Both the position numbers and the translations under genes were made by a program. Positions 1 through 64,000 of a stretch of DNA of 64,000 nt are shown here, one piece after another. The stretch is from NCBI GenBank assembly GCA_964016885.1, contig OZ024748.1:5766001-5830000 (forward strand), written 5' to 3'. Origin of the DNA: Eledone cirrhosa. Lineage: Eukaryota. The stretch's first letter is position 1, and the number at the start of each line of letters is the position of its first letter. Under the pieces are notes generated by a model, which saw nothing but the letters and a program-made list of their open reading frames with translations, was not told the origin of the DNA and ran no database searches.

Positions 1-242
1 CAGAATGTGTTATGTTGTATTTAGAAATGTAGAAAGTGAAAAATTATGAATGGGAACAATATTCATAATCATAATAGTAAACATCGGGATATTTTTGGCC
101 ACAAAGTGTAAACAAACGGCTAGAATTAAAGATGTAGTCATCCCAGAACAAATGACTAGAATAATAGTTGACTGCTATAAATAATATGTCACAAAGTCGA
201 GTACATATTTTTAGTGATAGATATCTATCATTATATATATAT

Positions 243-496
243 AGGTACCAGTAATGTACCGGGAAATTGCTGGCCTTGTGCCAATAGTAGAAACAATTAT
301 ATATATAGGTGGTGAATTGAGAGTATCGGTAGAAGGTCGGAAGCTATGCTTTGCAGCACAGTTACGTCCCTTTACGGACTGAGTTCAAATCCCGCTGAAG
401 TTAACTTTGCCTTTCATCCTTAGGAGGTCGATAAAATAAAGTACCAGTAATGCACTGGGAAATTGCTGGCCTTGTGTCATAAGTAGAAAGAATTAT

Positions 497-497
<1 letters not shown>
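243..497 (+). mobile_element. tRNA-derived SINE (family S1, Deu/Nin-like core): 3' fragment at 243-300 plus a full copy at 308-497
   Basis: Head GGTGGTGAATTGAGAGTATCGGTAGA (A-box-like), B-box GAGTTCAAATCC, core GCCTTTCATCCT..GGTCGATAAAATAAAGTACCAGT, tail GCTGGCCTTGTG..AAGTAGAAA then (TA)n. Matches copies at 52655, 62158 and others in this window. Confidence 0.85.
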
Positions 498-574
<77 letters not shown>

Positions 575-673
575 GTGTGCATGTGTATGTAAAAGGTAAA
601 CAGAAATAACAACACAATCGGTACATTATACGGAAGGAATATATTAGGTTAACGCTTGAATAACAGGAACAGG

Positions 674-706
674 GTCATAACGTTTCGGACGCTAGTCCTT
701 CATCAG
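674..706 (-). ncRNA. Minimal hammerhead ribozyme motif (Penelope pLTR type, family B)
   Basis: Minus strand CTGATGA-A-GGAC(TAGC)GTCC-GAAACGTTA-TGAC: intact core, 4-bp stem II, palindromic AACGTT stem III. The 5' strand of stem I does not pair in this copy. Confidence 0.65.
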
Positions 707-1234
707 AAGAAAGAATGAGAAATAAGATAGATTAAGCGTACAATATATATATACTCAAGGAGTTGTGTTTCCTCATTGCCTTAATAAGATCAGATAAACG
801 AAGTACCCACACTCATGCACATTGTGTGTTAGCTCATAACAGCGGCTGAGGAAGTGAATAAGTATCGTCACATGTAGAAAATGTCTCCAAATGGAATTTG
901 AGGTAAATATATATTACTCATTATATATGGTAGCTTTGAATTACAATTCTGTCGCCTGTTAAAATTACATGCTCTCTTGTTCATAACCCAGATTACATGT
1001 TGAATATTGCTTTCTCAAGGACAGATTATTTCACATACACAGATCAATATTGTAACGTGTGGGTGTTTCCCTCCCTAACATTGTCTCATTACACACACAC
1101 ACACATATATATATACATTTATATATCTATGTATATAAACATAAATATCTATAGATATATTAATATCTATAATAACAAGCACACATAAGCTAACCAATAC
1201 ATACACAAACTCAAATGCAATCAAACATATATAA

Positions 1235-1272
<38 letters not shown>

Positions 1273-1294
1273 CAAACTAGAACACTTTATTATA

Positions 1295-1344
<50 letters not shown>

Positions 1345-1893
1345 AATATCAAATGTTATCGATATCAATAACTGTTGATGTAATTAGGTTGTTTTAACAA
1401 TAGATTTAACCTTTGTTATATTTTATTTCATTTTTAGTCACTGTATTAATAAAATGTTATTTATTGTAATATAATTGGATGAATATCCCTTTTACATAAT
1501 TATATGTATACATATATGTATGTATACCGAGAGAGATAGATACACAAATTATATATATAGATATATATATATGGATTTATACTTGATGTATATATCTATA
1601 TATATATCTATATATCTAAAAGTACAAACACATATGTATATGTTTGTGTGTATGTATGTATCTGTTATAGATGAATAAAATATGAAGTATTTCAGCAAAT
1701 TAAATGTTCTGTTTTTTATCCTCATAAATCGATGTTTTGTAGTTAACAATGAAGAGAAAATATACATTTGTCTCTGCTTCATGTTTGTGCATATGTGTTT
1801 AGTATTAAATCCGTGACCACAAACATAAATGTATATATATATATAGATGTTTGTATGTATAAATATATACTTCGTTTAAACACGCTCACACAA

Positions 1894-1930
<37 letters not shown>

Positions 1931-2098
1931 GATAGATAGATAAATATACACGGGTGTGTATGTTTGTGTATAGAAGATTATATTAATAAAAGGAATTCCA
2001 ACTTTGTCTGATTTACTCGTTTTATTTACAATCCTTTAAAATTTATAATGGTATTAGAATGAAATAGTATGGTAGAATATTAACGGTTAAGTGTTAAT

Positions 2099-2137
2099 TG
2101 AACAAGTACTTTCATGCTTTCGCAATCTTCAGGTTCA
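2099..2137 (-). ncRNA. Minimal hammerhead ribozyme (left arm)
   Basis: Minus strand TGAAC-CTGAAGA-T-TGC(GAAA)GCA-T-GAAA-GTAC-TT-GTTCA: stem I TGAAC/GTTCA, stem II with GNRA loop, palindromic AGTACT stem III. Confidence 0.75.
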
Positions 2138-2193
2138 TATTCAGTTGAAAATTGTCAGTTAAAAATTGCAAACTTGACTGTCACCACACAATA

Positions 2194-2232
2194 TGTACCT
2201 GAAGATTGCGAATGCAGGAAAGTACTTGTTCA
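2194..2232 (+). ncRNA. Minimal hammerhead ribozyme (right arm)
   Basis: TGTAC-CTGAAGA-TTGC(GAAT)GCAG-GAAA-GTAC-TT-GTTCA, one stem I mismatch. Confidence 0.7.
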
Positions 2233-3064
2233 ATTAACACTTAACATTTAATATTCTACCATAATATTTCATTATAATACCATTATAAATTTTAAAGGAT
2301 TGTAAATAAAACGAGTAAATCAGACAAAGTTGGAATTCCTTTTATTAATATATATATATATATATTCAATGGAGGGAAACTTTCCAGGTACAAAAACATG
2401 GCCATCAGTGACCGTTTTGGGCCTTAAAACAGCGACACACGCACACACACACTCACACATACACATGCACACACACAGACACACACACAAAAACACACAC
2501 ACACTTCATGGACCAGGCACCCCTACGTGCATAACTTTCATTTTCGTACCTACACACTCTGTGTTATGAAAATATTTATTTTGTGAAATTTTATATCTAA
2601 TATATACTATTTGATACTTTTTTAAAGTCGTAAATCACCGTAAAACTGTATATATATTTCACAATTATCTATTTGACGGTGTTATAAAGATCATTGAGAA
2701 CGTTTCACCCTGCTCGAATTAATAGTCAAATATTTTCAGATCAAAATATATTGCCTTAAAAATGGAGAATATCGGCTTTATATAAGTTTGTGAATTAGCA
2801 GATTCATACTGCATTAGAGTAAATGCTTTGAGGCATTTATTCCAGCTTACTCTATATTGAGTTCAATGTTGCCTTTTGTTGTTTCAGTATTTGCAACATT
2901 GGAAAGTTGAAATGTTTTTGAAACCAGCCTGCTTACCCGTGAATAAACTGGAGTTAAACAAAAACATTAGTAACACTCTCTATGATATGCTATTCTTAAT
3001 TAAATATATTCTTAATTATACAACAACGGCAAGAATCACTATACATTATATCGAAAAGGATTTC

Positions 3065-3202
3065 CAGCGTAGTTACGTCCCTTTACGATCTGAGTTCAAA
3101 TCCCGCCGATGTTAACTTTGCCTTTCATCCTTACGGGGTCGATAAAATAAAGTACCAGTAATGTACTGGTAATTTGCTGGCCTTGTTCCAAAAGTAGAAA
3201 CA
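3065..3202 (+). mobile_element. 5'-truncated SINE S1 with a 20-bp target-site duplication
   Basis: S1 body and tail, flanked by ATTATATCGAAAAGG(A/C)TTTC at 3045-3064 and 3203-3222. Confidence 0.85.
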
Positions 3203-3829
3203 ATTATATCGAAAAGGCTTTCGATATTTTTCGAAAACGTAACATAAACATGAATCCCCAATTAAACTAGATTTTGTTGGGATTTGGGTTATATTTAACA
3301 CCGGGTCATTGATGTTCAACCCAGACACATGATCAAAGTGTTTCGCACCGTGTTAGCTCCGTCATATTCACAGCACATTAAGGACTAGAGTCACCAATAT
3401 CTGACCATCTAATTTTGTTGTTCTTTTTCACAAAGATTAAGGTATGATTTCAGAAAGATTTCGCTTGAATTTCTAATCAGGAAACCATTCTTCTGTTCTT
3501 CAACAAAAACTACATTCCAGCTTCTTTTATTTTGATATTATTTATCTGTTATTGTCCGTGTTTTTTTCTTTCTGTATTTATGTTTCAATTAATTTTCTTT
3601 TGGTGTTTTCTTGTTTATTATTTTGTGTTATTTTGTCTGTATATTACATTATTTCTCTATCTCTCTTTCTTCACCTCTCTCTATATTTTTTTCTATCCCA
3701 CTATATCCATTCATATTCTTCTTAGGTTTTGTGAAAAAAACAACAACGGCTTCAGTTGTTTCCACAATACATATATACATATATATATACATATTCATAT
3801 ACTTATATACATAGACACATGCATATGTA

Positions 3830-3871
<42 letters not shown>

Positions 3872-3930
3872 TGTGTCTATGTATATAAGTATATGAATAT
3901 GTATATGTATGTATATATGTATCTGTGTGA

Positions 3931-3983
<53 letters not shown>

Positions 3984-4423
3984 AACAAACGTACATATCG
4001 TAAAACCTAAACATAAAACAATACGGATGTAAACAGCTAAATCATGGCGTGCGTATTGATTAATTTGCAGTCTTCAGAAGTCCATAGCCTATTTCAAGAG
4101 ATTGATATATCCACACATACACAATCAACCCCCCAACACTATCACCACCAATGTCACCACCACTGTCACAACCACCACCATCACAACCTTCACTGCCTCC
4201 TCCACCAACGTTATCACCAGCATCCTCCATCGTCTTCTGCATCACCACTCCCACCACCGCCATCACCGTCCTAAGTAGTTTTTCTGAAGACATGGACTTT
4301 TCTTCACTAATAACATTTCATTATCTACTTACACATACGTCGGTATTATTTACGGGGTTGTGATCTCCTTGAAAGCCAGTTGTTGTTGGCCATTATAACA
4401 GATAGAAAAAGAAAGAACAAAGC

Positions 4424-4470
<47 letters not shown>

Positions 4471-4527
4471 CATAAATATATATATATATATATATATACA
4501 TAAATATATATATATATATATATATAC

Positions 4528-4610
<83 letters not shown>

Positions 4611-4629
4611 CATAAATATATATATATGG

Positions 4630-4691
<62 letters not shown>

Positions 4692-4832
4692 GGGGGGGGG
4701 GGTATGTGAGTGTGTTTCTGTGTGACTTATATATATGTGTGTGTATATACATTCTTATATTTTCATACGAGATTCTATGCACAAGCACACACACATATAC
4801 ACACATATATACATATACATACATATATACAT

Positions 4833-4933
<101 letters not shown>

Positions 4934-5294
4934 ATGTATATATCTCGGAAAATAATACAATATATGAATGGATGAATGATTGAATAAAATAACAAGCAGT
5001 TGTTGGATAATGATAGAATTTCCTGTGAAATATTCCTGTAATCATGATTAGCAGACAATTTTGGTAAGTCTCTAAGTGGCCCTACACACACAGGAAAACG
5101 GTGATATTCTTTTCTATCGTCTTTTCTTTTGTTTCATAGAACAGAATAGAAAATGCCTGAGCTAGTGTGATATATACATATGTATATGTTTATATATGTA
5201 CATACATACATATGTATATATATCTATATATATATATGCAAAAATCTATATATATATATTTAAATACATACATCCTCTCATATAAATATATAAG

Positions 5295-5326
<32 letters not shown>

Positions 5327-6894
5327 TATACATCTATTTATCTATATTTATATGTGTGTATAGAGAGAGAGAGAGCGGGGGAGTCAAACACCAAGAGTGA
5401 GAGAGAGAGAGTTTGAAAGAGAATGCTAAGGGGGATGAGGAAAAGAAGGGAGAAAAATCATTTAGCTCTACAATGACAAATATGCTAGTATTACGATCAA
5501 AATGGCAGTTAACAATTTCTTATATAACGCTAATGTTTCATCGCCTGTTAATGTAGTGCTAGGGAATATGCGAGATTGGATAATTTCATAACGGCTGTTG
5601 TTTCAATAACTTAGCTTCTATTCATAAAAGCCAGTATTAGCCTTTTTCCTCTTCTTGACAGCTTACTATAGTATATTGTTTGAAAACTATATTGTTAGCA
5701 CCACTTGCCTTTGTAGAAGATGAATAGCGACAAAAATAAAAAGAAAAAATTATCAAGGCTATGATCAAAACCTGATTTTACGAACGTCTTGGGAATTTCG
5801 GTATAAAATTGGTCTTCTCAGCATAGCCTTACATTCTTTTACTGCTAAAGTTCATTAATGGAAAATAACGGTTGATTTTCAGCAGAGTTTTCTGTCTTTA
5901 ACTAGTAGCTATGAATTTTCTTGTGAATTTTATATCTATTTTTACCAATTTCGACATTCGGACAGATGCTTACACAAATTCTGTATCATTAAATCTATTA
6001 CAGATGGGATCAAATCAAATTGACCAGAAACTATTGTAAATCGCAAGACTGCACTGAAAATAAAACTGCTGCAATACAGAGATTGCGGCTCGGGTTCAAG
6101 TCTCAGTCTGCAACAAACAGAATGACTTGGTTTGAAATATTAACCATTGATTCATATGTTTATAGGTAAAAGCAATAGACAGACAAAATTGGTGTAGACA
6201 TGAGTGTAATAGAATGCGAAGGGTGAAGAGAATTGTGAATACCTCGAAGATGGATAGAGTTAAGGATGTATAAATTGCAGGCGCTGAAATGTATTATTCA
6301 GATACATTTGTTGTTGAACAGCAGTATACAACAATGAAAGTATTGTTTGAAAATATATTCGCAATTTTAGCGAACTGAGACCATTTTATACATTCGTAAT
6401 TATTGAACCGAGTACAACTTTGTATTTCAACATCTCGATAAAAAGTAAATTAGCAATAGGAGTATTGGAGTTGATTCTTCCTATCTATCTCTTTCTCACT
6501 CCCTCTCTTTCTCATTCTCCCTATGTAAAAAAAAAATGGATGCGCTCAGACCTGGAGAGGGAAAGCGATCTAGAATGTCTCAAATACCCAAGAAAAGCTG
6601 GATATCACTGCATTGTTCCTACGAATAGAGCAGGAATTAAAGACTCATACATACATGCAATAATGGTTTCAGAGTTCCTTAAAACTGTAAGTTTCAAAAA
6701 GGGAGTGTATCTCATTCGAAGCAGAAAACAGATCTACAATGATACCATTCGAACACGACGAGATTTAAACTCAGATTATATAACGATGTACATAAATACC
6801 ACAAGTCACCGTTTCAATGTTTCGGGCAACTATCAAATAGCATTGAGTTTCCCGAATACAATGGATTTTTATCGGGGATCTTCAAGGTCAGATA

Positions 6895-7070
6895 TTTTCA
6901 ATGGGGATTGAGGGGAAGGTAACCTATTATGTTATTCCCAATACTTTAAATTTATTCCATCTGCACACGAAGGGATGAAAGTTAAAGTCGACCCGAAAGG
7001 TGATTTCAAAAAGGAACCTTAAATAAAATCGCAATTAAACATCGCACGGCATTTGGTCCGACACTATACC
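6895..7070 (-). mobile_element. Degenerate S1-related SINE
   Basis: TACTTTAAATTTAT..GAAGGGATGAAAGTTAAAGTCGACC..GATTTCAA..GGCATTTGGTCCGACACT resembles the reverse complement of S1. Confidence 0.5.
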
Positions 7071-8749
7071 CTTTTTTTCTTCAAAAAATAATACAAACAA
7101 GACTGTTTAATAATTCTTCTATTAACATGCTGTATAAAAGAGAAGGTATAGCTTTTTTCTTCTCCACTAATTTCTTTATTATTATCATTTCTATTGTTAT
7201 TACTGTTATTATTATCATTATTATTTTAGTTTATTTTTTTGTTTTCTGTTATTGTTTAATTCATTTATAATTTTTGCTCTTTTGTATGTGTTGATAAATG
7301 TTAACGAAGCACTTGAATAACTGTACTTAAATAACATGCAATCAATCTCGAAACATGGGGCGCCTGATCGATAAGATTTCTATTGATCTCTTACACACAA
7401 GCCAGGGGGTCAATTTCCTCATTTACAGATATTATATGCTAATTAGTTTACGGGTGGAAAGTATTTTAAGCTGTTTAAATTTTTTTCTTCTCATTTACGT
7501 TTTTTGTCCTCTCTCACTCTCTTCCAAAAATCGTATATAGTTGTTGTTGTTATTGTTTGATAGTTTATTCCATTATTTGCAATATTTTCTTGACATTAAC
7601 TCCAAAACAATTAACCTTCCTTTGCCAAGACGTTAATCTTATGACCAGGCACTTCGCTGCTAATTCTAAGTAAAATTTCAGTTTTTTTTTCAGAAGTTGA
7701 CATTATGAAGACATCTGGTTTGAATGAAGTTAGTCAAGTCTACCGAAGCAGATTTCAGGATTGTCACTAGAGCATGAGAGGGACTATAACTTGCAACATG
7801 TATTTCGGCTCTCTGCAGTCTGAGTTCGAATCATATTTACCAAACTCAACATTACATTTCTTCGCTTCGAGTTTGATTAACAACTATGAATCGATTACCA
7901 AGTGGCAAAATCAACAGAACAATCGCTAGAATATGAGTTGCATTCAGTAGATATTTCACTGTGTTTCTTCCCTTCGTTCACGGTAAAGAAAGTATTTGAT
8001 ACAATTCCTTGCTATATATGTCTTAGACATGTGTAGATGTTATATTTAAGCACTCTCACTATAAAATATGCACACACACACATATATATATATATGAGTA
8101 TTTTTTGTATATATGTATGTACGTAGGTAAAGGCTTACGGAAACCAAAATCTCTTAACACCGTGTTTGGTATTATACCTCTCTCTCTCTCTCTCTCATAT
8201 TTATTTATTTGTGTGTGTAGACATAGCTTTATTATTAATGGGTTCATTAAATGTAAAAATTTAATGATTATATATATATATGTATATATATTTATGTGTG
8301 TGTGAGTGGGTGTATTTCATCATTCTAAAATGAAGTATACTTTCACACATTATAGGTATTGTGATACCAGGTCTATTGTTTCCCTCTTTTAATCTCACAC
8401 TATATCCCTATATTTCTAATTTCCATCTTACTTCTTCTCGTTCCAATATTTGTGTAGGTAAATAACACAATCACAGAAATATTTGTGACCTGAAATTGAA
8501 AAGCATAACACGATAAGGTATTTGATAGATCACTACTGCCATTGCTACCTATTCTTACTATATTACATTCTCACACACATCCTCTCTAACGCTTCTGTCG
8601 TGACTATCATTGCGTTGACACATCTCACTACAAACGTTTTCTCACTTTCATTCTCTATATTTTTCAATGTTTGTTTGTCAGTCTCTCTCTCTCCCACACA
8701 CATATTCATACACCTACACACACATTTATACATACATACACACACACAC

Positions 8750-8846
<97 letters not shown>

Positions 8847-8885
8847 ATATGTATATAACGACCTGTCTTTGACAATATAATTCTG

Positions 8886-8981
<96 letters not shown>

Positions 8982-9165
8982 GAGAGAGAGAGAGAGAGGA
9001 GAGGGGGGAGAGAGAATGTATAACTGTTTATCTTTCGTTCTACAAAATTCAATTTGATTGTCAAACAATAAAATACCTGATTGGAAAGTAAACATATGTT
9101 GATTGCTTACAAGGTCCAAATACATAGACACGCGCCCACACAGACACATTCTTACACATACAGGA

Positions 9166-9259
<94 letters not shown>

Positions 9260-9326
9260 AATATATATATGTTAAATAAATATGCACTTTTGCACTGTCT
9301 ATTTTCGCTTGTGCGTCTTTCGATAA

Positions 9327-9410
<84 letters not shown>

Positions 9411-9454
9411 TATAAATATATATATAGAGAGAAAGAGATGTACATATATATATG

Positions 9455-9485
<31 letters not shown>

Positions 9486-9947
9486 ATACATGCATAACAG
9501 AACCAGAGAATGCACAGCTACTTAGGTTGTTACAAACACTGTCCATTAATGGAAATGTAAAATTATTTAAAACTTTTAAGAAATTCAGCTTTGAATAACT
9601 GCATACACATGTGTACAGATACAGAAACATTGCACAGAAACATACAGATCCACAAACGCAAGAACATCATAACACCACACACACACACACACACATATAA
9701 CACATTCAGACATACGTAGGTATTTGCCTAGTTTATGTTATTTAAATTGCAAGGAAAGTGTCTTGTTTCCATGTTAGTATCCGGCTCTCTCCCTCTTGGA
9801 GAAAATGTAACATATGTGATAGTCAGAAGGAAATCTATCTATATATTCATATATATATATATATATATATATGAATTGATACTTACATATATGGGTGTAT
9901 ATAAGGAGTGCATGCATAAATATAAATATATATATATATATATATAC

Positions 9948-10127
9948 GATATTAATAAATGGAAACTATATTTATAAAACCATATCTATTTCATGATACA
10001 TATTTCAGGGATACCACATTAAACTATGGTATGCCTTCATCAGACAAAATACAATATATAACAGCTTTACAAATAGGTTTGACGTACCCTTTAAAATACA
10101 ACCATTACTTTTGGAGGCTGTCTGGAT
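9948..10127 (-). mobile_element. Short TA-flanked element, family A copy 1, with HHR at 9989-10049
   Basis: Homologous to 14153-14333. Minus strand TTTTGT-CTGATGA-AGGCATACCATA(GTTTAA)TGTGGTATCCCT-GAAA-TATGTA-TC-ATGAAA. Confidence 0.8.
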
Positions 10128-10162
10128 ATTGATTTGTTTATATAATAAGTCATAGTGTTAAG

Positions 10163-10234
<72 letters not shown>

Positions 10235-10391
10235 CTCCTTATTAACGGATAGTAGAGAATCGCGGAATCACCTGATATAGGATTATAAAAGAATTGAATT
10301 CATTCAACAACTAGCTGACATACATATATATAAATGCGTGTCTGTGACGATAATTGCTATACGTACATATACACATACATAGATATATGTA

Positions 10392-10493
<102 letters not shown>

Positions 10494-10896
10494 GAAATAT
10501 GTAAGTATGTATGTATATACATTATTTTCGCTTATATTATTTCTTAATATTTCTGCACTGTTCCCGAAAGAGAAACAAAGTCAATATATTAGTTCTGTCA
10601 ATCCTATGTGTGTATTTTCAGGATTATTTTCCTGTTTCATTGCCTTATTCAGGGCGTTCTTTGGTAAGCTTCAACTTAAACACCTTTCAAGTTCACGCCA
10701 CTATACACAATTGCTTCGAAACAGACCATTCTACGTATAATAAGAAAATGCATTACAATCATTCGATTGAGACCACGCATATATATATATATATATATAT
10801 ATATACACGCACATATATATAAATATATATACACCTAAACAAAAACATATATATACATAATCACACATACACACACACACACACATATATATATAC

Positions 10897-11035
<139 letters not shown>

Positions 11036-11761
11036 AATATTTGTGTATGTTTTGTATATATTTTTGTGTATATATTGAACCTACTTTTTAAGGTATATTT
11101 AACATTTTCTATTTTCTACCTTACTTTCTCCATAATGGAATAGAATTATGTATTTATATATATATATATATATTTATACATATATATATATATTTATACA
11201 TGCAGAGATACATGCAAGCAAACATACTTTTATATATATATATACATATGTATATTTTCATATGCACGCTTACATATACACACATACAGTTAAACGTATA
11301 TCTCTGTGTATGTGAATCGTACAGCCAGTCACACAATGCTTCACATCTATACGGTGTGTCAGAACGAGATACGAAAGTACAAAATCACATCCGAACAAAC
11401 ACTCAAGAGGCCATCGACTCCTTTATTTCAATCGGATATTTGCAATACTTTATCAATCAATGTATTGATTACGATATATTACAATATATCATAGAATGAC
11501 ACATCGTCCAGTGAATCTATACCACGGTCAAATATCGACCCACCATCAGTCGCTTCAGCCGATTAATTTTGCTATTGACCACATATATTTCTCATTATTC
11601 CAGACTTGACCAACATAGAGAGTTTCGTGGTTTGTTCTTGCAAGTCTTCCAGGCTCGACTCAGCGTGAATCAGGAGAAGAGGGGGAGGAACAATGATATG
11701 GAAGTTCACATATATCTATTCTATGAACTAACAAATACATATATATACATACACACACCGC

Positions 11762-11819
<58 letters not shown>

Positions 11820-11849
11820 AGAGAGAGAGTGAGTGTGTGAGTGTGTGTC

Positions 11850-11893
<44 letters not shown>

Positions 11894-11904
11894 TGTGTAA
11901 AGAA

Positions 11905-12030
11905 AGTGTGTTAAGGAACCAGGCGGACCATAATACACCAGAATACTCGATACTTAGGGTAGTAGAGTGGGTAATAGGAAAAGAGTCAGGACCCGACGGC
12001 TGAGCTCCGGCTGTTTCGACAGCTAGATCC
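11905..12030 (-). mobile_element. Family C pLTR-like element (3' half of an HHR)
   Basis: AAGGAACCAGGCGGACCATAATACACCAGAATACTCGATACTTAGGGTAGTAGAGTGGG...ACCCGACGGCTGAGCTCCGGCTGTTTCGAC, homologous to 23679, 42610, 43000 and 53919. Confidence 0.75.
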
Positions 12031-12556
12031 AAAATAACCCAGCAGTATATATGTATGTATGTATGTATGTATGTAGGTATGTATGTATGTATGTATGTAT
12101 GTGTGTATGTATGTATGTATGTATGTATGTATGTATGTATGTATGTATGTATGTATGTATGTATGTATGTATGCATGTATGTTTCGTTCGTATTCGGGAG
12201 GGTAAGCCTCTAGTTTGTTTCGTTGTATATCGATTTCTGACTAGGAATTATTGTAGGTAGGGTTTAGTGGTAGATTCCAGTACAGTTCCAACTATGTGAT
12301 GCGGTTGTAGACACTGCGTTAGAATGTGAATAAAATGTAATACGACGGCTGCAGCCTGACGATATCCGTTGCTCACATGGCAGTAAAAGAAGCAGGCTTG
12401 TTGTTGTGTGAGATGTCAAGTGCATGGTTTTACTGGTGCCGTTTTAAATCTAATGTATGTCTGGTGAGGTAAGATAATGTTCGGCAGTGTTGACTGTTTT
12501 TTTGTCATTTGCATAAAATCATTTTGTGAACAGATTGTCATTGGTCTAGACTTAAG

Positions 12557-12598
<42 letters not shown>

Positions 12599-12729
12599 TC
12601 ATTTCAAGTTCAGCGTTCTTTGTGGAAGACCACTGGCCGCATATGAATGCAATTCTCCCCTCTCCACGCCAGTAGTGTTGACCAGGGAACAAAACAAAGG
12701 TTGACCCAGCTTGGCACCAGTAACATTTT

Positions 12730-12876
12730 AACGTATTTCTACAGTTGAGTGGACTGAAGCAACGGCAAATAAAGTGTCTTGCCGAAGGACATAACGCACC
12801 ATCCTTTCCGAGAATTGAACACTAAATCTCATGCTTGGAAGCCCAACACCGTAACCCTTAAGTTATTTACCTTCAC
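12730..12876 (-). mobile_element. tRNA-derived SINE family S2 (CORE/Meta-like core)
   Basis: Reverse complement has GTTCAATTCTCGG (B-box) and GTCCTTCGGCAAGACACTTTATTT...CAGTCCACTCAACTGTAGAAAT. Homologous to 56297-56440. Confidence 0.7.
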
Positions 12877-12949
12877 ACAAACACACTAACAAACATACAT
12901 GCACACACATATATATATGTATATATATATATACTGTGTATATATATAT

Positions 12950-13054
12950 AATATAATATCAAAAGATGGTTAAAAGAGTTCCAAGAATTTTATTATGCGC
13001 ATTTCAAAAACAAATATCATCATGAGATGATATCTGCGTTTTAATCAGATAAAA
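12950..13054 (-). mobile_element. Family D element, single arm, with HHR at 12988-13054 (core mutated to CTGATTA)
   Basis: Homologous to the 22349-22547 arms. TTTTAT-CTGATTA-AAAC-GCAGATATCATC(TCAT)GATGATATTTGT-TTTT-GAAA-TGCGCATA-ATAAAA. Confidence 0.75.
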
Positions 13055-13137
13055 CAGAGATACATGATATGAAGCTTAAAAAACACTTGTGAATAGTGAA
13101 GTTTTAAATCAACATATATATATATATATGTATATAC

Positions 13138-13230
<93 letters not shown>

Positions 13231-14104
13231 ATAAACTGTGTATATATATATATATACTTATAAGACGCTCAGATATATAGATAGATATTTGAGTGGAAGT
13301 GTCTGTGTGCGTATGAGTGTATCTATTATCTATATATGTATATATTTATATAATCTCTTTAATAGCCAGCAGCCCTGTACATCTGGGTCTCAATACGAGT
13401 ACATTTCATCAGATTTTCTAAACGGTCGTCGCCATATTATTTTCACCTTTTTTTTTATTTTAAATATATTTTGAATTTTGTTATTTATTTCTTATTTTCT
13501 TCTTTCTTTTGGTGCAGATGATTGATATCGATCTGTCTGTTTCATCACACCAATGACTTTTAAGATATAGTGCGTTATTTCATCTTTAAAATGTTTATAT
13601 TTTAGTGAAAGTTACCCTGATAAAAATACCACTTGATAGATGTTTTTGCTTATGGTTGTTCTATTATAGTTGTTGGCGTTGTTGTTGTTGTTAAACTTGT
13701 TGATAGTGGTTTTATTGTTGTCGATGTTATTGTTGTTGTTGTTTAAGTCACTTGCCTAGGAGTGTGTTCAGATTTAGCAAACCTATGATTACAGATTTTC
13801 CTACCATGACTATTCCGTTTTGTACTTAATATTTTCGTTTCTTTTCTCCCTATACATATTCTAATACATATAATCACTGGATTGGCTGTATGTTGAAGGA
13901 GTTCGCATAGCAGGCTCATAATTTGGGGTTCAGATCTATCTTCTGAAAGTATTTTCTACTATAGCAACAGCTTGACTCAGTTACTATCAGCAAGAACAGT
14001 GATCGATTAGCTCGTCAGAAACAATAGAGATTAGATTCAGGATACCTACACAAATTCAGTGCTGAAACAAGTACCTCCTGCTTTAGTAATTAGAACTACG
14101 CACA

Positions 14105-14152
<48 letters not shown>

Positions 14153-14153
<1 letters not shown>

Positions 14154-14329
14154 GTTATTAACAAATGGAAACTATATTTATAAAACCATATTTATTGCAT
14201 TATACATATTTCAAGGACACCAAGTTAAATTATGGTGTGCTTTCATCAGATGAAATATAATATAGATCAGTTTTATAAATAAATATTGACATACCCTTAA
14301 AAAATGCAACCATTACTGTTCGAAGCTCC

Positions 14330-14333
<4 letters not shown>
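14153..14333 (-). mobile_element. Short element in a (TA)n tract, family A copy 2, with HHR at 14195-14255
   Basis: (TA)n on both sides. Minus strand TTTCAT-CTGATGA-AAGCACACCA..TGGTGTCCTT-GAAA-TATGTA-TA-ATGCAA. Confidence 0.8.
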
Positions 14334-14388
<55 letters not shown>

Positions 14389-14572
14389 CTAATAAATGTG
14401 AAGACTAAAATCCGAAGAGGACTGGATAAGGATAAATATATATCAAATATATAACAACCATAGAGTAAATATTTATGAAAATAACAGATTAAAGTTTAAG
14501 CAAAGAATTGCTGCTTTCACCCTTATATATATATATATATATATATGTGCGTGTGTATATATATATGTTTAT

Positions 14573-14608
<36 letters not shown>

Positions 14609-14646
14609 GCATATATAAACATTAACATTTGTTTGTGTTTGTGAGA

Positions 14647-14731
<85 letters not shown>

Positions 14732-15116
14732 GTATATAAATATATATAAACATGTATAGAAATATCTACAAACATGACTGTCTGTCTCTCTGCCTGTGTA
14801 ACTGTGTATGTATATAATATATTTCTTAATATTTCCTTCTTATAGAAACTAAACTCAGTATATTTTGTACACGGACAACACATCTACACACCACTATCAC
14901 AAAATATGTTCAAAACACCTAACTACATTGGTTCTACGCCTCACCAACACACCACTCCACCATTCACTATATTTGGCTCTGGTTGTGCCATTTCAACCAT
15001 TGACTAACAGAAACACTTCTGGCATCACTAAAAACCAACAAAGCTAATGATGCAAACTCAATACTGCCAAACAGACATGCAAGCATTCACGCACACATAT
15101 GTGTATACTTGTCGCA

Positions 15117-15149
<33 letters not shown>

Positions 15150-15193
15150 TTCTATGAGTTGGTTAATACACACACCCATACACACACACACAC

Positions 15194-15224
<31 letters not shown>

Positions 15225-15251
15225 GATACGACACGTATACACATATGGTGC

Positions 15252-15313
<62 letters not shown>

Positions 15314-15453
15314 TACTCATTTAATATACATACATATATAGAGATGCGAATATCTATCTATCTGTCTATCTAGCTTTCTACATATCTATTTATCTCACTC
15401 TCTCTCTCACTCTCTGTCTCTCTCTGCATATATATATATATATGCATGCACTC

Positions 15454-15484
<31 letters not shown>

Positions 15485-15682
15485 TTAAAGAGAACACACA
15501 CACACACATTGCCATTCACATACACACATGTTCTGATCCGGCAGCATTTTGTGGGGAAACTATCTCAAAGTTCATTCATTTGTCCAAAATATTTTACCGT
15601 TTCAACCCAACTCTTCCCAAACGAAGCACAACGATGGAAATCATGGTTCTCGAAGCATTTCTTCTACGTCATTGGTGTCTAA

Positions 15683-16075
15683 GTGGTGGTGATGATGATT
15701 TTGGTGGTGGTGATGATGATTGTGGTGGTGGTGGTGCTAGTTGTGGTGGTGTTGGAAGTGGTGGTGGTGGTGATGGTGGTGGTGGTGCCGGTTATAATGG
15801 TGGATATTGTGGTGGTCGTAGTTGTGTTGGTGATGGTTGAGATACTAGAGATTATGATGATGATGATGATAGTGGTAATGGTGTTGGTAGTGATTGTGGT
15901 GCAGGTGATAGTGTTGGGGGGTGTTTCTATTACTGGTAGAGGTTTTGGTGTCATTGATGGTGTTAATTGTGATTGTGATGATTATGATAGCTGTGGTGTT
16001 GATGGTAGTGGTGACTCTCTATTTTTGACAATATTGGTTGTGATTATGGCTGTTTTGGTGGTGGGGTGGGTGTGA
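15683..16075. repeat. Degenerate (GGT/GAT)n trinucleotide tract
   Basis: Direct inspection. Confidence 0.85.
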
Positions 16076-16528
16076 TAGTTTTTGCAAGGGTGGGGAGCAT
16101 TTTTAGTTTCAAGGACAATAGAATGAAATACATACAAATAAACATCTTTCAACATTAGAGAAAGAATAACAAAACGAAAGAAAGAAAAGAACGAAAAAAA
16201 AGAAAGAAAACAAAGAAAGAAAGAAAAAAGAAAAAAGGAAAGAAAAGAAAGCAAGAATTAGAAGAAAGAATCCTTCATTTGGTGTAGAATTTTAATTTTG
16301 ATATCGAATTTGTTTCGTGTCGTAAACCGTACATACATAGTGACAAACAAAACATGTAACCACACACTATACAAACACACATGAGAACGTGTAATCTCAC
16401 GCACACACATTTACAAATATACACACAATATCAAACCCACTCACACTCATACACATACCACACAAGAGCTCACACATCTTCACATACACGCACATTCACA
16501 CAAACAAATACGCACACACAAACACACA

Positions 16529-16895
<367 letters not shown>

Positions 16896-17001
16896 GTATG
16901 TATACGCACATACATATATGTATAACAGCCGTACTAAGAGTGGGAAATGAAATTTCGTTTCATTTTTTCCGTTTATATATATATATATAAATATATACAC
17001 A

Positions 17002-17041
<40 letters not shown>

Positions 17042-17235
17042 TAATTGCCAACAATTCTCTTCTCCTCCCTAAACTCTCCTCACCATTCGTTGTTAGAATG
17101 AAAAGGACTTAACTACGAAACTAAACATACTTCAACTTTGTTGGCGAAAACAACGCAGTATTCTTCGTTCCCAGAATGCATCATTATCTGGCTCTTGTTC
17201 AGTGATCACCAATATAAGTTTTCCACTAAAATAAT

Positions 17236-17329
17236 TCACGTGACCTCCTTCCTTACATCAACACACAATTGGCCAAGAAGATAGAGACGATGCGTTTGAC
17301 CGGAAGTGCCGTGACGATGTATATAAAAG
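17236..17329 (+). promoter_or_regulatory. Candidate Pol II promoter motif cluster
   Basis: TCACGTGAC E-box (17236), ATTGG (17268), CCGGAAGTG ETS site (17300) and TATATAAAAG (17320), in order within ~95 bp of unique sequence. No downstream exon identified. Confidence 0.3.
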
Positions 17330-17446
17330 TCCAAGAAACTGGACAGAATACTGTTCGAATGTCTTTAACATATTCACCAAAGTGGAAACGAAAGTTTTTC
17401 CACACCACCTTTTCAATGTTAGCCAAAAATGTTTGTGAGCTTTCGT

Positions 17447-17449
17447 TAC

Positions 17450-17481
<32 letters not shown>

Positions 17482-17553
17482 TTGTTGGTCAGGCTGTCGT
17501 TGATGATGATAATGATGTTGATTGTGAAGTTGATGGTGATTATGATTATGATT

Positions 17554-17595
<42 letters not shown>

Positions 17596-17910
17596 GTGAT
17601 TATGATGATGATGTTGATGGTGATTATGGTGATGATGTTGATGGTGATTATGATGATGATGATGATGATGATGATGTTGATGGTGATTATGGTGATGATG
17701 ATGGTGATTATGATGATGATGATGATGATGATGTTGATGGTGATTATGATAATAGTTTAGCTACGGCTGCTGTCTTCCATCATCATAATCGTCGTCATCA
17801 CCATCGTCTGAATGTTCCCCTTCCTCAACTTTCTCCTCCCCTTCCTCCTCATCCTCCCCACCGCCAACAACACCACCACCAACATCATCATCATCATCAT
17901 CATCATCATC
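17447..17910. repeat. (CTG)n/(GAT)n/(ATC)n trinucleotide tracts
   Basis: Direct inspection. Confidence 0.9.
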
Positions 17911-18399
17911 GAGACCAACACGGGGTTTTTCTTGATACGTTATACATATACGCAAATCTACACAAGAATGTTCATACATAGACACACACAAACACTCACA
18001 CACACAAACAATCACTCACACACACACACACATATATATATATATACATATATGTATATACATATATATATATATATATATACATAAATACATACAGATA
18101 TACGTACGTACATGTATGCATACATACATACACGCGTATTAACGTACCCATACATGCATAGATTCATAGACAAACATGCCTAGACACATACATATTTACA
18201 TACGTATATGCTTACATACATACATACAAAGATACGTATATTCTTCCATACATGGATAGATAGATAGATACATACGTATATGCTTCCATAGACACATACA
18301 TACGTATATGCTTACATACATATGTATATGCTTACATACATACATACGTATATGCGTACATACATACGTATATGCATACCTACATACATACGTATATGC

Positions 18400-18430
<31 letters not shown>

Positions 18431-19147
18431 CATACATACATACATACATACATACATACATACATACGTATATGCATACATACATAGATAGATACATACA
18501 TACGTATATGCTTCCATACATACATACATTGAAACATCCATATTGCTGTTTAAATTGACTAACTGACCCAATCAACTATGTGAAAAAGAAAATACAGCAC
18601 TAATTTTTATGGTATCACAAAAGGACCACAGAATTCTCTAGAGAAAGTGGGGGAAGGTTCGGATTGTTGCCAAAAAACTTTAATGCCAAACTTCTATCGA
18701 TTGAGGGCGTTTTGCTGCTGCTTAGTTCCACTTCGCTGATTGGAAAAACAAAATACATTTGAGCGGTCGATTCACTTCAATCGTCAAATTCCTATACCGA
18801 ACTTTATTTTTCGGAAGATCAAGAAAATGACGGCCAAATAAGTTGCCAGTGGAGGACATCTTGTAAATTGGCTCAACTTTAAAAACATTTGGCCATAAAA
18901 ATTTAAAGAACATTTGGCCGCCAACGTTCTTAATGTTGTAGTTGTTGTTGTTGATGATGATAATGATTTCTTCTTCTTCGTCTTCATCTTCTTTTATTTA
19001 TTTGTTTTTATTTTGCTTATATATTTGAGGGGTAGAAAGAGGAGGAGAATAAGCGAATGAGAAGAAGGAAAGTGTTTGAAAAAGACCTGAAGTAGGGTTT
19101 CTAATGTTATCGAAATGCCCCTAGTTCTAAACCGGCGAATTTCTAAC

Positions 19148-19297
<150 letters not shown>

Positions 19298-19702
19298 GTG
19301 TGTGTGTGTATTGATATATACACATATATATATGTATACATACATATACATAAAGGAAGTGAGAAGTATGATTTTATATATATGCATTGTCCATATATTC
19401 AAATATTTTCGTATATATATATAAAAACACATATATATATAGACATGCGGAAACAACACAAGTGAGCATAAGAATTGCGTAATGTTAGAATTTGAACTAT
19501 GGTCATTAATATATTACATGTTTTAATGATGGAACTGGACTCCTGTTATCATCGGGAAATGTCTCTCTCGCTCTCTCTCATTAAGTATATATATACACAA
19601 ACAAATATATAAACATATAAACATATATATATATACATATATATATACATAAATATATATATATATATATATGCTTACACAAATACACATATATGTGTGT
19701 GT

Positions 19703-19738
<36 letters not shown>

Positions 19739-20362
19739 GTGTCTGTGTGTGTGTGTAAATATCTGTGTGTATAGGGTTTTAATTTTTCAAGCGAATAGAT
19801 AAGCTTAAGTGAGAGGAAATTGGCTTTAACTGGCAATCAATGCTTCTCTTCCTGAGTGGAATCACCGTCGACTTACCTCTTGTTCAACAGTGCATACTTC
19901 ACTGGTTGAAGGATAATTAATCAAAATAAATAGAATTTGTTGACGAAATCGGTAAGGATCAATAGTAATTGAAGAGCTTTTGATATCATCAATCTGTATT
20001 CACGTGTTTATTTACCCCACCGACATATACCCTACCAATTTACTATTCCCTACGGCCGAAAAAGGCGTTTCAATACTGAACTAAAATGGCGGATTTTGTT
20101 TGTTGATATGCTAATTAATTGACGGCTTACCCTCTTTGTCTTCTTATCTGTGCGTGGGTCTCTATCTTTCTAACTACATTGAACACTTCCATCCCCCAGT
20201 GCCCTTATGCTTTCACCTAACACTTACAAATCTCTGGCTGAATGCTACCATTCACAGTAAAGTATATTTTCAATTTTCTCGCGTCCATGTTGAAGTATTT
20301 AGGCCTGCAAACTAATTAGTGATTCTACCTTGATCTGTTAATGTCGACATATGGATAGACAA

Positions 20363-20425
<63 letters not shown>

Positions 20426-20965
20426 ATTACAAATGAATCTAACAAAATTAATGATGTGGTCAAGGACCCTTTGTTTAACTAAGCGATTTATATGTAATAT
20501 CTTCGATTAAAGCTTATCACTTATATAAATTTGTTTAGAGGATTAAAATCTATGAGCCTATCATTTCAAGGAATATTATAAACCTGTAGTATTGATTTAA
20601 TATAATATTATGTATAACAAGAGGTCATTGTTTGACAGTGTCGTTAGATTAGTTGACAAAATTATATTCTATGTCTATTTGCGTGAAATAACTTTGTGGG
20701 ATCGATTTCCACTGTTTTACTCTTTAAATTTTCTCTTTTGTGATTGGTTAGGTGCAGTGCCCCTTACTGCTGCATTAGTGCGGCAGAAACTCGAGTCGGT
20801 CGAGTCGGTCCGTGAACCATTATAAGGACCCGTTTTACGTGTGTTGTGTTGAAGCAAATAACTTTGTGTATACTCTGGGAATGTATCTTATATTTCCTAT
20901 TGAGTACGCTGAGATACTACCGGTACTAGCATTGATAAATATGGTGGGTCCGTCAACTTCTTATT

Positions 20966-21088
<123 letters not shown>

Positions 21089-21676
21089 CATATATATGAG
21101 TGTGTGTGTGAGAGAGAGAGAGAGAAACAGACAAAGAGACGAATACAAATATATACCCAGGCTCACACACACACACACACACGCATATACACACTCACAC
21201 ACGCACACATACGCAAACAGACACTCACACGCAGATATATTACAAGTTATATATGAATGAAAACAAACCACCAGTACATATGATCAGAGAGATTCATCTG
21301 AAACTTCTTTCTTCACAAAATATCATGTACCTGCATATATTTCACTTAAATATATGCTGACAACATGTCATATTCTCTTCATGTCAATACAACCATACAT
21401 CTGAACAATCAACCAACAAAATCTATGTGATCCAAGATTTTTACTTTACTTTACATCTTCTAAATAATTGTAAACTTTCCCATTGTTATTATTTACTTCT
21501 GGAATCTTCCTTCTGGAATCTTCTGTCCCCTCTCTGTCTCCCTCATACATCGTTTATACGCTTACAAAAAAATAAAAACAATTATTATGAAGATGTAATA
21601 GATTTTTTTATTTTTTGTCCTTGAAATTCGAAAAATCGACACAGATTGTAAAGGTACAATAATGGTTTTCTCACAA

Positions 21677-21709
<33 letters not shown>

Positions 21710-21887
21710 TGTGTATATCTATTAGATTCTGTTTGAAATATTACGATTACATAATCGGTAAAATCCTTTAGAGAGAAATACATTTTGAATAATAAAAATA
21801 AACATTTTAAATAAGAGGAATATATTCAGCTATAAATCAAACGTAAATGGTTGGTCATCAAAAGCTTATCATACAACATATATGTGA

Positions 21888-22018
<131 letters not shown>

Positions 22019-22218
22019 ATATAAAACATTGATTGCCCAACAAATTAACTATAGAGATATACAAGATACAGAAGCGAAAACCAACCAAACAGTGAGTGTG
22101 TTCTGTTATTATTTCTGCCAATATTACAACAAATGACCCTCCCAAGTATAACAATATATATACATATATATATATATATGAATGAATATATATATATACA
22201 TATATATATATGAATGAA

Positions 22219-22262
<44 letters not shown>

Positions 22263-22348
22263 GTAGGAGGTGAGTTTTATTGTAGTACAATAAAGCAATG
22301 CAGATATCGGATAAGAAGCACTCTACAGTTTGTGGGACTGGAGTATGC

Positions 22349-22539
22349 ATAATATAAGATCAAAAGATGGTTAAAGGAGTTCCATATATTTTATTATGCG
22401 CATTTCAAAAACAAACATCATCAAACAATAATATTTGTGTTTTTATCTGATGAAAACACAAATATTATTGTTTGATGATGTTTGTTTTTGAAATGCGCAT
22501 AATAAAATATATGGAACTCCTTTAACCATCTTTTGATCT

Positions 22540-22547
<8 letters not shown>
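22349..22547. mobile_element. ~200-bp near-perfect palindrome (family D) centred on an HHR core
   Basis: Arms are reverse complements except for one mismatch near the apex. Centre at 22448 lies inside CTGATGA. Right end runs into (TA)n. Confidence 0.85.
22441..22507 (+). ncRNA. Complete type I hammerhead ribozyme
   Basis: TTTTAT-CTGATGA-AAAC-ACAAATATTATT(GTTT)GATGATGTTTGT-TTTT-GAAA-TGCGCA-TA^ATAAAA: 6-bp stem I, long stem II, palindromic ATGCGCAT stem III, AUA cleavage triplet (cut predicted after 22501). Confidence 0.85.
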
Positions 22548-22610
<63 letters not shown>

Positions 22611-22871
22611 TTCATATATATATATATGTATATATATTGTTATATATATATGTGTGTGTGTGTGTGTGCGGACGTGTGGGTTTGTATAAATAAATAAATA
22701 CATGTTTTTTTTTTTATATAGTTAATGATGCGGATATGCTTCTGTCTGTATTTAAACGTGTGTATATTATGAGAACACATTGATGAGTATAAAGTTTACA
22801 CATGTGTACATCTGTTTATACTTCTGCTCAGCTTGAAATCCCCTTTCGACTCTTTTGTTATGTGTATTACA

Positions 22872-22921
22872 TCATATCTTATACAATACGATGTATATAC
22901 ATCGTATTGTATAAGATATGA
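22872..22921. repeat. Perfect 50-bp palindrome with no spacer
   Basis: TCATATCTTATACAATACGATGTAT|ATACATCGTATTGTATAAGATATGA. Confidence 0.9.
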
Positions 22922-23235
22922 GATTCAGATGAAAGTGGGTACCCCAGGCAAAAAAAAAGAGATGAAAAAAAAAAAAGACTAAGAATTCTCGGGGAGGACA
23001 AAATACATACAGACATATATATACATATATATATATATTTATGTGTGTGTGGGTGTATATATATATATAAGTGTGTGTGTCTCTATATACATATGTCGTG
23101 TTATATTATGCATTTATACAAGAAATTGTAACCATATTTCCTACTCCCTCTATTCAACACTTGACAATGTCTTGCTATATCATCATCCAAGTTGTCACAA
23201 AAAGCAATATTACTTTCATATATTTACATCGAACC

Positions 23236-23272
<37 letters not shown>

Positions 23273-23637
23273 ACATATTATTATGTCAAATACATGAGAC
23301 TTTCGTTCAAGCTGTGCACACACTTTGAATACAAATATATTTCATGTATATCATACATATGCATGTATATATGCAGTTACCATTGTTGCTGCGTTCCATG
23401 TTGAAACGCTGGAGTTAGGTCTTGACTTGTAGATGTATATCTTCTTCATATCACGAGAATAATGATGGTGTGGCTGTGTCCCATAGAGGGTTGAATGAAG
23501 GAGGTCGTTGATGTACTTATGTGTTCAGAAAGATAACTTACTTTCAAAAACACACACACACACATATCTATCTATCTATCTATCTATCAATCTCCCTCTC
23601 TCTCTCCCCCTCCCTCTCTCTCTCTCTCTCTCTCTCA

Positions 23638-23678
<41 letters not shown>

Positions 23679-23680
<2 letters not shown>

Positions 23681-23875
23681 ACAAAGGAATTGTGGTAAGC
23701 AACCAGATGGACCATAACGCACCAGAGTACTCAATATTTAGGGTAGTAGAGTGAGAAATAGGAAAAAGTAAGACCCCGACAGCAGAGCTCAAGCCGTTTC
23801 GACGGCTATTTCTATAGTCCAGAAATAGCCGTCGAAACGGCTTGAGCTCTGCCGTCGGGGTCTTACTTTTCCTAT
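23679..23875. mobile_element. Family C fold-back element in (TA)n
   Basis: Long arm plus a truncated inverted arm. Palindrome 23758-23875 with loop ATAGTCC at 23814-23820. (TA)n on both sides. Confidence 0.85.
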
Positions 23876-24713
23876 ATATATATACATATATCATAACAAT
23901 TGTCCTCATAATTATCATTTAAATTCAACTTTCCTTGATGTAGGGTAGTGTATATACATACGCATACATTCACACACAAACACACACACATATATATATA
24001 CGACACACGTATGTGTAAAAACATCCACAATAAGGGAATATTCCGCTGCTTCTGAGCTCCAGGAAAAAACATACTTATAAACCTAATCAATCATAGCCAT
24101 CATATTCTTTATCACCTCTACAGGCTTTATTTTACGATGTGTTGCTTAGCATCAAATTCTTTCTCACCCTCCTCCGAATAAAACAACAAAACAAAATATA
24201 TAAATACCCCCCCCCCCCCCCCATCCCACCTACCTCCCCAATAAAAACGCATCATGGAACAAAGCCAAAATTAAAATAAAACAACACCTTGAGCACCTTC
24301 TTCAAACATTATCTGGACAAATTCCAGAGAAAAATATCTGTCAAAGCATGTCACACCTGGTTACGTTTCCACTGACGATAGCTTCACGCTTGAATGACTG
24401 GTCGGTCGATGGAGAAGACGACATTCCAGATTCACATTTCGCAGTCATTAACCAGATGATGTAATTATGGTAGATTTGACCTAGGTCAGCACTGGCCAAA
24501 ATTTATCAAAAAATACAGGATTCCGCTAGAAAGCTTAAGCAACTCAAAATGCGGAAACCTTAAACAACTCAAAATGCAAGTAATGGGAGGATCGATTCGT
24601 GAAAAAATATCACGCAAATATACTTTTGTTAATTAATAGATATACTAGATCAGGTAGTAAAATATATATATAAAAAAATCAGGGTGGTGTTGGGTGGTTT
24701 TTATATATATATA

Positions 24714-24783
24714 AGGGCGTCCAACAAAAAATATACACACGCTTCTAATCATCGTGTGTAGATCTTATATATTTTGTGGGGAC

Positions 24784-24788
<5 letters not shown>
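24714..24788. mobile_element. Tiny Tc1/mariner-type MITE
   Basis: TIRs AGGGCGTCCAACAAAA / TTTTGTGGGACACCCT (CAGGGTGTCCCA-like), flanked by TA. Confidence 0.6.
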
Positions 24789-24857
<69 letters not shown>

Positions 24858-24989
24858 GAGGATAACATGACTCAGTCATGTTTTACCAGAAGTTAAACGG
24901 CACCAAAATAAAAACACATTCACCATATATCATTATTCACTACACTTTCAAAAATTTCACCATTCAAACATCGTTATATTTCACAAAAG

Positions 24990-25062
<73 letters not shown>

Positions 25063-25286
25063 GTGTATATATATATATTTCCTTACATATATACTGATAT
25101 ATTCACATGTGGTTATGAGCATGTATCAGGTAGCACACTCAAGAAATAAAAAAAATTAAATCCGTACCTATATATTGAAGAATTCTAGCAATATATAGAA
25201 TCAATCACCATAGAAACGGATGATGTTAAATAACATACTGCAAGCTAAAGAAGGTTCTATGTTGTTAGCTGATTGTATACGCATCG

Positions 25287-25423
<137 letters not shown>

Positions 25424-25472
25424 AATATATATATATAAATATATATATATATAAATATATATATATATAAAT

Positions 25473-25525
<53 letters not shown>

Positions 25526-25595
25526 TATATATATATAAATATATATATAAATATATATATATATATATGAATATATATATATATATATATATATA

Positions 25596-25737
<142 letters not shown>

Positions 25738-25875
25738 TATCATTATATCTCTGTGGTATTTACAATGATATTGTATCCTGTTTTGGGGGGTTTGGGGAGA
25801 AAAATTCATAATTGAATGGAATGAATAGTTTCTCTGCACGATATATGCTATGTTCAGATATCTATTTATCTATCT

Positions 25876-25931
<56 letters not shown>

Positions 25932-25982
25932 AGTATAGAAAGTATTGTAGCAAGAAGCCAACAGTATTCCATAATATATATA

Positions 25983-26015
<33 letters not shown>

Positions 26016-26149
26016 ATATTTATTCATATACCAAATTACCAAATTAAGAAATGGAGTTAAAGACTCATATCTCTGCGTACACTTCTCTCTATATGCTGAT
26101 ATATATATATACGTGAGTCCCAGTACACTTCTCTCTCTATATATATATA

Positions 26150-26298
26150 CGTGAGTCCCAGATTCAATCGGGTTATGACTCAGTAAGTAACGTACACAAT
26201 ACAGCGTGGCAACATCAAATTTAATATAGAAATGTCTTCTACACGACTAGAACGATTTCATTCAAAATAAATCACCAGGAAAGCTTTCCTGATGATTT
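26150..26298 (-). mobile_element. Family F pLTR-like element with degenerate HHR, ending in a 30-bp palindrome
   Basis: Homologous to 26403-26530. Minus strand CTGGTGA-TTTATTTTGAAT-GAAATCGTTC. Palindrome AAATCACCAGGAAAG|CTTTCCTGATGATTT at 26269-26298. Confidence 0.55.
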
Positions 26299-26338
26299 CT
26301 ATATATTTTTATATATATATATATATATGATTTCTATA

Positions 26339-26402
<64 letters not shown>

Positions 26403-26403
<1 letters not shown>

Positions 26404-26528
26404 GTTATTCCGGGTTGAATCGGAGGTAACCACAGTAAGTAAGGTACTCAATACATAGCAGAGTATAAAAGTTTTAATATAGATGAGATTCTACAGGACT
26501 AGAACTGTTTCATTCATTAGAAATCATC

Positions 26529-26530
<2 letters not shown>
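26403..26530 (-). mobile_element. Family F element in (TA)n with HHR core at 26499-26530
   Basis: Minus strand CTGATGA-T-TTC(TAAT)GAA-T-GAAACAGTT-CTAG. The element boundary is exactly at the CTGATGA. Related fragment at ~36385-36430. Confidence 0.65.
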
Positions 26531-26571
<41 letters not shown>

Positions 26572-27284
26572 TGATATTTATATATATATGTGTGTGTGTG
26601 TGAATTTGCGCGCACATGTGTGCAAGCATTTGTTTATACCGGTATATAATATAAATGATTCATTCATTCATTCATTGAATGATCCATTGTATGAGCGACT
26701 AAATACGTAACTGACTAAAGATCTGTGTGATCGTTTTATTAATAGATTGATTGATTGATTGGTAGTGTGATAGACTGAACAAATCGATAAATGATCCAAT
26801 ATGTGTGTTTGTGTGAGATTAATGAATGAGTGCTTGAGCAAGATTGAGCAATATAAGGGACTATGTATGGATGAGGAATGTTGAAACAGGATGATAAAGA
26901 ATCGTATAAAAATGTAGCATGGCTCCTGTATGTGTAAGATAAATTTATAAACAAACTAACAGGCAGACAAACAAACCAAAAAACATGGCTGTCTACCCAT
27001 ACGGCATCTTTATAAAACTACATCATTCATCTTCACCACACACACATGCAGTAGTCATATTCTGCCGGTTCCATCAGCCAAGCTTCGCTACTCTTGCAGC
27101 CCTCTACCACTCATAGACGACACGCCCCATTGACTATATATACAAATATATACACACGTGCACACATGCCCCCCACCCCCCACCCTGTCTCTCAATAGCT
27201 CTCTCTCACTAGCTATATCCCGCTCCCCACTACTACAATGTCTATTTATATCATATAGCTATTTATTTCTTTTACTCTATCGCT

Positions 27285-27343
<59 letters not shown>

Positions 27344-27516
27344 TATATGTGTGTGTGTGTGTGTGTCTGTGTGTGTGTGTGTATTGCCTGAGGACTTTCT
27401 GCGTGGCCAGGTAAGTCACCATAGTAACAAGACATATCACTTAGCCGTAATAAAGCATATATATATATAGGAATATCCTTAATAAATTTGTAGCTCTGTC
27501 GTGTTTTCAACATATA

Positions 27517-27665
<149 letters not shown>

Positions 27666-28659
27666 GCATATATATTACGGGGACAATTAGTAGTGAATAT
27701 ATATAATGTTTATTTCATATTCATATAGAAATCACTTCCATGTGTGATGTATGTTTGTATATACCTGCAAATCCATATATATATATACATACATTCATAA
27801 ATATATACATGCATGTGTACATACACCCATACATACGTTTATTCAAATAGCTAAAAATAGTAAAAATAGTAAAACCGGAAAACACAAATATACAAAAACA
27901 AAGAAGAGACATATAACACAAAGAAACAACCTGAAAACGTGTCCTAGTTCTAGAAAGAACAAAGAGGAGATAACCTTGATTCAACTGGGTTAATTAATAG
28001 TGTTAAGTCTGTGTGAAGGGAACAATTAGACGAAACTATTTCATCAATATTATTAATTGCTCTATTTTTATCATTTATTCACTTGATATATGGGGGCGTA
28101 TGTGCCTCCCTGTGTGTTTGTGTGTGTGTGGATGAATGTTTTGAGTGTGTGAGTCTGTGTGAAAACGCGTGTGTCAGTGTGTGTGTGTGTGTGTGTGTGC
28201 GAGCTTGTATGTAAATGTGTGTATGGATGTATGTATATGTGGGAGAGAGAGAGAGTGAGCTTGTGTGTAAACATGTGTGTGTATCAGCAGAACGAAATCA
28301 TCAGCTGGAACAGACAGACATACGATGGAAATTAGCATATGTACGGGTGTGTGTATCTGTATATGTGTCTGTATCTGTGTAACTATAAAATGTATATATA
28401 CATTGTATATATGTATATGACTTGTATACGTATATATTTATGAAAGTGTGTATTGTTATATGTATATTCCATGTGTTGTAAGTATGTGTCTCTGAGTCTG
28501 TGTTCATTATTAAAAGTACATAAACATTACACACACGCACACACACACACACTACTACATACACACATATATATGTGTGTATGTACGGTTAATTGGGCAC
28601 ATTGTTGAATATGTACGTATATGTATTGATACAAAATTATTTGTTTTATTAAATATTGG

Positions 28660-28734
<75 letters not shown>

Positions 28735-28742
28735 ATATATGT

Positions 28743-28790
<48 letters not shown>

Positions 28791-28946
28791 ATATATATGT
28801 ATATATGGTTATGTGTCTCAGTCTGTAAGTGTACTTTATTCTAACATCCAATCCAACAAAATCATTTCTAGGAACCCCCAAAAATCTCTTCCTTCATTTT
28901 TCCTCGCTATCAACCCCTGTATATATATGTGTATATATATATGTGT

Positions 28947-28987
<41 letters not shown>

Positions 28988-29279
28988 TAAACACATATGC
29001 TATAGACTTGTAGTATTATGCATGAATGTGTGTATGTATATCATTTATGAGTATATATATATATATATACATATGTGTGTGTGTATGTATATTGGTATGT
29101 TTTCGTTTTCTTTTCCCATTTACAATAATAATAATAATAACAAAAATAAATTATTTATTTATTTAGTAAGATATTCATTTATTTATTTAATTATTGAAGA
29201 ATAGAAATTATTTCTAAATAACAGTGTAAGGAGAGAAGATAATGATTTCATGTTTATAATATTGGAAGAGAGCCACAAT

Positions 29280-29405
29280 GTTGAATTGGTAGAAGGGGTA
29301 GTGGTATAGAGGAATAGTCGATTTCAAATAGACGACCTTAGCTTTATCGACCCCGGAAGGATGTGAGATGAAAGACCATATCGACCTCAGTCAGATTTGA
29401 ACTAA
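29280..29405 (-). mobile_element. Degenerate S1-related SINE
   Basis: TTTATCGACCCCGGAAGGATG..TCGACCTCAGTCAGATTTGAACT. Confidence 0.55.
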
Positions 29406-29834
29406 TAGTAAAAAATAACGATTTGTAAACTTGGAATACGTCCATGAATTTCGTGTATCTGTGTTGTGCGGCTACAGTGTATTAAATCAACATTAGTAAA
29501 TATATCTATAGTCGCTAGCATAGTCGAATGATTGAAAAGATCTCATAGCATTTATAAGGTCCATCGTTCGCTTCCACTGAGGAGTTTTTTCGAGCAAGTA
29601 TTTATTAGAATTGTCTATGTTTGTCCGAAAAAATATCGGGGAAATTACGTTGACAGAAAATGTATATGTAACCATCGGATGACGTATTTGAAATTCAATC
29701 GACCAGTCTTTTTGAATACTGCTATGTTCAATCTGTGGTACACTTTATATATTTTTTTTTTTCCTGGATCCCGACAGTATCAACGGACCTGGAAGGACCT
29801 CGGATTCAGAAGAGAATATTTGATAAATAGATAG

Positions 29835-30076
29835 ATAACTTTCTTTTTATTTGCCACCAGGGCATCAAAAAGTGGGACTAGTACAATGGGGGGAGTTTAC
29901 ATAAAAAGGCGTCCTCAATAAGGAGGAGGCAATAACAAAATATAAAAGATAAAATATAAAATATAACAAAAATAAGTTTAATAACAGAATCCTCATTTGG
30001 TAAATAGATTAATAGATAGATAGATAGTTAGATAGATAGATAGAGATAGAGAGAGAGAGAGAGAGCTAGAGAGAGA

Positions 30077-30153
<77 letters not shown>

Positions 30154-30712
30154 GTAGATAGATAGACATGAAGATTTATAGATAGAAAGGTAGATAGATA
30201 GATAGAGAGTTACGGGCCTTAAGGGTGTGAAGGAGCGTTGTCTGGTTAGCAGAACAACATGTGTTGAACGGCCCGTGGTCCAAGCTGAGAGAATAGTAGA
30301 GAAAGCGTTGTTCTGGAGGACGGCGAGGAGTGTGCATTGGAATAGACATTGCAACATTTGGTGGTCCTTCGTGCGGGTGACCACGCAGCACCTATCGTAG
30401 GGTGTAGAGAGTTTGCCAGCGATCCGAAGTCTCCATTGGTACAGTGACCGATAGTTAGTCATCTTCTGACGTTGTGCATTACGAGCACTGGTTGTGTGGG
30501 TGCATGTATGTTTATAAGTATAAATATATATATATATATACGCACACACATATATTTATAACCAATGCGGAATGGTCGATCTCCATCACCTCGAGGGAGA
30601 AAGGGAAATCTGTGGCATTGAATCCTTGCTTTAAGACCTCGTTGAGCACAGCATCGCGTATAAGGCGGCTGGCACTGTAATGACATGACAATGACGGGGG
30701 ACCGACTGCGTT
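29835..30712 (-). mobile_element. Probable decayed non-LTR retrotransposon 3' region (possibly L1/Tx1-like), interrupted by microsatellites
   Basis: GC-richer blocks at 30210-30500 and 30560-30710. Minus-strand translation NYRSLYQWRLRIAGKL..RCCVVTRTKDHQMLQCLFQC loosely resembles a C-terminal Cys-rich knuckle. Not firmly identified. Confidence 0.35.
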
Positions 30713-30764
30713 ATATTATGTTATATGTATTGTACTCACACACACACACACACACACACATGTA

Positions 30765-30806
<42 letters not shown>

Positions 30807-30891
30807 TTAGTTAAGCAAAACAAGACCACAAATTCACCAATCTCTCCTCTCCTATCTCCATCTCTCTCTTTCAGATTGGTTACTCTTGAAC

Positions 30892-30978
<87 letters not shown>

Positions 30979-30995
30979 ATATATATATATACACG

Positions 30996-31039
<44 letters not shown>

Positions 31040-31140
31040 TACGTTATATATTTTTTATAAACGATAAATATATTTCCCTAACCCTTATTGTTCGTATATA
31101 TATTTACATATACACATATACATATATGTATATATATACA

Positions 31141-31198
<58 letters not shown>

Positions 31199-31793
31199 CA
31201 TACATATATGCATACATAAATGCATATATAAAAAACGATGTGTAACCGCAAGTAGCGAAAATACTGTGATCTTCAGTGTTTTCGAGATATTTTCGCCCAT
31301 AAACACATTGCTTTAGAGAGAAGGAAAAAAACAACAAACCAAAACGGTCTCTATTTTTTCCCCGTTTTGTATCACCAAACATAGGTTATAATCCATCAAA
31401 AAATCTTTATGTTCTATCAATAAACTCAAACTATTTGCAACACAGCCTGGAGTCGGCCTTGCAGAGAATCTCAAAGATACAAATATACACATAAACATAT
31501 ATAAACATATATAAACACACACAGACACACTAAATCACGCATATTTTCACATACGTGCACACATACACAAACAAAAAAGTATGCATATATATTTATATAT
31601 GCGTCTTGTTGAGTGGATGCATGCACGTGTATATATTTATCTATATATATATGTATATGTATGTATATATGTATAGGTATATATATATATGAATGTATAC
31701 TTTTATGTATGTTTATTCATGTATATATAAATAACGCTACTATATTAAGCAAATAGCTTATGCACACATTGGTTATTGAGTGAAGAGTAAAGT

Positions 31794-31889
<96 letters not shown>

Positions 31890-31890
31890 T

Positions 31891-31939
<49 letters not shown>

Positions 31940-32532
31940 TACACATACATATATACATACATATATATACATAGATATATACATATACGTACGTACATAT
32001 ATACATACACATATATATAAATATATAAATACATACATATATATATGTGTGTATGTGGATGTAGACATGCATATATATAACTATATGTATATATATTTAT
32101 GAATATCTCTCTGTCTATATATATATATATATATATAAATATATGAGTGTGTGTGTATCTATGTATATATATATACATAGATAGAGACATATTCTCTTAA
32201 CACGCGGCGTGCTTCTATATATTATTTATAAACTGAACTTCCATTGCCAATAAAGCCAAAATGACTTCATCCGTAAAACGCATTCTATTATCCATAAACT
32301 GTCCGATTTTCCACCTTCTCTCTGAATATCGTATCAATAAAAGGCGAAACTCTCTACCTAGAAAGGTAAACCTTCACAAGACTAGCATTACCACCGCCGT
32401 CACATACATTACTTAGGTAGATAAACGAAATGTAAATATATTCCATGTTAACAGGCTAACTATATTCAGAAGCATGCTTACTTAGATCTGGGCAAAACAC
32501 GCATTCATTGAGTGGCCTTGTGTATATGTTTA

Positions 32533-32574
<42 letters not shown>

Positions 32575-32700
32575 ATATATATATTATATGTATATGTATG
32601 TATAAATATATATTATATATATTATGTATATCATATATTATATATATATATGTATATTATATATATATATATATGTCTGTATATATATATATATACATAC

Positions 32701-32786
<86 letters not shown>

Positions 32787-32981
32787 GTATGCACCTATAT
32801 ATATACATATGTATATGTGTATATATACATATATAAATATATAAATAAATATATATATATATATATATGATTATATGTGTATATGTATATTTATATAAGT
32901 ATGTGTATACATATTTGTGTGTCTGTGTGAATTGATAAAATCCACCAGCACTATGTACCAAACTTCATGCTTATGCCTATA

Positions 32982-33071
<90 letters not shown>

Positions 33072-33076
33072 TATAC

Positions 33077-33122
<46 letters not shown>

Positions 33123-33152
33123 GTATATAAATATATATATATATATATATAA

Positions 33153-33205
<53 letters not shown>

Positions 33206-33637
33206 TGCTGTTATATGCATAAATATGCACATATATATGAATAATTTTATATATAAAGTCATATTTCCCCCTTCCTGTGAATATATTCAATCTATCTCTC
33301 TTTCTGTATCACTCCCTCTCTTTCTTTCTCTCTCTCTCTATCTTAAACTCTTTGGATCTCTTATGAACGCAGTCACACACATGCATACACACACACACAC
33401 ACACATACACACACACATATATATATATGTGCATATATACATACATAAATATATGCATACATAAATACATGCATACATACCCACATGCGTACATTCACAT
33501 ACATACAAAAATACATACATAAATTCGTACATGCATATATACCTACATACATATATACGTACATACACTAGTACATACTTACATAAATACTTGCTTAGAT
33601 GCATGTATACATACAAACATACTTATATACATGCATG

Positions 33638-33719
<82 letters not shown>

Positions 33720-34250
33720 AATAAGGGTGCTGCGGAGTTGCAAATGGGTTACATATGAAAAAAGTTTGTCCTTCATCAGTTATCTTCCAACTATCATAGG
33801 CATTTCATCGCTTTAAAGACCATATACCTCCGGTTGGTGCGAGCAACGGCTAAAAAAAGTCGTTGGGACACGTAAATAAAGGGGACGCGAGGGTAACCAA
33901 ACAAAATGGTGAAGCAACAGAAAGTGAGGAAGAAGGAGACAAGTCCCAGATTTCTATGAATTTAAGTTCTGTGAAATCGTGAACGAGAGAATAAAGACCA
34001 TCAAACCTGGTTGAAATGTGAGCAAGGAAGGAATTTCGCACAGGTCTAACGGGAGGAAGAAGGGGTCTGGTCTGCGAATTCGGTAAACATAAGTTCTGTG
34101 AAATATTTCGTCCCACTATCTACAGTCATATTTTAAAGTTGTGTAAGATTATTAAACAAGGATGCAAAAGACTTCTATACAGTGTAATGGAGAAACCCAC
34201 TTCTCTCCACTGAATGCAATATAGAGAAAATTAGTGGCAAAACTCGGACA

Positions 34251-34432
34251 AAATAATTGATTCTACTTTTGGCACAAGGCCAGCAATTATACAGTGTATT
34301 ACTGGTACTTTACTATCAACCCCGTAAAGATGAAAGGCAAAGTTAACCTCGGCGGAATTTAAACTCAGATCATAAAGAGCCGTAACTCTTTGCTGCAAAG
34401 CATGGCGTCCGACCCTCTGCCGATACTGCCCA
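34251..34432 (-). mobile_element. SINE S1, near full length
   Basis: Reverse complement of the S1 consensus from tail to head (..GCGTCCGACCCTCTGCCGATACTGCC). Confidence 0.85.
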
Positions 34433-35058
34433 TGACTAAGTATTTAACTTACCATTCAGTTAAATTATTATGAATTTTACTCACTAGTTTTATCGTTGAT
34501 CTCATCCTTACTTGTGATTTTTTAAATATGTTTTGAACATTCATAAAAGCTGTATTCATCTGATAATAGCATTAATCTTGTTAGTTAAACGGATTTTTTT
34601 TAATACAGTATCATAAAAGACGTGAAATACTTCGGTTGATATTGTCAAGAATTTAAGAATTTCGCTTCGTTATCAAACGTTTCATATATGTAGAAAAGAA
34701 TACTCTGGTACACATATCCAAGCACAACCACGAATACATGCGCGTGCACGCATACACACACACAGACACGCACACATATATATATATATTAATATATATA
34801 TAGTTCAATGAGATATCAAACAGGTACAAAAAGACTCATTAGTTTCACGCTTTATATATATATATATATACATATATATGAATGTATGTATAGTATATTT
34901 TGCAATATACTCTATGTTTAAGTAAAAATATTTTGAAGACCATTTGCTATGTGTTTTAAAGTAGTGACTATATCACTTATTTATTCTCGGCAAAAGCAAA
35001 ATACACACAAACATATATATATACACATACATACATACACACACACAGACACACACAG

Positions 35059-35089
<31 letters not shown>

Positions 35090-35143
35090 AAGCGATGAAA
35101 TACCAATGAAAGTTGGAAGATCACTGATGAAGGACTAATTTTA

Positions 35144-35180
<37 letters not shown>

Positions 35181-35621
35181 AGGTAAATAAATATATATAA
35201 TAGAAAGCAAGGCATGTCCACCTCACACACAAACACGAATACACTTATAGAGATAAACACAGATAAACACAGACACAGAAAACTATAAAACCATATAGAA
35301 ACACACATACATTTAAGTATACAGTCACACAAAAACACGCACAACTATATACGCACGCATTTAGTCATATACATGGTCAAACACTGCAAAACCTCACACA
35401 TACACATAGAGACAAAATAATAATAATAATACAAGGAACATTATGAAATGGTTATCAGTCAAGGAATGAAATGGAGTGTAACATTATTTCAATATTATAA
35501 CTATGTGTTAAATTGTGCTGATTAATTATTCAAACAATACAGACCAATGAAGGTAATTTCCCAGTTGTAGCTTATGACACTAATAGTAATATATAGACTA
35601 TTACTAATGATGGTGATAATG

Positions 35622-35666
<45 letters not shown>

Positions 35667-35670
35667 ATAT

Positions 35671-35772
<102 letters not shown>

Positions 35773-35792
35773 CGTGAGAGAGAGAATATTTA

Positions 35793-35870
<78 letters not shown>

Positions 35871-36044
35871 TACATACCTATTGTATATATATATGTGTGT
35901 GTGTGTATTGAATATATAGACACATAAGTTCATAGAATATCAAAGGAAGTCAAACACATTCACACAAACTCATATTTATGTATGCCTAGACCACCACCAC
36001 CATATATATATAAGAGAGAGAGAGAGAGAGAGTGTGAGTGAGTC

Positions 36045-36198
36045 AGGGCCTCGACAGCTCCATGTAGGTGTTGATACGGCCGGAGCTCAGCCGTCGGGGG
36101 TCCTGACTCTTTTCCATATTACCCTCTCTACCTCCCTGTGTATCGAGTACTCTGGTGCGTTATGGTGCAGTTGGTATCTTACCACACTTTCTTTGTTA
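36045..36198 (+). mobile_element. Family C element, diverged, with short hairpin
   Basis: GAGTCAGGGCCTCGAC...GTCGGGGTCCTGACTC hairpin followed by the family C arm (..GAGTACTCTGGTGCGTTATGGT..). Confidence 0.7.
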
Positions 36199-36812
36199 TA
36201 TATATACGCATGTATGTATATCATTGTTTCTACGTTAGACACAAGGTCAGCAATTAACCAGTGTATTACTGGTACTGGTACATGTATGTATATAATGAGA
36301 GAGAAAGAGAAATAGATAGCAGGTTTTTCCAAAAAGGAAGGAAAATAACCCTCAGATAAATAAGGTGGTCAATTTATACCTTATTTAATATAGATAGGAA
36401 TTACTTCTACAGGATTAGAACCGTTTCCATCAAAATAACAGACACACGCACGCACACACACACACACGCAAATAATAACAGACATTCTTAAACATACACT
36501 TACGTTCCCATACATTACACTTATTTTACTAGACAAAGAAGTACAAACGTGAAACTCTAAACCAGATCAAATGTGAATCACAGATATTTATGTTTTCAAT
36601 CATTGATTAATGATTCCAATTGGAAATTTAAATACTTTTGTTTGCTTTAGACAATTAGATAGGAAAAAATATTTGTGAACGATTATTTGCTATTAATGTT
36701 CGATTAATGTCAGTCAATCAGTGTGAATACATGACTCTGTTGTGAGTTTGTGAGACAACGATAGACCTTGATTGTGTGGTGTGGTGTGATCTACTGTTCA
36801 CCTGTCACACAC

Positions 36813-36873
<61 letters not shown>

Positions 36874-37663
36874 ATAGTAGTAGTAGTAGTAGTAGTAGTT
36901 GTAATAGTAGTAGTTGATGCTGGTGATGTTTAAGCCCTCAATCTTTTAATGATAGTGAATCTGGGTCCACATCTCCCAAACCTTTACCTGTCAAAACTGA
37001 GGTTCATGAGAGATTTAGCTAGTATTTCTAGCATGGCGATCATTTCTTCACGACATGACACCCTAAACTTCTGTGACTGCTATGCTATTCACAATCTAGT
37101 ATAGCTTGGAATGATATATGTATCATATCATGCGGTTGCGATCAGACACATCCTCAAACAAATTCTCAATTCTCTAGAATATTCTGGGTGTGCAAGGGAG
37201 AGATGGCGGAACAGGTATGGGTTGGTATGTTCTTTACAGATCCCGAAAGTATAAAAAAAAGAAGACTTTGGTGGGACTTGAAATAACGACGGAATAATTA
37301 TCTAAATTTCTACCAACTTTGTAGCGCAGATACGAAAAAAATAGTTTTTCTGAGTTCACAATTCCACTTCTCCGGGTCTACATAATCTGACCAGTCTCAA
37401 CAATTGAAGTTAACGAATCATCTGTAAATTTGTAATCGCTGTCACTGATTAAAATTTATCTAGTATGTGGCTACAACCACATGCATTAGGTCATTAAGAA
37501 AAAGAGTGATGGTTTCCTACTCAAAAATATATGCCGATATCAGAGTTCGAAGCTCTGAACACTATGTTAGGTGTCCACTACACATCCATTCAATAGACCA
37601 TCCACGGTCTCATATGAAATAAGCCGATAAATATAGGATTCGTTTAACATAAAATCAATGACT

Positions 37664-37789
<126 letters not shown>

Positions 37790-37791
37790 GC

Positions 37792-37832
<41 letters not shown>

Positions 37833-38025
37833 TGCGTACATAATATAGGAAGTTAAGTTTCTATATAGATTTCGATATTGTATCTTAAGATTTTTCTAAG
37901 GTCATAATACTTTGCCTTTCATCCTTTAGGGGTCGATAAAGTAAGTGCCATTAGTTTACTGATCTCAAATCATTTTATATCCTTACCAATCACCAATCAC
38001 AAACCTAAACCTTTACACCTAAGGG

Positions 38026-38056
<31 letters not shown>

Positions 38057-38111
38057 GACGTATTCATAAGCGGTAGTGAAAATACGTGTGGAAGTTGGTC
38101 GAAGCAAATTG

Positions 38112-38206
<95 letters not shown>

Positions 38207-38255
38207 GAAAGAAATACAGATATACAGATATGTATGTGTATATATATATATATAT

Positions 38256-38326
<71 letters not shown>

Positions 38327-38928
38327 TATAGATAGAGGATAATTATATGGCTTTAAGTTACCCATCTAACCTGACAATTCATCTGTTCATCTGTCTAACA
38401 ATCGTTCACTATAGATAATGCTTCTTCATTCATATTACTCTCTTCTCATTCCTCTTTACACTTTCCTATTTCCTTTTCATCAGAACATCTAACCAGCTAG
38501 CTGGCATCATCTAAAGTCGGTAGAAACTTTAGCTTACACTTTGGTCGCCTCGGCTATCTGTTCGGTTAATCTTGCTGAAATCTTCACTGTGTAACATGTT
38601 AAGCTTTACCTTCCTTCCTTATGACTCTCCAGTTTATATATTATATTATATTATGTTATAGTGAAGTGTGATAATGCAAGAAAACCACCAACAATAGCTG
38701 GAAACTTTGTACGTGAACTTTGGCCCCCTTTCAAACTGTCATCTCTAGATCTCCCGGCCGCCGACTTTTGCAGTATATTGGATTTCGTTTTGCAGATTTT
38801 GTTCGCTGCTGTATGTTGTCTAAGCACACATATCATCATCTCCATCGCATAATACCTTTATATATTTATTTATTTGTTCATTCATTTATATATTTGTATG
38901 TTTATTTATTTGTTATATACACACGCAA

Positions 38929-38995
<67 letters not shown>

Positions 38996-39418
38996 GACAC
39001 AGAGAAATATAGAAGACTATATACAGAGAAATATAGATGAATATATAGACTAGTAGAGCATAGATAGTCAATATTCGATGAGATCACGTCAATGTGAACC
39101 GAAGCCTGTTGCCTGTCTTTCTTAGTAAGAGATAAAGTATTATAAGCGACAAACACAGGAACACCGGAACACCGGAAGTAGGTTTCCTGTTAAGAATCGC
39201 CATTACAGAGCTTCACTCACTGCTATCTTTTGTTTTGATTTTCTCTTTTGTTTTATTGTATTTTTAGTTTCTTGTGGGTTTCTTTTTTGCTTTTTCCCCC
39301 CTTTTGCGTTATTTTTCATTTTTTTATTCTCTGTGATATATTGATATGAAAAATGGGGAGATTGCAATGAAACGTTCCCTTCGTTTCGGCTGATGTGAGA
39401 GAGCCTTTCCTTACATTT

Positions 39419-39419
<1 letters not shown>

Positions 39420-39495
<76 letters not shown>

Positions 39496-39612
39496 TAGTA
39501 GTAGTAGTAGGTGTTGTTGCTGATGTTCTCTTAGTTGTAGTAACATTAGTATTATCAACAGCAGCAACAGCAGTAGCAGCAGCAGCAATAGTAGTAGTAG
39601 TAGCAGTAGCAA

Positions 39613-39665
<53 letters not shown>

Positions 39666-39739
39666 ATGGTGGTAGCAGTAGGTGTTGTTGCTGATGTTCT
39701 CTTAGTTGTAGTAACATTAGTAGTATCAACAGCAGCAAC

Positions 39740-39807
<68 letters not shown>

Positions 39808-39822
39808 CAGCAGCAGCAGCAG
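39420..39822. repeat. (TAG)n/(CAG)n tract containing a duplicated ~64-bp segment
   Basis: GTAGGTGTTGTTGCTGATGTTCTCTTAGTTGTAGTAACATTAGTA..TATCAACAGCAGCAACAG at ~39507 and ~39678. Confidence 0.9.
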
Positions 39823-40218
39823 TCAATTGCTACAGCTGTTTCGTCTTTACCTTATCCTTAAATTAGTAACCACTTGAAACGTTTATGAATTATACATTCT
39901 TGTGGAGATAAAAAAAAAAATCACATAAAACAATTTATTGTAGTTAAAAATAAAGGAAAATTTAGATTGACAGGCACTTTGTAATATAATCAGTGATGCA
40001 GTCAGCTGGCTTAAACCAGGGCTTCACAAACTTTGTTTTATGCCGACCTTCATCACACACGCCTCATGTCAGTGAAATTATATTGTAATCACAGATTTAG
40101 ACGTACACGGGTGGAGCTGTGAACTTTGGTTCTATTCGTCAATGTTTGTGCCAATGGTTACTTATGATAACTAGGTAACATACAAATAGTCATTAAAAAA
40201 TTCCAATTAAAGTTCAAA

Positions 40219-40440
40219 TTTTTTTTAAATGTAAAATAACCACAGACATGCTTATACAGATGAGACAAACTTCTTCAAGCCGCATCTATCACCAATCATA
40301 TTGGTGGCCTCCCCCACAGTCCTGGCGGACAGAATGGAGGAAGCGTTTCCCCGGAGCACGGCAACGGAGACGCACTGGAAAAGCCATTCCAGCTCGCGAG
40401 GCTCACGTACGGCTGGCCAGCTCAGCGCCTTGTGAGACAT
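40219..40440 (-). mobile_element. 3' end of a CRE-like (restriction-like endonuclease) non-LTR retrotransposon
   Basis: Minus-strand translation REPRELEWLFQCVSVAVLRGNASSIL matches the CRE C-terminal motif E..(F/W)L.QR(I/L)S(V/L)A(V/I)QRGNA..(I/V)L. Short A-run downstream. Confidence 0.75.
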
Positions 40441-41079
40441 AGAAAGGATATTAAACTAAAAATAAACGCCTGTAGCATCTACAGTACTGTACATTTCATC
40501 AATTGACGTTGGCTTAGGATTTCTTGGTGTGGCCACATCACGAATGAATAGGCCCATAGAAAAGCCCGGTTGAGTAATCTACGGAATACTTTCACCATAC
40601 GATACAGGAAGATGTCCTGCTGTGATAATTATGTTCACGTAGAGACAAGACTGATATGTCAAAGCCTAGCAGACAGGCTTGGCCTGGGACGAGCCTCGAG
40701 ACTGGACTTGGAAACATGCGGACTGGAGATATTTAGTCGTCGTTAATTGCTTCATACGGAGGAAAAGGGAACTAAGTAAGGAGAATCTTAGCTTTCAGTA
40801 GAAGACACTATGAAAATGTTCTTCCTCGTTACACAGGTGCCCAAATGTCGCAGGAAAACTACTAAAATACGAATATGTTCCCAACAACAACAACAACAAC
40901 AACAACTACTCCTACTACTACTACTACTACTACTACTGATGCTACTACTACTACTGATGCTACTAAACATTTGGAATGCCAGTGACCAAAGAACTACGTT
41001 ATCAGAACTCCTCTGGGTTTAAACGACAATAAAACCAACCAGAACTAGGGACACAACAACAGCAGGGAAGATAAGAATA

Positions 41080-41084
41080 ACTGT

Positions 41085-41125
<41 letters not shown>

Positions 41126-42300
41126 CTGTTGCAGTTGTGACGAGATCAACAACGATAGCAAGATTGTCAACAATAAGAACAGCAACAAAGATCCCAACAA
41201 CAACAACAACAACAACAGCAGAAACAACAACGGTTATAGGAACAGCAACAAGGATCTCCACAACAGCAGTAACAACAACAACAGCAGAAACAACAACGGT
41301 TATAGGAACAGCAACAGCAACAACAATAATGATAGCACCACCACACCTTTCTCTACCTCCGTCTCAATCAACAACAGCAATAACAACAATAACAATAGAC
41401 GCAGCATCACTACCATCAGCATCACCGCTAACACCTTCACTACCTCTACCTCAAACAACAACAACAATTAAAACAACAACAATATTGTTCAGAAAACAAG
41501 GTGACAGCCTCTACATGATCGTTGATTGTGATCCAGAGTAGGAGGCAAACACTCACCAACCACTACTCCCACCGCACCCCCAGTCTTGCAAATGAGAAAC
41601 ATATGTTTGAAGCCATAAATCTAGCAAGATATGGGATTGGGGTGGCGTCGGGGAGGACTGTGGAGGTAGTGGTGGTGATGGTGGTGGTGGTAGTGCTGAT
41701 GGGAGTGGGAGTGGTGGTGGTGGTGGGAGTGGGAGTGGTGGTGGGAATGGTGGTGGCGGTGGTGGTGATGGTGGTGATGAGAGTGGGGTGGTAGTTGTGG
41801 TGGTGATGGTGGTGGTAGTGGTGATGGTCGTGGGAGTGGTGATGGGAGTGGTGGTGGTGGTGTTGGTGGTGGTGATGGGAGTGGGGTGGTAGTTGTGGTG
41901 GTGATGGTCGTGGGAGTGGTGGTGGTGATAGGAGCTGCCGTTGTTTTTTGTTATTTTTTTACTGTTGTAGTTGATGTTGTCATTGTTGCTATTTTTACTG
42001 CTGTTGCTGTTGTTGTTGTTTTTGGCAGTTGTTGTTGCTGTTGGTGTTATTGTTGTTCCTGTTGTTGTTGTTGTTCCTGTTGTTGTTGTTGATGGTGATG
42101 TTGCTGTTGCTGTTATTGTTGTTCCTGCTGTTGTTATTGTTATTGTTGTTCCTGTTGTTGTTGTTGATGTTGTTGTTGTTACTGTTGCTGTTATTGTTGT
42201 TCCTGTTGTTGTTGTTGTTGTTGTTATTGTTGTTGATGTTGATGTTGTTGTTGCTGTTGCTATTATTGTTGTTCCTGTTGTTGTTGTTTCTGTTGTTTTT
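41080..42300. repeat. Compound (AAC)n/(GGT)n/(GTT)n low-complexity region
   Basis: Direct inspection. Includes a duplicated ACAGCAGAAACAACAACGGTTATAGGAACAGCAACA unit. Confidence 0.9.
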
Positions 42301-42473
42301 CACGAGGTTTCTCCGGATTCTCCAGTAAAATAACAGTCAAAAACACACGTGCACACCACGTACTCATATTAACACACATACAGGAACACACATGCAGGAA
42401 GACTTACGCACACACAATCAACGAAATAGATAGATGATAGATATATAGATAGAGAGTGAGAGAGAGAGGGGGG

Positions 42474-42504
<31 letters not shown>

Positions 42505-42609
42505 GAGTGAGAGAGAGAGGGGGGAGATAGATAGATAGATAGAGAGGGAGTAACAAAGAAAGTGTGATACATTGATAAATACATAGAGAGGTAAATATAT
42601 ATATATAAT

Positions 42610-42733
42610 TAAGGAATTGTGGTAAGGAACGAGATGGACCAAAACGCACCAGAGTACTCAATACTTAGGGTAGTAGAGTGGGAATAGGAAAAAGTATGGC
42701 TTGAGCTCTGCCGTCGGGGTCATATTTTTTCCT
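42610..42733. mobile_element. Family C fold-back element with the palindrome apex deleted
   Basis: Long arm ..ATAGGAAAAAGTAT joined directly to GGCTTGAGCTCTGCCGTCGGGGTCATATTTTTCCTATA. Confidence 0.75.
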
Positions 42734-42761
42734 ATATATATATGTATATATATATATATAA

Positions 42762-42854
<93 letters not shown>

Positions 42855-42918
42855 GAGAGAGAGAGAGAGAGAGAGTTAGTGAGTGAGTGAAAGCGTGATT
42901 CATTAATAAGTACATATC

Positions 42919-42994
<76 letters not shown>

Positions 42995-43185
42995 CGAACA
43001 CGTATGACCCCGACAGCAGAGCTCAAGCCGTTTTGACGGCTATTTCAGTCCAGAAATAGCCGTTGAAACGGCTTGAGCTCTGCCGTCGGGGTCATACTTG
43101 TTCCTATTACCCACTCTACCACTCTAAGTATTGAGTACTTTGGTGCGCTATGGTCCATCTCGTTCCTTACTACAATTCCTTCGTT
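42995..43185. mobile_element. Family C fold-back element, opposite orientation to 42610
   Basis: GACCCCGACAGCAGAGCTCAAGCCGTTTTGACGGCTATTTC(AGTCCA)GAAATAGCCGTTGAAACGGCTTGAGCTCTGCCGTCGGGGTC plus long arm. TA-flanked. Confidence 0.85.
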
Positions 43186-43229
43186 ATATATATAAATATA
43201 CAGATAGGTGGATAGATAAATACATAGTT

Positions 43230-43262
<33 letters not shown>

Positions 43263-43490
43263 GCTAGGTAGATAGGTAGATCGAGACATTGACTCATTGA
43301 TAGGTAGTTAAACAAAGAACATCTGAAATGAGTAAATATTTCTATAACAAATAATTAGAAAAAAAACATAGCTGTTCTATTGGTAAATGGTATGGTATGG
43401 TGGCTATAGGTTGGTGATAGTCAAGAGGGGTCAAAGGTTAGTATTGAGTGTGAATGTCGACACTGTCTTACACACACACATATATGTGTG

Positions 43491-43578
<88 letters not shown>

Positions 43579-43607
43579 TATATATATATACATAAATATA
43601 TATATAT

Positions 43608-43655
43608 TAGCGGTCGAAACGGCTTGAGCTCTGCCGTCGGGGTCTTACTTGTTCC

Positions 43656-43657
<2 letters not shown>
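43608..43657 (+). mobile_element. Family C fragment (HHR 3' half only) in (TA)n
   Basis: TAGCGGTCGAAACGGCTTGAGCTCTGCCGTCGGGGTCTTACTTGTTCCTA. Confidence 0.75.
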
Positions 43658-43688
<31 letters not shown>

Positions 43689-43868
43689 ATGTATGTTTGT
43701 TTGTTTATTCATTATCTCTTTATCTGGTTTTAATTGTGATTAAAGTTTTTTCCGATGTAAATATAGTAAAATATCTCGAAGTCACCCAAGTATTTCAATA
43801 AATGAGATCATATGTCATGAAAGTAAGGCCTCAGATAGGTCGGAGTATGTCTATATATATATACACAC

Positions 43869-43909
<41 letters not shown>

Positions 43910-43963
43910 CACATATATATATATATATATGTATACGTATATATAAACATATATATATACGTA

Positions 43964-43995
<32 letters not shown>

Positions 43996-44014
43996 CACAT
44001 ATATATATATACAC

Positions 44015-44054
<40 letters not shown>

Positions 44055-44651
44055 TTACACATATATATATATATTTATATATAAATAGAGAGAGAGAGAA
44101 AGACATATATATATATATATACATACATACACACTTATATGATGTATAAATATACATATATATACGTACATACATACTATACACAAACATATATATGTGT
44201 GTTTTTTTTGTTTGTATGTGTGTATGTGTGTGTATATATGTGTGTTTGTGTTTGTGTGTGTGTATCTGTGTATGTGTGTGTGTATATGTGTGTTCGTGTT
44301 TGAGAAGCAGTACCAAGCCTACTTGAAAGAAAGTAAGAGTGTTTGGTGTTGGGCTGAGTGCAGCTAACCGTGTGAAGACGGCTTTAGAGATAAAAAGGAG
44401 AGTCAGCCTAGCCTTAACACCAACCATGACCAAGTCAAGAAGTCTATACTGCCTAACAAAACAATAACACTAACCATGAAAACAACAACGACAACAACAA
44501 CAACACAAATAACTCTGAACATTTCTAATTTAGGCTCAAAGATAGCAATTTGTGGCGGAAGTTTAGTCTAATATATCGACTCCAGTATTTGACTGGTACT
44601 TTATTTTATCGTTTCGTCAGTATTTCAAGATATGCAGTAAACAATGGTTTA

Positions 44652-44807
44652 CCGTATTTCCCGGCGCCGAAGAAGCTTCGTCCTCGAGGACGCACCCTAA
44701 ATTTGACAACCAAAAATTTGAAAATAAAATAATAAACGAGGATGTATGGTAGATTTTTGAGACTTATTTTAGGAAAAAAGTAGCGTCTTCGTCGCCTTGA
44801 AATACGG
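44652..44807. mobile_element. Tc1/mariner-superfamily (Tc2/pogo-like) MITE
   Basis: TA-CCGTATTTC..GGCG.CGAAGA.GC ... GCGTCTTCGTCGCC..GAAATACGG-TA: TIRs with TA target duplication. Confidence 0.8.
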
Positions 44808-44864
44808 TACATTCAGTTAATCCAACACAGCTGAAGAGCATTAAAAAAATAATAATGATATCTA

Positions 44865-45135
44865 ACCTAATTTGGGGGGGAGGGAGTCGAGTAAATCGAC
44901 CCCAGTGCATTACTGGTGCTTTATTTTATCGACACCGTAAGCTAACCTCGATGGGATTTTAACTCAGAACGTAAAGGGGCGTAACTCTTTGCTGCAAAGT
45001 ATCGTGTCCGACGCTCTACCGATTCTGCCAATCCACCAGCGCAATAATAGTAATTGTTTCTACTTATGACACAAGGCCAACAATTACAGTGCATTACTGG
45101 TACGTTATTTTATCGACCCCGTAATGATGAAAGGT
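44865..45135 (-). mobile_element. Cluster of SINE S1 copies: near full at 44865-45040, 3' fragment at 45050-45135, further fragments at 44520-44612 and 45190-45250
   Basis: Reverse complement of the S1 core and head (..GTGTCCGACGCTCTACCGATTCTGCCAATCCACC). Confidence 0.8.
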
Positions 45136-45287
45136 ATAGGTCTATGGTTTCAAATTTAAACATGACGTCAGGTCCAATCGAAGTAAGTCAATTATATGGA
45201 ATCAATTACTTGACTGGTACTCTTTATTTTCAAGCCCGGAAGGATTTCAACTTGGAAGGTAAACACTCGGAACAATTAATGAGAGGC

Positions 45288-45353
<66 letters not shown>

Positions 45354-45384
45354 CAGTGGTTACACAACAGTTAGTTCACCATAC

Positions 45385-45422
45385 CGAGAATAATTGTTTC
45401 ACCTTAGCGGGTCCTCAGCTCG
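45385..45422 (-). ncRNA. Minimal hammerhead ribozyme in the PLE 3' pLTR
   Basis: CGAG-CTGAGGA-CCC(GCTAA)GGT-GAAAC-AATT-ATT-CTCG: stem I CGAG/CTCG, near-palindromic AACAATTATT stem III. Confidence 0.7.
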
Positions 45423-45584
45423 TAATGGGCATTGTAATAGGAACAGGAAGGACAACCGTACAGACGCGCATGCGCAGAAACCCGGTCACTTCACACAGGC
45501 AATACTAGAATGCGTGCGAGAGGTGTAAGGGAGATAACTGCGAAAGTCCGAAAATTTTTTAGTTGAAAATAAAATTTCAAGGAA

Positions 45585-46103
45585 TCAGTCCGGGGCCTTG
45601 TAGTTATGCAATAGGTGTTTGGCGACGTGTGGACAACGTGTGAAAAATTCATTTCTCGTGTTTAGGCAATTACTATTTCGTAATCTCTTTAGAATGGTTA
45701 TTCGTTCGTCAATATATAAGCCACACGTCGGAGTTCCCCTTGCGTATGGCTTGGACTTAGTGATGGCTTTCCATTGAATGGAGTAGTCTATACTTGAGTC
45801 CTTGAGGGACCATACGTGGCTCGCGAGTTTCGTGGATGAACGTCTGTCCGCGTACCTGAAGGTAGACTGGTGGTTCAGGAAACGTTCCTTAAATCGGCCC
45901 TCCGGCATGCCCTCATAGGATTTGACCTCCTGTGGTTCGTTTGGTCGGTTGGAAGTGACCACAGCTTCATAAATTACAGCTGGTGTGTTGCATTGCTGTT
46001 GAAGGGGGAAAGCTTCGGGCTTACGGCAACAGCACCCTGGTGGGGTGTTGCTCCTAGGGCTGCTGGTGATGTGGGCCTTCATGTTCTTCGCGCAGGAGTA
46101 TCC
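45585..46103 (-). pseudogene. Penelope-like GIY-YIG endonuclease C-terminal fragment (no RT domain)
   Basis: GYSCAKNMKAHI..CCCRK..FPL..C..VIYEA.V..YEG..E..FKERF.NH.STF..TKLASHVW.LK..I.W..Y..C.L..E...I...LN.R.E....C.H..K. This motif order is typical of Naiad-clade PLE endonucleases. Several consensus Cys and YIG residues are substituted. Confidence 0.85.
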
Positions 46104-46457
46104 TATATATTTTATATATATTCTTCATTTTATTTCCCGTCATAATACATATATATATTTCGCTATCAGTCGCGTTGTTCATCAATACAACTGTATAACT
46201 GTAATCCATCTATCTATGTCTGCCTGTCTATCTATCTATCTATCTACCTATCTGTCTGACTCTCTGTCTATCTACCTATCTATCTATCGTAATATATGTC
46301 TGTCTGTCTGTCTATCTAACTATGTATAATCACCCAACTATCAAAATCCAATGAGCCAGCCAACTAATCACGCGAGAGTTAGTGAGCAGAACAAACAATC
46401 TAAAGAAAAAAAGTGAAAGGCAAATACAGAACGGGAAAGATAGAAGAGGAAGGCAGA

Positions 46458-46556
<99 letters not shown>

Positions 46557-47690
46557 CAGACAGAGTGAGCGAGAGAGGGAGAGAGAGACAAAGATAGAGG
46601 TTGAGACACAAGGCATCATAGACAAATATTTAAAAAGTAAAATCAAAAATAAAATCATGTAATTATAGACTATCCCTGATATCCCGCAACTTCGCTCCTT
46701 TTATCTGCGTCAGCATAGCTACATCTTTCTATTGTACATAACATATATATATATATATATATATATATAGTCAAGTAAATGTATCTCTCTCTCTCTCTAA
46801 ATCTGTATATATATATATATTCATATTGTATTTTTGACTATTGTTATTACATATTATTGCATTTATGTCTTTTTCTTTTACATATTTACTTGACTGGATC
46901 AAATAAAGCAAATCGGAGCAAAGATCGGCTCGAGTGTTCTTCGTTAACTTACAGACACACACACACACTTACAGACATATATACAGAAACAAACATATAT
47001 ATATACAATTGTATGTACATACTTACAAGCACATACATAAGAGCTTGCGTAATTGATGGCGGAGAAGGAGAGCCTGTTCGTTACAACTTGCCACCGAACT
47101 GGCGACCGGTCAAAATAGCTTGCAATCAAGAAGATTATATATATATATATAGTTACGCAAACTACTTGGAAGTGTCGTTTTGTCTTCTTACGGTGTGTCT
47201 GTGTTTGTGTGTAGCTCTGCCTGATGATGACCAATATAAGTCCTATTAACCAGGGCAGATTTTAACGATCTTAAAAGTTGTTTCTGAAGAAGGAGAGCGG
47301 GGTGGGGGGAAATGATCATTTCGAAGTCTGATGACATGATGTTACACATCTATCATCGATTAGTCAGCACATCTTGCTCTCTGAAGCGATCGTAAACATG
47401 CTTTCTTTTCTTTTTTTCTATAAATATGTAATGTGTATATATGTATATATGTGTAAGTGTGTATCTGTCTGTGTATGCTTGAACCTAAGTATATATTTGG
47501 CCGAGTTGATCTATACCCATGATATTGCAAATGTTATCTCTTGTGGTGGTGATCGTGTAACTGATTCACAAAGAAATATCATAGTAAGGTGCCTCTGAGG
47601 GTCACAGCGTACTTTTAGACGGAAGCTATTCTATTTGCTCATGTACATTTAAATAATATTGGCCAACTATCTATCTAACTTCTCTCTCTC

Positions 47691-47755
<65 letters not shown>

Positions 47756-48032
47756 CTAAAGATCGTATCATCTAAGTATTGATGGAAGACCTAGTTTGAA
47801 AGCCAAACACAGATCAAGAAGAAGATGGCGGCTGTGTTAAGTCTGTATAGGATGAAACATTATTTCTATCTTATTGTTGTCTTGATAAAAGCCTTGTCTC
47901 ATCTCTTTGAACTTTCATTGCATCTTTCCACACTCCTTTCTATACACTTCATCTTTCCCCCCCTCTCTCTGTTCATTTATTTATGTATATTTGTCACCGT
48001 CTTTTTTTTCCCTTATAATTATTATCATTGTA

Positions 48033-48098
<66 letters not shown>

Positions 48099-48099
48099 G

Positions 48100-48134
<35 letters not shown>

Positions 48135-48642
48135 TCAACCCCTACTATATCGTTAATATTAATATTACTATTCGTTTCTATAGTAATCTGCCACACTTCG
48201 TAACCCATTTATCCTTGGATCTTTCCATGTGATATATTTCACCTGTGTACACATTTTATTTCCAGTGTATGTCAATGATACTTTTTTTTATATATAAATA
48301 TATACACACACATATATACATAAATACGTGTGTTCCCTGTATGGGGAAATTTAGTGTATATGATTGTATTGGCTGCTAATGCGAAACAATGTTTAACCTC
48401 ACAATTTTAAGTGTACGTCTTCCTTTCCCTATAACAGAATTTCAATTTTTTAGTGCGACTTGTTCGATAGATCAGTGTATAAATGTGCATAGATATACAC
48501 ACATAGACACACACACATCCTCTCTCTCATATGTATTATATGTATGTATATATGTGTGTGTGTGTGAGAGAGAGAGAGTGTGTATGTGTGTAACCTGCGC
48601 ATTCTAGTGTATATGATATCCTATGATGTACAGAAAAACCTG

Positions 48643-48700
<58 letters not shown>

Positions 48701-48809
48701 GATCATATAAATGCACGAATATATGAGTGAAATAGAATGTTCCATTGAAGTGCACGTTTATAAATAATATGTCACTTGTTTGGGTACAGATACATACACT
48801 TACATATTC

Positions 48810-48860
<51 letters not shown>

Positions 48861-48861
48861 C

Positions 48862-48940
<79 letters not shown>

Positions 48941-50036
48941 TGTGTGTGTGTATAAATATGTATATATAATTGATGTTGGATGCTTAAAGCGTCCGTATGG
49001 GGTAGGCCGTATGAGCACTCGATGCTCTCATAGAGCAGTGTATGATATTACAGAAAAAAGAGAATCAGTGTTGCGACGAATGGAATTTATTGGACATATT
49101 ACAATCGTTTCTCTGTCCTTTTACATCGATATAATTCGAAGCGAAGTATATGTACACACGTGCATATATTAGGATTGAACAAGTATTAAACTAATTAGAC
49201 CATCATACTCCATACTTGGTATAGTAGAGTGTAACGATATGTATTATATATATATATATATATGGGGTGGTGTGTATGTGTGTTCAGTCGCCAGGTTCTA
49301 TTTAATTGACAATATTTCAATCATCCCTTCTCTCTCTCACACACATTTTTCTCTTAATTCCACTCACTCTGTCTCTTACTCTCTAAATCTATCTATCTAT
49401 CTATCTATCTACCACACAAACACAGAAACAAACATACAGATACACAAAAATACATACTTACACACACACACACACACACACGCACATACACACGTGCGCG
49501 CGCGCTTGAACACCTACACTTGATCACACATACACGTCTTCTTTACCAGGTTCTGGCGTTGAAATAAGTACCAGTCAAGTACTGATGTTATTCCACTAAG
49601 CTGTATCGTTTTTCCAAAGATCTGTAGCAATTTGCTTAGTTTAGAACACATATTCAGTAGTACTATCCTCATCTACATCCTCCCCAACACCTCCTCCCTA
49701 CTTATCATCACCATCATCATCATCATCATCATCAACGTTGATGCATTCATCGTCATCGTCGTGTATATTTCTGTTTGGAGGTCAAATGTTAGGCCTTCAT
49801 GTGTGACGGTTCCAAGTTGAATATCTAGATGGTGAAACAAAATGACATGATCCCTCTACTGAAGCGACAAAATGGTGACATTACCTACACACTATGTGTG
49901 TATATATGTACGAAAGTATGTGTGTATGTATGTACGTACGTATGTATGTATATACGTACGTACCTATGTATGTATGTACGCATATATATATATATGTATG
50001 TGTCACACTGTCACGAAAATATCACGTGTGCTTACA

Positions 50037-50099
<63 letters not shown>

Positions 50100-50104
50100 C
50101 CCAA

Positions 50105-50235
50105 ATGTATTTTGATTTAGGTACAAGGCCAACCATTTCTGGTGAGGGTTAGTCGATTAAATTGTTACTGGTACTTTATTTTATCGACTCTGTAAAGTTG
50201 AAAAGCAAAGCTAACCTCCTTCGGATTTGAACCCA
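50105..50235 (-). mobile_element. S1-related SINE, 5'-truncated
   Basis: TAGGTACAAGGCCAAC..TTACTGGTACTTTATTTTATCGAC..GCAAAGCTAACCTC..GGATTTGAACCC. Confidence 0.7.
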
Positions 50236-50600
50236 GCAATCCCTATATGAAATTCTACATAGGCACTAGCGATGTTCCCCAGGGTTTGGAGACATCTGTG
50301 TATATCCTCGATTGATTCCATCAGGAACACAACCAATATGTTGGTCAGGACATAACAAATGCGTTCTTCTATTTAAGTCAGAGATTTTGGTTCCGCCCAC
50401 CCCAACGAGAAAACATCGCTTGGTGTTTAGTCAGGGCTTTTTATTTACTGTTTATGTGAACATCGACGATCGAGCAAACTTCCTGGAAATTGGACATCAC
50501 GCCACTCAATGACAGTTGGGTCATAGATCTTGTCCCGAGTTGTGACAATAGGCCCAGAGTAACAAGTAATTTTCAATAGAGAGTTTCTTTCCACCTACCC

Positions 50601-50641
<41 letters not shown>

Positions 50642-51584
50642 ACATATATTCGGATAAAACAAAGGTTAGTTAAAAGTGTCGTTTCAATGTGTTTGTTTGA
50701 CCAACTTATACAATAATACGTGGAATATTTCAACATAATAAATACATAGAAATGTACAAAACATAGTTATAAACAAAGAAATTGTATTTAATCTGTATCA
50801 AATGGGGACAAATTAATTTCGGGCTTAAGAATATATTAACACATTAACAAAATGTAATCTAACTTTTCCACTGATATACTACAAATTATTTTGTATTAAA
50901 TTATTAAACATATAATCGAGGTCAACTTTGTCTTTCATCCTTTCGACGTCGATAAACAAAATACCAGTCTAGTACTGAGGTCGAATCTTCCTCTATATAT
51001 ATTTCTCTGTTCTATTCTGTCCTTCTCTAAACTTCTCTGGAAAGGGATGGGATCCTCCAAGTTTAAAAATGCCCTTGAAACGCCGTCTGACAATATGGTG
51101 CCCCTACGAATCCTTCAGGAGTTATGATACCAAGCGCATTTATTATATACGATATATTAATGTATTAATCATGTTGTGTGTTATCTGCTTATAATAGATC
51201 TACATACCCTAATGCATTGTAAGATGTGCCTAAAAGATGTGGAGTCTGAAAGTGCATCAGGGCATAAACCATTGCCTGAAAATCAACCAATATGATGTGT
51301 GTGAAGTCTGATAAAGAGACCACAAGACTAACCCATGTTTCAGCAAGACACATGCCTTTGAAACATTTGTTTTATATGAAGGTGTTGGTGAGCGGTGGTG
51401 GATTGGGATAATTGTTAGAGCACCGGAGAATATACCTTCTGGTATTTGTTCCGGCTTTTTGCAATCGCATGTAACATTTCGCTCATTCCAACCAGCACAT
51501 AACCAATATGAATACGTAGGCCTAAAACTAGCATGGTTTCCGTGACTTCGTCCTGTACTAGATGACGAAGAATTGAAGTATTAA

Positions 51585-51805
51585 CTCTTTAGCATTCAAA
51601 CCGGCCATATCTGGCCAACATTTTCTTACCTCTTTCTATTAAAACTGGCCATAAATGGCCACTTATAGTGATGTTAAGGTATTGTTCTCAAAATAAATAA
51701 TATCAAAATCTCATAGATTCGATATTATGTAAAATAATTATGTGAAATAAAGGCTTTTCCTCGAAAATACAATAGTAAATATAGAGTAATGTAAAGGCTA
51801 AAGGG
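51585..51805. mobile_element. piggyBac-type MITE
   Basis: TTAA-CTCTTTAGC ... GCTAAAGGG-TTAA: TIRs with TTAA target duplication. Confidence 0.75.
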
Positions 51806-52652
51806 TTAAAAATAGAAATTGAACTTCATTGTATCAATGTAACGGTATTGTTTAATTTATGATATTAGCTAACGTTATGATACTAACATTTATATTTAAC
51901 TAACAATTAGTACAACTTTTTATACGCTTAGCATTCATTACAACTAGATGCTTCTAGCCAATACTGTGTCGTCTAAGGCATGCTCGAACAACCGGTAATA
52001 CAAGTTATATTTCTCTAAAAATAAATCTCTACTACCATTTAAAAAAGTATGACTATTAGATAATCAAATCTGAGTTATACTATGTATGAAAGAACTTAGT
52101 GTAACTAAAATCTCTTTGATCATAAGTATACCGAGAGCCGACGTGGCGCTAAACAACAACAGTATTAGTGAACCTTTGTAAGATATTGTATTAGATGAAA
52201 GAAATAAAAGCTAGACATTGAAAAAAACAAAAAAACATTTGATATGTTGAATGTCATGTAGAGAATAGTCCTGAAAACTTAAATTAGTTACGGAGGTTGT
52301 ATTAATATAACTGAGCAATTCGACACACAGTTGGGTGTATTGATAAGTTAATACTAGGCTTCACAGACTAAAAAAAAAAGATGGCCTCATTTCTCTGAAA
52401 AAAACCTGACGTAGATGGATAGTTAAAGTGATTACTTCATTATATATACATATGTGAATACGTATAGACATATATATATATATAAATAAATACATACGTA
52501 CATACATACATATTGAGATATATTAGCTTGGTATCTAGCCTACACTTTAGTATTTTAAATATGAATGAAACTCTAGTGATAATGTAAGGACAGGCAATGC
52601 ATATAAGTTTAATTAGATAAAAGGCTGGAAATGTGCCGCAACAGCATCATCA

Positions 52653-53035
52653 AGGGTGGTGTATTGGCAGTATCGGTAGAGGGTTGCACGCTATGCTTTG
52701 AAGCATAGAGTAACGGCTTTTTATGGCCTCAGTTCAAATCCCGCCGAGGTTAACTTTGCTTTTAATCCCTATGGTGTCGATAAAATAAAGTACCAGTAAT
52801 GGCCTTGTGCCAAAAGTAGAAACAATTATTATCATCAATGGCGGTGGATTGGCACTATCGGTAGAGGGTCGGACGCTATGCTTTGTAGCATAGAGTTACG
52901 GCCCTCTACTGATAGTGCCAATCCACCGCCGGGGTTAACTTTGCTTTTCATCTTAATGGGATCGATAAAATAAAGCACCAGTAATGCACTGGGATAATTT
53001 CTGGCCTTGTGCCAAAAGTAGAAACAATTATTATT
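52653..53035 (+). mobile_element. Two tandem full-length SINE S1 copies (52653-52832 and 52840-53035)
   Basis: Head, core and tail in both. The second copy has its B-box replaced by an inverted copy of its own head. Confidence 0.9.
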
Positions 53036-53886
53036 ATTATAAACCCCAGGAGTTACCCAGAGAAGAAAACTGTACATGGACACAGAAAATTACTAGAAAT
53101 AGCAGCCACATATTTAATAAAACAAAACAGCTGATAATGTACTTTAACATATAGAATGTGACAGGATTATTATGACTGGAAAACATATTTATATGATGAA
53201 ACCAGAACATTCTTTTCTTTTTGTTGATTTTCTTCAGATTTTGAAATATTTGGTTGTGTTTTCGTTGTATTTTTTGTATTTTTGTATTTTTTTTAGTTGT
53301 GTTGGTCTTGTGTTTTTGTTTAATTAAGAAGCAGAACGTGAGATGTGATTAATTATCATCAAAGAATGTTCTGATATTTTTAGAACAAAACAATCTTCAT
53401 TGAGCGAATAATAATCATTAGAGCAATACGTGGAATTTCTAGAATCATTAGAGCGTGGGGAAAGAATGCCTTGCGGTATTTGATCCGGCTCAATGCGCTC
53501 GGAGTTCAAACGTGATACAGGTGAAGTTTACCTTTCATCCTTTCCTTCCCGATAAATAAAATACCAGTTCAATAATCAGGTCGATTATTTCTTCTCCTCT
53601 CTCCCTTTCCGCCCTCCTCTCTCCTATATTTTTAATCTGGTCCTAATTCCTTTCCCACTGACCAGTCATTCAATATTTAATATATTAGAAATATATTATA
53701 ACGTATAGTTCAATAACATTTCTGACGATTCGAAAGAAGAAGCTAAGGTATAATATGCTAGAAATCCTACATTTGGTTAGCATTCTTTTCTTGATTCACT
53801 ATTTACTATTACTTTAATTCAATATGGATACTTCATAAGTCCAGTGTTTTTTACTCACTACATTATACCATTTATATCCATAAATG

Positions 53887-53918
<32 letters not shown>

Positions 53919-53921
<3 letters not shown>

Positions 53922-54110
53922 GAACCAGTAAGACCCCGACAGCTGAGCTCAAGCCGTTTCGACGGCTAATTCTGGACCAGAATTAGCCGTCGAAACGGCT
54001 TGAGCTCAGCTGTCGGGGTCTTACTGGTTCCTATTACCCACTCTACTACCTCAAGTATTGAGTACTTTGGTGCGTTATGGTCCACCTGGTTCCTTACCAC
54101 ATTTCCTTCG

Positions 54111-54112
<2 letters not shown>
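53919..54112. mobile_element. Family C fold-back element: perfect 115-bp palindrome plus long arm, in (TA)n
   Basis: 53919-54033 is a perfect palindrome around a single A at 53976 (CTGG-A-CCAG). (TA)n on both sides. Confidence 0.9.
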
Positions 54113-54186
<74 letters not shown>

Positions 54187-54959
54187 GTCTCTATCTATAT
54201 ATAGAGAGAGAAAGAGAGAGACTTTCATATGTATAAACTCACAAAACATAATCTTATATATATATATAGAAAGATAGATACTTACAGGTATACACACACA
54301 AAACATACTCTTATATATATATATATATATATATACTTATATTTATACACACTGATAGACAAAATATTACATAGATTTTTACATTATTGAAATTAATTCT
54401 AATGGAGTCTGGTGCTGTTTTGTAATGTTGTTGCAGTTGCTGTTTTTCATCTGGCATCTTTTTTATTCACCAGACGCAGTAGGAGATATGGTGCTGGTAA
54501 TCTAAATAAAGAATCATGGGTATCCTTTGATACGTACACTCTTATACACTCCCCATATATATATATATAAACGTACATACATAAACATAGACGCTTACGT
54601 AAATACGCATACAGAATATAATTCAAATAAATGCCTAAGATAAAGATATATGCGGACGTATATGTGGACACTCTCACGTAGACATGTATATATATATATA
54701 TGAGCGTGTCTGGGTGTTTGTGTATGTGTATGTTTGTATATATTAGAATGTCCTTTTGATCGACTTATATATTTTTAAAGACTGACCGATATATCATAGT
54801 TTCTGTACTTTGACGGTGGTAGATCAGTGAAATATTCGCTGAATGAATGAATTAATCGATATTCTTGAGAGGAGAAATACAAGAGAAATGTTACAATCGA
54901 TTTCTATGATATGATGCTTTCCGATCACTGAGCTTTTCAAGTGAGACGAATCTACTCCG

Positions 54960-56135
54960 GTAACAATTATCGCAGTGATGATGGTATATAAAGCGGATTG
55001 CACGGAATAGAGTTTTCCCAGGGAGCTTAATTTTAAGTGGTTTCTGATCGCAAGTATTAGAGATTTATCCACTGCGCTTAGATAACATACGAAATGTTAT
55101 CAACTGAGGTTATTTTTAAGTGATTTTTCACAGTGAAAATTGTTACCTAGCCGGCTTAATTTAATTGGCTTCTGCTCATAGGAATTAAGATTTCTAAACT
55201 GATGTCATCTTTAGCTATTACTTTCATAATAAAATATTTCCCATAGCTTAGTTTCTATGATGGCTGACGGTATAATGGGATGTAGTTTTACAAGTCAACT
55301 GAAGTCAAGTTTTATTTGATCGCAAATATTAACAATTTATTCACTGAGCTAATATAACATAGAGATTTTTAAACACAGTTTATTATTAAATGATCTTTTC
55401 AGACTGAAAATTATTTCCCAGCTGACTTAGTTTCAGGGGCCTATGATCATAGGAATTACGAATTATTGACTGAGTTCTTCTTAAGTGATTATTCAATATT
55501 AAAGAAAAGTTACAGAGTTGTATTTCTGAGTTTGGCTTCGTTGATTACTGAGCGTATGATGGGATGGTGTTTCACCAGTCAACTCACGTTCAAGGATTTT
55601 TGATCGTATTTATCTAATGTTTCCTCCACTGAGCGTAGGTAAAATACATATTTCTAAACTATGAGTGTAGATAAAACAATAAGTGTAGAAACAGTTTTGT
55701 TCAATGAAGTCATTTTTAATGTATTCTTCGCAGTGAGAATAGTTCTTGGCCAGTGGCTTCTGATCAAGGGAATCAATATTTGTTGACTGAGGTCAGCTTG
55801 GGATATTTTTTTTAATTTAAAAGGACAAATATACACTTATATTTGCCTGAGCTTAGATTTAGTGATAGCAGAACGCATGTTGGAATGTAGTTCCCCCCTC
55901 ATGTAGGTTTATTGCTTTCTAGGCACAATTATCTACGACTTCACAAGAAATTAGATAATATACGATTTTAACCACTGAGCTTTGATAATATTTATCTACT
56001 GAGAATAACTTAAAGGGATTGTTAACAATAAAAATAGATAAATAGCCGGATTAATTTCACAAGTTGACATAGGCTAAATGCCTTCTTAGCGCAAGTATTA
56101 AAGATTTATTCAGTCCAGATTACGTACGTATTTTT
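54960..56135. repeat. Decayed tandem array, ~270-320 bp unit, 3-4 copies
   Basis: Anchors TGATCG(C/T)A..CACTG.GC at 55045/55317/55601 and GGC.T.TG.TCA..GGAAT at 55167/55438/55755. Confidence 0.7.
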
Positions 56136-56296
56136 ATTCAATGATCCTAGGTAACGGACGAATTTTCAAGAATTGAGATTCAGATAACTTTTATAAAACT
56201 TATAAAATGAGCGTAGCAAATATGAAGATGTATTCGATGATGCTAGTGTTAAGTCATTTTAAAGGTTAAAATAGATTTTGGTTAGTTTAATCTAAG

Positions 56297-56440
56297 TGAA
56301 GGCGCATGGTTTAGTGGTTAGAGTATTGAGCTTGCAATCGAAAAGTTGTGAGTTCAATTCTCGGACCGGGTGATGTGTTGTTTCCGTGAGCAAGACACTT
56401 TATTTCACGTTGGTCCAGTTTACTCAGCTGTAGAAATGAG
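56297..56440 (+). mobile_element. tRNA-derived SINE family S2 (CORE/Meta-like core)
   Basis: A-box TGGTTTAGTGG, B-box GAGTTCAATTC, core GAGCAAGACACTTTATTTCACGTTG..CAGTTTACTCAGCTGTAGAAATGAG. Confidence 0.8.
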
Positions 56441-56957
56441 ATGATAGGACTGGCGTCCCTATCATTAAATTACCCAAGACACGTCCAACGAGATATACCT
56501 TGGAGGAGGCCAGCTAAACCTGCATAGGTGTGAGCTGTCACACACAATCTAAGTGTACTAAGATCATATAAATTCTGATTCACATACTGGGAACAACTTC
56601 AGTACGAAAAGGAAAATTTTATTTCACTGAGCTTCAATACTTAGTTTCTATTTCTAACAGACTGATCAATCACATAGAGGCTCATTTATTGGTTGTCGAC
56701 TGACTGTCAAATATTTAATCTATTGCTGGATTATCACAGAGGATTTCCGAATATTTTCTAAGCATATGGTAATAGTTAGGGCAAATTTGTTAACAGTGGT
56801 TAATCGCACAACTCACAGAAATTGTCAAATATATAATCACACATAATTAAAAAGAATTATTATTTAATACGTTGTGTATTATATATATATATATATGGGG
56901 GTTGTTTCTGTGTGTATGGGGGTGCTCGTCTGTACATACATATAAATAACATATGTG

Positions 56958-56999
<42 letters not shown>

Positions 57000-57429
57000 C
57001 GTGTGTGTGTGTGTGAGTGCGTGTATGTGTTTGGGTGTGTGTTCACAATCAAATAGGGCATTTCTGTCGCAACAGTGAAAACAACAACAATTAAAAAGTA
57101 ATTACATTCTATTCGTGATACATTTTGACCACCAAATACAAGCATGAAATGTACCCCAAATATACGAAATCAGCGTGGAATTATGATCTGCTAAAAATAG
57201 CAGCCATGTCCCACAATTCATAATCTAACGTTCTAAGAGATGAAGAATACATAGATCTATCTAATTGTAAGAAGATATTTGACAAGCGGAATCGTCATGG
57301 CTGGAAGGACATTGTTAAATAAGACATCAAGTAAAACAACAACAATGACAACATCAGCAAAAATAACCATAAAAATCACAATAATAACAATAACAACCAC
57401 AATAATACCAACAGTGGTTGCTACGATAG

Positions 57430-57550
57430 CGAGCAATTGGGGGCAGGGGATAAAGTCGATGAAATCGAACCAGTGTATTACTGGTACTTTATATTATCGA
57501 CCCCGTCAGGATGAAAGGTAAAGTTAACCTCGGCGAGATTTGAACTCCAT
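57430..57550 (-). mobile_element. SINE S1, 5'-truncated
   Basis: CCAGTGTATTACTGGTACTTTATATTATCGACCCCGTCAGGATGAAAGGTAAAGTTAACCTCGGCGAGATTTGAACTC. Confidence 0.8.
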
Positions 57551-57834
57551 AACAACAACAATATCACCTCAACAACAACATCAGTAATATCAACACAACG
57601 ACAACAACAACACTAACAATAACAAACAGTCCACATATATCCTGAAGCCAAAATATTTTATTTTAATAACTATTTGTCCTATTATTTATACATCACGAGG
57701 CAGTCACACTGAGTATACACGCGCACACACACACACACACACAGACACACATATATATATGTGTGTGTGTGTGTGTATGGTGGTGCCGCAGTCGGCTGGA
57801 ATACCTAAAGTATATATATATATATATATATATA

Positions 57835-57923
<89 letters not shown>

Positions 57924-58143
57924 TGTGTGTGTCTGTGTGTGTATGTGTGCATGTGTCAGTGTGTGTTTGTGTGTATGTATAAGTCAATTACGCTGCGTGA
58001 CTGTTAGTAGTTCTTTCATCAGTTTTTGTATGTAATTACTGTTGCTCACACAAACATATTACACACACAAACATATTACACACACAAACATATTACACAC
58101 ACAAACATATTACACACAAACATATTACACATACACACACATG

Positions 58144-58186
<43 letters not shown>

Positions 58187-58583
58187 ATGTGTGTGTGTGT
58201 GTGTGTGTGTGCGTGTATGTGAGGATGTGAGTGTTGGTGAGAAAACATACATACTAGCCAATATATGTCAAGGTCGTATCAACTATAGAATCAAACTGAT
58301 AAATACATCGCCAATTCAATATGTTTGAATCAGCAACGTGGGTAGGAGTATAATGATGGTAACATTGTATGGTTAGAATGATAGCACATCTCTTGATTCA
58401 CATGATAGCTTTTCAATTTATTATTCTATATAATATATATATATATATTGTTCCTTTGTTTTGTTTAGGTCGTTGTGTTCGGGGATTCGTTAATGAGTTG
58501 GGCAAAATGTTGGACGACCCTTCATTTTCCTATGAAAAATTTATCACCCTTATATTCCAAGTGCAAATCTCTCCAAGGTCAAC

Positions 58584-58785
58584 CTTCTTCTTCTTCGCCC
58601 ACTTATTCCTGAGAGTGTCCTGGAGACAGAGTCCTCAAACACTCTTTCCAGCGGCTACTGTCAGAAGCAATCGCTTCCATCTGACCCGGTTGGATCTCCA
58701 AGCGAGACCAACCAAGGTCATGGATGTTATCCAACCATCTTGCTCGGGGTCTATGTCTGGGTCTCTTACCGGTTGTTTTTGTCCC
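58584..58785 (-). mobile_element. 3' end of an RTE-clade LINE with a (GAA)n tail
   Basis: Minus-strand translation TGKRPRHRPRARWLDNIHDLGWSRLEI..EAIASDSSRWKECL matches the RTE C-terminal G.R.RGRP..RW.D.....A.DR..W motif. Stop followed by GAAGAAGAAG. Confidence 0.85.
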
Positions 58786-58955
58786 AGCAATTTGGGGAAG
58801 AAGGGAATGTCGATTAAATCGACCCCAGTGCATTACTGGTGCTTTATCGACCCCATAAGGTAGAAAGGCACAGCTAACCTCGGCATGATTTGAACCCAGA
58901 ACGTAAAGGGCTGTAACTATATGCCACAAAACATGGTGTCCGATGCTCTACAAAT
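58784..58955 (-). mobile_element. SINE S1 lacking its normal tail, directly fused to the RTE 3' end
   Basis: S1 head and core up to CCCCAAATTGCTGG, then RTE sequence instead of CCTTGTGCCAAAAGTAGAAA. Confidence 0.8.
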
Positions 58956-59405
58956 TCAACGCCCTTCCATAACGAAATAATAATAACGAAATCTGTTTAA
59001 TTGCCAAACTGACATGAATTTTTTTCCTCTCTTCTTTATAGTTTAACAAGATCGTTGTGATTAATGACTTGTAACGGACATTACATGTGAAAGAATTCAC
59101 ACGTGCTGTTGTGTAATTTTGTTGTCTGACCCAAATTAACCTTGATTGAAGCCTAAAAATTTATAGTAATTATCGGAACGGTTGTCTTATCTCACCCATA
59201 TTAATAACAACTCACACTTTTACTGTTTACTGTCTGTAATGTAAGTAATTGTAGATGTAGATATATCTTCTTGAACAATGAATTGTATCGCATTGTTACA
59301 AACCACAATACGGAACACCCGTAGGCATACATACATACATATGTATGTATGTATATATATATATACATATATATACACACATATGTATGTATATATACAC
59401 ATATG

Positions 59406-59461
<56 letters not shown>

Positions 59462-59589
59462 ATACATTATATATGTAGATATGTGTGTGTGTGTGTATGT
59501 ATGAAAATATGTATGTAAACGTACATATGGCGAAAAATAAACACGAAAATACACATGCAAATACACACACTCTCTCTCTCTCTCTCACA

Positions 59590-59621
<32 letters not shown>

Positions 59622-60444
59622 GACATATACATATAGTGGGATTCTGTGCTGTGTTGGTACGTACATATGTACATATATTTATGTGATTTTGAGCTAATAG
59701 ACAAGTATCTAAAAAAAAATAACATATAGGTACACACATATATATATATATATATATGTGTGTGTGGAGGTGGGGGTGGGGGTGGGGGTGAATAAAATGG
59801 CTGATACATCCATTGGTTTTTCTTCAACATCAATAGATGTACCAAGACACCAAGAAAGAAACTTAATTATTGAAGATATCAAATTATCATGCTCCAAAGA
59901 ATCCTGACCATATATCAAACAGATCTTATCGATATAAAGTTACACACACGTACACACACACACCCACACACAAAGAGACACACACACACACACTTATGCA
60001 TATATATATGAGAATGTGTGTGTGTGTTTACTGTATGTATTTGTGTATGTGTGCATTTGTTTGTGGCGGGGCAGTCACTCAAATTCCTTCATGGTTGCAA
60101 CATCCTTTTATAATATATATATATATATATATATATGGGTGAAAAATGAAATGGTTTTGGAGGTATCTATATATAATTTGCAAACTTTCCTTCCGATCCT
60201 GGTACCATACATATGAAAGTATGTATGTATGCCACGTTTAACTTTCGTACAAATATTTTTGCATAGAGCCACATTTTGTCCAAGAGAATTTCATAGTAAC
60301 TTTGAATTATATGTGAGTGGAAAAGGATAATTCAAGATGTACAGTTACTTAAATTATGCAAAGCGGTGCTTTAGATGAAAGGTGCTATTTCCACCAGCTC
60401 TAGCGACCCTATACAGACATGGCAAAAGGTACCTGTTCTGATAC

Positions 60445-60567
<123 letters not shown>

Positions 60568-61214
60568 ATTGTGTATGTGTAAATACATATGTACATATAT
60601 CTATGCGTGTGTCTGTGTATTTGTGTCTATTTATATGTTTGCTTTCTGTTTCATGTTCGTGTGAGTGTAGTTTTCTTCTTCTACCTCCTCATATGCACAC
60701 ATGCACGTAAATAAAAGTTCGTTAAATGAATAACGAGTAAATAATGAAATAAAATATATAAAAGTTAGACTAAATGTCCTGACTCTTATCACGGTGATTA
60801 GACAAACGAGATTTTAAAGTTTGCAGATTCTGAGATTCTGCGGAAAAATAAACAAAAACGTTTTCAGTGTGAAAAACATAAATAACACGAGAATAACTTT
60901 AAATGAAAAAGCTAGGCGCATTGGCAAATACGTTCAAACATCAGATATAATTATTTGTGGTGCTCCATCCAGATATGTGATTTCTAAGTTCACATCATGC
61001 CTAGGTCAGCTTTGCTTTTTTTCTATTGAAGTTGAAAAACTAAGTCTAGTACTGTGTCGAATTCTCCACTACCCGATCTCATTGTCTCGTTTAGACCTAC
61101 GGAGGATATGGACTCCGCAAGGTTTAATATGGCCAAAAGTTTGGTATATAACTACAGGCTTAAAATTACTACTCCCGGACTTCATACATATACACAAAAA
61201 AACTATAGATGTAT

Positions 61215-61249
<35 letters not shown>

Positions 61250-61607
61250 AGTATTTGTACCTTGTGGTACTAAAATACTTAAGGCGTTGCACCAGTATGA
61301 CCAGACTACAATAATGAATACATAAATAAATGCGTACCAACAACTCCCCCATACACACACACATATATATATATATAGGTTAGAGACAATTATAAATCGC
61401 TCAACTGAAAGAGATAATAGTCACTGGACTATATACCTGTTTCATCATTCAACCATATAAGTTTTTACTTCTACTAAACGGTTGACTGATGAAACATATG
61501 ACTAAAGCGTTTACAAACATTGACGTTCATACATATTGATGCAGTTTAATGCACTATATATATATATATATACATACATATGTGTGTATGTGTGTGTGTG
61601 TGTGTGT

Positions 61608-61676
<69 letters not shown>

Positions 61677-61825
61677 CTGACTATTAAATTATTAGATAAA
61701 ACACTGCGGAAGTCAAGTATTTACTTCAGTCATTCAGTACCTCAAAATAGACAATATCAAAATCTCATAGAGTCGATATTATGTGAGATAAATATGTGAG
61801 GTAAAGCCTTCGCCATGAAAATATA

Positions 61826-62195
61826 GGTGGATTGGCAGGATCGGTAGAGGGTCGGACGCCATGGGTGGGGGATTGGCAGTATCGGTAGAGGGTCGGACGC
61901 CATGGGCGGTGGATTGGCAGTATCGGTAGAGGGTCGGACGCCATGGGTGGGGGATTGGCAGTATCGGTAGAGGGTCGAACGCCATGCTAGGGCGGTGGAT
62001 TGGCAGGATCGGTAGAGGGTCGGACGCCATGGGTGGTGGATTGGCAGTATCGGTAGAGGGTCGGACGTCATGGGTGGGGGATTGGCAGGATCGGTAGAGG
62101 GTCGGACGCCATGGGTGGTGGATTGGCAGTATCGGTAGAGGGTCGGACGCCATGGGCGGTGGATTGGCAGTATCGGTAGAGGGTCGGACGCCATG
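61826..62195 (+). repeat. Minisatellite: 9 copies of a 41-bp unit derived from the SINE S1 5' head
   Basis: ATTGGCAG at 61831, 61872, 61913, 61954, 61999, 62040, 62081, 62122 and 62163 (period 41, one interval of 45). No unique spacers. Confidence 0.95.
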
Positions 62196-62348
62196 CTTTG
62201 CAGCACAGTTACGTCCCTTTACGGACTGAGTTCAAATCCCGCCGAGGTTAAATGTGCCTTTCATCCTTACGTGGTCGATAAAAAAATAAAGTACCAGTAA
62301 TACACTGGAAATAATTGCTGGCCTTGTGCCTAAAGTAGAAACAATTAT
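62155..62348 (+). mobile_element. Full-length SINE S1, continuing from the last array unit
   Basis: Head, B-box GAGTTCAAATCC (62228), core, tail AAGTAGAAACAATTATA. Confidence 0.9.
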
Positions 62349-62486
62349 ATATAATGTAAATGCTAAACGATTAAAAGATGATAGTTAGTATTTAATGAGA
62401 GAAATTGTAGTTGCTAATCTTAACTAACTGAGACAATGAATTAAATCACTCTCTCTGGATCATGTTTATATATGGTTATATATTCG

Positions 62487-62573
<87 letters not shown>

Positions 62574-62954
62574 CAGCAGTCGCAGCAGCAGTGGTGGTGG
62601 TGTTATCAATTTTGTTTGTTTACAAACACGTTAGCCGTCTGAGATATTTATATGTATAAGCCAGAAAATGAATTGTTAGCGTTAAGTTGTGAGTGGAATC
62701 TGGCACACACTGATTTATCACGACTATAGAACTACTGTTTTGCTATATTACTTCACTATCATCATCATCGTCATCATTATCATCATCATCATCATTATCA
62801 TCATCATCAGCTACAAATTTCACATACAGACTCATAAACACACATGTAAGTATGTAAGTATGTATCTATGTTTGTAAGTTCATATATATATACATATATA
62901 TATATATATACATATACATACTTATATTTATGTGTATATATACATACTTACATT

Positions 62955-63030
<76 letters not shown>

Positions 63031-63086
63031 CATACTTAAATTTATGTGTATATATATATATGTAAATGTTTGTGCGTGTCTGTATG

Positions 63087-63118
<32 letters not shown>

Positions 63119-64000
63119 CACAAATTTATTATGCCAATAACAACATAAATAAATAATAATAATAACAACAACAACAATAACAACAACAATGTAAATCTGA
63201 TGATCTAACTACAAAGATAAACTTCTAACACTTTTCTATATAACTACACAGACACTTAGACCTCTCTAGACTTACAGACAGACTCCTACATTGTGTCAAA
63301 GACACAGCCAGTTAGATAAAAGAAAGATGATAAATAAATATCCCAATAAATATATAATCAATGAATTATTCGACCTGGTTTATAAATTGATTCGCCAATT
63401 TTAAGTTTAATATTCATAAAAGTACATCACCACCGTAAACGTCGTCGTCGTCATCGTAGTCGTTGTCAGCATTATATCGCCTTCACGTAGGTGGATCTAC
63501 GTCGGTTTTAAACTAAAATATTCATTTTTTAGAATGACTGAAGTGCATACATGTTGAATTGGCGTGTATGTAGATAAGTGTTTCAGTAGCAAGTGTAAAC
63601 ATAACTTAATTCTTAAGTAAAACCAGCGTGAAACAGTATATGACAGCGTTGAACTTTTGAATTACAGATACAATTCATCATATTATATATTGCAAGTAGC
63701 TGCGAATTCCACGACAGATGCCTACATATCTTAATTCTCAAGTAAAATTTGCGAAACAGAATGTGGAACATGGTTTATATTTTGAATTACCTACAGGTGC
63801 AATTCATTTTCTATTCTAGTGTATAATTGTAAATGTCGATCGACAAGATCCCAAATTTCATTCGCTTAACGAGTGGGGTGGAGCCTGTCAAATCTGATTG
63901 AGGAAACAATGTTTCGAATTGTCTTTCCAATTGCTTATACTATACATATCTACTGGCCGCAAATCCTGGCAGAAGGAGCAAGGAGAAATAAAGTGTTTTG

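What the first reader, a model, noticed from the sequence alone, without database searches (positions are those of the whole stretch)
22349..22547. 200-bp palindrome whose apex is the catalytic core of an intact hammerhead
The symmetry axis (22448) lies within CTGATGA. The + strand still holds a complete HHR because the end of the left arm (TTTTATC) doubles as stem I. The single arm mismatch (TTTATC vs TTCATC) sits at that point. This suggests fold-back or template switching at the ATC-T-GAT micro-hairpin during cDNA or second-strand synthesis (inference). Near-identical arms imply a recent event or gene conversion.
Basis: partly seen in the sequence, partly recalled or inferred. Interest (0 to 1): 0.75.

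Follow-up and report, generated by a model that had tools for sequence, protein, structure and literature searches.

The report
Head-to-head Penelope retroelement stub
The 200-base palindrome is real but ordinary: it is a short insertion of a very abundant Penelope-type jumping gene, likely made as two separate DNA copies of the element's RNA joined head to head, and its centre falls in the hammerhead ribozyme core only rarely among such insertions.

Summary
The palindrome is confirmed: 99-bp arms, centre T22448, one mismatch. It is part of a 286-bp insertion (22262-22547) of a Hydra-clade Penelope-like element (22,487 matches of a family 24-mer; ~800-aa RT/GIY-YIG-type ORF in long copies). 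The left arm runs on ~85 bp into the element's 'tail'; the right arm stops without it; both end in (TA)n. One tailed plus one tail-less arm is the rule (71 of 79 junctions), which simple fold-back cannot make. Likely two reverse-transcription events, one per end of the cut, joined by microhomology. The apex is not special to the ribozyme core: 30 junctions there, 1,879 at a site 69 nt upstream, 19 in a control interval. The 'doubling' TTTTAT is native stem I. The hammerhead is minimal, likely dimer-dependent, and would be buried in the hairpin. Inverted pLTRs, tails and junction palindromes are published; this scan found the same pattern on other DNA of this genome. Side lead: excess non-native G at the main apex suggests a capped RNA start. 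Raw-read support for this locus: inconclusive.

The parts
22262..22547 (.). Whole insertion: head-to-head, 5'-truncated copies of a Hydra-clade Penelope-like element, in a (TA)n tract
   Evidence: blastn to full element L053: 22259-22458 (-) = ref 372-572; 22441-22552 (+) = ref 374-487
22262..22348 (-). Element 'tail' (about 85-90 nt beyond the pLTR end), present on the left arm only
   Evidence: same end point in most tailed arms of the loci examined
22349..22443 (-). Left (tailed) arm within the palindrome; read on the - strand the core becomes CAGATAA, i.e. no hammerhead on that strand
22441..22547 (+). Right (tail-less) arm: pLTR fragment from native stem I to the pLTR end, followed by (TA)n
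22440..22458 (.). Junction at the element's native quasi-palindrome (T-run, ATC-T-GAT, A-run); 1-3 nt T/A microhomology, 5-T register
22441..22507 (+). Minimal type I hammerhead: stem I, CUGAUGA, 12-bp stem II, GAAA, palindromic stem III, AUA cleavage triplet
22219..22261 (.). Left (TA)n target tract
22548..22606 (.). Right (TA)n target tract
22607..22643 (.). About 40-bp inverted copy of left-flank host sequence 22148-22186 (TA count differs by 2)

Best explanation
This is a truncated insertion of an abundant Hydra-clade Penelope-like retroelement, likely built from two separate cDNAs that were primed at the two ends of a cut in a (TA)n tract and joined head to head by microhomology. Shown by sequence: element identity, (TA)n target, one tailed and one tail-less arm, junction on a native quasi-palindrome. 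Inferred steps: the element's endonuclease cuts both strands; each 3' end primes reverse transcription at one of two internal start sites of the RNA (pLTR end, about +170; tail end, +259); both cDNAs normally run to the RNA 5' end (+1, 69 nt upstream of the hammerhead core) and anneal through self-complementary ATAT ends; here both stopped or were trimmed about 65-70 nt early and annealed at the T-run/A-run flanking ATC-T-GAT. The hammerhead is a passenger of the pLTR and was copied uncleaved; at this locus it is predicted to be inactive, because any read-through RNA would fold into the 99-bp hairpin.
For: Family: 22,487 exact matches of a 24-mer. Long copies carry a 775-821-aa frame (L037, L053, L055) with RT motifs and Hydra hallmarks: RW, DKT, CxCX5C linker, CxxC and CxH around the EN E/N, no CCHH (against PMC8557442 passages). 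Anatomy: 71 of 79 unique head-to-head junctions are tailed + tail-less, 36 of 43 in the subset not picked by apex; ends fixed and in (TA)n. Non-nesting: in the window and L031, L034 the loop-bearing arm is the tail-less one; in 12 long tailed/tail-less insertions the tail-less arm reaches further 5' in 9, the tailed arm in 2, equal in 1 (read). Apex counts with like patterns: main site 1,879; core 30; upstream control 19; stem III/cleavage interval 123 with 14 background, wider gap. 31 of 54 arm 5' ends in short unselected insertions lie within 110-114 nt upstream of the anchor. In vitro precedent: a PLE protein cuts and extends both strands, starts RT at two internal sites that bound the tail, and does not need hammerhead cleavage (PMC11167929, parts 1-2 read). 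Folding: palindrome -144.0 kcal/mol free, -64.3 with the hammerhead enforced.
Against: No intermediate was observed; the two-cDNA model is read from end products. Arms are far more alike within than between insertions (35 of 74 identical over 84 nt vs 2.9% of 1,500 random pairs), which fits one source RNA but also fits copying of one arm from the other. 8 of 79 junctions do not follow the tailed/tail-less rule. The tail here (about 90 nt) is longer than the published 30-40 nt. Interval counts use exact flanks, miss diverged subfamilies and differ in width. Raw-read support for this locus was not obtained. Pfam gave no match for the ORF and no tree was built, so the clade call rests on motifs.
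Confidence: 0.75

Rival explanations
1. Snap-back: one cDNA ends inside the ATC-T-GAT hairpin, folds back and copies itself, giving the second arm; related to self-priming on an antisense template proposed for rotifer Penelope elements.
For: 25 of 30 junctions in this interval sit on the hairpin axis, in the three registers that pairing of its ends would give; arms share subfamily variants; self-priming was proposed from junction palindromes in PMC3846280 (passages).
Against: A self-copy cannot add the ~85-nt tail that the loop-bearing arm lacks in this locus. In 9 of 12 long insertions the tail-less arm reaches further 5' than the tailed arm while lacking its 3' tail. Many junctions have no loop symmetry or carry insertions. 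It survives only as a hybrid in which a hairpin is followed by a switch back to RNA.
Confidence: 0.15
2. The hammerhead itself sets the apex (cleavage or folding stops the RT at the core), or the arrangement is kept as a regulated ribozyme switch.
For: Junction counts are higher around stem III and the cleavage site (123, background 14) than in the control interval (19), and RT pausing in the structured region is plausible.
Against: The core interval holds 30 junctions against 1,879 at the upstream site. Of the first 50 loci listed about 15 centre on the stem III palindrome and about 10 lie near the cleavage site (counted by eye), so self-complementarity explains more than cleavage. The locus lacks the element's 5' start, and the hairpin buries the motif. 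No conservation of this locus was tested.
Confidence: 0.05
3. Library or assembly fold-back artefact.
For: No listed contig bridged this apex (table cut, 124 pieces not shown). About 40 bp of flank is also mirrored.
Against: A fold-back mirrors everything; here the tail is on one side only and both flanks go on into unrelated sequence. The same apex occurs at 6 exact loci with different flanks and subfamily letters. Raw reads of another sample show a head-to-head junction of this family (tail joined to the +1 start, 192 reads in X22, possibly one RAD stack).
Confidence: 0.03

Closest known systems
Hydra clade of C-terminal EN+ Penelope-like elements (Craig et al. 2021, PMC8557442; passages read)
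   Same: RW(K) and DKT motifs, CxCX5C linker, CxxC/CxH around EN, no CCHH, hammerhead in the pLTR, insertion into (TA)n, inverted 5'-truncated copy, tail at one end.
   Different: Tail about 90 nt rather than 30-40; the window holds only a non-coding stub; family copy number is very high.
Inverted pLTR structures with junction palindromes in Adineta vaga Penelope (Arkhipova et al. 2013, PMC3846280; passages read)
   Same: Head-to-head inverted pLTRs, optional tail on one of them, palindrome at the inverted junction.
   Different: That paper favours self-priming on an antisense template; the non-nested arms here favour two sense-templated cDNAs.
Poseidon of Anolis carolinensis in vitro (Frangieh et al. 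2024, PMC11167929; parts 1-2 of 4 read)
   Same: Two internal RT start sites bounding the tail, AT-rich target, both strands cut and extended, hammerhead cleavage not required.
   Different: Other clade; the parts read do not explain how the inverted junction is closed.
[quoted passage not shown]
   Same: Type I, long helix II, small palindromic helix III predicted to need a dimer; opposite-strand pairs 100-700 bp apart were already noted.
   Different: Here the two copies overlap at the core, so only one strand keeps the motif; helix II is 12 bp.
LINE-1 twin priming (named in review PMC4859970; passages read)
   Same: Two primed cDNAs joined at an inversion point with small indels.
   Different: In L1 the second primer starts upstream on the RNA and the pieces do not overlap (recalled); here both arms copy the same stretch, from two fixed sites about 90 nt apart.

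Membership tests
Penelope-like element (EN+) | Single ORF with RT and C-terminal GIY-YIG-type endonuclease in full copies of the family | tested here: met
   775-821-aa frames in L037, L053, L055; motifs in alignment A1. Pfam scan gave no family; 25 homologues, no informative name.
Penelope-like element (EN+) | pLTRs in partial tandem flanking the ORF | tested here: met
   L053 and L055: pLTR-tail-ORF-pLTR
Penelope-like element (EN+) | Inverted 5'-truncated copy with tail at one end only | tested here: met
   71 of 79 junctions, window included
Penelope-like element (EN+) | RT phylogeny places it among PLEs | not tested
   no reference PLE set was on hand; no tree built
Hydra clade | RWK-like and DKT motifs; CxCX5C linker; CxxC and CxH; no CCHH | tested here: met
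   RRLRWT (RWK in most homologues), HSDKTNN, CNCRIKNKC, CNLC, ICLH; definition
Hydra clade | Insertion into (TA)n | tested here: met
   flanks of 71 insertions, nearly all TA repeats
Type I hammerhead ribozyme | Core CUGANGA, GAAA and NUH in register with helices I-III | tested here: met
   helix II pairs kept in 96-100% of 121 distinct copies, changes almost all one-sided (G-U), copies preselected for the core
Type I hammerhead ribozyme | Stable monomer helix III / active fold is the preferred fold | tested here: not met
   2-bp monomer helix III; enforced fold -4.0 vs free -9.9 kcal/mol; 8-bp dimer helix -10.5; buried in the palindrome by about 80 kcal/mol
Type I hammerhead ribozyme | Match to an Rfam hammerhead model | tested here: not met
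Type I hammerhead ribozyme | Self-cleavage | not testable with these tools
   needs an assay
Non-LTR retrozyme | Tandem head-to-tail units each with a hammerhead | tested here: not met
   single head-to-head stub; linked to an ORF-bearing element; definition from bioRxiv 10.64898/2026.07.22.740005, part 1
MITE / DNA transposon | Symmetric terminal inverted repeats with fixed internal spacer and target-site duplication | tested here: not met
   ends asymmetric, apex variable from 73 nt to 5 kb between anchors; direct flank repeats in 2 of 71

The most novel reading that the evidence does not exclude
The thousands of palindromes of this family are a genomic record of the unsolved closing step of Penelope retrotransposition: a dimeric enzyme copies capped, uncleaved sense RNA from two fixed internal sites onto both ends of a double-strand cut, runs off at the cap (non-native G before the +1 base: 2,329 matches vs 659 for A), and joins the two cDNA ends by self-complementary microhomology. 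This would explain tail, inverted pLTR and junction palindrome at once and argue against the antisense self-priming model.
Probability: 0.55. Interest if true: 0.55.

Novelty: new member of a known kind. Interest (0 to 1): 0.27.

Why it matters
The locus itself matters little: it is one rare junction class (30 found) among thousands of head-to-head Penelope stubs. The family as a whole matters more: how Penelope-like elements form inverted pLTRs and one-sided tails is stated as open in PMC8557442 and PMC3846280, and the counts here (mixed tailed/tail-less arms, non-nested arms, a sharp 5' stop with extra G) give direct predictions for the existing in vitro system. It also shows that such palindromes in animal assemblies should not be read as fold-back artefacts, MITEs or miRNA hairpins.

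Tried and rejected
Rfam scans: no hammerhead model matched; the miRNA hits at 22387-22509 are below gathering score and reflect the hairpin. DNA search of the own genome with the right arm returned nothing because common words are skipped; patterns were used instead. Pfam and PDB searches with the ORF gave nothing useful. No RNA holder listed. Locus-level read support: contigs of X1-X4 laid on 22405-22491 showed no listed piece bridging the apex, output cut, X4 laid nothing: inconclusive; RAD reads sample other loci. Private-variant test for gene conversion: the variant is a subfamily trait. Inverted flank duplication as a family signature: only 3 of 71 (window, L105, L128) vs 1 of 300 control pairs, so not general. 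Cleavage-site apex as main class: rejected (vs 45). Cap signature is only partly clean: 18 of 30 sampled G cases can be explained by the partner arm's own sequence, 12 cannot; for A 21 and 9; two pairs of G rows are the two arms of one junction; T was not counted. Literature: searches (listings) showed no paper stating a two-cDNA, cap run-off model for PLE inverted junctions; the library lacks most subscription papers, and I did not open supplements (PMC8557442 file S1/S2 may list this family). A repeat-annotation paper on an octopus (PMC13282606, passages) did not discuss palindromes; the host of this window was not determined.

Full report
Observation. The palindrome is as described: 99-bp arms around T22448 with a single mismatch, T22444/G22452. 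The + strand carries a type I hammerhead layout from 22441 to 22507. Rfam does not recognise it. The window is AT-rich animal-type DNA full of microsatellites and holds several other long inverted repeats (8 found).

What it belongs to. A 24-mer from the right arm has 22,487 exact matches in the own genome, control 0; many listed matches come as a minus copy followed by a plus copy 100-5,000 bp on. Long copies contain a 775-821-aa frame (L037, L053, L055) between two repeats in partial tandem. Aligned to homologues it shows RT motifs and a C-terminal endonuclease with the features that PMC8557442 gives for the Hydra clade: RW(K), DKT, CxCX5C, CxxC, CxH, no CCHH, (TA)n targets (passages). Pfam gave no match and no tree was built. 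Against the full element, the window holds two head-to-head fragments: 22262-22443 on the minus strand, which includes the about 90-nt tail that follows the 5' pLTR, and 22441-22547 on the plus strand, which stops at the pLTR end.

The anatomy is a rule. Of 79 unique head-to-head junctions in 153 loci fetched at that point, 71 pair a tailed with a tail-less arm; 4 tailed/short, 2 tailed/tailed, 1 tail-less pair, 1 tail-less/short; in the 43 not chosen by apex, 36 (L049 counts twice). Ends are fixed and nearly always in TA repeats (71 insertions). This is the published PLE signature: inverted 5'-truncated copy and a tail at one end (PMC8557442; PMC3846280); opposite-strand hammerhead pairs were noted in PMC4209133.

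Is the apex tied to the catalytic core? Genome-wide counts with 12-nt flanks and a 0-11 gap: core interval 30 loci, upstream control 19, site 69 nt upstream of the core 1,879 (747 as the perfect form). A wider pattern over stem III and the cleavage site gave 123 with 14 background; by eye about 15 of the first 50 listed centre on the stem III palindrome and about 10 lie near the cleavage site. In short insertions not chosen by apex, 31 of 54 arm 5' ends fall in a 5-nt span at the upstream site. So the core apex is rare. The native element reads G-T-run-ATC-T-GAT-G-A-run there, so the 'mismatch' is where native stem I of the right copy meets the antisense left copy. Junctions follow short self-complementary sequence, not catalysis.

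Mechanism. A cDNA that folds back can only give an arm nested in itself. In the window the arm that owns the loop is the tail-less one, yet the other arm has 85 extra bases of tail. Both orientations occur among core junctions. Among 12 long tailed/tail-less insertions the tail-less arm reaches further 5' in 9, the tailed arm in 2, and 1 is about equal (read). Each arm therefore holds sequence the other lacks, which points to two RNA-templated events. PMC11167929 (parts 1-2) shows in vitro that a PLE protein cuts and extends both strands, starts at two internal sites that bound the tail, and uses uncleaved RNA. The inferred path: cut in (TA)n, one cDNA from the pLTR end and one from the tail end, both running towards the RNA 5' end, joined by microhomology; here both ended 65-70 nt short. 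This is inference from end products; a hybrid with hairpin and switch back to RNA is not excluded.

Arm identity. Over 84 nt, arms are identical in 35 of 74 insertions (5 of 79 dropped because an arm did not cover the stretch), mean 1.8 differences, against 6.2 and 2.9% identical for random pairs; 11 of 13 insertions with arms 1-5 kb apart differ at 0-2 places. The window's distinctive letters are a subfamily trait (1,823 matches). One source RNA and modest age explain the identity; conversion is not needed, though not excluded.

The ribozyme. Helix II is kept across 121 distinct copies (96-100% paired, nearly all one-sided changes; copies were preselected for the core). Helix III is a palindromic octamer with 2 bp as monomer and 8 bp as dimer, the design that PMC4209133 found inactive as monomer and weak as dimer. 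With the left arm present the hairpin (-144.0 kcal/mol) beats the hammerhead fold (-64.3), and neither arm includes the element's 5' start. 'Intact' is true of letters, probably not of function.

Artefact? Reads could not settle this locus (no listed bridging piece, output cut). Indirect evidence is against artefact: one-sided tail, unrelated distal flanks, the same apex at 6 loci with different flanks, and a family head-to-head junction in raw reads of another sample. About 40 bp of left flank is repeated inverted on the right, seen in 3 of 71 insertions, likely a templated repair patch in the self-complementary TA tract.

Side lead. At the main apex the native base before the start is C. A non-native G precedes it 2,329 times and A 659 times; none of 30 sampled of each had native upstream sequence; 12 of 30 G and 9 of 30 A were not explained by the partner arm. 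Untemplated G at full-length 5' ends is taken as a sign of copying the cap in LINE-1 and SVA (PMC4859970, passages). This suggests a capped transcript start and a sense template; an enzyme preference for adding C is an alternative. A word search of this scan's notes found no such finding, and my paper searches did not show this model, within the library's limits.

Verdict. This scan has reported the same insertion pattern on other DNA of this genome. Interest 0.27; the family-level mechanism is the part worth following.

Noticed in passing
window 12939-13117 (-): Solo tail-less copy of the same family, from the main 5' stop site to the pLTR end, TA on both sides; core changed to CTGATTA.
   Followed up: partly
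window 23764-23870, 42991-43108, 53918-54034: Three palindromes of a second family with the same anatomy: one arm runs on about 85 nt into a tail, both ends in (TA)n.
   Followed up: partly
window 1979-2352: 169-bp arms with a 36-nt asymmetric centre; hammerhead-like CTGAAGA...GAAA motif near the centre; likely a third family.
   Followed up: no
window 10043 (-): Another type I hammerhead-like motif with a palindrome-like stem III.
   Followed up: no
window 45585-46124 (-): 179-aa frame that aligns to the endonuclease end of the same clade of elements.
   Followed up: partly
window 22100-22156: Left flank is the TA-adjacent end of another repeat also seen beside L085, L105, L110, L138; these elements pile up in the same TA tracts.
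   Followed up: no
window 22148-22186 and 22607-22643: About 40 bp of host flank is duplicated in inverted orientation across the insertion; similar in L128.
   Followed up: partly
window 22872-22921 and 52840-52930: Shorter inverted repeats (25-bp perfect; 29-bp arms with 33-nt loop, the latter in a different common repeat).
   Followed up: no
L035, L036, L080, L083, L186, L187, L214: Junctions with short reiterated copies of the cDNA end, suggesting repeated slip-and-reprime before joining.
   Followed up: no
L053 (element 3' UTR, ref 3295-3854): Tandem 111-bp repeats in the 3' UTR whose copy number varies between element copies.
   Followed up: no
main apex, e.g. L154-L198: Excess non-native G before the common 5' stop site, possible cap signature.
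   Followed up: partly
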